Below, piece after piece: positions 1-64,000 of a stretch of 64,000 nucleotides of DNA. The notes under the pieces were generated by a model. That model ran no database searches and was not told the origin of the DNA. It worked only from the letters and a program-made list of their open reading frames with translations. Both the position numbers and the translations under genes were made by a program. Every line of letters starts with the position of its first letter. Position 1 is the first letter of the stretch. The stretch is taken from the NCBI GenBank assembly GCA_951406725.2, contig OX597823.1, positions 65,472,001 to 65,536,000 on the forward strand. The letters run 5' to 3'. The DNA comes from Octopus vulgaris (taxonomy: Eukaryota).

Positions 1-785
1 ATTTAACAATTTTACAAAATATAATTGATGATGCTGACCTCGAAAATGTCAACGATGATTACGACTGTTACGATAATGACGACGAGTATGATTATTATGA
101 GGTACAATATTTCTAAATTTAACTATCTAAACAGTTTAAATTATATTTGGCATCCGAAATGATTTTAACAAACTATTTGAAGGATATGATTTGAATGCAA
201 TATTTATTCTTGCAAGTTTCCTCTCATTTATCTCAATTTATTTGTTGTATGTTTTTCTTCTATTTTTTAATGAATTCCGCATCTGCAAAATTAATTGAAC
301 ATTTCAAGTTGTCTGGAAGATTCAGGGATAACTGAAGATTTTTGCTTTTATCGAACAGGAATGTCTTTCCTTCTATTTCATACAAACACGAAAAGTCACA
401 CATTAAAACGTTCTGACACGCACACAGACACATAATATTAGACACACAAATGTACATATAGTGGCGTCAATGTTCCTTCCTACATTCTTCTTCTTTGTTA
501 TATATTATATGATTTCTACAAGAAGTAAAAACCAAAAAATTCTCGACAGAAGTTAAATTTTTTATAAGTCGATCGATTTTCTGTGCGTGATGCCAGAATT
601 TAGTCGTAACTGTTCTCTTAACTGTTTGCACAAACACACACACTGTTAATAAATACACGTGCAGAAGCACGGTAAGAACATAGACATTCCTTATTAATTA
701 CAGAAACACATACTCACACACACAAACGCATATTTATAAAATTCATAAAGATAGATAAACAGACAGACAGACAAACAGACAGACA

Positions 786-836
<51 letters not shown>

Positions 837-1419
837 TTTGTTGATAGTCACTTCAAAGTTCTGCCCGAGAAATTCTCTGAAAATTGAAATACATTGTCAA
901 TAAAGATATAATAAAATCTAGACACCATGCAAGTATTGAGTTCTTTCGATAGTCATAATGAAAACACATGCAACATTGGGGGTGTTGTCGTGCATATGTG
1001 AGTAGGTTTATATATGTATACATACATGCATGTAAGTATATATATATATATATACATACATATAGATAGATATATATAAATATATATGTATATATATATG
1101 TTTGTATGTATATATGCATATATATCTGTGTGTGTTCCTTTTTCTCTCTTTCCTTTCTTTCGTTCCCCCTCCTTGCTCAGTATATGAGAATTGCTACATA
1201 GATGAATTTTAGCTTGCGTGCGAGACGGTTTGCGTGAATATATGTACACATGCTTTTATGTGTATATTTAGATTCATATTCATACGTATGTATATGTATG
1301 TATGGCGTTTACGCGCATCCTTTTGTGTATGTTGATATATATATGTGGATTTTAATATAAATATGTATTGCAGTATTTATAACAGGTTTAATTTCTATGC
1401 ATTAATTTGTACTGTCTTC

Positions 1420-1788
1420 ATTAACGGCAATAAGTTTTTTCCTCGGTTTTTTCCTCGGATTTTATAATTTTTATAATTTTTATAAGTTTTTTTATATATA
1501 TATACATATATTTTTGACCTTTTTTTTATCGCTCGAAGATTGACCGTTTTTTCTAAAGGGCCAATCAAACAAGTCCATTTCTTTTTAAAGGTGTAGCGTT
1601 TGTAAGAGTATAGATTGAATTAATATATAAGTTCCATTCTAGCAAAAACTGTCTGATGAACGGCAACGAGAAACTCAGAGTAACAGATTTTGTTGAATTT
1701 TCTGCTGCTTAAAATAAAGCATATTACTCTACCACTGGTATTTGAGTACTCTTTTTTCCACCTTGTTTCACATTTATGTGTTTACTCC

Positions 1789-1790
<2 letters not shown>
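1420..1790 (+). mobile_element. Penelope-like pseudo-LTR / HHR-bearing non-coding element remnant
   Basis: HHR followed by AATAAA (~1712) and a T-rich tail ending directly in (TA)n at 1791. The 5' boundary is approximate. Confidence 0.5.
1644..1691 (+). ncRNA. Minimal type I hammerhead ribozyme motif (Penelope-like/retrozyme type)
   Basis: tgt-CTGATGA(1653-1659)-acggcaacga-GAAA(1670-1673)-ctcagaGTA-aca. Stem III ACTC/GAGT with a 1-nt loop, GUA triplet at 1680-1682, stem I tgt/aca, stem II acg/cga with one mismatch. Confidence 0.75.
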
Positions 1791-1839
<49 letters not shown>

Positions 1840-3844
1840 CGGTTAATTTTCTGGCAATAGATTTAGTGTAATAATAGCTAAACAAATTACCTGACCGCGA
1901 GTTAAGATAAACAAGAACGGCTGGTAAGAAAAAAAAGATCTGTTTTCATAAACGTTATCGAAGCAATTTCTAGAGAAAGCAACACACAGTAACCATTCAT
2001 TTTCTTGTTTGCATTTTCCTGATTTGCAATATAATACATTGTTAGTGCTTTTTATTGAAATAATTTTGTATTTGCAATGGGACACAAGCGAGCCAAACAC
2101 GGTACATGCGCACCTATTTTCACTCAAACATTTATATACAAGTATACGCCATCCACTCTCACATTGGATATAATCATTTTTGGTATCTATCTAGAAAAAT
2201 GTTACTTCGAAAAGAAAGTCAATACCTTCGACGTTGACAGGGTTCTGAGAACGAACAGCGAACTCATCGAAAACATTTTAAAGCTGCATACATAGCAACA
2301 ACCGTCCTGTTTATCCCTGGTTATGAACAACACAAAAGTGTCTATACGCCGCTTACAATATTTGACTGGGACAGCAAAGATCGCACCGTACTGAATTCAC
2401 TTATCAGATAGAATGTCGGAACAAGAGAGAAGAAAAAGTTAATGGGATGGACTATGAGATGAATCCTACGTATCATAGTCTTACATGCGATATTAAGTCT
2501 AGCGGCATTCCTTTTTGGACAAATCCAACCTGACAGATCATTTCTTTTCTGGATTTCTCCTTGCTTTCTCTTGTAATTCTTCCTCTGTCCTATCATATCC
2601 CTTCGCTCTCTTAAACACAGGTAGACTAACTACATCAACCGTTTCAATAATAAACTCAGTCTACCGCATAATCAAATAGTGTCCCTGGAGAGTGTCAATG
2701 CGTCCCATTAAAACGAAAGCGTTCTTCCAGCATACAACCAGAACATCGCATGTAGGAGAGGCAACACTATATTTTCACTGCAAATATTTCTGAGAGTGCA
2801 GGTTTGGGACAAAGTGTAATTATAACACAACCTATCAAAGAGATAGGGAAGCGTCTGAAGGAGACACAATGTGATGTCTCGGAATTGTATCATATACTTT
2901 TAGTAGGCTAGTCAGAGATTTTGTGAACCGAAAACTACATAATTAAAAGTGTCAATTTACATTATTCCGTATGGTGCGACGTGAAGGAAATTTTTCACTG
3001 CTATTTAGAGCCTTCAAGCAGATTGTATGATCATGTAGAAGATCCATCGTTGACTGCATGTGTTCTACAGATTGTATTGGCCTCACACCATTTAAATTCA
3101 TCCATTTTCCATGCACTCATCTTTAAATTTTCTATTCTGTCATTGAACACGATCTAACCACATATTACTATAATCTTTACTTCACAAACTGTTTATGCTT
3201 TCATGCAGTTGTAAAATAGCAACTCTTTGATGGAGACATTAAGCATGTCGTCCTTGTAGAGTTTGCATAGTCTATGAGCACTGCTCTTCCTTATAGACCA
3301 AACCAATAAAAATAATATACTGATGTCCTTTCCAAAAATCGTGGCAGTATTTAGGGCAAAGTGAAATGAACGTAGCAGGTATGACTACTCTGCATACATA
3401 CGAGATATTACGCACTGTTTCTTAATTTTTAAACTTGGCTAAATAATATGTATAAACATTAATTTGAAAGCCTTTACATTCACTACAGAAACGCGATTAG
3501 TGACGAGAAATTTTAAAACGCACTGTACTAATGGATAGTAACCTTCATTTTCAGATTTAAAACTCTAAGGTCAATAAATTTTCCGAATCAAAGCAAGGGC
3601 TCACATAAGTTTGCCGTTCAGTGAATGTGGATCGAAAATGGATGAATTCGGAGATAAAGTGTGAACAACTAAATAGCTGATACGCTACACATTAGTACAG
3701 AAGCTGGTTTTATGAACGAACAAGAAAACCTCTAGAGCATAGAAAGCAGAATAAAAATTAAATAGATTGTTTCCCAATAATCTAGAAATCATAGAGAAGA
3801 AACAACTCATCAAATCACTGCGTTTGATGAGTAAATGATTCATA

Positions 3845-4372
3845 ATATCAATATAAAACATATACCAAGGAGGAATTTCAACCGTGTTTCGTGGTCTGCT
3901 ATCACAACAGATCCCTTATAGGATCCAGTTAGCTCAAGACATCATCAGGAGGAACTACGTCCGGTTTCGGCCCCTACTCTTCTACCGTTTTGACGTGGAA
4001 GGGCGCCCCCTTTCGGAGGTATCTTCAGCTCTGGTGTTGGTTGCATGTCTTCTTTCTTCTGTTCCCTGGCCTCTTCGATGTAGCATCAAAGCGTGTCAGC
4101 GGGTGACTGACCGTCTTGTCAAATTTTTCCTTTAAATACCTGCTGTCAGTCTTAGCCCATGCATTCTCTAAACGACCGTCAGCTGTCAATCAGCGAAGCT
4201 AATTCAGTGACAGCTTGTCTCACCTAATGATGTTATTTTCCGCCGGCATGTTATGACTTTCAAGCCATTTTTGGTCTTCCCGCTTCAGCCATATATAGAA
4301 GCTGGCTTTTTCGACCGCCTCCTGTACTCTCCTTATTAGTTTTCTCAGCTCCGAGCTAGAAAAAACAAATTT
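3845..4372 (-). mobile_element. 3' fragment of an RLE-type non-LTR retrotransposon (Hero/NeSL-like) with structured 3' UTR
   Basis: ORF 4220-4426(-) contains ELRKLIRRVQEAVEKASFYIWLKREDQKW, resembling the EAAERAS.W.WLKR C-terminus of Hero-type ORFs. It is followed by a GC-richer UTR with several hairpins. Confidence 0.65.
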
Positions 4373-7062
4373 TCTTTTGACTAGCGTTGTCATTTTTCTT
4401 TCAATAAATATTTGTTCAACACGCACACATTACGTTCTTTTTTTTTTAGATCTCGGGGATATCTGGACACTTATCAATATTCTTATCCATATCTAATTGA
4501 AATGATATACTATGTTGAAAAGATAATTCTTGAGAGTAAGTTACTGCTTGCTCTGCCGTATAATTCTAAGAATTCATATAAATATATTAATACTTTTCTT
4601 ACTGTTATTTTTCATCTTGGTTACAAATGGATGATGATTTGAAATTTGATATGGTACTAGTGAAAACTAGTAGCATCACAAAAACGAGGATTCACCCTTT
4701 CATATGCCTGCTTTGTTGATTAACTGAGTATTGATGAATCGTTTTGTTCGTATATATTCCATGCAAATCGTTCAGTTCATACTTTATAATTCTGCTCCAA
4801 AGAATTCCGAGAGGCATATTTTGGATACCAGTGAATTGTTTTTTTAGATGATTACTGTCCATTGATATATCAGTTATTTGGTGGGAACGATTTAATCTGC
4901 TTCAAGAATTTTGAAAAAAAAAGCAGTTCAATTTTCCTGTTATTGCAGAAAAAGCCGCTCTCTGATTATGATGAATTATGTACATGGTCATTTCTGTTCA
5001 ATCTCTGGGAATGCAGTATGGGGTAAAACATTGGGTAATATTTCTAACATTCTCACGTGAACTCGAATTTGTAGGATGGCTATGTTATTTTAAATCGACC
5101 CAGTATTTTATAAACGTTCATTTTATCTCGATACTATATTTTTTCTCATCATATTCTACGTTTCTGGGATTCATCATCTTACAAGGGCTTCGGTTTTTCC
5201 TAATTAGAGGTTGCATTAGTTTCTATCTGTCAATGATAAAAAAGAAAATTATGTTTCTCACTTGATATAGTCGCTAACTCGTCTCTTTAAATATCTTGGT
5301 TGCATTTCAGCATATAATTATAGTCATAAATTAACTATTGATATAATAAATCAAATCAATTTCGGATTTATTATCTGTTGTCATTAATCAGGATGTCATT
5401 ATTATTCTGCTAAAAGAGTTTCCTCTGCTCTTCATTTTGGTAATCAGATACTAGATTTGTTGCAACTTCCTGCGCTTGTATAAAAGATTGCGACGATATA
5501 ATCAATTTTCTATATCGGTAGTTATATAATTTCGATACCTTTGCTGTTATTAATAATGAAATGCATGCCGTTTTGTTGAGGCTAATTTGTGGCCGTTTTC
5601 TATACAGAAGTGAGCTGATTTTTTGTAATAAGATATAATTGAAAGTTTATAATAATATCATATTTCTAAGAACACCAAATTTTCTTTGGTTCACTGTATT
5701 CAGTTATTAATTACCAAGTGAAAACTTTAAGTTGACTTTGAGACCAAGTTTGAAATTTGTAAAAATGTTCTTCAACGATTTTTATTTGATGAAAACTGGT
5801 CAGAAAATTCTGGTACGCTTCCTAGTTTTAGTTGATATTCATTACGATGATTTAGTCATGTTTTTCGTTATTTTTAAATATTATACACCATCATGGATAT
5901 TTATGCTGTCTATATTACATAATTGTATTTGTGTAACTAATTTACTTACAGAAGCATTAAATTATTTATCGTAAGAAAAAGAATATTCTTACAAATTTAA
6001 TTTTTAAATAATGAGATTAATAAATTCTAAAACATATCACAGGATTTTAGGAATGCCTAAGAATGAACACAATAAGACATTTAAGCATAGGGGTGGGGAA
6101 ATGTAATCTTCTGCATATGAATAAATGAAGTCAAATGATAGTGGCAACGTAGAGAGTTAATTCGACATTTGTATATAACCAATATTTTACACAAATGAAA
6201 CCTAATAATATCATAAATCTACGAATTACATTAAAAAGTGATCACATTTCAACAAAATGACAAAATATATATGGTGTATATCTGCTATAATAACGAGAGA
6301 ATGCACCAAAGCATGACCAAAAACTGCAACACAAACCTCTAGTTCGCAAATAATGCACGAATCACATCAAACGACTATGCCCAGGATGATAAAATAGAAA
6401 TTTGCAAGGTGAGATGAAATTATAATTTTTATCTGGATGTAGGTGAAAACATTTCTCACGTAAGAACTTTCAATTCCAAATAGTGCTATCCTTAATAAAT
6501 AGGTTAGGAAAATATAATCGTATATAAACGTCTTTCAAAACCTCGTCATGTGATGAACATAGATACAATATCAGTGCATCTGTGTATACTTATATATATA
6601 TATGTGTGTGTGATACGCACACGGATGATACACCCGAGCACACACACAACAGAGTATACACGCATTCATTAGCTTCATTCACACAAGCGATTGCCCAGAA
6701 ACACGCACTCATACACACAGGTCCACAAGCAAACAATAGCTTCATACCCGCATGTATGCTTGGTCACACATTCATATATGCCAGATCACAGTCATCTACC
6801 TTGCCACACACGTTTGTTTTCAACTTCACAGCTTTTTTTGGTTGCTCACACTTATAGTGCTTCTTTCTAGTCCACTATTTTCATCATGCGGTGACAACGT
6901 AATTGAGATAGGTATGTTCATTTTTTTTTTACATTTTCTTCTCTCCCTTCGTCTATTGTTTCCGTTGAAGAGCATAAAAGACATGTATTTTTTCCTGAGC
7001 GTAAACCAAATATAACATTGTGACATTTGTATTTCTTATACCATAAGTGTATATACATACAA

Positions 7063-7162
<100 letters not shown>

Positions 7163-7396
7163 GTACATACATAGATGTGTGTGTGTATGCATTTATATTT
7201 GTATGTATAGACACACACACATGTATGTATATACATATATATGTATATAAATGTATATATGTATATATATCTATCTATATAACTATATATATATCTATCT
7301 ATCTACCTATCTCTTTCTCTCTCTCTATATATATATATATGCATATATATATACATATATATACACACATATATATATATATATATATATACATAC

Positions 7397-7427
<31 letters not shown>

Positions 7428-7688
7428 CATACATATACACACATATATATATATATATATATAATTAATCAATATAGGGTGGCAAAAAAATTTTGTAGAA
7501 TTCTTTTGCCACCAGCGGCCTAGTAGGAAAAAATTAAATAGTCATAAACCATTTTTACGTTCAACATCACAATCAAGGAACGGCCATAATAGGCCATTCA
7601 CCCACTAGAAATAACAGCCAAAAGCTTTAACCGCAAAATAACATTAATACCGTAAACCAGGAGAAAATTGAAAAACTTTTACCCTGTA

Positions 7689-7795
7689 ATTTCTTAGACG
7701 ATGCACCGTTTCATCTACCGTTTAATGGTAAACTAACCTGATTAAATTAAATCAAGCCAATCCACCATAGGCCCTTAGACTCATCAGTAAGAAAT
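7689..7795 (-). ncRNA. Type I hammerhead ribozyme, copy 1
   Basis: Minus strand: atttctta-CTGATGA-gtcta...tagat-GAAA-cggtgcatc-GTC-taagaaat. 8-bp stem I, stem II gtcta/tagat, self-complementary stem III acggtgcatcgt, predicted cleavage between 7697 and 7696. Confidence 0.92.
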
Positions 7796-8172
7796 AGCCA
7801 AATCGGAACAGATATTTTTCACGAGGCATTCCTCTTGCTACCTCGGCAATATCTGACCTAAAATTTTCAAATCGTCGCACTCGCGCCAAATTTATCGGCA
7901 GCAAATAAACCACCGATTCCGTTACGGAACTAACCAGAAAATTCATAATTAATCAATATAGGGTGGCAAAAAAATTTTGTAGAATTCTTTTGCCACCAGC
8001 GGCCTAGTAGGAAAAAATTAAATAGTCATAAACCATTTTTACGTTCAACATCACAATCAAGGAACGGCCATAATAGGCCATTCACCCACTAGAAATAACA
8101 GCCAAAAGCTTTAACCGCAAAATAACATTAATACCGTAAACCAGGAGAAAATTGAAAAACTTTTACCCTGTA

Positions 8173-8279
8173 ATTTCTTAGACGATGCACCGTTTCATCT
8201 ACCGTTTAATGGTAAACTAACCTGATTAAATTAAATCAAGCCAATCCACCATAGGCCCTTAGACTCATCAGTAAGAAAT
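8173..8279 (-). ncRNA. Type I hammerhead ribozyme, copy 2
   Basis: Same sequence as copy 1, shifted 484 bp. Predicted cleavage between 8181 and 8180. Confidence 0.92.
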
Positions 8280-8456
8280 AGCCAAATCGGAACAGATATT
8301 TTTCACGAGGCATTCCTCTTGCTACCTCGGCAATATCTGACCTAAAATTTTCAAATCGTCGCACTCGCGCCAAATTTATCGGCAGCAAATAAACCACCGA
8401 TTCCGTTACGGAACTAACCAGAAAATTCATAATTAATCAATATAGGGTGGCAAAAA

Positions 8457-8502
<46 letters not shown>

Positions 8503-8559
8503 GAACTTTTTGCGTAATGAGATAAAAAAAAACCCAAGGCTGTGTCGATATTAGAATAT

Positions 8560-9080
<521 letters not shown>

Positions 9081-9087
9081 GTAAATA

Positions 9088-9135
<48 letters not shown>

Positions 9136-9150
9136 TATATATGTATATGT

Positions 9151-9459
9151 GGAGGCGCAATAGCCCAGAGGTTAGGGCAGCGGACTCCCGGTTGTAGGGT
9201 CAGGGTTTCGATTCCCAGACCGGGCGTTGTGAGTGTTTATTGAGCGAAAACACCTAAAGCTCCTCGGGGCTCCGGCAGGGAGTGGTGGCGATCCCTGCTG
9301 TACTCTTTCGCCACAACTTTCTCTCACTCTTTCTTCTGTTGGCCTGCTCGCTTAGCCAGCGGGGTGGTGTCATTTGAAGGCTAAAACAATGCGAAGCGCA
9401 TTGTGACCCACGATGTGTAGCAACATCTGAATGCCTGGTAGGTCACGGTGATCACAGTG
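9151..9459 (+). mobile_element. tRNA-derived SINE (octopus OR-type head)
   Basis: ggaggcgcaatagcccagaggttagggc...gtttcgattccc with A/B boxes. Head and core shared with copies at 38490-38801, 50993-51376 and 61463-61765. Confidence 0.85.
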
Positions 9460-9483
9460 ATATATGTATATATATATATATAC

Positions 9484-9880
9484 TGTAGCCTCAGGACCAC
9501 CAAAGTATTGTGAGTGGATTACGTACACGAAACTGGAAAAGGACTGTCGTATAAAAGTGTATATTTGGGTGTGCGCGCACGCATGTGAGTGTGTGTATGT
9601 GCGTGTGTATGTGTGTGTGTGTGTGTATGTGTGTGTAAGTGTCTGTCTGTCTGTGTTGACAACTGATGCTGCTGTGTTTACATCCCCGTAACTTAACCGT
9701 TTGACAAAACACACCGGTGTTAAAATCAGTAGTAATGTTGGTTCCTACGGAACAGCCATGTTGAAGTGGAGGTGTGAAAAATAATACTTCTCAGTATAGT
9801 TGTTAACTCCTTGTGTCGATTTCTTCGTATAAAGGCGGTGCTCCAGGATGGCCGGTGTCACATGACAGAAGCAAGTAAAA
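9484..9880 (+). mobile_element. Degenerate copy of the abundant bipartite octopus SINE (Twin-like)
   Basis: Diverged match to 25436-25868, e.g. aaaggcggtgctccaggatggcc and tgtttacatccccgtaactta. Confidence 0.65.
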
Positions 9881-10093
9881 CAATGAAAAAATGTTATTTT
9901 AATCCCGAGCAACGCCGGGTATCTCTGTTAGTATATAAATGTGTGTGTGTCCATATATATATATACATATATATATATATAGACACACACACACATGTAT
10001 GTATATACATATATATATATATATAAATGTATATATGTATATATATATATATCTATATAACTATATCTATATCTATCTATCTACCTATCTCTT

Positions 10094-10233
<140 letters not shown>

Positions 10234-10728
10234 TATAGATATCAGTTACGCGCAATATAATACCACAAAGGAAAAAAATTATTATCCTAATTAGTGACGT
10301 TATTTTTTTCCTTTATGGTATTATATTACGCAAAGTTTTTTATATCAATATTTAATATACGCATTAGCATTTCGCTACATCAGCCATAAATTTTAATGTT
10401 AAAACAATATATATTGGCAGCCGGATTTAAAGAAACCATCGAGCGTTGGAGTAGTCACTAGTGACGAGCCTACGACCGAGAGGGAAAACTAATCTAATTA
10501 TACTGGAGACGCTCATGGAACGATTGTCTTTCTTGTCAGTGAATAGATATTGCGCCATTCTCTCAGTACTAAGAGATTTTAACCTATATTCCTTATAACG
10601 TAGGAGTTTCGGCAACCTCCTCAATTACTGTCAATAAAATAAATGCACATGCACACGCACATGTACACACACACACACATACGCACAACCCACATACATA
10701 CATATATTCGTGGAAATCTATTTATCTA

Positions 10729-11976
10729 TCTGGTCATCCCATAGATTCTCTTAAAATTTTGAACAAAGAAAATAAGTGATCAAATGTTATATTTAATTTA
10801 ACTTTAATCATCAACGTACTTTACCTAATTATCTGTGACTTCCTTCCATCTATTTACAAGGCTTTTAATCCGCCTGTCAATATACAACACTTTTGGTTTC
10901 AAATCGAAGAACTCTGAAATGTCAGTTTCGCCTTCCTCCTGGCTTGCAAAATTTATGTCCCCCAAATGATTCTGTAGACTACGAAACAAATGGTAGTCTG
11001 AAGGAGCAAGGTCGGTAGAATAAGATGAATGAGAAATTATTTTCCCAACCAAGCTCATCGATCTATTCTGATGTGATCTTTGCAGTGTAGGGTCACGCAT
11101 TGTCCTGACGAAACATCACTCCTGTTCGATTCACCAAAGCGGCTCCTTTTTTCCTCAAAGCTTGGTTCAAACACTCTAATTACTGACAGTAGACTTGAGC
11201 ATTAATTGTTGCATTAGGTGGTAACAATTCAAAATGAATTACTCCATGAATTTCCCTTCTCGGTTGTGGTTGAGCTTTTTTCCTTTTACCAAGCCACTGT
11301 TTACAACGTTTAGCATTTCGATAGAAGATCCGTCTTCCGTCACCAGTCACAAGTTTATCCAAAAAGAGAGAAATGATTTCGCGAGAATGGAGAGAAGAGC
11401 AGATGTCCACTCGGGATTTGCGGTTGCTTTCGGACAATTCCTGAGGCACACATTTTCCAAGTTTAAGAACCTTTCTAAGTTGTTGAGGATTGCGATGAAC
11501 AGTTGTATGGTTTGAGCTAATTGCCAATTCTTCAACTGATAATGCAGAATTTTCTTCAATTAATGCCTCACGGAGCTTATCATCAATCTCAACTGGAAGT
11601 CCTCTTCGATTTTCATCTTCAAGGCTGAAATTTCTACTTCTGAATTTTGCCAACCCTCTTCTGCAAGATCTCTCATTCAAGCATTATTTCCAATAAACTG
11701 GGTGTATGTTTCGAGTCGCTTTGGCTGCGAGTCTCCTTTTTTTTCTACTCATAAAGCATTATGTGCCTCAAATGTGCTTTGGATGCTTCCATGTTAGAAA
11801 GGGTTTTAATCAGAGAAATTTTAATTCTATTATTCTGTAAAAATAATATTTAATTAGTTTAAATGTACACAAATCCCTAAAATGAATTTTTAATTTCATT
11901 AGAAATTCTACAATAGTATTAAATTTCATTCAATTTTAAAAAAGATAAACTCGGACAGAACTTATGGGATGAACTG

Positions 11977-11977
<1 letters not shown>
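10729..11977 (-). mobile_element. Near-full-length decayed mariner (DD34D) transposon with transposase pseudogene
   Basis: Imperfect TIRs tctggtcatcccatag and tcagttcatcccataag(rc), TA flanks, ~1.25 kb. Motifs CVPQELSE (WVPHEL), LVTGD, FRQDNA, YSTDLAPSDYHLFRSL, broken by frameshifts and stops. Confidence 0.92.
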
Positions 11978-12041
<64 letters not shown>

Positions 12042-12874
12042 CAGAGAGAGAATGAGTGAGAGAAAGTGACAATGTGAAAAAGAAAGGGAAAGAGACTGGT
12101 GATTGAAAGAGTAATTTGATGTGATAATCAATGTTTTGAATTTTGAAACGTATTCCAAAGAATTTTTTTCTGAACATGTCACTTTAAACTCTACATAACG
12201 TGGGCATAAATGATTTCGCAGAGCGAAAACATAAAATACAGTAAAAAGAAATGATTTTAAAATAATCTTAGAAAAACAAATTCCTTCCTACTTCTATATT
12301 TATTAATTTACTACCGCATTTTTCACATTTCTTCCTTTATTTTGCTTGAATAATGAAACTAAAAGAAAATAGAAAACTTAACACAAAATACGAAAAATAA
12401 TTTTAACTTAAAATAATTGAAAACTAATTAATATTGAAATAGTTTCTACGCAAGATTAACCATTTTTCATCTACTCATTCATGGAATCACTACAAGTTCG
12501 CTTTCCGTCCTCCTTAAGAGACACTCCAAATAAAAACGATTTTTTTATCTGGCAACATATGAAAACGGAACGAAATTATATTCTTTTTGTCCATTCTATA
12601 TTTATAGTTTTCTCTTTTATTGTTTTTTTTTCTTTGATTTTATTTTTATCCATCAAGTTTGATTAAGTGTTGTTTAGCTTCCATTTTTTTTCCTGTTTAA
12701 ATTTTATACAGTACTGTTGTGTATTTGCTTTCAATGTTATTGTCGAGGATAATATTAATTTAGAAATGTTTAACAAAATGGTTGTTAAAAGCATAGTTCC
12801 TTCCACAATTCAGATTCTTATTTAAACATCTTGAATTCTGTCCGCTCGTAAATATCACGTGAATATTCTGTACG

Positions 12875-12907
<33 letters not shown>

Positions 12908-13207
12908 TGAAATTTTACGAAGTTTTATAATTTAGTAATTATATTTTCCAATTTCCTGTTGAATACTATTTCACCGAAATTTAGTTTATTGGAACTATAT
13001 TTTTTATATTTTAAAAAGTCAAGTTTCATCGATTCTTCATGATTTTAGACTTGTTACATACATGTTCGATGATATTTGAAATTAACTTTACAATTGAGAA
13101 ATAATTACTAAATGGATGGTAGTAAATGTACACCGATACAAACCACATACATACACATAATATATATTTATATACATGCGCATAATATGTAAATGTATAC
13201 ATACATA

Positions 13208-14188
13208 TACGAGGTGCATTCTAGATGGTTTAAGGGATTTCTTTAAGGTGAGGCAGTTACAATTGTCCAAGGTTATTGTAATGTTATATATCCTTATAAT
13301 ATCATTTAATAAGCTGACGAGCAAAGATTTCCAGATTCTAGATCGAAAGAGACCGTTGTAAAATCACTTTGAACAGATCCTACTAAACGCTGCTTTTTAT
13401 AACTCACTTGTTTGCAGAATTCAGTAAGGATGTGAAGACAATTTGAAAACTCGCTATGCAATAACTTTTTCAGTTAAACAGGGAAAAATACCTACAGAAA
13501 CAAATGAAATGCAACTGAGAGCTTATGGCTTAGCGGCACAAGATGTTCAAGGATGATAGAGAGGAAGTGAGAAATTATATGAATTGTGGGAGAAAGACGT
13601 CAGAACATCAGAGCTGGTTGAGAAAATTTGTAACTCTCTACGTGGGTATGGTCGCGTGTCTATAGAGGCAATATGAGTACAGTGTGGAGTTGTTGTGGAA
13701 ACTCCATAGATGAAAGTCTAAGCATGCACAACTATATACGAAGTTTGATACCAAGGTGCTCAGTGACGAATATCAGTTAAAGACGCATTCTTTACAATGG
13801 AAACATCCTGGCTCATCCAGACCAAAGAAGGCCAAGCAAACCAAATTCACCCCCACCCCCTTTTGCCAGCAAGCACTCCTGGTAACAAACTACGTGACAG
13901 AAATAGGAATCAGACTGTCTCGCTTTGTCCTTACTCCTTACTCCTTATCACATTCGGTTGTTTCCAAAGCTGAAGGAGAACCTCAGGAGCAGTCGATTTG
14001 AAGACACTGAGAGGATGACATATATGTGACAAGGGTCCTGGACACCTGATTTGAAGATTTCTATGGTGCGTTCATAAAGCCGCTGCAGCGCTCCAAAAAA
14101 AAAAGCATTGAAGGTAGAGGTTTCTACTCTGCACTTCTTTCAAATATATAAATATCGCTCCTCAAAATGTCTCAGATTTGTAGTGCAT
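13208..14188 (+). mobile_element. Highly decayed mariner element
   Basis: Begins TACGAGG. RYAITFSVKQGKIPTETNEM (HTH N-terminus) near 13450 and QWKHPGSSRPKKAKQ in ORF 13756-14001. Confidence 0.75.
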
Positions 14189-15290
14189 ATATATATATGA
14201 AATTGTTTTTTCTTTAAATCAATTTAAGATACTTTAATATATATATTGACCTATATCCACGATGATGCAGACAGGGTATTTTAGAAAATAATTAAAAACA
14301 AAGATTATATATTTTGATCAATTCATTTACTAATCCAATATATATGTTTCGATCTTCTGTTGTCAATCTGATAAAATGCAATAAATACAGTCGATTTCTA
14401 CTCGATAATACGTGTCGGTAGTTACAAATTCCAATCAAATAATACACCCAGACACACGCATCATCGGAGAAATTCCGGAATCAAATCATCAGCATTACTA
14501 ATAGACTTATTTCTTAGGGGACAATAAAAATTAACAGACACCAAAACTTGTACGACGTTGTTTGATTAAACCAATATCTCCCACCAACCTCAGTACAAGA
14601 CAAAATAACAAAATATTTCCCTACGTTTTCTTTTCAGACACGTGGCTTCTAAACATAACTATCAAGAGGAAAGCTGATAATCTGTCAAATTCAATATAAT
14701 TCATAACACTTCTTTCTTCTTGACTTTAACAACACATTGTTATGCACAAGCATACATAGTTTGAACTACACTAAATCTAGACGTATTCTGTATTTATTGC
14801 CTTTATTACAGTTAAAGAACAATCTTTGTTTGTAATCACATGTAATTATTGCCAACTACATTAATTCTAATTTTTAAATCCCTCATATGGCGCTGAATGA
14901 TGTCAGAGAGAGAATTCTCGAACTGCTGTTCATGAATCAAAGTTATATTGCTCTGTCAACAAAGACGAATTCTATTGAAGACGTTCTCTGCTAGAAGAGC
15001 ATAATTTGCATAATGCATGCTATTCTGAAATTTCTATAGCAAAACAGTATAGTTGCTGTTGACAGTGGCATGTCGTAGCAGTGTTTCTCCCATTATATTA
15101 GCATTGTCAGTTAGAAATAACGACATGCATCACAAGGCTATTGAAGATATTTCACATCAGACCTCTCTCAACGAATGGAAATCGATTATTCAACCTATAC
15201 ATCACCAAAACATTTCATTCATAACGTAATTACCTCTCCAAATCCACCTAGTGTAAAACTTTGAAAGGTAATAGAGTGATTCACAAAGTA

Positions 15291-15350
<60 letters not shown>

Positions 15351-15996
15351 GCCTGTATGCCTGTGTGTGGGATTTATAATATAATTTGTATACGCACACG
15401 CCTGTACACAAATACTTTTAAATACATACCCACCTGTGTTTGCATATTAGTATGTGTGTACCTGTTTAAGTGGATGTATGTGTAATTTTGTGTTGATAAT
15501 GTTGCTTTGCATATTAATATATGAACATAACATATTACATCAACACAAAGGTCCACAATGTAAAAGAAGGCTTATAGACAATCGAATGAACCACTGTTAT
15601 TACTAGGCAATTCTGTTATCCGGTCCTCAAGCAAATGAGGACAATAGAACTCGGTAGGATATGAATTAAAACGTAAATATACTTAACTAAATACCGCAGG
15701 CATTCAACCCAACACATTATGGTGTCTGTTATTATGTTACTCTAATATATACATTGTCTAGTAAAATGAAATTTTGTTAATAAATTGTTGATTCATGGAA
15801 AGCAGAGCAGAATGATTCCATGTACGGCATAGAAATATGACGTAACCAACCATAAGGCGATTATAAAGGTTTGCAGATGCAATGTGTACAGAGCAGTAAC
15901 TAAAATGACATTAGTTGCTAAATATGCATGTGTATACATACATGTGTACATAAATAAATGCATATATACATGGATATACACAGACATACTAACATA

Positions 15997-16052
<56 letters not shown>

Positions 16053-16054
<2 letters not shown>

Positions 16055-16247
16055 CTTTATATAATTAGGGTTCAGCCAAAAAATATTTACTTTACCACAC
16101 ACCGAACTTTTAGAAATAGCAGCCAAAGAATTTAGCTATTTCTCCTACTATAAGAGGGAGAAATAGCTAAATTCTTTGGCTGCTATTTCTAAAAGGTCGG
16201 TGTGTGGTAAAGTAAATTTTTTTGCTGAACCCTAATTATATAAAGTA
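16053..16247. repeat. Long inverted repeat (93/91-bp arms, 11-nt spacer)
   Basis: 16053-16145 is the reverse complement of 16157-16247 with only a few differences. Abuts (TA)n. Confidence 0.95.
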
Positions 16248-17349
16248 ATGTTTAAATATACCGTAAATGGTCCTTTTACATACTGAACACTGCTTGGTAA
16301 AATTATTAATTACTAATTAATTAATTTATATATATATATATATACACAAATATACATTCATACATAGAATCTTACATATATATTAACATACGGACGTATG
16401 TTTGAACGTGTGTGTATATATCTATGTGTGAGTGTATTATTGATATACACTTTTGTGTTGTAGGTTTTGAACATAATTCTGTATAATCGGTAATTTGTTA
16501 GTTTGTTCCAACTAGCATACTTATGTTTCCTTGATATCGAATGAAAAAAAATGTCAGATAACTTACATCAAGTTTATTCCCATGTTCCAAATGCATTCCA
16601 TTTATTTTCATCAATATTTTTATCATTAGTTCACGCTTTGTTATTGATGCCTATATTTCCTTGCTTTCGTAATATTCTTTATTAATAGCATGTTCAACAT
16701 ATCTATATAATAGTCTTGCTTTTAATTTTCTGCATCTCTTCTCAACCCAGAGGAATTTCTGTCAGCAGCAGCCCCTGTTGATGAAGTTATCCTATCATTT
16801 CGGTTTAGTCTACTCCACTTCTAAAGCTCTGGAATTTTTATGCTCTGCCCTAAAATAGTTTATGTCAGTTTATATCTACTATTATTATCGATAATGAAGC
16901 TTTAAAGATGAAAGTGAGCGCATATTTTTCCGAAAGGAAACTACTCTCAAGCAGCTGTACTTTACTTAATATCATAGATCCATTAACATTGCACATTTGT
17001 AGAAAGGACATTTATGTTTGGGCTGTGTTGCATTTAATAGATAAGAAATGTTTCCTGTCGATAACTGCTGTATTGCGATTTTGAGTGCTCGAATTTCATC
17101 GAGTGTTAATACTAACGGCGAGATGAAATAAACCATGTCGAATGCCAAAGACTGATTTACAGAGTTCAGAAATAAAAAGTAGATGCACTTCTACAAGCAT
17201 TTTAATAAAGGACACATATTTAAACCGCATTAGTGTGTACAGATAATGATGCAGTGTCGTTTGTAAACAGCGTTGTTGCTTAGCTCCAGGCCAACTCCGA
17301 TCACTAAGATATGAGAAATAAAATGTGACTATAAAAATGTGATTACAGA

Positions 17350-17374
17350 CTGACTGATAGACAGACAGACAGAT

Positions 17375-17456
<82 letters not shown>

Positions 17457-17475
17457 AGAGATAGACAGATAGATA
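17350..17475. repeat. (GATA)n/(GACA)n microsatellite
   Basis: Direct reading. Confidence 0.95.
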
Positions 17476-18463
17476 GCAGTTTAAGTTATATACACAGCTA
17501 CACATATCTCTTAGAAATAATATTCCTAGCACTGTATCTTTCGACTGCAGAATAAACTTTCATCGTTATCTTTATGGCATTTATGTATTATCCAAAATAT
17601 ATTCCCGTTGTTAGCGAGTAATATGTAATATGAAAGTGAAAACAACTGCTATTTCAAGCAAGTCGAACGACCATCTGAAAATTTCTCGTTAAGTTTATTG
17701 CAAATAAGTTGAATCGTTAGAATTCTGTGAACGATTCTCAAATATAAGTAATAATTACTGCTAGTGAAGCTGTGATAACTGATAAGAAAGTTCTTCGCTA
17801 TAGTGGAAGTGTAGATGTCAGACGGTTATCTATTTTCTATACAATCCTTTATCACCGTGTATCTACAAATCAGTAGACTGCACTTCGTAATTTTCGTTGA
17901 GCATAAAAATGTCAAATTATATTTATTTACTATACACAAAAGGATTTCTTTCGAAAAGGTATTGAATACTTAGTATAAAGATAACTATAGAAATGTAACG
18001 ACACCAACTCGGTGACTGACGGAAAGATAAACACCAACAAAACAAGCGAAAGGAATAAATTGTCAATGAAATATTAAAAAAGTGTTCTAACAAAGCGTAG
18101 TAGAATGACCCGAGATAGACATAAAGGGCTCTATTATTTCTTTAGTCTATAAGTTCAAATCACACTGGGACTTTCTTAAATTCTGTCACTTATGTAAATA
18201 GCACTTTTGAAATACGACATATTAAGTTGGCTATATTTTTTCTTTTTTGTATATTTTCGGCCTAGGGTCAGTTTAAGAAATCAATATGAAGATGCTAAAA
18301 GGACGTGTGAGTTGTCAGAAATGATATATATACATAATTAACTTGTTAATATACTAATATCATTTGAGTTGACTGCTGTATATCTTCAAATATTAGACGT
18401 GTTAAATTCAGCTAATATTGGGAGATGTTGTGGACTTGTGAGAAGCCATCCACGTAAAGCACG

Positions 18464-18495
<32 letters not shown>

Positions 18496-18896
18496 TTTGA
18501 TATGCGTTTGTTTGTGTGTATGTGTATATGTGTGTATGTGTATGTATGTATGTATGCATGTATGTATGTATGTATACACAGACACGCAGACACAGAGACA
18601 AAGAAACACACGCCCACACATGCACACACATGCACATTCACACACATTTACATCGGATGTAGAATTAGTTGATCCAGTTTTATATGAATATTTTCCAGAG
18701 TTCATATGAAACTCGGAATAATACACTTAATTCTATAATGTAATTAAAACGATATTTATTTATTTATTTTTAATACCGAAGGCTCATTGTTTCATGACAC
18801 ATGCTAACTATCTCGTCCCCATTCACTCTTACTATTTACATCCATCCATCCATCCGTCCATCCATCCATCCATCCATCAATCCATACATACATACA

Positions 18897-18930
<34 letters not shown>

Positions 18931-19274
18931 CATACGCACACACACAAACCATACATCATCGCATGTACAGTGAACAACAGCAATGAAAACGATGACTTAC
19001 ATATTAATTATTAAGACCTATAACCAGGCTGGAACATGAATATATCAGTCGTTGTGTTCCTCATTAGCACAAGGGTCTCTAGGGCAGCCGGTTTCAATAC
19101 AGTTGTGAGTCGTGAGCCAGAGGCAAGCGGACTGATGACTGACAAGGGTAGAACAGCTTGGTTATAACGTCTATGAACAAACTGTTTTTCTGATCAGTGT
19201 TGATATCTACCAAGTGATAACAAAACCCTCATCTACACGGTACACAGCGAGGATGGAAACGATGTTTTACAAAG

Positions 19275-19470
19275 TCCCACTGTGTGGTACCTTGGGCAAG
19301 TGTCTTCTACTATAGTCTCGGGCCGACCAAAGCCTTGTGAGTGGATATAGTAGACGGAAACTGAAAGAAGCCTGTCGTATATATATATATACGTGTATGT
19401 ATATGTTTCTGTGTCTGTGTTTGTCCCCCCAACATCGCTTGACAACCGATGCTTGTGTGTTTACGTCCCT
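19275..19470 (+). mobile_element. Truncated Twin-like SINE
   Basis: Matches the central part of 25436-25868. Confidence 0.8.
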
Positions 19471-19965
19471 CTGTTATGGAATATATTCATAAACACCAAC
19501 TGTATACCAGTGGAATATGCCCATCAAAACGTCAGTCAAATGTAGGCATAACAGACCAGATACTGTCATTTGATACAGAGAGGCAAAGGTATGTAACTTC
19601 ATAGAGGTTAGGTGCCTTGCAGATATAGATATCACTTTGAAAATCAAAGAAAAAGAGGATATCTATGGACAACTACTTCGAAACCTCCAGCTTCTATATC
19701 TTGACTATGAATTCATATTCATACCAATAATAATTGTAGCACGAGGTTTTGTTAGCAAGTACTAAAAGGAGAATCTAGGATTTTCAGAAATCAAACGGCT
19801 AATTCGGACAACTTGTGAGCGGAACAGTAAAAATATGCAAGACTTTTCTCAGTTTCCAAATGTGAATTTGTTTATGTTAACTACATCCCGAGGATGGAGC
19901 CTTGTCTCTTTGTTTGAAACCGGCTCCCTCCTTAGTGGAAAATTTATGATAAATGAAAAATAGAA
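19470..19965 (+). mobile_element. R4/Dong-clade non-LTR retrotransposon 3' fragment (restriction-like endonuclease domain + 3' UTR)
   Basis: Translates (with stops) to WNMPIKTSVKCRHNRPD...FIEVRCLADIDITLKIKEKEDIYGQLLRNLQLLY...IPIII...SGTVKICKTFLSF, a PD-(D/E)xK RLE signature. Confidence 0.8.
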
Positions 19966-19971
19966 AACACA

Positions 19972-20053
<82 letters not shown>

Positions 20054-20111
20054 CACGCACACACACACATATATATATATACATTATATATAATACATAT
20101 GGATGTATATA

Positions 20112-20336
20112 CAGGATTGGCCAAAAGTCTCTTGACAGTAAATCAAAATTCCATAAATACTACCAGTAATTCTGTATTGACTCGAATGGAAAAATGTCGC
20201 TCAAGAAGGATTTCAATTTGAACAGTTTTCATATTGTTTCGTCTTTAGATACATTTATGAAATTCATTCAGTTGTTAAACAGATCTTTGAATTAAATAGT
20301 TTTGATTCACTGTCAGGTAACTTTTGGCCAACCCTC
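20112..20336. mobile_element. Tc1/mariner-type MITE
   Basis: ~35-bp imperfect TIRs caggattggccaaaagtctcttgacagtaaatcaaaa and ttttgattcactgtcaggtaacttttggccaaccct. No coding capacity. Confidence 0.8.
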
Positions 20337-21799
20337 TGTGTGTGTGTGTGTGTGTGTGTGTTTTTTAACCATATCAAAATGTAGATTACTCCTTGAGAGT
20401 AAATGAGATAGTTGCACTATTTCCTCAGCAGAGTTGTAAAAAATACAAGCAACTATTTTCAACGCTGGATCGTTTATGTCGCTTGGTGAACGAGAAATCG
20501 CAACGAATTTTTCTTTTTAAACCACACCCCATTGCTTTATGTAATGAAAATATATTTTACACTTAGATAAAAAGAGACAGTATATTCGAGGCTGGGATGC
20601 CTTTGAAGTCATGTATGAGTGAATAAGATTGACATGGAAATAAATATAAAAAAACAAAACGAATCTATGTAAATCACGTTAACTGGATGAAATATGTAAC
20701 TGAATTGTAAATAATAATGAAATGCTACAGCTTACCCTTAAGGATTGTTGCAGCATTTTAAAACTAAATTTTTCTTTTCCTGCTGGTTTGGACTTGATTA
20801 AAACCTTACCGTGTCTACACATTTGTGAAAGGTGTTCTTTAGTTTAGCAATTTGCTGAACATAAAGCATACTGACAGCGTCTTCTGTGGTATTATAGAAA
20901 ATCCACAAATCAAATAGAAATGATATTCAAATATTCGATATTTTTGAACACACGGAGTATTACTTTCTACGCGCTGAAGAATATGATAACGGTGATATCG
21001 CCGTTTACCTAAATCAATAGCAGTGAATCAAAATCGAAACACATAAACCATTTTCGTTGCCTGTTCACGTAGATTAGCATGAATTCTCATGTGTATAAAG
21101 GATGAATAAATCACTCAAACCTGTTAGCTTTTACAGTGTTTGGCGAAATGCAGTTAGTCAAATCAAATAGAAAACTCATAAAAATTTTATTATTGCATGA
21201 ATTTGGTTGGAATTTACAGATATGATATTCGATCTTTGGTGTACATTGTTAATGTGGGTTTACATGTTGAATTTTACTTGTCATCATGTGCTTTCACTTG
21301 CCAAGTTAGGTTGAACACAATGAAGTGGGATATATGTCCTTTCACGTCCTTTCACTTATATTTAATTGTTATTGATTGCCGGGCATTGATTTTTATAATT
21401 GAATCATAAAAAGGTACAAAAGTAATAAATAATTATTTCTAATTTTGTTACTCTAACAATTTGGCTGGTATTTTATTTCGTCGAACTGAAAAGGATGATA
21501 GATAAAAATTGGTCTCTGCGCGATTTGAATTCAGAAGGTAAAAAAAAAAAGTAAGAAAAAATTGCTGCTAAGTATTTTCTCCTACGATGTAACGGTTCAG
21601 CCAGCGCATTACCTTTACATTGCTGATAAATAATATCACCTAAGCGACACTAATTCAAATACGGTTTCGTGTGACGCAGGATTTACGAAAGCGCGATTAT
21701 TTGCGTTAAAAGAATTTAAAAGTAAGCAAATTTGACTATGCCCTAAAAGTAAGCAAATTTTTACTTTGCCCTCAAAGTAAAACAAATTTCCATACTTAT

Positions 21800-22842
21800 C
21801 ATTCACATATCTCTCCGCCATTGTTTTACCCACATCGTGCCTATAGACTCAGATTCTGCGCAAGCAGGTACCGAGTTGCAAACTTTTACTTTGTTCACCT
21901 TTGCTCCTGCCACCGCCCCGTAGATCTTAATGGCCTCGTCCACCACTGGAAGCTGGCCCACATCCGCCACGATGATGTAGATGTCATCTGAATACACCGT
22001 AGCTCCTCTTCCACACCATGGATCATGCGGTGTGACTCCAACTTCCGCATCAATGGCTCAAGAGCCAACACATACAAAAGCGGGGACAGGAGATACCCTT
22101 CACGCACTGAACGCTCGATCCTGAATGACTTCGAAAAGAAACCATTCACTCTAACGACAGACTCGATGTCGCTGTACAAAGCAGCAATCCAACCGCGAAA
22201 GGTCGGGCCCAGGCCAACCTTCTCGAGGACGCCGTCAAGTACCGATGGTCGATCCCTATCAAATGCTTTAGATTAGTCTAAATCTACCAGTGCCCCTATT
22301 GTGCCAGAAATCTACCCTACCCTTTCTAAGGTGTAGCGTAGAAGTTGAAGTTGGTCGTGGACCGACCTGTGCGGGATTGCGCAAGTTTGCACCCTCCCCA
22401 CAAGTCTGTCCACGACCCGCGCCAACCGTTTTGCTAACACCTTGGCCAAAATTTTTAACTCTGTGTTTAGCAGAGTTATGGGCCGAGTTGATAATCTTGT
22501 CCCCCTTGCTCAGGTCTTTTCTGATCAGAGTTACCAACCCTCGGCTTGCAGACTTGGGAATTCATATGGCAGACCATCGAGATCCGGCGACTTCTCCCCG
22601 AGGCATGCGCCTAACACCTCGAGCACCTCCTTGGCTGTGATTGGCTCTTCACAGCATTCAGATTCTTGTGCCGAGAGACGCGGGCCACCAGCCAGGAAGT
22701 ACCTAAGGCCCTCACCATGATCCAGCTTTCCGGTCTTCCCGAACAACTCGGCAAAGTGCTTGTAAAGCGCTTCAGACATTCTCGTCCCGTCCGTAGACCC
22801 ATTGTCGTCAATCAGAGGCTTAATTGTGGCATCATTGCAACG
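21800..22842 (-). mobile_element. L1/Tx1-clade LINE ORF2 reverse transcriptase fragment (pseudogenised)
   Basis: KSPDLDGLPYEF, PITLLNTELKILAKVLAKRL, SKAFD, VRVNGFFSKSFRIERSVREGYLLSPLLYVLALEP and YSDD across frameshifts. Confidence 0.9.
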
Positions 22843-22906
22843 CTGGGTTCGAACCCACCATCTAGCGATTTTGTGCGCAACGGCTCAACCACTACGTCAC
22901 GGGCCT
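22843..22906 (-). mobile_element. tRNA-like Pol III head (A/B boxes) abutting the 5'-truncated Tx1 fragment
   Basis: Minus strand aggcccgtgacgtagtggttgagccgttgcgcacaaaatcgctagatggtgggttcgaacccag, with B box GGTTCGAACCC. Confidence 0.65.
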
Positions 22907-22968
22907 TGAATATATATATATGTATATATATATATATATGTGTGTATGTATGCATGTATGTATGTATG

Positions 22969-23038
<70 letters not shown>

Positions 23039-23039
<1 letters not shown>

Positions 23040-23250
23040 TGTCGATCAGGACAAGAAACAATTGTAGTGGCGGTTTTTTGGACTTTTTATTAAAATTTTA
23101 TGTATTGATTAAGTCTTTCCTTGTTTGTTTTGCAAAATAGTGGTTTTGTCTCTAATAATATTATATAATATTTTACTATAAAATTGGATTTAATCCTAAA
23201 TCTGATTTTTTCCCTGTAAATTTGGATTTATTCCCTAATATTTATTATAT
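23039..23250 (+). mobile_element. 5'-truncated HHR-bearing pseudo-LTR remnant
   Basis: Hairpin ttgtc/gacaa, then GAAA-caatt-GTA (palindromic ACAATTGT stem III). The CUGANGA half is absent. T-rich tail runs into (TA)n. Confidence 0.5.
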
Positions 23251-23920
23251 ATATATATATATATATATACTTACATGCATGCATACATATATATGTGTGT
23301 GTGTGTATACACATATATAGACACATAATTCTGTGCGTGTGTATGTGTTTGTGTGCGAGTGATTTGTTGTATGTATAAGCGTGTGAGTAAGTAAAATCTG
23401 AGTTAGATGAATATTTATTATAGGAATTTTCTTACGCAGTTGCCTTGTGTTTATTTTAAGACATCGTCAAACGTGTTTCTTCAAAACAATTGACAGTCAC
23501 TCTTTGAAATAGAAGTCAGAAACAGCAGTGAATAAGTGAAGCAAAATGTAAACATTTCGATAACATTCGTTAAAAATACATAAAGTGTAGCAACAAGAAA
23601 ATAGCGAAAATAAATAAGAACACACATCTCAGCAGTTATTACATTCCATTGCCTGAGGTTACGTGACATTTACATTAAAAAGTAATCGGAAAAATAAAAA
23701 TCTATGTACTTATATATAAATGCCAGTAAATATACATAGCCAGATATTACACACATGACGTATATATTGTGTATTTGCATGGGTTTTTTGAGTGGGTATG
23801 TGAGTGTGTGTGTGCATGTGTTTACCTGTGTGTGTACATATATATGTGTGCATGTGTGCGTCTGCGTGAGTAGGTGCGTATCTTTATATATATACATATA
23901 TATATCTATATATATATATA

Positions 23921-23976
<56 letters not shown>

Positions 23977-24274
23977 CATAGGATTGATATCTGGAGAAAT
24001 ATATTCATTTATACACACAGACACACAGAAACACAAACACACACACACATATGTATTACGAATATATTGAGTTATATGTAATATATGTATATCGCAGCAT
24101 TCATATGTATATATTTGGCGATGTATCTTTTTCAAAGTTTCTGATTCTATTTCCCATTTTACTTTGGATACTAACGCAAATGTCAGACACAATACAGAAC
24201 ATTCAAAACTCTATGAAACGCTCATACGTAGACAAGCATTCTTATTGAAATATATGTATATGTATATGCATTAG

Positions 24275-24352
<78 letters not shown>

Positions 24353-24950
24353 AGATATAGATATAGATATAGATATACACATGTACATACATATGTGTGT
24401 ATGTATATAAGTATATATATCAATGTATGTGTGTATGTTTGTATGTATATAAATATAGATATACACATATACATACATATGTGTGTATGTATATAAGTAT
24501 ATATCAAAGTATGTGTGTATGTTTGTATGTATATATATCTATATATACACACACACATCTTAGTAACAATATAAGTTGTATGTATGTACTTTTACGTATA
24601 CTTATAAAATAAGTGTAAAAATGAACATACATAACCGTATAATAACATGTAGTGCTGCATTCATACATACATACATAAATACATATCTATATATCTATCT
24701 AGCTATCTATCTATCTGTCTCCATAAATTCTTAATTTTATTTTAGTTTTTATGGGAGCAACTGTCTTTGAAGACTTAGATTGTTATTGAATGCTCAAAAT
24801 GGGGAGTAGATAGACAGTCGAGAATTGATGAAGGGTCCTTTCTCTGTTTTAGTTTGTTCTGTTTTCCATTGTTTCTTTTTCATTGCTTACATATTTCTTT
24901 TTATTTGGACCGTTGGTGCCGTCCTGTACCCATATATGTATGTATTTATA

Positions 24951-25600
24951 CAGGGTGAGGTAGAAAGGACAGGCGTTTTTGAAATAGCTATTACTTAGCC
25001 CCAGCAGAAGAGACATATGTCGGACAGGTACCATTCGGTCTGTGGTTTCTTAGCTTTTTTATCGTTTTAGGTGAAGTCTGGCACTATAACCGATATTTCC
25101 TTACGTATTTGCCTACCACAGTTACGTGAAGAGTATCGAGTCTATCACAGCAATTCAGCGTGAGTTTCGATGCCACTTCAAAGTGGAACGCGTCAGACAA
25201 GCTTTGATACCGAGTTCGAATCGCTCTGCTCGGAAGCATCCTACTGAACTTGATATCGGTAAACGATCGATACGGCATATTTTGCATGACGGCCTGCATT
25301 TCTACCTCTACACATTGGTCATTGAGCAACATTTGAAGCCATGGGACTACGCACAGCGGCTTAACTCCGCATGTCATGTTGAAACAATTTTTGAGGCAAT
25401 TGGCAATCTCATGTTGTTAATAAGCGATTAAACTTAGGCGCAGGAGTGGCTGTGTGGTAAGTAGCGTGTTTACCAACCATATGGTTCCGGGTTCAGTCCC
25501 ACTGCGTGGCAACTTGGGCAAGTGTCTTCTACTAAAGCTTCGGGCCGACCAAAGCCTTGTGAGTGGATTTGGTAGTCGGAAACTGAAAGAAGCCCGTCGT

Positions 25601-25650
<50 letters not shown>

Positions 25651-26582
25651 ATGTGTGTGTGTTTGTGTGTCGGTGTTTGTCTCCGTAGCATTGCTTGACA
25701 ACCGATGCTGGTGCGTTGATGTCCCCGTCACTTAGCGGTTCGGCAAAAGAGACCGATAGAATAAGTACTGGGCTTACAAAGAATAAGTCCCGGGGGGGTC
25801 GAGTTGCTCGGTTAAAGGCGGTGCTCCAGCATGGCCACAGTCAACTGACTGAAACAAGTAAAAGAGTAAACTCATATTCATCTCAATGGCATGGTGAAGC
25901 AACAGATTATTGGGCACTTGAAAATCCAAGAGAACTGCATTAAAGACCACTGCAAAGCCAAAAATGACGGACTGAATGTGCTGTTGGAAAAAATGCCGTC
26001 ATTGGTCCTTACTTTTTTGAAGACAATAATGGAAATCCTCTACTGTGAACTCCGAGCGTTACATTGAGATGATAAACAACTTCTTTGTGTTTGAAATGTT
26101 ACAAAAACTTATGCATATTCGACGCGTGTGGTTTCACCAAGGTCGGGCGACGGCACACACAGCCAGCGCATCAATGGACGTTCTTCGTCCTCACTTTAGT
26201 GACCGCCTCATTTTCAGTTACTGACATTCCTTGACACTCTCAGTCCCCTGATTTGTACATGTGCGATACTTTCTTGTGCGGAGACCTGAAGGCACGTGCG
26301 TATGTGAATAAGCCCCGCTCAATGGACAATTATTAAGGAACTATTCACGTGGAAGTAACCTAAATCGGCAGAGCAATGTCGGAGAGCGTGGAGACCAACT
26401 TCGAAGAACGTCTTCAGAAATACTAGAAAGAAAACAGACACCACATGATGGATGTTATTTTCCGAACTTGGTTTTGACAAATGTTAATTCAATACGAACA
26501 CATTGATGTCAATAAAATTTGTTTGCAGCTGAAATTAATGATTTTGTGAATTTTCCAAAAAACATCTGTCTTTTCTGTCGCA

Positions 26583-26586
<4 letters not shown>
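24951..26586 (+). mobile_element. Decayed ITm/Tc1-mariner superfamily transposon (DD37D/maT-like) interrupted by a SINE
   Basis: TIRs cagggtgaggtagaaaggacaggcgttttt and aaaaacatctgtcttttctgtcgcacca. Motifs SITAIQREFRCHF, LISD/HIHLNG...WALENP, WFHQGRATAHT, SPDL..CD.FL. Confidence 0.85.
25436..25868 (+). mobile_element. Full-length bipartite octopus SINE (Twin-like)
   Basis: tRNA-like head aggcgcaggagtggctgtgtggtaag...gggttcagtccc, internal (TA)n(TG)n linker, 3' module ending gaaacaagtaaaagagta. Candidate taaact target duplication. Confidence 0.9.
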
Positions 26587-26642
<56 letters not shown>

Positions 26643-26816
26643 GAAATATGTTACAAAAAATGTTATAATCATCTTATAATCATCTCATAATAATGACTTT
26701 TATTACTACCTCAGTCAATCTAAATGTACATATTTGTCGTTACCTGTCATAAAAAGCCTTTTTTTATTTACAATGTGCATTTTCGTTGATCTTTCATATT
26801 TTACCCCTATACATAC

Positions 26817-26901
<85 letters not shown>

Positions 26902-26920
26902 AATATTTAGCAGAAGTAAC

Positions 26921-26970
26921 AGAGTGACTCAAGGTCCGAGAGTTTCGTGCGTCGGTACTTATCAAACATA
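26921..26970 (-). ncRNA. Degenerate type I hammerhead motif
   Basis: Minus strand gt-TTGATAA-gtaccgacgcac-GAAA-ctctcggaccttga-GTC-ac. Stem III ACTC/GAGT is intact but the core carries two substitutions. Confidence 0.55.
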
Positions 26971-27198
26971 TCACCTTTGACAAACGTAGATACAAAGACA
27001 CACACACACAGACATATACACGCGCACACACAGCCACACATATTTTAGGTACATTCTGCGTCTATTCCCCGTCCAATTGTACACTCATTATACGTATACG
27101 CTTTTTATCTGTCGTTGTTTATTTACAATACCTTTATTATCATCTATTAAGTAACTGTACGCAATGCACCCCGACTGTAATCAACATTTATATATATA

Positions 27199-27843
<645 letters not shown>

Positions 27844-27855
27844 TATATATATGTA

Positions 27856-28026
27856 TACGACGGGCTTCTTTCAGTTCTCGTCTACCAAATCGACTCTACC
27901 AACGCTTTGGTAGAGTCAGGTTTACTAGAGACGTCAGTTGCCCAAGGTGCCAAGCAGTGCGACAGAAACCAGAGCCATCTGGTTGGGAAGAAGCAAGCTT
28001 CTCACCACACAGTTATGCCTGCGCCC
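27856..28026 (-). mobile_element. Diverged 5' half of a Twin-like SINE
   Basis: acgacgggcttctttcagtt...ttgcccaaggtgcc...cctgcgccc. Confidence 0.75.
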
Positions 28027-28169
28027 ATATATCCACACACACACACACAAACACATATATATATACACATACACACACATGTATGTGTATGTATATATAG
28101 AGATTATATATTACATTTATATGAAATTATATATATATTATATATACATACACACACACACACACACAG

Positions 28170-28224
<55 letters not shown>

Positions 28225-28319
28225 GGTCCCGGGTTGATTCGGGGTTAACCACAGTAAATAAGGTACTCAATACATAGCAGAGTAAAATTAATTTATTAAT
28301 TTATTATATAGAAGGAGCT

Positions 28320-28375
28320 TCAATTCAACTCACGAAAGTATGGGGGTACCCCCATACTTTCGTGAGTTGAATTGA
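28320..28375. repeat. Perfect 56-bp spacerless palindrome
   Basis: tcaattcaactcacgaaagtatgggggt|acccccatactttcgtgagttgaattga. Confidence 0.95.
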
Positions 28376-28496
28376 GCAAACACTATATGAGAGAGATTTT
28401 CTTTAAGTATTGGAAATAGTTTAAAAAAAGTTTTTTTAGCTGCTATTTCTAATGAGTTCAGTATGCGGCAAAGTAATTTATTTTACTAAGCCCTTT

Positions 28497-28550
<54 letters not shown>

Positions 28551-29170
28551 ACATATTCACATATCTGTATATGTATGTATATTATACATACTTACATACA
28601 AACACGTATACATTATACGATTGCTACAGTAACTAAAGGAGATAAATCTAACCGTATAAGTCTTTGTACGTGACGATTCTGCAGTTTATTTATCTTAAAT
28701 ATCACGTGTTGTACTTCAGCAAAATTAAATGTTTTCTAAATTAGTTACTTATATCTGTTCAAATATCTTATTTGTGATGCAAATTTTGCAATTGATATTT
28801 TTTTTTACTTTAAAAAAAAATATTACTAATCAAAACATTCAGTAAAAAATATAGTTTAAACATTATACTTTATTCTTTCTAAAAATATTTTTCTATCTTT
28901 AATTCATATAAATAAAATATTACATGGAGATCTTTTCGAAATCGCTGATTGCTCTATAATTTATATTACTGTAGTTGCATGACAGTTTAATGTAAGTTTA
29001 GCAAATAGTTAAAATTTCCTGAAATGATGAAAGTAGATAGTTAAACAAGAAAAAAATATAACGCTTGTTTTTTAAATGAACACACGAAATATGGTATAGG
29101 CAAATTATATTTGTCTGAGAATACATTGAAAGGTAGATCCACTGAGTGTGTGTTATTACATGACGAAGAA

Positions 29171-29599
29171 TCTCTCTATATATAAATCTGAAGTTGCCTG
29201 TGTATGGCAGATGTATGTATGTATATTATACATACTTACATACAAACAATATCTCCTTCAACTAACACTATCTCCTCCGAGATCCTGCGGCACAAGTTAA
29301 GCAAAATTAAGAGTATCATAGAAGAAGGCTTGCTCTCCCTTCCGTAGAAGAAAAATTCAAATTGGACGATGTTAACACCAAAAATTATTTACATCAATAA
29401 GGTGGGTTTTTTTCCTATGAAAATCCCTAATTTTTATGATTTTTTGACTGCTGTGTCGCCATTTTTCGGTGTATTTCAACCAGAAAAAATGTTCACTTAA
29501 AGAAAATAACAAGCTACATAATGCAAAAGTTTTACTTTTCAAAAATTCCAATTCTAAAGGGTCGAAACAAACACGAGCAACGTCGGGCGATACTGCTAG
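29171..29599 (+). mobile_element. Non-autonomous Helitron
   Basis: A|TC start, CTAG|T end, subterminal GC-rich cgagcaacgtcggg, no TSD. Ends shared with 36355-36723. Confidence 0.8.
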
Positions 29600-29689
29600 T
29601 AATAGGATAATGTCAGAGAATTAAAATATTTTGTTTTAAGGATTGAAAGAAATACAAGACAGGTGTATGAAATAAATATTTCTAAAAAT

Positions 29690-29835
29690 CGAATTATGAG
29701 AAAGCAAGCTGAGACCCCTTCGGTCATGAATGACCATGGGATTGCACCTATAAAGTTATCCTCCCAGACACAAGTCCGGCAAGGTTGTTTATGGAAGACC
29801 AGCAGTCGCCAATGCATACCGGCCTCCCATCTCCA
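29690..29835 (-). mobile_element. SINE/LINE 3' tail fragment
   Basis: Homologous to 52760-52880 (accccttcgg.catga...gcaagg...tgcatacc.gc.tcccatctccacg). Confidence 0.6.
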
Positions 29836-30209
29836 CGTTACGGCACCAATAACTTCAGATCATACATATGTGGTTGTTCTTTATTTCCAACAAAATAAAG
29901 AACGTTTACTAAAATCTTCTAATAATAAATGGAAACTGTAATAATGATAATAAAATTGTAATGGTGGTGATGGTGATAATGATAAAAATAGAAATAGTAA
30001 TAATATGCTGCAGCTGCTAATACTAAATACTACTAATACTACAATAATACTCCAACTACTACTATTATGATAGCGCAGGACCCTGAGGCACAACTACCAC
30101 CCTTACCACTAACCTACTCTGCTACTGCTGCTGTTGCTGCAACCACTACAGCTAATACACATAAAAACAATAATATCAGCGATATCAGTGATGACAATCA
30201 TAATAATAA

Positions 30210-30720
30210 CGAAAGTAAACGGGTGGAGCCTCCCCATGGCTCGATTAATGATACATCTAGGGATGTTATCACAATAAAAACACTGGTAATTGCGTATCCT
30301 GATAATCGGTACCTCATATGAGTGGAAATGAAAAGCAAAATATTGTGAATGACGGTGTTAACGAAACAGAAGCCAATGATGGTGACAGCGTTAGAGCCGG
30401 TAGGCTCTGAGATTCTCGTCCGACTCCAGCCTGTCGATATCCAGAAATGGACCACCACACACGGCGTAGATGTAGATGGAGCAAGCAAATTAATACTATG
30501 GCCATGGCGTATTACTATGTGAGCAACATGGTAGATGAAAAGGGTGCTCAAATTAGGGGTTATCAACAACGTATGTATGGTCGTTGGAAAGAAACGGGAT
30601 TGTTTCAACTCGTGGAACAGAGATTATGTGATCAAGCTAGAGCAATAAGAAAAAATTGTTGGTTCACAGAAGTAGAGCTCGAAGCTCTCAAAGACGGGTC
30701 ATAGACAATAGCAGCAGAGA
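30210..30720 (+). mobile_element. R4/Dong-clade element 5' fragment (N-terminal ORF domain)
   Basis: RCRWSKQINTMAMAYYYVS...RGYQQRMYGRWKE...VEQRLCDQARAIRKNCWFTEVELE matches the N-terminal EQRLxDQxRxI motif of R4/Dong ORFs. Starts just after a (TAA)n stretch. Confidence 0.75.
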
Positions 30721-31688
30721 TAACAATGAAAATACAGTTCTAACAAATATAAGTAATCTCATAGCACTGCAGTTTTCTCTGTTTCGACAGACAAAAAATC
30801 ATATCCAGTGAATTTTTAAAACGTCATATCAACAGTTTTCAGTGAAAAAATTTTGCCTTTCCGTTCCTTTCTCCCTGAATATTCGAAAATGTAAACATTC
30901 TTTTTATTGTCAAATGAAAACACCACGGACATACAAAACGAACACTTCAAAAAATTTAGAAACATTAATATCTCCAATTTTGTGCGAATATATTGTCTTC
31001 CCTTCTTCCCTGACTAACAAAATATGCAAACATGCCTTTTATTGCAACAACACAATTAAATGCACGATAAAACATTAAGGAAGTAAGCAACTGCCAATAT
31101 ATACCTACTGCACAACTACAAAAACTGTAAACCACAGCAAAAAAAGAAATTCAGAAATTAAAAAATCCAACAAGGTGAACCTGCTCTTCCTCCTACTATT
31201 CTCAAAGACTGGAATATCTATAATTTCCTTTTAATATTTTAAATCTCCCTCAAAATAAAATAAGTTAGGATACTTACAAACCTACAGCTTTCGAACACAC
31301 GAACGATCAGCTTAAAGTAAAACACCTTTAATATCTACAACTACTATGTGAAAACCTATCCTTTCCTTTCTCACTGAGTATTCGAAAATGTATAAGAACA
31401 CTGCCGTTTCTCTCTGTACCGTAATAAAAAAGACCATAATTAGTAAATCTTGAAATTTATTATCTACAATTTGTTTTCTTTTCTTTTTGACTCTCCCTGA
31501 GTAATGGAAATTGTACACATCTTTTTCATTGCAAAAGTCATACTGTATTATCCAACTGGGCAGACAAACGAACATCTTAAGAAAATGTTAAAACTTTAAT
31601 ATATTACGCAAATACGTAAACAAATTTTATTGCAACAACACAATTGAATTCAGAAATTCAAAAGTTTACCGACGTGAATGTCAGTAGA

Positions 31689-31760
<72 letters not shown>

Positions 31761-32047
31761 TGTGTGTGTGCGTGCGCGTGTATTATTATTAATGTTTTTC
31801 TACCAGTAATTACAAATAGAAGAGTTTGAATATTGCTTCTTTTGAAGGCACCGCTTTCAGTGGTCACTGGTAATAGTAAACACATTTGACGTCTGCTGAC
31901 CAAAAGAATGCGAAGATTCTTTTTTTCTATGGCTGATCTCCTCAACATCTGCCGAATATGTGTATAGATTCGTAGAATATGATCTATTCACCAAACTGCT
32001 ACCCAATTATTTCCTCCAATCATGGTAGTGATCGTGATAGTGATAAT

Positions 32048-32488
32048 ACTCTCTCTTTTACTCTTTTACTTGTTTCAGTCATTTGACTGCGGCCATGCTG
32101 GGGCACCACCTTTAGTCGAGTAAATCGACCCCAGGACTTATTCTTTGTAAGCTTAGTACGTATTCTATCGGTCTCTTTTGCCGAACCGCTAAGTTACGGG
32201 GTCGTAAACACACCACCATCGGTTGTCAAACGATGTTGGAGGGACAAACACAGACACACAAATTCACACACACATACATATATATACATATATTCGACGG
32301 GCTTCTTTCAGTTTCCGTCTACCAAATCCACTCACAAGGCTTTGGTCGGCCCGAGGCTATAGTAGAAGACACTTGCCCAAGGTGCCACGCAGTGGGACTG
32401 AACCCGGAACCATGTGGTTGGTTAGCAAGTTACTTACTACACAGCCACTCCTGCGCCTATACTTACCACACAGCTACTCCTGCGCCTA
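32048..32488 (-). mobile_element. Twin-like SINE with duplicated 5' terminus
   Basis: Full reverse complement of the 25436 family. The first ~29 nt are repeated at 32460-32488. Confidence 0.9.
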
Positions 32489-32517
32489 TGATGAAAATAA
32501 TAATAATAATAATAATT

Positions 32518-32559
<42 letters not shown>

Positions 32560-33755
32560 ACGCTGCAACTGCTAATACTAAATACTACTACTACAACAAT
32601 AATACTACAACTATTAATATTATGAGACCACACACACACAAACACAAAAGCGTGTGTGTGTTTATATTGCTCTGGAGGAACAGACTGCAAGGTTTAGTGA
32701 AAACGGTGCGTTTACAGTTTTTCTTCAACAGTGATAATTCGATAGCTGCAGAAATAACAGCAATATGGGAAAATCCCAGAAGTTGTAACTTTGCCGAAGG
32801 TGAACTGTAGATTCTCGAGTGTATCTGGTAGCCATTAGAGTTAGCTGCTGGGCTCAATGTGAGTGGTGATGAGAATACAGGTGAGCCATTGGTGAGGTTT
32901 TGGTTTAATATAGCATTAAACCAGATATAACTGACATAACCTTAGACTGCCTGCAGGTCTGTGGGTCACTAAAGGTAAATGTGTGTTTTCTTGCAGGGAG
33001 AGAACAAGATAACCTTTCTTTGAGTGTAAATGTTTCTGATATAGAATATTCAATAATATATTCATTAGAATATTGCCTGCATAAGGTTAAAAGCGTGATT
33101 AACTAAGAAAATAATTTTGAATTCACAGTAGTTAGATATAATCTATTTTGGCTTTGGAAGTATGTTCTTTCTATCTTATATTTACGTTCCTACTGACCTA
33201 ACGACCCTTAACGTATCGATTTCTCACGGAAATTATACCTGGCTATATCGCACGAGCTCGGTGGGCGAAAAATATTCTGATTTAGTTTAGGAATCCACGA
33301 ATACTTAGGTTTTCTAGAGGTTCCTTTTAAACTTTAGAGTCAATCTAAAATGAAAATTGATAACGACTTTATAGCAATAGCATATTTCTCCCAATTATTT
33401 CTGCTATCCCCTGCACTTAACATATACATAAAATGTACATAGAATGTACATAAAATAAGACTGTCAAAATTCTTACAATTCAATTCGTTTCATATTCTAG
33501 TAGTGGCAACATCTTGAATAAAGCTGCATGGATACATTTAAGACACATGAAATGTTAATGCATGTGAACCAACAGGATGTAAATAGATACCGCATCGTAG
33601 GATATCTATGGAGCAGAAACATGTCTGACAGAGGTTTAAAGAGAATATACTGTGTAAAAGACTCATAAAAATGTATAAATGTATAATTCTTCAAATTACT
33701 CTAATATCTTATATACATACATTCATATATGTATGTATATATATATATATATACA

Positions 33756-34750
33756 CGAGGGCTGATCAATAAGTATCCAGACTCTTACTATAACGACGAA
33801 GCTAAAGCTCGCAGAGTAAAGTCGCTTGGTACGGACTGACCTTGAACTCTGCTGTGTATGCGAATTAAGTTTTAACGTTCTAGCTCACTTCCACTGTTTA
33901 GAGCAATGCTTGGAAGGAACGTATATAGCGTGTGATCGTCGCATTGACACTTGACAGAGATATCGCCAAGCTTTTGGCGATATCTGCTCAGAGGCTTATG
34001 CAATAATTTCAAAGAGTCTTCATCGTCCTCGATACAATCAAGATGAACTTGTGCAACTGAAACCCGAGTGTCGTTTTGGTCAGCTGAAAACTTGGTAGAC
34101 AGACATACGTTTCATACCCAAATCTTCAGTGATAACGCACTGAACTGAACCGTAAATAATCTGCACATCCTCTGATAACTCGCGGATGGGGGATTCGAGG
34201 GCTTTTCCTCAAAGCTGCACACACATATACTATGATTTTCTCTGCTTTACTGTTAGCGGTATTCCCAAAATGTATGTCAATATCGACATTTTTTCAGCCA
34301 TCTTGGATGAGTCAGGCACGCTCAGGTAGGCCATCCACAAGCCGAAGTGAGGAATAAATTGAGAAGATTGGGCAAATAGATATGAAACATTGTCTTGTAA
34401 CAATCTAGCAAATTGCTCACGAAGTGGGAATTAAAACAGAATCAGTGCACTCCTTTTTAAGAGAGGATTTGTGCATGCGGAGAGTGTCGGCAAAATTCGA
34501 CCTCAAAGTATTCGTAGAGCGGCAGAAACACCTCGGCATGGAAATCGCTCAGGAAATGCAGAGCTGTGCAACCACGACCCAGACCTCATAAAGGCCATCA
34601 TCACTGGTAATGGTCCCTGCTCTATGTGTTCGGTCATCTTACGTGGTAATGAAAATCCGACGAGCGCGCACTATACATATGTATACTAGGTATAACGGCC
34701 GGAAATTGATGTAACAGCCAGAAAATGTTCATGTATGCGGAAGAAAGGTG
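33756..34750. mobile_element. Rearranged mariner remnants (opposite-orientation transposase N-terminal pieces)
   Basis: TIR-like cacgagggctgatcaataagtatcc. Minus-strand EDLGMK-type piece at ~34010-34300 and plus-strand RSGRPSTSR...EDLCMRRVSAKF...IITG at 34305-34610. Confidence 0.7.
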
Positions 34751-34868
34751 GTGTCAGCTCCCATTTACATGATTTTTTCCACGCGGCATTAGTTTTGGCA
34801 GAAAAAAAATAAAGTTCGATAATATTTGAAAGTGCCTCCTACAGATACATATACACACGCAAATACAC

Positions 34869-34899
<31 letters not shown>

Positions 34900-35263
34900 T
34901 GTATGTATGTATGTATGTATGTATGTATGTATGTTCGTGCATGTGTGTGTGTTTGGGTGTGTATGTGTGTGTATGAGTGAGTGTGTGCGTTGGTGTTGAT
35001 ATACTACATTGTGCAAAACTACAGTTCCCTATATAGACCACGTTGGTGCTTAACACAGAAAAGAAATGTGGCACTGAACTACACTGTTTACGATATGTAC
35101 ATATATATATCTTTTTCAATGTCGTTCAAGTAGTGAATATGTCACAGATGCCAACTGAAGTAATTGAACTTCTTCCGTTAAAGCATTTGACGTAAGACAA
35201 ATCAACGAATGTTTAACAATTTGTTATGATTAAAAGTTTCAAATAATGATAATAATTAATACT

Positions 35264-35820
35264 ATGGGCACGAGGCCCAAAATTTGGGTCAGGGAGACTA
35301 GTCGATTCATCGACCCCAGTGCTTCACTGGTACTTAATTTATCGACCCCCAAAGGATAGACGGCAAAGTCGACCCGACGGAATTTGCACTAAAACGTATT
35401 GGCCGACGAAATAGCTATTTCTTTACTACCCACAAGGGGCTAAACACAGAGAAGACAGACAAACAGATTAAATCAATTATATGGACCCCAGTGCGTAACT
35501 GGTACTTATTTAATCGACCCAAGAAGGATGAAAGGCAAAGTCGTGCTCGGCGGAATTTGAACTCAGAACGGAACGGCAGACGAATACCTATTTCTTTAGT
35601 ACCCATAAGGGGCTAAACACAGAGGGGACAAGCAAGGACAGACAACCGGATTAAGTGGATTACATCGACCTCAGTGCGTAACTGGTACTTCATTTATCGT
35701 CCCCGAAAGGATGAAAGGCAAAGTCGACCTCGGCGGAATTTGAACTCAGAACCTAGAGACAGACGAAATGCCGCTTAGCATTTCGCCCAGCTTGCTGACG
35801 ATTCTGCCAGCCCGCCGCCT
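35264..35820 (-). mobile_element. tRNA-derived SINE with Meta-like core repeated three times
   Basis: Core (rc) gactttgcctttcatcctttcggggtcgataaattaagtaccag at ~35300, ~35470 and ~35650. Head ends gccagcccgccgcct. Confidence 0.8.
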
Positions 35821-36354
35821 TCAAGTAACAATAATGATTATTATCATATGATATTGAAATATTTCGCAGTCCATAATGTGAAATGTACCGTGAAGGGAGA
35901 ACATTTTTAATGCTACTGTTACCTAATCATGCCCTATATCTTGTGAATTGTTCTCTCAAATCGTAGACTTTCAACAAAATGGCTTCTGTCATGCTGCAAT
36001 ATTTTATGGCAATTAAACAAAAGCAATAAAACAACAATATATCACAGAACGATATCTAGACTCGTTATACGCAGCTGAGATTTTCGATAATGATACCAAA
36101 ACAATATTTTATAATCAAAATTATTACATCAAGGCGCCGGTGTAGCAAACTGGAACAAACATTAGAGAGTCGGATAAAATGCATTTCATCATGCATACCG
36201 GCTCTTTATAGTTTAAGTTCAAATTATATCGAGGTAAGATTTGCCTTCCGTTACTTTTTCATCGATTAAATAAAATATTAGACAAGTATTACGTTATGTG
36301 TAAAGGATTACGGTCCACCTCTCAAAATCGTTGTCCTTATGCAAAAATGAGAAA

Positions 36355-36723
36355 TCTCTATATATATAAACGGCAGTTTGTCTGTGTGTGTTTCTGTGTT
36401 TCTGTTAGGTTGTACCCTCACCCTGACCACGGCTTTCAACCGCTTCTGATGAAACTTGACACACACATAGCCCAATGTCATAATTCAAAACTAACGCAGC
36501 GAAAATTTTGAAAAGTTCCCCCAGTTCTGAAAAAAAATCGATAAATTCGACATGGGGTCGAGAATCAGAAACACAAACCACAGACTGTCTAGGGGACGCA
36601 ACTCGACCTTTTTAACTAAAAAATTTTACCATCTTTTTTTTCCATTTTTTGGCTATAACTCTCTAAAAATGCTTTATAGTTATTTCCCTTACAAACCCGA
36701 GCAACGCCGGGCGATACTGCTAG
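36355..36723 (+). mobile_element. Non-autonomous Helitron
   Basis: A|TCtctatatatataaa...cccgagcaacgccgggcgatactgCTAG|T. Confidence 0.82.
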
Positions 36724-37599
36724 TTATCACTAAAATGTTATTCGACAATATCGTGGAAAACACGTTTGGAAAATTAAATATAAACGGAGGATTTATTGAA
36801 AAAAATACACGTGTGAAAAATATTCATTTTTTTTTTTTATCTGGCTTCAGTATCTGAGAATGATCGGGAATTCTTTCCGTAACAAGTATAAACAAGAGTA
36901 AATATCAAAATCTATACTGCTTAGCATTGAAACTATTTTTATAGAAATTCTTGAGAAACTCTAAAAGATAAAAAAAAGTAACAATATTCAGCATATTTAT
37001 TTTTGTATACACATATTTTACAAGTGATGATATTGATGATTACTATAATAGTTATATAGAGAATGATGATTTTAGTAAAAATGATGTTTTTGGTTGTGAT
37101 ATGAGAGGCTTGGCTTGAATAACAACGGAAATAAGACATGGCTGATGAAACTTAACGCTCCCCGAGCAAAGGAAATCCAATAACTTTATTGAATCAAAGA
37201 GAAAAATTAACAAACCAAATAGATAGTTATGCTGTTCAGTATCCCAGCAAGTAAAAGTGCAGTGTTACGTGTCCTGAACGTATACAAAATACACTCTTTA
37301 TAATAATAACCGTGAAACGGTAACAAATAAAATTATGCAACCGCAACAAATAAGAAAAGAAACAAAGGATATACATAGTAAAACAAATTGAATCAACTGA
37401 AAATAAACTGAATGCTACATAAAACCCAAACTACAGCCAGCAATACATAAATTGGTTGAAAAAAAAAAGAATACCAAATGACCCAGGTCTTTTTCTTATG
37501 AGAAGGTGAAAAAAGTTGCACTGAGGTTTTAATCTTACTGCAGCGTACATGTGTGCGTCTGTAGAAACACACACACACACACACAACAGACACACACAC

Positions 37600-37633
<34 letters not shown>

Positions 37634-37791
37634 CAAACATACACACTTACACACACACACACACAAACACACACACATACACATACAAGCATGTATATAT
37701 ATACAGAAAGTTTAAAACTGAGTATATTCAATTATATTTATCTTTCAGTGAGTGGAATACTTTTTTCTTGCGCCTAGCCGAGAGTAGACTG

Positions 37792-37860
<69 letters not shown>

Positions 37861-38489
37861 GTATACATACACACACACACACACACACAAACGCGCTCAC
37901 ACACACACAAACGCGCTCACACACACACAAATATATACTCACGCGTTCTCAAAGTATTGTCCTCTCAAACAGTAAGTAGCCTTCAAAATGGCTTTCTTTA
38001 AGCAGAGATGCTTTCGGAATTTGGAGAATGGTGCGGTGCTCGTAGTCTTTATAGTATCGCCTAGAATAATAACAACATCACAGCCAATTACACATCTTGG
38101 CGATCATTACAGTATTATTAGAAAAAGTAGATAGAGTAGATGTACTTGTGAGCCAGAAGATAGGAAATTGCTTCAATATAGAACTGTATAGAAAATAGCT
38201 GTAAGAGATATTTTACTAATCACTTTGTCCTTTACTCAGTTTTGTCTAGTGTTTCACTGTGGGTAACGGGAGTACCTACTAAAACTTGAAAGCATTATTC
38301 CTGAATACGAAGATAATACAGTACTGGATTCGAGACATCAAGCTATATTTCTAAATTAATATTATCCGCTGACCCACTTTGCATGCATCAGTAACTTTGA
38401 GAATAAAAACATTAATAAGTTCGTTTCCGGTTAACTTATTTTAATCAATACATATATGAAGCTAAAACACCAGCATTTGGATGATTTAT

Positions 38490-38801
38490 TATTATTTATG
38501 AGCCCATTTCAAGTTTAGCCAGGCTCATGGGCCCGGTTTTCCGGGTTCTGTGGCGTATGTGTTCCCCTCAGCTGGACGGGACGCCAGTCCATCGCAGCGT
38601 TACTCAAGAAACAGGAAGAAAGAGTGAGAGAAAGTTGGGGCGAAAGAGTACAACAGGAGTCGCTACCAACCCCTGCTCGAGCGTCGTGGAGCTTTAAGTG
38701 TTTTTGCTCAATAAACACTCACAACACCAGGTCTGGGAATCGAAACTGTGATCTTCCGACCGCGAGTCCGCTGCCCTATCCACTAGGCCATTGCGCCTCC
38801 A
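38490..38801 (-). mobile_element. tRNA-derived SINE (OR-type) with 12-bp TSD
   Basis: ttggatgattta at 38477-38488 and 38802-38813. Head tggaggcgcaatggcctagtgg. Confidence 0.88.
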
Positions 38802-39875
38802 TTGGATGATTTACCAGAGATAAAAGAATTCAAACACCAGCGATTAATCCACAAAACTTCATGTGCACGACAGTCACAGTTTTTAAAGTCACGGCCAGGT
38901 TGTCATTACCAAGAATAACAAACATATTCATATATTCCAACAAAGTTAGTATTGCTGTGCATATAAATGTTTTACCAAAAGTTAAGAGCAGATATTAGAT
39001 GTGCGAGCAGGTGCCGAAAAGCTGGTTTGAATGACGTCGTGCAAGGTATGGCTGGAGGCCTACGTTCTTAAATCCATACACAGGGTGTGAATCTGAGAAG
39101 GGAATATGTTGAATACAATCATAATTAACTGATCCTCCTGTATTTTGTTTCACTCAAAACCATGAACTTTTTAGCATTCCCTTGTATGGGTGTGAACATC
39201 AGGTATTGCGCATTCCTGCCAAAGACAAATGGGGAAAATATCGACCGAGAAACATGTTAAGGTAGTTATTTTAGCACAATATGTAAACTTCTAATTAAAT
39301 ATGTACAAAAAGACAGGAAACTAGTATACGTCACTGGTATTTTTGTTATTCAGGTACATTTGTGTCTTATGTTAAGAAAACTGTACATGTCAATGAATGA
39401 CTGAAAAATTATAGATATGAAGGGAAATCTCTGAATTCTAACAGTTTTTTTTTTCCAGAAAATAGTTTATCTGAAGTAGCTGTAATTTTTCTAGAGGTAG
39501 TATTAATCGGGAAAACGTTAACCAGCTTTCAATGTACTAACTTTTGCCTATGAAAATTATCAAAACTTAGCTGTGAAGTAAAAACTATAGCAATAAGTAG
39601 CTTTAATAGGTACAGTAAATATTCTAAACTAGATACATTTAACACAGTAATACAAATCACACAAAATATATTCTAAACAATCATTTTTTTAATCATACAA
39701 AAGCTTTTATATAAATAAGAACAAAACAACATTAGAATCAACCTCAATAAATAAAAAAAAATCCACATCACAGCAAATTGGATAAAACGAAAACACGCAA
39801 TCTTTGCTCAAAATCATAAAGTTGTACACACAACAGGAAGATAGATTATAGACGCAGATGTGCAATTTGAATTAA

Positions 39876-39953
<78 letters not shown>

Positions 39954-40000
39954 ACTGCTGCTACTACTACTACTACCACTAATAATAATGATAATGATAA
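39876..40000. repeat. (TAC)n/(TGC)n/(TAA)n trinucleotide tract
   Basis: Direct reading. Confidence 0.95.
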
Positions 40001-40215
40001 TAGATTAAAAATATGCACCCATATATGTGAATATGCGTATATATATATATATATATATAAATATATATACCTACATATGTATGTACAAATACATGTGTGT
40101 ATACATTTGCATACATACATATGTACATGCATACACACACATATATACACGTATATTTACATATCTGTATATACTGGGAGCTATATAGATGCCTATATAT
40201 ATATATGTACATATG

Positions 40216-40265
<50 letters not shown>

Positions 40266-40276
40266 TGTATGTATGG

Positions 40277-40323
<47 letters not shown>

Positions 40324-40899
40324 AGTGTGTATATATTTAGATTGATAGATAGATAGATATATGCGCAAAGATATACTCACATTGCTTATATGTATGTGGA
40401 AAAAATATCTAATTTTATATATGGAAATATATAACTTCACGTATTTGTGTTTTTGATGTTTTTCTTTTTTTTAAGTGTTTACAGAAATTTAAAAGCTGAA
40501 CTAAAATAATTCATTTATCGGAATCGAACTGATTCCGATAGATGGAACTATGCATATTACAGAAAACGACATCAAAATTACAAATACAATAACAACAAAA
40601 ACATCGGCAAATTATCAAGCTGAAAATAATAAAAACAAATATTGTAATAAGAGTTGTAATAAAAATTAATAAAAATAACCAGAAATTGAATTTGCCATGG
40701 TCTGCTGGTACATCAGTAGTAATTTCCTTAGTACAACGACTGGCTAAACTTTCTTACTATATTTGTATATACATACTTGTATACATACATGCATACATAC
40801 AAACATACATACATGCATGCATACATACGTACGTACGAACATACATGCATATTTATATATGTATATATCATATAAATATGTGTGTGAACACATACATAC

Positions 40900-40942
<43 letters not shown>

Positions 40943-41056
40943 TATATATATATATACACGCACATCTATACGGATTCACACGCTAATAAGTATTCACCCG
41001 CGAACATATATAGACATATTTAGACATGTACATAAGGATATGTATGTAACTCCTTC

Positions 41057-41110
<54 letters not shown>

Positions 41111-41264
41111 GCTACCTATCAACATATTTGTGGAGGTGGGGAAGTCCGGGCGCGCATTTCTATGTGTGTGCATGCGTGTTTACATACATACACATAACTG
41201 ATATATATATATATATATATATTTATATAAATAATATATATATATATAATATTATATATATATA

Positions 41265-41335
<71 letters not shown>

Positions 41336-41619
41336 ATATTCGTGGTTCACTGAATTAATTTTGCATGTGTCAGAGCCATTTGATTTTGTTTCATAAATAT
41401 ATATATATCATTTTGCTAAAAGTTTGTCAGAAACTAATATTTTTGTCTTTTAACTCAATATTTTAATTTTTTTTAGCTTGCCAATAGTTTTCTGCAACAG
41501 AAATATTTTTATGAGACTTACAGCATTTAGTTTTCCTTAACGTTATTTTGTGGAAACAATATTTATACTATAATGGATTTACGTTTAACGTTTAACTGCT
41601 TAACAAACACAAGACATAC

Positions 41620-41667
<48 letters not shown>

Positions 41668-41707
41668 TATATATATATATATGCATATATATATATATAT
41701 GTATGTA

Positions 41708-41753
<46 letters not shown>

Positions 41754-42359
41754 TATATGTATATATACATGTATATATATATGTGTGTGTACATATATAT
41801 ATAAATACACATGTGTATGTATAAATATTTATATATGTATGTATGTATGTATGTATATATACATTTTGTTAAAAATGCCTATTTTCTAAAAATTGCCTCA
41901 CTTAAGTACATTGCTGTATATTGCAATTTACACAAGGTTTTTTGTTTCTGACGTTAACCTAATCCAACCACGTGCTTTAAATAACATTTCAGGAGACCAA
42001 ATGTCTTGTAAGGTTGTGATTGGCAAAGAAGTTTGGAGTTTTAGATATCTACTTGTTTCATGGTGTTTGTCCAGACAACAGGCACATTGAATTCTAATCT
42101 TTCGAGGTTTATTTTTTATTTATCCAATCATTTCAAAATGGATAATAAATACCAGTTCTGAGCGCTCGATTGGTGAATTTGTTAAAGCGTCTGAAAGGTT
42201 GCCTTTCGTTATTCGCGTGTCTCTCTTCAGCCTTTGTTCAAATCTCACTCCGTTACATAAAAATGTGTGACACGTGTGGTTGAATAGCAATTTCAAATAA
42301 AGAAAAATACAATGGAAATATAACTTCCTCGTTTCGATTGCATGGCCAGGAACATCCGC

Positions 42360-42740
42360 ACCATGACGACCAACATCAATTCCAACACCATTAACACTAA
42401 TCACCAGCAGCACCAGTACCACTTCCACCACTAATACCAGCTTCACCACCGGCATCAACAACACTACCGACAACACTGCCACTACGAGAAGCGGCAACAC
42501 TGCCACTAGAACAGTCAGAAGCCACATCACACCACTGCGCTCCATCAACACCATCTCCACCACCACCACCACCACCACCACCACCACTACAACCACTACA
42601 ACCACCACCACCACCACCACCACCACCACCACCACCACCACCACCAACACCATCACCAATATCTCCACTACCACTGTCACCACCACCATTATCACTACCA
42701 CCGACATCAACACTGCTACAACGAGTAACAGAAGCATCAC
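42360..42740. repeat. (CAC)n core with degenerate (CAN)n flanks
   Basis: Direct reading. Explains the poly-Val ORF 42120-42740. Confidence 0.85.
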
Positions 42741-43890
42741 GAAGAAGGTGACAATTCTGCCCGGAGTTGGTTCAATAGAAGATCGTCCATATCCAGCAAC
42801 ATCATGATCATCACCACAAAACCCGCAAGTTTACATATGTTGCTTTAAATAGAAAAAATATAAATCAGAAAGTTTCAAGATTTTCTCCTGTTATACTTAA
42901 GGATTTTGAAAGATTTTAGAACAAATTAAAGCAGACTTTTTCTAGTGGGTCCCTACAAGAAAGTCCTTTTAATCAAATAAAACAGTGAAGTCAGAATGAA
43001 CACTTTGGCTATGTATTGTAAAACAAGGTGAGGATGGGGATGAAATCCGACGATATGATAAATTTTCAGGATATCCTATTTTAATTTGCAGATTACAATT
43101 TTGGTGGGGGTTATGTATTTTTATTCAATAATAAAATAATGAACAAAATTGCTTAGAAACCCATCTAATTTCTTCCGTAGGTGTATATGTATATATGTAG
43201 TTATATATATGAGTTATACATTAATGTAGGAATGTATGCAAAATGTTTCGACATTAATTGAATACATCGCATTTTTCAGAGTCGTTCGAAAAGATTGTAA
43301 ATTAGTTGTCATGATCTCTTTGATAGAATGGCATATTGTCTTCTTTAAAGCTTTATGCGATAGGGGTAAAGGTATCGTGAATAGAAATTGTGCAGAAATC
43401 GATCATTTAAATGTTAACGCTTATCGTGTCTCTTTGTATTTTCTAAACGACCCCCATTTTCGACATCGTTACATACGATCATGTCCAATGCATGTTATCT
43501 CATTTATGATCCAGTTTAGTGTTATAGAAAACTTATTTCTAATGAATTAATCTGATTTTTATTTACGTTTACTTTTTAGATAATTAAATATTTCATGATT
43601 CTGAAAGATTCCTATCGATGAATTTCCTGCATCTTTCACATCAGCTGTTTTCTATAATTGCTATAATTCTCATAAATCTCGTTTTAATTACAACATTCTA
43701 AAATTATGTAATTGTACGTTTCTCATGTGTTTATGTTTAGCATGGAAAAGCTTCCACTGTAATCATTGAAATATAGAATGGAAATGAGAACGAGGGAAGA
43801 CATTGGAAATAATTAGAGGGTTAGAGTGATCTAACAAATCGGACAAATTTATATCTTCATCGTATCAGTCACTCATTCACTCTTTATATA

Positions 43891-43978
<88 letters not shown>

Positions 43979-44317
43979 GTATATAAATGGGGAGAGAGAG
44001 AGAGAGAGAGAGAGTTAGATGGATACAGATAAATTATATATCTGCATATATACATTATATATATGCACGAAAGCTAATTTCCTTTTGTGAGGGGCCGGAT
44101 TATGGCAATATCTCTGTGTGTAATTGCTTAGTGGCTACATACCCAAGTCATTTTGTAAATTCTATCTACAAATTATGAGTATAAGGATTATTATGTAATT
44201 CCGAGTTTCTTGCAACAGCTGATGAGTTAGCAAATTAAATAGTTTTTTTCTTATTCTCCATTTGTTACGCTCTATGTGTGTGTTTTTGTGTGTCTGTGCA
44301 CGTGTTTGTGTGTATGT

Positions 44318-45565
44318 ATAATAATAATGAAATTATTGTATACAGTGCTCAGGTGCACCACAACTTGTCAGAAAGTGCATATAAAGTACATGCAGTAATG
44401 TAGAAATGTCTGGAAAGTGAACAGTGTATGAGTCAGATACATGCTTGTGTGTGTATGGAGGGGAGAAAATCAAGTGTAGTGTTGGCGAATCTCAGGAAGC
44501 ATGGAAGTTTTGAAGGATGCAGTGCTCCGACAACTAACAACCGATGCCGGCAGTTTGTTCCATGCTTCAGCAACTCTCAGCGTGAAAAAATGTTTCCTGA
44601 AGTCATGGGAGCTGTGCTGTTTTCTTACTTTGTAAATATGTCCACGGGTGTTAGATGGGTGGAGTTTGAAGAGGTGCTCCAAGTTATTGTTTGTGCGATG
44701 GTTGATAATTTTATGGGTGTCTGCCAAGTCAGCTGCCAGACGTCGGAGTTTCAATGTGTCCATGTCCAGGGAAGTAAGGCGTTCAGGATATGGCAAATGC
44801 CTGATGGAGGGTATTCTTTTGGTTGCACGACGCTGAACAGCTTCCAGACGATTGATGTCCTGGGCAAGATAGGGGTTCCAGACTGGTGATGCAAATTCCA
44901 GGTGAGGTCTTACCATAGCTATATAAAGCCGCAGATAGATAGCCGGAGAGCGGCTCACAAAGGATTTGGTGAGTGATGCCAAGACACCCTCAGCCTTCTT
45001 GACAATGTTAGCGATGTGTTTTGTCCAACGCAAATCACTGTCGACAATAACACCCAGGTCACGTTCACTTGAAGACTTTTTGAGACTAGTGTTGTGGAGG
45101 GAGTAGGTGGACGCTGGGTTTCTCCTCCCAAAATGCATGGTGGTACATTTGTCCACAGCCAGCTTGAGCTGCCAGTCCATGATCCACTGCTGCATTGTGT
45201 CCAGGTCTGCTTGCAATAGAGATCCATAGTGTACAGGATTTGACCTCTTTATTTCGAGGTACAGCTTGATGTCATCTGCATATTTCAACACTGTGGCATT
45301 CTTTAAGTTGGCATCTATGTCATTAACATATGCAACAAATAAAAGGGGGCCAAGAACAGATCCCTGCGGCACACCAGATGTCATCTCATAGGGCGAAGAG
45401 TGCTGTCCTAGAACTGTGACAACCTCTTTTCGGCCGAAAATAAAGGACGTTAACCAGTTATAGAGTTAGTCTCTTACACCCAACGCAGAAAGCTTCACCA
45501 TAAGTCTTTTGTGTGGCACAGAGTTAAAAGCCTTATCAAAGTCCAGGTAAACAACATCCACCCAG
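44318..45565 (-). mobile_element. 5'-truncated CR1-clade LINE (RT domain to 3' end)
   Basis: VDVVYLDFDKAFNSVPH, SGVPQGSVLGPLLF, YADD, ERDLGVIVDSDL, VRPHLEFASPVWNP, FFTLRVAEAWNKLP. 3' UTR ends in (ATT)n at ~44318. Confidence 0.95.
44470..45384 (-). pseudogene. LINE ORF2 reverse transcriptase, 304-aa open remnant
   Basis: Uninterrupted frame with QG and YADD motifs. An in-frame stop lies upstream (~45466) and the endonuclease is missing, so it is not autonomous. Confidence 0.9.
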
Positions 45566-45687
45566 TATGTATTCATCCTTCTAAATAAATGTGGTTATAC
45601 GTGTCTTGGTTATCTATCTATCTATCGATATGTCGACTGCTATTTCCAGTAAATATTGGTGCCTTGTTGCATTACTATTATATATAT

Positions 45688-47211
45688 ATGTAATGAACCA
45701 CAAAAGAAAAGTCGCACACATAGTAAATAGAAAATGGTTTTTTAACTGCCTGCCAGAGTGTTGAGTGAAGAGTGCTAATTAAGAAACCGTTCTTTCCTAA
45801 TGATAAAACCTCATTTCCTGAAACATATTTGACGTCACCTGGTGTCACGTGATGACGGAGTTTTCGAGAATCAAAAGTGATGAATTCAATATCTCGTGTA
45901 ACCACCGATTGCGTTGAATACCGCCAGGTATCTTATGTACATAGAACGCACAAAATGATTGAAGAGTATAGGGATAGCAGCCTACACTCAATTAAAACTT
46001 GCAGTGAGTTGTGCCGCAGTTGTCAGCCTTGGACGGATGTCATTTAGCATTCTTTGGATCTCGTCCCACAGTTATTCTAAGGGGTTCGAGTCCAAACTTA
46101 GTGCAGGGCATAATAGTATCTGGATGTTGTGCTGTTTGAAGTCAGTTGTCACCTTGTCAGTATGGGCAGGGGCGTTATCATTTTGGAACACGTGATTCCG
46201 AAGGTGGGTGAAGTATTGCAAAATGTGAGGCCTCAACACTTGCTCGATGTAGCGAGCAGCGGTTATTCAATTGCCCCGGTCTTGGCCGATGTTTAGGAAG
46301 ACCACTGGTCCAAGTTTCTGGTTCAGTGTAATACCGCCTGTCCTCTCCATATGTCTCTATGTACCACAGAGTCATGGGCATGACGTTCACTCCTTCTCCA
46401 AACCCTAGCTCTGCCCTCTGCCACAGAAATGCAATATCGGCTTTCATCAGAGAAGGTTACGGTGCTCCACTGCATATAACGCCAGTTCTAGTGTTTCCGA
46501 GCCAACTGCAGACGTTCCCGTCGATGACGATCTGTGAGGATGGGGGCTCTTAGCCGGATGTCGACAAAACAGGTTAAAAGATCTCAGCCGGCGGCGAACT
46601 GTATCTGCGCATAGATGTGTTGTGACACCCTATGGTCTGCCTAGCTGATTTCGTTGCCCTCCGGAATCGATCCTGCAAGTGCTGTCGGTGCAGGTGGTGA
46701 CCATGACGTTCCGTTGTAACACTCGTTGGGCCACGAATGATTGTCCACAATCGTCCGTGCTCTTTGTAGCATAGTGTCGTTCCCTCAGACATTCAATTGT
46801 CCGGATACTGCAGTTCAAGTTATTAGCAATGACCCATGGACGTTGACCATGGAGACGTCCGGAGGTTTTGATTTCGTGTCAGACTTGGCATGCTTCCTGT
46901 GATAGAGAAACGAAAGACAGACTGGTAAATGTGGGTGCCTCTTAAACCCAATGAGTCAACGTTTTGGACCTGCATCATGCTTTTGATAAAGATGCGTTCG
47001 CGAGCATTACCAAGTTCACGAAAAGTGAGCGACCTCAAACCGTACATGCAATCCTTGTGTTTTCAAAAGAGAGTGGTGTTGTGGGTCGTTGATATCTTTC
47101 TGATGTCAAACTATCTTGAAATGCGTTCAAACTCATATAATCACAACATCGTGTGTGAAACTATGAAATGAATAATCTTTTATACAGTGTGACGTTTATT
47201 TTGGGTTCAGT
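45688..47211 (-). mobile_element. Decayed Tc1-like (DD34E) transposon
   Basis: Imperfect TIRs. MPSLTRNQ start, HLQDRFRRAT, FSDESR, FQNDNAPAH, SLDSNPLE*LWDEIQR. Confidence 0.85.
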
Positions 47212-47272
47212 ACACACACACACACACATATATATATAAAGCAAATAACCAACAAGGATGTCAAGGTATTAG

Positions 47273-47359
47273 TGCATTACTGCCGTTTCAAGCAGCTCCA
47301 TTTAATCGATCCAAGTAAGCATTACATCACTTTGAAATACACCGCCTTCCTCGGATGCA
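47273..47359 (-). ncRNA. Type I hammerhead motif with variant core (CCGAGGA)
   Basis: Minus strand tgcat-CCGAGGA-aggcggt...gctgctt-GAAA-cggca-GTA-atgca. 5-bp stem I, 7-bp stem II with G-U pairs, 2-bp stem III. Confidence 0.7.
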
Positions 47360-47754
47360 TAAGGTCATATAGGGTAGATGTTGTAGTTTTCATTAAAACA
47401 CTGTGTGTGTGTGTGTGCGTGTGTGTGTGTGTATGTTAAAATTCACTTTCTGGGCCGAATTGACACTTAAAGCTCCCCAGCTATATGATATATACATATA
47501 GTGTGAGAAGCGTGGCATTGGAGAGATTTAACTCTTCTTTCTAGCAAACAGGCGAATAAACGTCTTTTAATATATATTTTGCCTATTTGGATTATGGCCA
47601 CTTTATCATGATTTGTGTATATATATATATGTATATATATATGTATATATATATATAACGAGAAGGTTTACGAAAATAAACAAAACACGAAGGCAGGTGG
47701 AGTACACACAAGCAAATGTATTAGTATGGCGCTCAGGAATAGAAATAGGACAAG

Positions 47755-47792
47755 TCTTTTACGTTTCGAGCCTACGCTCTTCGACAGAAAGA
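47755..47792 (-). ncRNA. Minimal hammerhead-like motif with variant core (CTGTCGAA)
   Basis: Minus strand tcttt-CTGTCGAA-gagc gtag gctc-GAAA-c-GTA-aaaga. 5-bp stem I, 4-bp stem II, loopless palindromic ACGT stem III. Confidence 0.65.
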
Positions 47793-47881
47793 TACACAGA
47801 AAAGAAACAAGGAGAGAAACAAGGAAAGAAAAAAATGCGTGTAGAAGCTAACGGTCCATCATATATATATATATATTCATA

Positions 47882-48101
47882 CAGTACTCCCTCGAATATC
47901 GCCGGTGTTACTTTCCAAAAACCACCGGAATAGGTGAAAACCGCGAAGTAGAAACAGTATTGCACATTATATTTTCTTTTAGATATTTTTATAATTTGTA
48001 TATATTTATTTTATAAATGCAAATCAACACCACAGAGAAATCAACATAATCTTAAATAATAAACCTCGATAGGTGAACCACCATACGGTGAGGGATTAAT
48101 G
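47882..48101. mobile_element. Tigger/pogo-type MITE
   Basis: TA-cagtactccctc...gagggattaatg-TA termini, internal repeat ataggtgaa. Confidence 0.7.
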
Positions 48102-48112
48102 TATATATACAT

Positions 48113-48500
48113 ATTCTTTAATTTGTTTCAGGCATTTGACTGTGGCCGTGCTGAAGCACTGCCTTTAGTCGAACAAATCAACCCCAGAACTTTTTCTTTG
48201 TAAGCCTGGTATTTATTCAATCAGTCGCTTTTGCCGAACCGCTAATGTTACGGGGGCGTAAACACGCCAGCATCGGTTGACATGCGATGGTGGTGTGACA
48301 AATACAGACACAAATGTATACATTATATATATGTATATACGACGGGCTTCTTTTAGTTTCCGTCTACCAAATCCACTCAAAAGGCTTTGGTCGGCCCGAG
48401 GCTAAAATAGAAGGCATTTGCCCAAGTTGCCACACAGTGGGACTGAACCGGGAGCCATGTGATCGGGAAGCAAGGTTCTTAACACACAGAAACGCCTGCA
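48113..48500 (-). mobile_element. Twin-like SINE (diverged)
   Basis: Reverse complement of the 25436 family. Confidence 0.85.
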
Positions 48501-48529
48501 CTTGTATACATACAAACATACATACCTAT

Positions 48530-48905
48530 ACGATGTTTTTTCTCAGTTCTGCTGGTTACGGATCTCCCAGAACGTTCGTCACTATCGACATTTTTCTGCT
48601 CAAACAATCCTCCCCATACACTTTCTGCTGCTTTGCATAGGCCTCTAAGCAGGAATCGCCAGGCTTTTAGCAAAATTTGATGCAGATTCTCTGCTGAACT
48701 TTCTCAGTCATGGTCATTGTGACAATCACACGCTACGCACTTTCTTCACAAGTACTGTTGTGAACATCAGAAGTCAGCTATATCGTTGAAAATTAGAGCG
48801 CATGTACAGCAGAGATCGAGGTCAATCTATGCCAAGAGGCTTCAATCTGCATACTTTACCTTCGTTACTATGGCAAAAGTCCGAAAACTTGTTGATCAGA
48901 CCACA
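48530..48905 (-). mobile_element. Mariner 5' fragment
   Basis: VDSDERSGRSVTSRTEK in ORF 48479-48673 and TIR-like aaaacttgttgatcagaccacata. Confidence 0.6.
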
Positions 48906-49060
48906 TACAACTGTGTGTGTTTACATATGTATATATTTATATATGAAAAAAAAATATATGTATACTTATATATATATATATATATATGTATATACGTATA
49001 TATCTATATCTATATCTATCTATCTATCTATCTATATATCTATCTATCTATCTATCTATG

Positions 49061-49091
<31 letters not shown>

Positions 49092-49267
49092 TGATAAAAA
49101 TGGTATATATATATATGCACGTATGTGCATGGATACACACAGATGTATGTATATAACACATATATATATATACTTATGTATATACATATGCATATATATA
49201 TATATATGTATATATTCTGTGTGTGTATGGATATATGTATATATCTATCTATTTATCTATCTTATAG

Positions 49268-49313
<46 letters not shown>

Positions 49314-50676
49314 CGTATATGACCATGCATATACTTTTGTACCTATTCATGTAGATAATATTTTTCAATGTTTTGCACCATCTTATCGCTTTATTTTCCT
49401 TCAAGCTTTTTTTTAATGTCAATAAAATTGAGACCACCCATCTATCTTTATAGCACGCAGTATATCGTCTCTTTATCAAGATGCTAGAATGCGATCTGAG
49501 AAAAAATATTGCAGCTGTTCCCAAAACGCCAGGTGTCGTTTAATGTCCCTCTTTCCCACTTTACATTAATCTTTTATATATATCTGTGACTGTTTTTTCT
49601 GTCTCACAGAGCATTTCTTTGCCTTTCTCTTTATATCGTACATACACGCGGACTCATATATAAGCGTGTGTATGCACGCACGCATGTACATGCATGTGGG
49701 CGTATGTGTGCGTGTGTATATTTGTATCTTTATGCACGTATATGTGTGCGTGTATAAGATTATGCGTTTGTTGATGTTGCCTCTTCAAAGGCAATCATAT
49801 TCAGTTGTCTCCATAAACTGGCAAGCATACTACTAAGAATCAATATGGTTCTGACCCCATACTACGTATCCATTAACGTTTCACTACTGCATTGGAATTT
49901 ATTCTGTTATTTCGACTCCAAAACCCATTTGGAAATGTTAGCATTAACAACAAAAACAACACGAAATACGAAACTGAAACCGAAAGCTGTACGTACAAAT
50001 TATTAATTTGATTATCTTGGAGTTATTTCAAATGTTTTAAGGGCTCATCTGATGTATCAATAATATTTCCTATTCCATCCTTCCTTCTCAATATTTTCTG
50101 TGCTTCGCCATCTTCTACTGCCATAACCATAATTTCTGCTTTGTTGAGGAGATATTAACTTATTCTTGTATGCATCTGCTTTCTGCTTTGAGCGACTTTA
50201 AACGAAAGGAAATGGTGATAGCATTATATTATTTGAACTTACCTATGAACCTGTGAGAGATTTTCTGAAACTAGATTGGCAACAATACAGCTTATATTTA
50301 AGACATGTCAACTTCCATATAATTTCACGAAGCTGTATAATTTAGAAGTAGAATGATTACGTGCTCTAGTAGATACAAACACAAATACATTATATGCGTA
50401 TGTACACGATATGTGAGTAATTGCTTGTATAAATTACAGTTGTAAGCGTTTTTAAAATGACGGGTAGGTATATATGTGTGTATACGCGTTTGTGCGTACA
50501 TAACTAAAGCCACACTCTCCTGTAACATAGCAAAAACTCTGTTTCTGAGACAATCGTATTGATAGTCAGAAAATGCTATAACTGCCAAAATATACTATCT
50601 CTTTCACCTGGTTCAAATGAGAGGCAGAAAGAAATAATTCACCCACATCATTTGGAACTACATATGCTCTTATTAA

Positions 50677-51713
50677 CCCCTTGACGCCGGTATTACCTGA
50701 AGCATGCAAGACACTGCTCCGGGTTTTTTTTTATCTAATGAGGCCACACAAACACACAAGTGCCGACGAGCTCACATCTATTTACGTTCACCGCTACAAT
50801 AACAAAGCGCCGTACATTTATGTCTACCGGTTTATGAAAATGAAGTATGTGATGCTATTTATCATAATATAATATGTACGAGTTATTCTGCTCAAGTTTA
50901 TAAAATAGCTTGCATGTGGTACAACTCGAAACACGGTATTATGCATGTAAAGTATCTGCATGTCATTGGTCTACTGCTAGTCTCATCACTTGTAGGAGCA
51001 CTCCGTCGGTTGCGACGATGAGGGTCCCAGCTGATCCGAATCAACGGAACAGCCTGCTCGTGAAATTAACGTGTAAGTGGCCGAGCACTCCACAGACACG
51101 TGTACCCTTAACGTTGTTCTCGGGGATATTCAGCGTGACACAGAGAGTGACAAGGCCGGCCCTTTGAAATACAGGTACAACAGAAGCAGGAAGTAAGAGT
51201 GAGAGAAAGTTGTGGTGAAAGAGTACAGCAGGGATCACCACCATCCCCTGCCGGAACCTCGTGGAGCTTTAGGTGTTTTCGCTCAATAAACTCTCACAAC
51301 GCCCGGTCTGGGAATCGAAACCGCGATCCTATGACCGCGAGTCCGCTGCCCTAACCACTGGGCCATTGCGCCTCCACATAATATAATATGTACGAGTTAT
51401 TCTGCTCAAGTTTATAAAATAGCTTGCGTGTGGTACAACTCGAAACACGGTATTATGCATGTAAAGTATCTGCATGTCATTGGTCTACTGCTAGTCTCAT
51501 CACTTGAACGTAACCTACAATAGCTAAGATAAGGCACGGACGGCGAGCACGCGCATCTGAAGAGATAAAGTACACGATTGCTAACGTAAACATACGTCAG
51601 CCGCTAAAAAGTCCGTGATAGATGTAGGGCAGATCTACATCGTATATTTACGTTCATCGCGGGTAGGCAAGCAAAAGTGTGATCGCATATTTGCGTCAAC
51701 CATTGTCAAGGGG
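50677..51713. mobile_element. Non-autonomous piggyBac-type element (TTAA target) containing a nested SINE
   Basis: TTAA(50673-50676)-ccccttgac...gtcaagggg-TTAA(51714-51717). Confidence 0.75.
50993..51376 (-). mobile_element. tRNA-derived SINE (OR-type) flanked by 130-bp direct repeats
   Basis: Head tggaggcgcaatggcccagtggttaggg. 50863-50992 matches 51377-51506 with one mismatch seen. Confidence 0.92.
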
Positions 51714-52358
51714 TTAATCTCAAAATTAAGTTACCCGTGTGATTTACGTAAAATAGTTTCCCATTTCACTGCGATGTCTCACGTATACACTTACTGTATC
51801 CTCACATTGTCAACTCTTCCGTTACTAAGTGAGGCCCCTCCGACTTAGAATTCCCATCCCTTCTCTTCGCATAAACTCCGTCCGTGTACTCGCCACATAA
51901 TGTTTTCCTTTGTGTCACACTCGCTATTATTTCCTACTCAGCCATCAACAAATAACTGTACAAGAGTAAAACGAATTCTTTCTAATTGCTAGAGCTGGTG
52001 GACCGACACCGACTTGAATCCAGACCTGAAGTAAATATAATGTTGAAATGTTAAAAACTCAAAAGGATTATAAACTATTACTTCTTGTTGCAAATAAGAT
52101 AAGCTATCAACACGAATTTACTCATTTACAACAATCAATACTTTCTCGCAAAAAGGCACATAGACCCGCATACATACATACATACATACATAATACATAC
52201 ATACATACGTACATACATACATACATGCATACATACATACATACATACATACATGCATGCATGCATGCATACATACATATGATACGATACATACATATGT
52301 ACATATATTCATGTACCCCTCCACATATATGTGTATGCATATATATAAATATATATAA

Positions 52359-52411
<53 letters not shown>

Positions 52412-52509
52412 CATGTATATATGTATGCATGTATGTATCTATATATCTCTCTATCTCTTTATATCTCTCTCTCGCTATCTATCCATGTATATATATACAT
52501 ACATGGATA

Positions 52510-52548
<39 letters not shown>

Positions 52549-52759
52549 GGTATGTTGTGCACATAATGCCACGTCTACATTTATGTTTAAAATCAATGTA
52601 AAAGCGGTATTTTATTCCATAGAGGTAAAAAAATAATAAACTAACATAAAGGAAAACACTGGGATGAATGTAATTGGATAAAACTTAGATGCTAGTGCCT
52701 GGGAGAACCACTGCCGTATGACACCTCGAAAGAATAATAAAATTTGACTTGAAAAATGG

Positions 52760-53110
52760 TAAAGGGTAAAGAACCCCTTCGGCCATGAGTAACCATAGCA
52801 TAATGTTACCGCCCGAAGCACAAATCCGGGCAAGGTAGTTTAAGAAAGGCTCTGCATACCAGCTTCCCATCTCCACGCCACTGGCGTTATCCAAGGGAAT
52901 AGCAAAGGTCTATACATCTTGGCACCAGTCACATCGCTACTCGTTTCTACATATGAGTAGACTAGAGTAACGTGAAATAATGAGTTTTTTGCTTAAGAAC
53001 ACAACACACCGTCCGGTGTGGGAACCGAACTCACTACCTTAAGATTGTGAGCCCAACGCTTGATTGTGAGCCTTACGCCTTCGCTAAGATTGTGAGCCTT
53101 ACGCCTTCAC
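52760..53110 (-). mobile_element. Diverged tRNA-derived SINE
   Basis: Rearranged tRNA-like head (~53020-53110), gtgttcttaagcaaaaaact core, and tail shared with 29690-29835. Confidence 0.65.
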
Positions 53111-53350
53111 ACACTTGAAAAATATGATGGGGTTAAAGCTCTGAATGTATTCATATATCTCTCTTTATTTCGACTTCTTCAATGCATTGGGAACAGTGAA
53201 ATGCAATTTTATATGATAAGATGTCGTTTGAGATTATTTATCAATGTGCATATTCATCTGGATATATTAATGAATAGATGTGTGGCACTTGTATTAAAAT
53301 TCTATGAAATGGAATTCCTTGGGTTACCGCACGAGTTTGGTCAGGGAGTA

Positions 53351-53685
53351 TAGTTAGTTAGTTAATTTGGCGAAAAAGCAAATAGCAAGGCCATGTAGGG
53401 GGGCATGGAGTTAAGTACAGGGTGGTGTTCATGTAAAGAGTTCAGGCCACTTGAGGTCAAGGGAGGCTTTGAACAAAGCGGTCGTCGGCATCTTCACCAT
53501 CTCGTCTGGCAGCTTGTTCCACGGATCCGCAACCCGGACGGAGAAAGCTCCTCTCCTTCGATTGAGATGAAATCGTCGCAGGTAGAGCTTTTCGGAATGA
53601 CCCCGCAGCCGACGCTCTGGAGCAGGAGGGAAGAACAGCTCTTTCGAGAGGTTACTCGAGAGGTTAATAACAAAGATTAGCTGAA
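53351..53685 (-). mobile_element. CR1-clade LINE 3' end
   Basis: RLRGHSEKLYLRRFHLNRRRGAFSVRVADPWNKLP...FKASLD, then a (TAAC)n tail at ~53351-53365. Confidence 0.88.
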
Positions 53686-54458
53686 GTCTGTCACCATAGT
53701 GTTTGAAAACAAAATAAATTTGAACTGCGACTTTTTGTGACAGAAGAGTATAATTTCCCATCCAAAGGGTTCAATTAACAAATGTACTCTTAAATTTGGT
53801 TGCCGTTTGATCAGACAAAATAATTCCATTTGCTGAAATAAGAAGACATTGTGTGTAAGCTCACCAGTATATTTTATGAGATATATACTATTTTATAACA
53901 ATTGTATAGAGGTAGAGAGATTGCCCCAACACCTGGATACCTTACCATTGGGTGCATTTAAGATTGCATTTAAAATTTATGTGGCTTAAAACAGGATTTG
54001 ATACTCATACTGAAATTAGGACAAATATAAATAACATAATATCCTATTCTTCTGCCCTACAATGTGAGAGTATATCAGGCATGGTGCTGCCTTTCTGGTT
54101 AATTCTACCTTTAGTAAAATATGTACCGAACATTGATCTAACTGAAGACTTTCAAATAACCTGAGAATTTATTGTCTGCGTCATCTGTCGATAAAATTAG
54201 TTGTTACTATAGGAATTGCTGTATATTTTGGAAAACTCTCGTAAGAATTTTCGAAGTTTATTCAACAATACATGAAATATATTTTCATATCTGGTATGAA
54301 ACATATTTTATAATGATAAACATTTGACATTCACCAACATATCGTACCGACCTAAGTGACAATAATATTTGAGGTAAATTATTTTAAAGACTGTGAAACA
54401 TACATACATAGATGCATACATACATATACGCATTTATATGTGAACGTATATATATATA

Positions 54459-54566
54459 ACAGTTTGAAGGTTATGATTTCAAGTATATTACTAACATATA
54501 GTATATATATATATATATATATATTATATGTTAGTAATATACTTGAAATCATAACCGTCAAACTGT
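54459..54566. repeat. Inverted repeat centred on (TA)n
   Basis: acagtttga(a/c)ggttatgatttcaagtatattactaacatata arms in inverted orientation around (TA)n, 2 mismatches. Confidence 0.95.
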
Positions 54567-55630
54567 ACAATACTTACCAGTAATCTACGAAAATTTATAG
54601 CCAAGGGATGTGCGCAGCATGAGACGCATTTACTCCAGCATTATCCGCGTCATCACAAAAATTCACATTTTCCATCATATTACTTCTTGCACAGTCCTTC
54701 ACATTCCTCAACCACTATTTTTGTGATGTTCTGAAACACTTTTACTATGGCGAAGAGAGTTAATAATTAGCTATGGTGATATTTCACAAAAAAATGCTTT
54801 AATACTTTATATATATAAAATTCGGAGTATAATTGTATAACCTTTCTTTTTAAAAGACATAAAATTTCCTAAATTGCCACTATGGAAACGCATGGCAAAT
54901 ACTCATAGAGTGAAAATTACTACTGCACAATAAAAAATAATTTGTCTTTCCAAATAGTCCACTTCTGCTAAAACTGCTGCTGTGGCCACAATCTAGTAGT
55001 TTGCTCCTTTCCTTGAACTCATAAATTCCCTTACTGTTAATCGCAAATATGCAAATCAATCAAATTATTTGAACATTTTCCCAGTTATAGTTTAATTGTA
55101 TTGACAATAAAATATATCTTTTACAATTTCCGCATCATGAAAGTAATGTGATGTACATTACAATTTCTGAATCGTTCAAAATTATTTCCTCATCCGAATG
55201 ATTTGTAAGGCTATTGAAATTTAAAATTGCTATAACAAAATTAGTTTCTCCTCTGGAATTTTAAATAACGTTCTAAACATTTAAAGTATTGTAAAATCTT
55301 TAAATAGCACTCCCACTTCAATGTTGGGGCTTCATAATCTTGTAGAATGATTAGTGCCTTTGATTCTATTGTTATTTTGTATGTTAGAAAATTTTGAAGT
55401 ATTTCCTGCAATGTTATTTTAATAAGCAATTTCAATAAAACATATACGTACACGTATAAAATTCTCTACAATCTTCGCAAGTTCTTTATTGTATTTTTCT
55501 CTCTCTCTCATACATGAGACCAGCCTTTGCATATTAATGTTCCACCTCAAGAGAAATATATTTCCAAATAAATGTTAAATATAACGTTTTCTGGATTTTT
55601 TTCTCATTGGTAAAAATACTGTTCATTGCG

Positions 55631-55688
<58 letters not shown>

Positions 55689-56465
55689 ATGTATGTCTAT
55701 ATATATGTATATACATATGCATGTGAGCATATGTGTATGTATGCATATTGATATATTTGTAATATTGATGAGAATGCTATTTGCAGCTCACATTAAACTA
55801 GTTGAAATATATATATAATAAACCTTGTTTTACTTTCATATTTTTGTACATAAATCATTTTGTAAAACTAGATATAAAACTCAGATAAATGTCTATAGAA
55901 AATGAAACAAGACTTATATTTAATGATTACCAAATGAATTTGTTTTCCATTTACTAATACATTTCTGTTATGAATTGCAATTTGGAGCCGAAGAATAAGC
56001 GATAAATTTGTTTGCGACTCGATTTCCTTTCGCATTCTGAACTTAAAAAATATTGTATAACAATTATTAAAGCGGTAAAATTTGGAAAATTGAAAGTGTG
56101 TTAAAATATTGCTAGGTTGGCAGAAGAGATAGTGCTAGCCGTGTATTGGCAAAAGTAAGGAAATCGTGGGATAAACTGGTGGTAGATTAGCAGAACTGGT
56201 AGAGCGTAGGACAATATGCACTGAAGTACTTAATTACGACATGCTAAGTTCTCAAGTCGAACTGCAGCCAGGAAGACAGCGTTTCATCTAGGCGGGAGCG
56301 GTTGAGTAGCCTACAAGGTTCAATATATTTCACTGATTCCAAATGTGTGCCTTTGTCCGAATGTGAGCACTTTTAATAGTAGTAGAAGTAGTTTTATGGC
56401 TTTTCTATATTCTCATAAATGTCTTTACATCACCCTACGAGGCAAAGGATCGCAAAATTTTTCAT

Positions 56466-56661
56466 CGCTTACTTGTTTCCGTCATTGGTCTGCGGCCAAG
56501 TGGGAATACCGCTCTGAAGTCGAACATATCAATCTCAGTACATGTTTTGTTTTTAAATATCGATTATTCCCTCGATATTTTGCTAAAACTAAAACGGACA
56601 TAATCAAACCAAAACCGGTTAGAAGAGAGACATGAATACAATACTCACCAAAATGCACACC

Positions 56662-56700
<39 letters not shown>

Positions 56701-56702
56701 TT

Positions 56703-56749
<47 letters not shown>

Positions 56750-56945
56750 TGTGTGTGTGTTTGGTTTGTGTGTAAGTGTATGTGGATGTGCATATACGAT
56801 AGGCTTTCACACAGTTTCCGCGTACCAAATTCATTCAAAGGCATTAACAGGCCATGAGCTATAGCATGAAAAGATTATCTAAGATACCGTGCAGTGGGAC
56901 GGAAACCGAAACTATGTGGTTGTAAAGTGAGACCCTTCATCACAC
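56466..56945 (-). mobile_element. Old Twin-like SINE
   Basis: Weak similarity at both modules (cttgtttccgtcattggtctgcggcca; cagtttccgcgtaccaaattcattcaaagg). Confidence 0.55.
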
Positions 56946-57164
56946 ATTCTTGTAGAGTAATTTACAAAAGAACTTACAATATCATTAACATCAAATGTAA
57001 TTTCCTAATTTCTATCATATCAGGCACAATATCACAGGCAATCCTTCTGGGATCGATGAAATATATTAACATTCAAATAGTGAGGACGAGTAAAACTCCT
57101 CATCTTCCAAAACGTTCGTAGATCTGTGTATATGCTATAAACCATCATTATTAATATTTCCCCT

Positions 57165-57360
57165 CCGAATGCAGTGAGCTGTTAGAATGGTTACGCGCCA
57201 GCAAATGCTTAACAGCATTTCTTCTGACTCGAGATTCCGAGCTCAAATACTTTGGGGGTTGACTTTGCCTTTCATTCTTTGGGGTTCGATAAAATAAGTA
57301 CCAGCTGAGCACCGGCGTCGATGTAATTGATTTACAATTTACCCAGAGTTGTAAGCCTTG
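57165..57360 (+). mobile_element. Meta-core SINE, diverged
   Basis: gactttgcctttcattctttggggttcgataaaataagtaccag. Confidence 0.7.
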
Positions 57361-57529
57361 TTTCAAAACTTCAAACTAATAATTTCTTATGAGTGGTGTA
57401 TTTCTAGAGGTTAATGTAATATATAGCCGGTATTAACCCGGTTCTTTTCATACTGAACTGAAATCTCTCCGAGGCTCCGGAGGCGGTAAAAAATTATTGA
57501 AATCGATTCACTTGAATTTTCTTTTTCTT

Positions 57530-57775
57530 TGCGCCCTTTTAAAGCCTAGCCAGGCTCATGGGCCCGGTTCCCCGGTTTCAATGGTGTATGTGTTCCCCAG
57601 CTGGACGGGACGCCAGTCCATCGTAGCGTTACTCATTTTGCCAGCTGAGTGGACTGGAACAACGTGAAATGAAGTGTGTTGCTCCAGAACACAACGCGTC
57701 GCCCGGTCAAGGAATCGAAACCACAGTTTTACGATCATGATGCTGACACCCTAACCACTAAGCCACACGCCCACC
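57530..57775 (-). mobile_element. tRNA-derived SINE, different core but same tail as 38490-38801
   Basis: Head gggcgtgtggcttagtggttaggg...gtttcgattcc. Tail gatggactggcgtcccgtccagctg...gggcccatgagcctggcta. Confidence 0.85.
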
Positions 57776-59609
57776 CCACTTAAATATTACCATCCTTTAA
57801 CAGTCCATGTGGCTGTCAGGAAACAGTTTCCACTCTTTACGGTTTTGCGATTTTACTTCAGGCTCATTAGGTTCTGAGTTCAAATCTCGTAGCGGTCAAA
57901 TTTTCCTTCTCAATTTCAGGGTGGATGAAATAAAATATCAATCAAGTACCGGGGTCGATGGTATCGACTATCCTACTTCTCTGAAATATTCTGGTCCTCT
58001 ACTTAATTTAGAAACCATTATTATTTTTATTTCCCATCACTGATATAATATTTCAGCTTTATATTGGGGACCCTGTGATCATCAATTTAATAAAAGAACA
58101 CAAACTGACATAACATAAGTAGATTATCCAGCAGAAATATTTGACTTTATTTCAACAATTTGACCTTAATTGTTTAGTAGTACCTGCAAACACTTCCACA
58201 GTGAATAATGTAATCTAGTTGCTTTATGTGTACTTACATCTAAGTAAATAGCAGCTGTTGATATGTTAATGCTTTATCCAAGATAACAAATATGATGGTG
58301 TTAATGCTGATGTTAATGTATTCTCTGTCGCTGTCAACGATGAGCATTCGCTCCGATTAACTGAACTGTCTACTAGTTAAGTTAACATGTAAGTGACTGA
58401 GTAAACCACACATGCACTTTAAATGTCGCTCACAGACTTAATCTTTTGTTTATATTGGTCTCTGGAGTCGGAGAAAGATGGTTCTGCAATTTCTTGCTGA
58501 ACAAGCTGCACAGATGATTTCCTTGTAGTGAATAAATTTTTGCACTGTAAATGATCTTATGCCCGCTTGAACAGGTGCTCTGTGCACCATACCTCAGACG
58601 TCGAAGTGATCGTAAAGCAATGTGAGATGAACTGTTTTACTCAAGAACAACGCGCGCCACCTACAATTTCACAATCGCGCGTGGAACACCTCGAAATCCT
58701 ACGCTATGTGATCTCACTATCAGACTTAAATATATAGATAAAATATATGGCAAAACTAGATATTTAAATTACAGTTCTAATCTAGATACAATAAGATAAG
58801 ATTATTACAGTTATAGTAAGATAAAGTCTAATTGTTTGAAGAGGATATTTATTACATGCAATTTCCCAAAAACAAATGCTCACACAATAAATTTGAAATC
58901 CTCTTTCCTGTTATACACTGATATTTTGGTTTACGAATTTAGTTGATTTGATTTATGAATTTAGTTGATTTAAAATAATCATCACCTTTATTGAGCACAA
59001 CTATGATCAATGTCGACCAAAGCATGGCCATTACGCATATTCAAATTGAAATAAAGATATCTTAAGGACCACATTATGAACGTAAACTTTCGCTTTTTGA
59101 GCAAGCAGATTTGATTAGAAGTTTCGTACTAGATTTAGCTGCTATTTCTAGCTCGTCGAGCGACAGCTTAAAGGATCCTTAGTTCGAGAATGTAACGTAG
59201 ACAACAAAGCGAGTGTTAATTAATCAGTAATTCATATTAACTGCGTAGATAAATTAGTGAGTTCACTAATTTAATTACTATTTTTGTTTCAGCTATTTAT
59301 GCCATTGTCGTCGTCAACTCTTAGTCCATCGCCGTTGCTGCCGTAATCATCTCCATCGTCGCTACTTGTTGTTCCAAGATTAACCCTGCTGCGTTTGAAA
59401 AGACCTCTAATCGAAGCCATTGTTACGATGATGTTCCTTATTTTAAGAGAGTGCGGTGTGATTTAAGACAATTTTAGGCGCTATTTTCTAGCAAGTCACT
59501 TGACATTATGGATGCTTTCTTGTCGATAATGATAAAGAGCGCAGGAAAAACGGTGTTAATGAAGCCTCATTTCTCACATGTATCGCGTGCCTGGCGAATA
59601 ATTTACGTA

Positions 59610-59946
59610 TTATTCTTTTATTCTTTTACTAGTTTATTTGTTTCAGACATGTGACTTCGACCGTGTTGGAGCACTACCTTAAGGGATTTTAGTCGAACAA
59701 ATCGACCGCTGGACATGTTTTTCTAAGCCTAATACTTATCCTATCGGTCTCTTCTATCGAACCGCTAAGTTACGGGAACATAAACACACCAGCAGCGGTC
59801 GTCAAGCGATGGTGGGGGTTAAACACAGACACACACACGCACTCATATACATACGACTAGCTTCCTTCACTTTCCGTCTACCAAATCCAAATCCACTCCC
59901 AAGGATTTGATCGTCCCGAGGATATAGTAGAAGACACTTGCCCAAG
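59610..59946 (-). mobile_element. Twin-like SINE, 5'-truncated
   Basis: Reverse complement of the 25436 family. Confidence 0.75.
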
Positions 59947-60076
59947 GGGGAAACCTCAGCCTTACATGCTTTCAGCGAGTAACTATTTCCTCCAGTCAAA
60001 AAGTTAACCGAGAGCTCTTAATGCCGCTCCTATCTTACAATTTAAGCATTTCTCATTCACACATGCTTCAGAGATG

Positions 60077-60164
<88 letters not shown>

Positions 60165-60170
60165 TTACTA
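60077..60170. repeat. (TAC)n microsatellite
   Basis: Direct reading. Confidence 0.95.
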
Positions 60171-60189
60171 CAACCACCACCATCACTAC

Positions 60190-60421
60190 CTATTTCTTTA
60201 TTACCCACAAGGGGCTAAACATAGAGGGGACAAACAAGGACAGACATAGGTATTAAGTCAATTATATCGACCCCAGTGCGTAACTGGTACTTAATTCATC
60301 GACCTCGAAAGGATGAAAGGCAAAGTCGACCTCGGCAGAATTTGAACTCACAGCGTAACGACAGACGAAATACGGCTACGCATTTCGCCCGGCGTGCTAA
60401 CGTTTCTGCCAGCTCGCCGCC
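60190..60421 (-). mobile_element. Meta-core SINE
   Basis: One unit of the 35264-35820 family with head aggcggcgagctggcagaaacgttagc. Confidence 0.85.
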
Positions 60422-61462
60422 TTGCCACCACCACCACCACCACTACCACCACCACCACCACTACCACCACCACCACCACCACTACCACAACAACAACAAC
60501 AAATCATACCTGCACTATACCATTTTATTTCTTTATATATTATGTTTAGTATCAGTACAGAATCGCATATGCCGTTATAGAAGATTCTTAGAATTATAAT
60601 TGCTCATTAAGTCAAGTATAGCAGCATCTTCTTGCAAGTTCTATTGTTGCAGCTTAAGAGAAGACGCATTTTATGCTCTTGTAAAAGAAGTCCAGCTAGA
60701 GGCTGGAAAGCGACAAGATCTTATTCATTTGTCAACGAAGCATTGTATGAATGACACTTGTTGCCAACTCTTTCTCCGTAAAATAAACCCATAAATCTGT
60801 AATAAAGTACACCTTGAAGAGTAGCAATAGAATGATAACGCAATTTAGGAATGTTTCGCAGCTGGACCCCTTAATTAAATTTTATCTTAGTTAGGTGGAA
60901 GAATCTGATTCGTAAAGACGAGCTTGAGTATACATTGGAAGTAAATAATTTGTTGTGGATCTCTCTTTATTTTCTGGATTAAAATCCTTCAGAGATCAAC
61001 GGCATGTTTCATTCTTTTAGGTTTGATGGAATGGGCTGCTCTTATTTACTAAATTATAATATACACACACACACAAAAATAAAACAGATACTCAGCCTTA
61101 CACAAAAATATAAAATGATGGTTGTATTCTTCAATAACTGTTTATACGATATCGCTATACATAAGACAAAGACTTTATTATATAGTTAACCAAGAGCATT
61201 CCATTGTTATAAATACCAAACACGACACCCTCTCAATGAATTCATTTGAAGCTGTATATATATTTTATACAAAACATGAGTCTATAGGCTGCTCGTCTAA
61301 TCATGTCGCATAAAAATGTCAATCTTATAATCTTTGCGTTGTTGTTTAGTTACAGTGGCCGTGACAGGATAGATCTTTGAGCAAAAGTGTTCAAGCAATG
61401 ATAACATCACAATTACATGCTGAATTGTGTATCTAAGGCTACACATAATCTCAAACGTATGG

Positions 61463-61765
61463 TTTGTTCCTTCTCGAGCCATGTCTGGCTCATAAGGGCC
61501 AGTTTCCCGGGTTCATTGGCGTATAGGTTCCCCACCTGGACGGGACGCCGGTCCGTCGCAGGTGAGCTGCAAGATGTAGGAGGAAAAGAGTGAGAGAAAG
61601 TTGTGGCGAAAGAGTCAGCAGAAGTTTGCCATTACCTTCTGCCGGAGTACGTGGAGCTTAGGTGTTTCGGTCATAAACACACACATCGCCCGGTCTGAGA
61701 TTAGAACCCGCGATCCCTCGATCGCGAGTCTGTTGCTCTAACCACTAGGCCATGTGCCTCCACAG
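61463..61765 (-). mobile_element. tRNA-derived SINE (OR-type) with 14-bp TSD
   Basis: tctcaaacgtatgg at 61449-61462 and 61766-61779. Confidence 0.88.
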
Positions 61766-61844
61766 TCTCAAACGTATGGAAATTGACAAAATAATTAAAC
61801 TAGAATAGAGGAAAAATATTTCGGCACTAGGATAGCTATTTCTG

Positions 61845-61935
61845 GAGAAGGATTAAGTCGATTACATCGATCCCATTGCCCAGCTGGTACGTATTTATCG
61901 ATCCCGAAAGGATGAAAGGCAAAGTTAACCTCATT
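61845..61935 (-). mobile_element. Meta-core SINE fragment
   Basis: tttatcgatcccgaaaggatgaaaggcaaagtt. Confidence 0.7.
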
Positions 61936-62981
61936 GCAGTGTTGCTTAGCAATAATGATATCAATAATTCTAATAGCGTTTATAGTTTTTGACGCCGACG
62001 ACGACATTAATGTACGCGCTCAGTATTATGATGATCATAGAATTGTTAGTCTTAATTGTAGCAATGGCAATAATGGTGTTAATATCTGTTAAAGGCCATT
62101 GTCATGATACTCAAAATGACGGTGATGATAGAAAGGAGAAAAAGAAGGATAACCATGATGATGGAAGTAGTGCAGGTGTTGGATACAAAGGTGATATTGG
62201 TTGTGATTTTGCAGCTGGTTGAGTCATTAGAGTACCATTGTATTCTGACTCAGCAAATGTGGGATCGAGTCCCACCCAGAGCCAGGATTGTTTTCTTTTT
62301 TTCCTTTCGTGGTCGTCAAATGTCCAAGTCTGCAGCAATGTATTGGTTGCACTGTGAACATTTTAGAGCGAATTAACAGCGGTATTTGCTTCCATTCTGT
62401 ATTTTTGAGTAAGAATACAAAAATGGCACTGTATCTGAAAAGAACTCTCGCCAATCCACAGGTCTAGCGTAGTAAGCGACAACAGTACATTCTCAAAACA
62501 TAGGTCAGCATATAATAGATGGTGCTAAGGGGTGGAGTTCAGAGACAGTATCTCCACCCCGAGAGATCTCTTGCTCTGGTAAATAAATTAAAGCTTGGAT
62601 GATTAGGAATGTTCTGACTCCATGGTGAACAGGGTAACATTATTAATAATAATAATGGTCACAGTGAACTAAATACCCATACAGATGCTAGAAAATATGG
62701 ACACGTTGGAGCATATGTCTGTATTCTTCATATGAGCACTTACTGTAAGCAAACGATAAATTGATTGGATATTGCTTAATATAGCCTGAAGCAAGAATGT
62801 GCAATGAAGTTTCCGTGAATTATTTTAGTCAATTTCTATAATAATATAGTGATGATTTTGAATTTTCGAATGTATATTTTTACGAAAATCAATTCTCATG
62901 AGATACATGTGAAAGTTATCTGGATACATAACGCATATATGCATACCTCAATATCTTTCCAATCTTTACCGTCTCTCTCCC

Positions 62982-63205
<224 letters not shown>

Positions 63206-64000
63206 TGCAAATTTGAGGCGACAAATTTATGGTTGCTGCAATATTGACGACTATTTTCTCTAATTCGTAAATGTAATCGTATGCACTCCCCCACACACAC
63301 AAACACACGCAAACACACAAACACGTGCATAGTCATATATTTGTATGCACGTATCGTATGTACACATGTATTTCTACGTATTCATATCAAGAATGAATGA
63401 AAGTGCGAATATACATACATATATATATATATATATACACACACATATTTTGCCATTGACGTCAATAAAACCTGAATTAAACGTACGGTATAGCGATTAC
63501 ACAACTCATATATTAATGAATTAGAACATAACCTCTCAAAATTATGTTGTTGCTGTTGATTACTAAGAGGTTAGCGCAGCAATATATTTTATTTTCACGC
63601 TTATTTATATAGCAGTACATCAGCTAATGTGTCATTTCTTTGAAGATGTTCAGATGAGATTCAAGGGACATTTAGTGGCTATTTCTACCAGTTCGAACAT
63701 CAATTAAGGGCCCGTGCGTTTGTTTGCTCATAAACATGTTCTCTAATGAGGTATTTAAGATCATGAAAATCTTTGTTTACATCCTTCTGAATCCAAGTAC
63801 AGCCGAGGTTAACTTTGTTTTCTTTCCTATTGAAATCGATATGATGTATGAGTTAAGTGCTGGGGCGATTTTCTGTATCTGTTTATCTCTCTGACTCTCA
63901 CTTTCTGGGAATCGGCTGCTTTTCACGAATAGTGGCAAAATCTAAAATCAGAACGCTAAGAGCTAGAATGAATATCGCATTGAATATTGTCCTTTGCATT

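What the first reader, a model, noticed from the sequence alone, without database searches (positions are those of the whole stretch)
7461..8458. 484-bp tandem array with two intact hammerhead ribozymes: candidate cephalopod retrozyme producing a circular RNA
Seen: two apparently identical 484-bp units plus ~30 bp of a third, embedded in (TA)n, with no credible ORF. Each unit has a complete minus-strand type I HHR (7689-7795, 8173-8279) with canonical CUGAUGA and GAAA boxes, a GUC triplet, an 8-bp stem I and a self-complementary stem III (ACGGUGCAUCGU). Established: metazoan non-LTR retrozymes and Penelope-like element pseudo-LTRs are tandem units with type I HHRs; palindromic stem III favours dimeric folding, and double cleavage yields monomers that can circularise. 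Inference: a minus-strand transcript would be cut at 8181/8180 and 7697/7696, releasing an exact 484-nt RNA. The greater-than-unit, circularly permuted genomic copy is what reverse transcription around a circular template would leave. I cannot tell whether this family is already catalogued.
Basis: partly seen in the sequence, partly recalled or inferred. Interest (0 to 1): 0.92.

Follow-up and report, generated by a model that had tools for sequence, protein, structure and literature searches.

The report
Young retrozyme with Penelope-type twin ends
This is one copy of a young, protein-free jumping element whose RNA carries a self-cutting ribozyme, and the way its many copies are laid into the genome suggests that a borrowed reverse transcriptase copied a small RNA circle round and round from two fixed starting points.

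Summary
Observation confirmed: 7461-8458 is 2.06 identical 484-bp units, each with a minus-strand type I hammerhead (HHR). It is one insertion of a young family A with 987 exact cut sites genome-wide. Sister families keep the three HHR stems by compensatory changes. No Penelope-like (PLE) ORF adjoins 40 loci tested, so it is a non-LTR retrozyme, not a pseudo-LTR. All 28 readable inverted insertions use one of each. Units of one insertion, on both arms, share one haplotype, and 177 of 177 unit junctions are seamless. This matches the PLE two-site 'tail' mechanism, acting on a monomer copied repeatedly, most simply a circle. Not shown: cleavage, a circular RNA, or the partner PLE, which I sought and did not find. 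A nicked monomer or an uncut multimer remain possible. The scan held no look-alike sequence; it noted ribozyme-free PLE-type arrays in other genomes.

The parts
7461..8458 (-). Whole one-armed insertion of retrozyme family A: 278 nt (unit 207-484) + full unit + 236 nt (unit 1-236); unit position 1 = first base after the HHR cut
7697..8180 (-). Cut-to-cut 484-nt monomer (predicted linear/circular RNA), 37% GC, identical to the reference haplotype
   Evidence: cleavage itself inferred
8173..8279 (-). Upstream type I hammerhead, cut 8181/8180
7689..7795 (-). Downstream type I hammerhead, cut 7697/7696; 12-nt self-complementary stem III at 7698-7709
7566..7600 (-). Short-site element: hairpin plus about 12 nt ending at unit 131. 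Not used as the end in this copy; 35 of 80 family ends fall here
7461..7513 (-). Long-site element: hairpin 7478-7513 plus CTATATTGATTAATTAT ending at unit 231-236. This is the 3' end of this insertion; 41 of 80 family ends fall here
7461..7565 (-). The 105-nt 'tail' between the two start sites (unit 132-236)
   Evidence: compare PMC11167929
8452..8465 (+). 5' truncation point: A7 tract lengthened to A14, then (TA)n; likely reverse-transcriptase slippage on the U tract (inference)
7098..7463 (.). (TA)n target at the 3' (priming) end
8465..8499 (.). (TA)n target at the 5' end

Best explanation
A non-autonomous, non-coding retrozyme that borrows a Penelope-like (PLE) reverse transcriptase/GIY-YIG endonuclease. 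Steps: (1) read-through transcription of a tandem copy (inferred; source unknown). (2) Two HHRs cut out a 484-nt monomer, probably helped by the dimer fold of the palindromic stem III (motif and conservation shown, cutting inferred). (3) The monomer is closed into a circle, probably by a host ligase as shown for other retrozymes (inferred). (4) A PLE protein, probably a dimer, binds two hairpin-plus-pyrimidine elements 105 nt apart, nicks (TA)n and primes from the 131 site, the 236 site, or both, one on each target strand (end pattern shown; protein inferred). (5) Each subunit copies round the same monomer several times, and the cDNAs are joined 5'-to-5' by short microhomology or to the other target end (array anatomy shown, rolling inferred). 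The window copy is a one-armed product primed at the 236 site that stopped after 2.06 rounds.
For: Ends: 76 of 80 outer 3' ends in 48 insertions lie at 128-138 (35) or 224-239 (41), and 69 of 80 run into an A/T-only stretch. Of 32 inverted insertions, 28 have one short and one long end and none has two of a kind; the other 4 have one unreadable or rearranged end. On contig C1, listed by position, 20 of 35 loci are inverted, all 5'-to-5' (my count). This is the PLE signature: two internal RT start sites bounding a tail, both strands extended, dimer predicted (PMC11167929); tail usually on one end only. An active PLE here does the same in (TA)n (L104). Template: shared-variant differences per 484 nt are 0.50 within an arm, 0.48 between opposite arms and 3.61 between insertions. 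16 of 18 insertion-private variants seen in 2 or more units are fixed in all covering units, in 8 insertions on both arms. 177 of 177 junctions are seamless at the cut site. Units still carry 0.41 singleton changes each, so later homogenisation is not erasing differences. Ribozyme: across 10 HHRs of families A, B and C, 98% of cells pair and 7 of 11 pairs change on both sides; 0 of 500 shuffles reach this and slid controls pair 28-42%. Stem III stays 12/12 self-complementary in 9 of 10. Family B (59% identical, unit 482-484 nt) and family C use the same two ends.
Against: No call shows cleavage, a unit-length RNA or a circle. The partner PLE was not found: none of 29 GIY-YIG loci has the retrozyme end motif within 1.5 kb downstream, and the one candidate link failed (0 of 7 copies). 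5 of 48 insertions are mosaic at common haplotype sites. 16 of 80 arm 5' ends fall in unit positions 1-33 against about 5.5 expected (my count), which hints at a break or stall at the cut site. 'Private' means private among 48 of roughly 350 loci, most chosen as best BLAST hits. In the Anolis PLE, HHR cleavage was not needed for insertion in vitro. The monomer's MFE sequesters the core, 3.9 kcal/mol below the active fold. The HHRs compared are related, which inflates the shuffle test.
Confidence: 0.65

Rival explanations
1. The template is an uncut linear multimer transcribed from a few uniform master arrays. PLE twin priming is the same, but no circle is needed for each insertion.
For: HHR cutting is dispensable for PLE insertion in vitro. 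5' ends cluster just 3' of a cut site. 5 mosaic arrays exist. Source loci were not all sampled.
Against: A new change in one unit becomes array-wide only through a one-unit bottleneck, yet 11 insertions each carry their own fixed variants. Linear copying can only keep or shorten arrays, while C1 holds one with 10 cut sites. No mosaic pattern was seen repeated at a second locus.
Confidence: 0.15
2. The template is the cleaved monomer left unligated (a nicked circle): stem I holds its two ends together and the RT jumps the nick exactly, again and again.
For: It explains uniform arrays equally well, and also the excess of 5' ends near position 1.
Against: 177 of 177 junctions have no lost or added base. 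End-to-end jumps by other non-LTR RTs often leave marks (recalled). Other retrozymes are found as ligated circles in vivo (PMC7229834).
Confidence: 0.13
3. Single units insert and then expand locally by unequal crossover, as the 2026 preprint suggests for retrozyme arrays.
For: The model is in print, and tandem arrays can expand this way in general.
Against: Opposite arms are as alike as units of one arm (0.48 vs 0.50). Variants in unit 237-484, which a single linear monomer primed at 131 or 236 could not supply, lie on both arms. Singletons are not spread.
Confidence: 0.04
4. The unit is simply the pseudo-LTR of an autonomous PLE, seen as truncated copies.
For: It shows PLE-type ends and target.
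Against: No PLE protein match in 40 of 40 loci with about 2.5 kb flanks. Arrays run unit to unit on both arms and end in (TA)n. The PLEs examined have unrelated 3' ends with minimal HHR-like variants.
Confidence: 0.02
5. Assembly artefact or chance motif.
For: The two units are identical; no long reads were examined.
Against: 987 exact cut sites vs 0 control; locus-specific haplotypes; covariation; contigs of other runs span the junctions and join both ends to (AT)n.
Confidence: 0.01

Closest known systems
Animal non-LTR retrozymes (Cervera and de la Pena 2020, PMC7229834; Li, Clavereau and Pollet 2026, 10.64898/2026.07.22.740005)
   Same: Non-coding, low-GC tandem repeat with a canonical type I HHR in every unit, dispersed as dimers to multimers, co-existing with PLEs; circRNA template and PLE RT are proposed there.
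   Different: 484 nt is above the 170-400 nt RNAs of the 2020 paper, though within the 51-972 bp of the preprint. The HHR has a 54-68-nt stem II insert and, in A and B, a G-U pair at 10.1-11.1; family A scores below the Rfam threshold. Fixed twin ends, inverted multimeric arms and per-insertion haplotypes are not described in the parts I read ('inverted' occurs 0 times in the 2020 main text). Neither covers a cephalopod in the text read.
Endonuclease-bearing Penelope-like elements and their 'tail' (Frangieh 2024, PMC11167929; Craig 2021, PMC8557442)
   Same: Two internal RT start sites 3' of an HHR, tail on one end only, inverted 5' arm, AT-rich or (TA)n target.
   Different: No ORF; the tail is about 105 nt instead of 30-40; both arms are multimeric; the HHR is canonical rather than minimal.
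Non-autonomous Chlamys elements such as MRC1 (passage)
   Same: [quoted passage not shown]
   Different: Those share 3' ends with a known autonomous family and belong to a clade reported to lack HHRs; here the partner is unknown.
L1 twin priming (recalled, no call)
   Same: Two target strands primed on one RNA give an inverted insertion.
   Different: There the second site is variable and the arms share one RNA length; here both sites are fixed and each arm can exceed unit length.

Membership tests
Non-LTR retrozyme | Tandem repeat with a complete type I HHR in at least two consecutive units | tested here: met
Non-LTR retrozyme | Non-coding, no LTR-element structure, GC below 45-50% | tested here: met
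   Longest circular ORF 64 aa; GC 37%; arrays end in (TA)n. PBS and PPT were not searched for separately.
Non-LTR retrozyme | Dispersed multi-locus family, dimers to multimers | tested here: met
   987 exact cut sites; 98 in 35 loci on C1
Non-LTR retrozyme | HHR structure conserved by compensatory change | tested here: met
Non-LTR retrozyme | Self-cleavage in vitro | not testable with these tools
   Needs transcription assay; only 1 of 9 predicted Xenopus dimers cleaved in the 2026 preprint
Non-LTR retrozyme | Expressed as linear and circular monomer RNA | tested here: inconclusive
   Only assembled contigs of runs guessed to be RNA were available; they cannot show strand, ends or circularity
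PLE-mobilised element | Two fixed 3' ends, tail on one end of inverted insertions | tested here: met
   76 of 80 ends; 28 of 28 readable inverted insertions
PLE-mobilised element | Microsatellite or AT-rich target | tested here: met
   69 of 80 ends run into A/T-only sequence
PLE-mobilised element | 3' region shared with an autonomous PLE of the same genome | tested here: inconclusive
   Not found in the families reached, but only 150 of 6136 GIY-YIG candidates were scored and 46 loci fetched
Pseudo-LTR of an autonomous PLE | Attached to an RT/GIY-YIG ORF | tested here: not met
   0 of 40 loci
Rfam Hammerhead_1 (RF00163) | Score at or above 34 bits | tested here: not met
   22 bits, E 0.016; the long stem II is aligned as an insertion

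The most novel reading that the evidence does not exclude
A Penelope-type reverse transcriptase dimer grips one covalently closed 484-nt ribozyme RNA at two sites 105 nt apart, and both subunits roll round it at once, writing ready-made inverted multimers into (TA)n. The family would then be a genomic record of two-armed rolling-circle target-primed reverse transcription, kept up by a superfamily of structured circles of conserved size.
Probability: 0.45. Interest if true: 0.8.

Novelty: new variant of a known kind. Interest (0 to 1): 0.6.

Why it matters
How animal retrozymes move is stated as open in both source papers. The 2020 paper proposes a circRNA template and a PLE enzyme without showing either. 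The 2026 preprint links retrozymes to PLEs by distribution and phylogeny and suggests local amplification for the arrays. This young family carries the PLE two-start-site signature directly, and its arrays look born multimeric from one haplotype. That turns the question into defined tests: known start sites, a known cut site and a known unit. It also stretches the PLE tail from 30-40 to about 105 nt and points to a repeated hairpin-plus-pyrimidine element as the RT binding signal. The element itself belongs to a known class.

Tried and rejected
Rfam at gathering scores: no hit in the window. The microRNA and plastid hits at E-value level are the long-site hairpin and are chance. The genome-wide RF00163 search returned other, unrelated HHR families. 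RNA evidence: no RNA holder on record was listed; the four runs laid were contigs of runs guessed to be RNA, so nothing follows on expression, strand or circularity. Partner search: the dominant two-ORF Neptune-type PLE (781-aa RT-EN; 'Neptune' is my label from its Zn-finger linker and the description) targets (TA)n and has two ends 30 bp apart, but shares no sequence with the unit. Family G shares the long-end motif, and one copy (L237) abuts a PLE ORF, but 0 of 7 close copies of that ORF carry the G end, so that link is rejected. Four loci of a further GIY-YIG family, read by eye over 1.5 kb, show no resemblance to the retrozyme ends. Four short retrozyme motifs are absent from the Craig 2021 supplement text. 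No Pol III A or B box on the HHR strand, which has 8 runs of four or more U, so no promoter was found. Target-site duplications cannot be read in (TA)n. Twenty further family C/D/E loci were not obtained, so those families rest on 7 C loci and pattern listings. Literature searches found no paper on a cephalopod retrozyme or on twin priming of retrozymes; subscription journals and Repbase/Dfam were not searchable, and the supplement of PMC7229834 could not be read, so the family may be catalogued there.

Full report
1. Observation. The array is there as described: 7461-8458, period 484, 100% matches, inside (TA)n. The minus strand carries two hammerheads at 7689-7795 and 8173-8279, with CUGAUGA, GAAA, a GUC cut site and an 8-bp stem I. 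Rfam RF00163 finds both at 22 bits (E 0.016), under its gathering score of 34, with the long stem II aligned as an insertion. There is no credible ORF. The cut-to-cut monomer (8180 to 7697, 37% GC) folds well: z -4.7 linear, z -6.3 as a circle. Below, unit position 1 is the first base after the cut.

2. Family. A DNA search of the own genome (2.8 Gb, 227 contigs) gave 194 matches in 40 of 740 candidates scored, nearly all 95-100% identical. The 24-nt cut-site string occurs 987 times exactly, control 0. On contig C1 I count 98 sites in 35 loci, which extrapolates to about 350 loci. I analysed 48 insertions: the window, 39 loci and 8. They were chosen as best hits, so they favour young and long arrays. 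tblastn with a PLE protein from this genome found nothing in the first 40 loci with about 2.5 kb flanks; the other 8 were not tested. The unit is therefore not a pseudo-LTR. Contigs from four other sequencing runs cover the unit; some span the cut site or the permutation point, and two runs show ends joined to (AT)n at 7565-7566 and 7945. They say nothing on expression.

3. Two fixed ends. Of 80 outer 3' ends, 35 lie at unit 128-138 and 41 at 224-239. The other 4 are unreadable, at a contig or fetch edge, or rearranged. 69 of 80 run into A/T-only sequence. 32 insertions are inverted, 5'-to-5'. In all 28 with both ends readable, one end is short and one is long; independent choice would give this about once in 2^28. 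On C1, listed by position rather than score, 20 of 35 loci are inverted, all in this orientation (my count). Arms meet at scattered positions, often with 1-5 nt of microhomology. Each end follows a hairpin and a short pyrimidine-rich stretch. In family C the two stretches are nearly the same, CTTATATTGTTGAAT and CTTATATTTATTAAT. The window copy is one-armed, ends at the long site and is truncated at 207.

This is the PLE signature. Frangieh 2024 (PMC11167929; main text read) shows a PLE protein that nicks and extends both strands, starts at two internal RNA sites that bound the genomic tail, and is predicted to be a dimer. Craig 2021 (passages) gives the tail as 30-40 bp, usually on one end only, with inverted 5' copies and microsatellite targets. 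An active two-ORF PLE in this genome does the same with a 30-bp tail (L103, L104). The retrozyme's tail is about 105 nt.

4. One haplotype per insertion. Among 195 units, shared-variant differences per 484 nt are 0.50 within an arm (223 pairs), 0.48 between opposite arms (127) and 3.61 between insertions (17311). Of 18 variants confined to one insertion and seen in two or more units, 16 are fixed in every covering unit (11 insertions); in 8 insertions they lie on both arms. L061 carries three in all four covering units. All 177 head-to-tail junctions are exact. Units also carry 0.41 singletons each. A linear monomer primed at 131 or 236 could yield only 131 or 236 nt, so the RT must pass from position 1 back to 484. 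The simplest template is one monomer copied round several times from both sites.

Against this: 5 of 48 insertions are mosaic at common haplotype sites (L031, L033, L043, L060, L068), and L048 is mixed within its 6-nt insert. These could be polishing errors or real template mixing. 16 of 80 arm 5' ends lie at positions 1-33, about three times expectation (my count), so the RT often stops just past the cut. 'Private' is relative to 48 sampled loci. HHR cutting was dispensable for the Anolis element in vitro. A nicked monomer or uniform uncut multimers therefore stay open. Local expansion by unequal crossover, as discussed in the 2026 preprint (parts 1-3 of 5 read), fits poorly.

5. Sister families and the ribozyme. 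A diverged tail fragment led to family B: 1397 candidates, unit 482-484 nt, 59% identical to A, circular z -6.7. The query forced the long end. In 14 of 16 inverted copies among 30 the other arm ends at the short site, and none ends at the long site (my reading). A pattern for the long-stem HHR gives 816 hits against 1 control and shows further subfamilies. Seven family C loci and one B-like locus end at the same two sites where ends are visible, except one short copy. Over 10 HHRs (1 A, 2 B-type, 7 C), 98% of cells pair and 7 of 11 pairs change on both sides; 0 of 500 shuffles match, and slid controls pair 28-42%. These sequences are related, so this is not a probability. Stem II also covaries, and stem III stays 12/12 self-complementary in 9 of 10. 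The monomer HHR fold lies 3.9 kcal/mol above an inactive fold that pairs the core, while the stem III self-dimer is worth -17.5. This fits cutting in multimers and protection of the circle, an idea discussed in PMC4209133 (passages). It is a prediction.

6. Partner. GIY-YIG matches abound (150 of 6136 candidates scored). The families reached have their own ends, and those I read carry minimal HHR-like variants; none of 29 loci has the retrozyme end motif downstream. An abundant short HHR element (family G) shares the long-end motif, and one copy abuts a PLE ORF, but 0 of 7 copies of that ORF end in G. The partner is unidentified. Naiad elements targeting (TA)n are listed for two Octopus species (supplement rows) and were not tested.

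7. Comparison and verdict. On genomic criteria this is a non-LTR retrozyme (PMC7229834, passages; its supplement could not be read, and may list this family). Cleavage and circular RNA are untested. It works like a PLE passenger. Six literature searches found no cephalopod retrozyme and no report of twin ends or per-insertion haplotypes in retrozymes. The library lacks most subscription journals and repeat databases. The scan's own index held no look-alike; two notes on other genomes describe ribozyme-free PLE-type arrays, which I did not check and which did not shape this reading. My odds: genuine conserved HHR retrozyme about 0.93; PLE-mobilised about 0.9; monomer-length template about 0.78; ligated circle about 0.65. 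Novelty: new variant of a known kind.

Noticed in passing
window 23045-23250 (+); also L233-L242: 5'-truncated copy of family G, an abundant short element (1566 candidates) in (TA)n with its own HHR-like motif, two ends about 82 nt apart, the same long-end motif as the retrozyme, and 5' ends or inversion centres clustered at one hairpin. Its autonomous parent is unknown.
   Followed up: partly
L217:1289-1835: A family A arm fused to a G-like element through an 8-nt microhomology, both with long-type ends: either a deletion between neighbouring insertions or one insertion made from two RNAs.
   Followed up: partly
L232:4300-5000: Family F: another HHR-bearing element with the same long-end motif; 17 exact hairpin matches genome-wide.
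   Followed up: partly
L100-L109: Very young two-ORF PLE (479 aa + 781 aa RT/GIY-YIG), many copies with open frames, repeated GATTGG/TGACGT motifs in its pseudo-LTR, minimal variant HHR, 30-bp tail.
   Followed up: partly
L113, L114, L117, L126, L132 and L118-L140: Other type I HHR families unrelated to A, one with a 60-nt loop II insert and one compact 42-nt form.
   Followed up: no
L202-L218 and pattern listing: Families A, B and C all keep an ATTTAATTTAATT run in the apical loop region of stem II despite about 40% divergence between A and B; role unknown.
   Followed up: no
window 44470-45465 (-): 331-aa open frame that looks like the C-terminal half of a LINE reverse transcriptase (label from recall).
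   Followed up: no
window 11180-11683 (-): 167-aa frame resembling a mariner-type transposase fragment (label from recall).
   Followed up: no
window 27351-27494: Two 71-bp copies of a dispersed repeat that also recurs in many fetched loci.
   Followed up: no

Follow-up and report, generated by a model that had tools for sequence, protein, structure and literature searches.

This locus raises the question of why stem II of a hammerhead ribozyme carries a long helix rich in G-U pairs, and whether that pairing is kept for the sake of RNA or of DNA structure. A preliminary description of the window (the whole 64,000-nt stretch of DNA analysed here, which is A/T-rich animal DNA full of microsatellites) had reported a 19-bp helix with six G-U pairs, held that it fixes the functional strand and proposed a protein-binding or tertiary-contact domain or an ADAR substrate. 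The pairing itself was borne out, on the minus strand only. The 5' arm of the distal helix of stem II (7750..7768, minus) and its 3' arm (7725..7743, minus) form 19 contiguous pairs, with 7768-7750 opposite 7743-7725 and a 6-nt UAAUUU loop between the arms. A strand-neutral tally gave 13 Watson-Crick pairs, six G-U pairs (pairs 6, 7, 9, 11, 12 and 14) and no A-C, an imbalance of 6 to 0 that within this one sequence alone corresponds to p = 0.03. When both strands were folded the 44-nt hairpin reached -21.7 kcal/mol on the minus strand (z -8.7, 0/200 shuffles) but only -5.3 kcal/mol on the plus strand (z -1.7, 17/200 shuffles). The mean pair probability of the distal helix was 0.98 in a circular monomer and likewise in a 300-nt linear context.

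The repeat unit and its predicted hammerhead ribozyme

The helix lies in an insertion (7461..8458, minus) in which a non-coding unit of 484 bp is repeated 2.06 times in tandem; the insertion has its 3' end at 7461 and a 5' truncation at 8458. The tandem copies are identical, this insertion is without an inverted piece, and no open reading frame of 150 aa or more overlaps it. What had been called an array thus amounts to just these 2.06 copies, in which the helix is present twice, the second time at +484 within a second, identical hammerhead bearing the same extension (8173..8283, minus). A (TA)n microsatellite, the target, forms the 3' junction (7098..7463), and an A-run and (TA)n occupy 8459-8499 on the other side. 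The predicted monomer RNA, running from cleavage site to cleavage site (7697..8180, minus), is 484 nt long with 37% G+C, and the junction of a monomer circle is the same in sequence as the tandem junction. Elsewhere in the window, a 331-aa open frame (44470-45465, minus) resembles the C-terminal part of a non-LTR reverse transcriptase of CR1/L2 type, a 167-aa open frame (11180-11683, minus) resembles a fragment of a mariner transposase, and copies of a short interspersed repeat at 27351-27494 and 32116-32430 also flank many of the loci compared.

Along the minus strand the 5' strand of stem I (7788..7795, 8 bp with 7696-7689) is followed by the core CUGAUGA (7781..7787) and the 5' strand of basal stem II (7776..7780, G10.1 at 7780), which pairs with 7717-7713 and whose closing pair is G-U in place of the usual G-C. 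Internal loop 2 follows, with its 5' side at 7769..7775 and its A-rich 3' side at 7718..7724; GCC at 7772-7770 is the predicted partner, over 3 bp, of GGC in loop 1 (7797..7799, minus). The remaining segment (7697..7712, minus) holds the core GAAA (7712-7709), a 4-bp stem III with a palindromic UGCA loop and the GUC triplet (7699-7697), and the core consensus places the predicted cut between 7697 and 7696. Stem II as a whole spans 68 nt (7780-7713) and consists of a 5-bp basal stem, a 7x7 internal loop and the 19-bp helix; the 58-nt insert delimited earlier corresponds to 7775-7718 within it. CUGANGA, GAAA and an NUH triplet occur in type I order, the core was invariant in 30 variants, and stems I, basal II and III covaried, with 8/12 consensus pairs changed on both sides. 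As judged from sequence this is a predicted type I hammerhead ribozyme whose core is surrounded by stems I, II and III, stem I being open, and with predicted cleavage. Its strand is already set by the core CUGAUGA...GAAAC...GUC, so the helix is not what fixes it; nor is the helix special in this respect, the strand bias being common to the whole unit, since 13/13 subfamily monomers folded better on the ribozyme strand, by 19-59 kcal/mol.

Rfam gave no match for the window hammerhead at the gathering score of 34; family RF00163 matched 7691-7793 (minus) with 22 bits (E 0.017). The shortfall is attributable to a 45-position model without room for the insert, a limit of the model and not a failed biological feature. 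With a 4-bp stem III capped by a UGCA loop and a 68-nt stem II, the ribozyme also falls outside the definition of the minimal PLE hammerhead (min-HHR). The active fold carried little weight in energy models, with probabilities of 0.33 for basal stem II, 0.02 or less for stem III and, for stem I, 0.22-0.32 in the circle and 0.01-0.02 in linear form. No pile-up of ends was listed among contigs of RNA runs over 7540-7860.

Every comparison made here draws on a single assembly of 2.8 Gb. Among 1,376 candidates, the 41 full-length matches listed were all 100% identical, and the unit is young and dispersed. Subfamilies were homologous over the whole unit of 466-494 nt, down to approximately 70% identity, with stem II ranging from 44 to 78 nt. 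By pattern counts, 961 cores have a stem II of 68-98 nt and 387 one of 41-67 nt, against 4 with 10-40 nt, which agrees with the earlier remark that such a stem II sets the ribozyme apart from minimal PLE hammerheads. No short-stem relative carried the window's stem III; the 4 were found with a generic stem III, and 2 of them are deletion derivatives. GUA or GUU sites were present in 1,135 cores. A subfamily of 639 copies was also counted. In big sister subfamilies (L278-L285 and L286-L313) GUA replaces GUC, core position 7 is U, C, A or G, and the stem III loop varies from UGCA to UAUA while remaining palindromic throughout. Near-identical DNA was present in sequencing runs of three organisms, and the unit was also present in runs guessed to be RNA, in two of three of which hyper-edited contigs point to RNA derived from the family; none of the evidence comes from run X20, a faeces RNA sample with one contig at depth 2.7. 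Scans that listed at least 119 metagenome stretches and 12 viral ones gave 132 pattern matches for examination; among these, none was judged to form a coherent long-stem hammerhead, and none showed homology with the unit at E 1e-3.

The 3' ends of insertions fell into two clusters, with 76 and 50 of 133 ends. The first family-wide end point lies at 7560..7570 (minus), approximately 131 nt after the cut, and the second, approximately 236 nt after the cut, is that of the window copy at 7461. An inverted copy was present in 22/26 insertions, and junctions run into (TA)n. Two 3' end points, inverted 5'-truncated copies and microsatellite targets are described as hallmarks of Penelope-like elements, PLEs (PMC8557442; PMC11167929). 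Together with tandem units bearing a hammerhead, these features make the repeat a non-LTR retrozyme as PMC7229834 and a 2026 preprint (bioRxiv 10.64898/2026.07.22.740005) use the term, and it is likely a non-coding, non-autonomous Penelope-type retrozyme with thousands of genomic copies. Conserved hairpins (7477-7513 and 7579-7596, minus) were observed 15-25 nt upstream of the two 3' end points and are candidate internal start signals for reverse transcription. A further motif, GGGUAAAUGUUUUU, approximately 12-26 nt after the cut (7670-7686, minus), is nearly invariant across subfamilies; it resembles a splice donor, and its GGG may close loop 1. An intron from G|GUAAAU approximately 13 nt after the cut to UUUCUAG near 7605 was considered and rejected, as no joint was found in three RNA runs and one clade has GAUAAA in place of GU.

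Conservation of pairing in the distal helix

Hand-picked distinct variants were compared in three sets (15/42, 31/35 and 25/29), with near-duplicates and visibly decayed or truncated copies dropped. RNAalifold did not predict the distal helix on a MAFFT alignment of all clades, a miss due to 3' arms misaligned between clades, which were then counted apart. In the window's clade 93.0% of 589 cells were paired (31 variants), compared with 10.5-53.2% when slid, and in a distant clade 87.3% of 259 cells (25 variants), percentages that are raised by this choice of variants. Eleven of the 19 pairs in the window's clade varied between Watson-Crick and G-U and 1/19 was changed on both sides; column shuffles were not beaten by any measure (42-500 of 500), and the 15-variant set behaved in the same way. 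In the distant clade 5/11 pairs were two-sided and the observed covariation was exceeded by 0/500 shuffles, a result that kinship of the variants can inflate. Of the two signs expected of a family alignment, conserved pairing was therefore found in both clades, while compensatory change was confined to one pair in the window's clade and was more frequent in the distant one.

G-U occurred at 12/19 helix positions and A-C at 2, and at pairs 7 and 9 G-U was intermediate between two Watson-Crick states. Exceptions were present in the window's clade, where pair 12 was A-C in 10/31 and pair 5 unpaired in 18/31 variants. When changes were counted by parsimony on a tree from which the helix had been left out, 32 were between Watson-Crick and G-U against 4 between Watson-Crick and A-C (p 2e-6); this tree rests on short flanks and may have inflated homoplasy. 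Singleton mutations, at approximately 87-fold coverage of the unit, comprised 20 G-U-making and 29 A-C-making types (p 0.89). New mutations are thus symmetric between strands, and the 32:4 asymmetry among retained changes indicates selection on pairing in the ribozyme strand. That the helix forms and is under RNA-level selection can be stated with high confidence, in agreement with the preliminary description.

The alternative that the arms are a DNA-level palindrome, maintained as a cruciform or as a transcription-factor site in an internal promoter and without RNA selection, was suggested by repeated TAAT/TTAA words in the apex, which we take to resemble homeodomain sites. Promoters do reside in PLE terminal repeats (PMC8557442). 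However, neither the asymmetry set against symmetric mutation input nor the poor folding of the plus strand fits such a palindrome; this reading is largely refuted for the arms and very improbable.

The G-U pairs were another matter. An apex-anchored comparison covered 45/56 variants (4 long ones and 7 without the apex omitted), and in it a 16-position register was retained by the H subgroup, whose pairs differ at positions 9, 10, 12 and 13. One variant was nearly all Watson-Crick, at 15/16 pairs, and the number of G-U pairs per variant ranged from 0 to 7. G-U richness, which had been presented as a feature of the helix, is thus not a constant one; the G-U pairs are very probably incidental, interchangeable products of tolerated drift and not a signal.

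A second alternative treats the arm as neutral filler: an inverted duplication of old date, tolerated provided that it folds on itself and leaves the core undisturbed. Its variable length (44-78 nt) and sequence and the weak two-sided covariation would fit such an origin, as would the self-pairing of the whole unit, which is general among retrozyme circles according to PMC7229834. Filler would not, however, account for the near absence of short-stem cores (4, compared with 1,348 sharing their stem III pattern), for a conserved apex and loop 2 motif, or for two other element families that keep a long stem II, and this origin is considered improbable.

RNA editing, the predicted loop contact and the conserved apex

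The proposal that the helix is an ADAR substrate, its G-U pairs being fossil A-to-I edits fixed by reverse transcription, was examined over 7540-7860 in contigs from three presumed RNA runs and one DNA run, contigs being a form of data that drops rare variants. The element is hyper-edited in RNA contigs: in run X3 loose ends of 4 contigs had 6/7 A of the plus strand read as G at 7611-7627, and in run X9 one contig had clustered T-to-C at 7815-7844. Taken together, hyper-edited RNA contigs represented both strands of the repeat family, at window positions 7611-7627, 7649-7678 and 7815-7844 (runs X3 and X9). UAG contexts at several A/G-variable helix sites (pairs 6, 10 and 11) and a slight 5'-U lean of A-to-G changes on the tree (29/65, p 0.06) point in the same direction. 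These hyper-edited pieces nevertheless fall beyond the helix and involve both strands, as inverted copies predict; the long inverted copies of 22/26 insertions give far better duplexes and are probably the reason for this distribution. Within the helix no A-to-G change was listed except at 7768, in contigs of three RNA runs in which rare variants are invisible. The A-to-G change at that position was present at 92%, 21% and 0% in the three RNA runs and at 12% in DNA; it had looked RNA-specific, with 2 genomic copies, and was then explained by the 639-copy DNA subfamily. A-to-G was no commoner than T-to-C among singletons (7 vs 15), and on the monomer tree the difference was not significant either on internal branches (37 vs 35, p 0.09) or at tips (32 vs 41, p 0.72), so ADAR-driven mutation was rejected as an explanation. 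Two of the six G-U pairs, moreover, alternate with G-C and not with A-U. The suggestion of an ADAR target was not supported by these data, and the corresponding account of the helix is quite improbable.

A tertiary contact, another of the roles suggested for the extension, was more plausibly placed in the internal loop below the helix. The RCC on the 5' side of loop 2 was complementary over 3 bp to a GGY just beyond stem I in 48/56 variants, as GGC/GCC in 32, GGU/ACC in 9, GGU/GCC in 4 and three others including one AGC/GCU; GGC/ACC was never found. Shuffled loop 1 sequences gave a mean of 11 and a maximum of 20 in 1000, and an upstream control window gave 5. These counts involve few pairs and related variants, and a single event may account for the ACC/GGU swap. 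Column-by-column tests of this 3-bp pairing gave weak results in both clades (52-140 of 500 in one; 3, 100, 297, 435 and 442 of 500 in the other, partly because loop 1 was misaligned). Internal loop 2 sits 4-5 bp from the core, the usual place of loop 2, and pseudoknots between stems I and II are described as an established way of activating hammerheads (PMC3088659). This position and the known activating base-paired contacts favour a tertiary contact below the helix, and the helix would then close the loop. On these sequence comparisons, the predicted pairing of loops 1 and 2 is probably real.

The apex UUUAAUUUAAU (7741..7751, minus), comprising the 6-nt loop 7749-7744 and its closing pairs, was kept in 46/56 variants and was far better conserved than the arms; 3,742 genomic cores carry the motif compared with 6 for a reversed control. 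Protein binding, if any, points to the apex rather than to the G-U stem, and the tip is tentatively regarded as a putative protein-binding site.

An abundant intact element (L137, G000:C1:119513000-119522900; also L138, L143 and L144) has a 899-908-aa ORF in 3,624-bp tandem units, (TA)n targets and two 3' ends approximately 60 and 225 nt after the cut, and is recently active. The protein drew no name from Pfam or PDB; in Atlas clusters near it, HTH_animal was present in 25-99% and GIY-YIG in 26-50% of members, and its designation here as Neptune-like is our own reading of its motifs. The hammerhead in its terminal repeat has a stem II of 55-57 nt, an ACGU loop, a GUA site and the tip UUAUUCAAU, and the element shares two 3' end clusters and inverted-copy anatomy with the retrozyme unit. 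Sequence homology of the unit to the pseudo-LTR was sought in one intact family and four other long-stem loci and was nowhere better than E 0.26, and in view of this the Neptune-like element is a candidate helper and not a shown parent.

Other hammerheads with a long stem II were also present. An older family of approximately 300 candidates (L336, L337, L343-L372; 73-88% identity) has a minimal hammerhead with an AAUU stem III loop and a rod-like stem II of approximately 60-80 nt whose A/U tip is related to the apex, in a sequence otherwise unrelated to the retrozyme unit. At three loci (L337, L351 and L363) Neptune-like endonuclease ends lie 0.6-1.7 kb upstream on the same strand. As the apex motif served as bait for this family, its shared tip is a lead only, whereas the shared long stem is a direct observation. 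Two further unrelated hammerhead-like cores (L338:4087 and L339:4338, both plus) had a well-paired stem II of 73-76 nt with the same A/U motif, that of L339 consisting of a perfect 13-bp basal stem with a branched top. A long stem II looks like a trait of the PLE-associated hammerheads of this lineage.

Proposed role of the arm and relation to known hammerheads

The reading preferred here, with a probability of about 0.6, takes the helix for stem II's distal arm, in which pairing on the RNA strand is maintained and which would act as a clamp, shutting the docking loop 2 and displaying the A/U-rich tip, in a retrozyme copied by Penelope-type machinery. Tandem transcripts would fold into the hammerhead, with loop 2 docking on loop 1 by three base pairs, and would be cut after GUC, either alone or as a dimer via the palindromic stem III. 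The 484-nt monomer would be released and, like those of other animal retrozymes, probably closed into a circle; monomers would be re-inserted at (TA)n, from one of two internal start points, by a Neptune-like reverse transcriptase/endonuclease. If only foldable templates were copied, A-to-G and C-to-U changes that leave G-U pairs would survive and their A-C mirror images would mostly be lost, which would make the G-U pairs tolerated drift.

A distinctly less probable alternative is that the arm is chiefly protein-binding. The helix would then be a spacer holding out the UUUAAUUUAAU tip towards a Penelope protein or host factor that selects templates, chaperones the ribozyme or serves in ligation, with docking secondary. 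It is compatible with the clamp and differs from it in the main target of selection. The far greater conservation of the apex than of the arms (46/56) would be expected of such a spacer, as would the similar tip on a long rod-like stem II of the older unrelated hammerhead family near Neptune-like endonuclease ends and the UUAUUCAAU tip on the 55-57-nt stem II of the intact Neptune-like element. That family was, however, found by motif search in an A/T-rich genome, tips vary, and the apex is missing or altered in 10/56 variants. An anole PLE hammerhead is reported to cleave only with its protein, but the minimal protein-dependent region described there is at the reverse-transcription start, outside stem II (PMC11167929).

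Metazoan non-LTR retrozymes (PMC7229834; bioRxiv 10.64898/2026.07.22.740005) are likewise described as tandem units that are non-coding, low in GC and equipped with one type I hammerhead apiece, in dispersed arrays, with self-paired RNA and presumably driven by PLEs, and a mussel retrozyme hammerhead also is without the usual loop-loop nucleotides. The unit here, at 466-494 nt, exceeds the 170-400 nt given in PMC7229834 and fits the preprint's range of 51-972 bp. In the known retrozymes as described, stem II has approximately 4 bp, whereas here it has 44-78 nt with an internal loop, a distal helix and a candidate base-paired loop contact. Li, Clavereau and Pollet 2026 (bioRxiv 10.64898/2026.07.22.740005) report that eight of the nine retrozymes they assayed in vitro did not cleave. 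PLE pseudo-LTR hammerheads (PMC4209133; PMC11167929; PMC8557442) share the palindromic stem III, the two 3' end points delimiting a 'tail', inverted 5'-truncated copies and A/T-rich microsatellite targets. Their helix II is described as larger than usual at 6-8 bp, compared with approximately 24 bp in two tiers here; in the same accounts they have no stem III pairs, against 4 bp, and a tail of 30-40 nt, against approximately 105 nt. There is no ORF in the present unit, and its family differs from them further in a 10.1-11.1 pair that is G-U, A-U or G-C.

Pseudoknotted hammerheads are also known (Perreault et al. 2011, PMC3088659), in statistics that, as described, left out highly repetitive type I motifs. 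In contrast to those, only 3 (up to 5) pairs are predicted here, joining two internal loops within a type I hammerhead, and stem II runs past the contact into a closed hairpin. The 'long helix II' hammerheads of chrysoviruses and megabirnaviruses (PMC13725137) are also type I, with a helix II beyond the usual 4-5 bp, and active in vitro, but their helix II is given as 6-8 bp with a tetraloop, without evident loop contact, in a viral 5' UTR context. PMC10085705 concerns permuted hammerhead forms, and PMC6962438 counted 235 Rfam hammerhead hits in a squid. In the openly available text searched, neither a cephalopod retrozyme nor a hammerhead with so large a stem II was described. The element class, the PLE link and pseudoknotted hammerheads are thus already in print, and a G-U helix is by itself ordinary, as long self-paired stems with G-U are expected in retrozymes; the stem II architecture is a new structural variant.

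A stem II of 44-78 nt falls under the Rfam threshold and outside short-spacer descriptors, such as the 7-17 nt spacer given by Craig et al. (PMC8557442), and thousands of copies per genome therefore go unannotated. With the natural allelic series, a few transcripts would suffice to test both the contact of loops 1 and 2 and what the arm does. The tip, loosely shared with Neptune-like terminal repeats, is a candidate for the signal by which PLE proteins pick up retrozymes. A more speculative and rather unlikely extension is a two-tier architecture, distinctive of the Penelope-associated hammerheads of this lineage, in which loop 2 is pseudoknotted to loop 1 to serve catalysis and a rigid arm bears a UU(U/A)AUU(U/C)AAU tip as a handle for Neptune-type proteins, on their own terminal repeats and on an unrelated retrozyme alike. 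If this were true, the tip would provide the first case of a defined RNA signal that connects a retrozyme of an animal with the enzyme that mobilises it.
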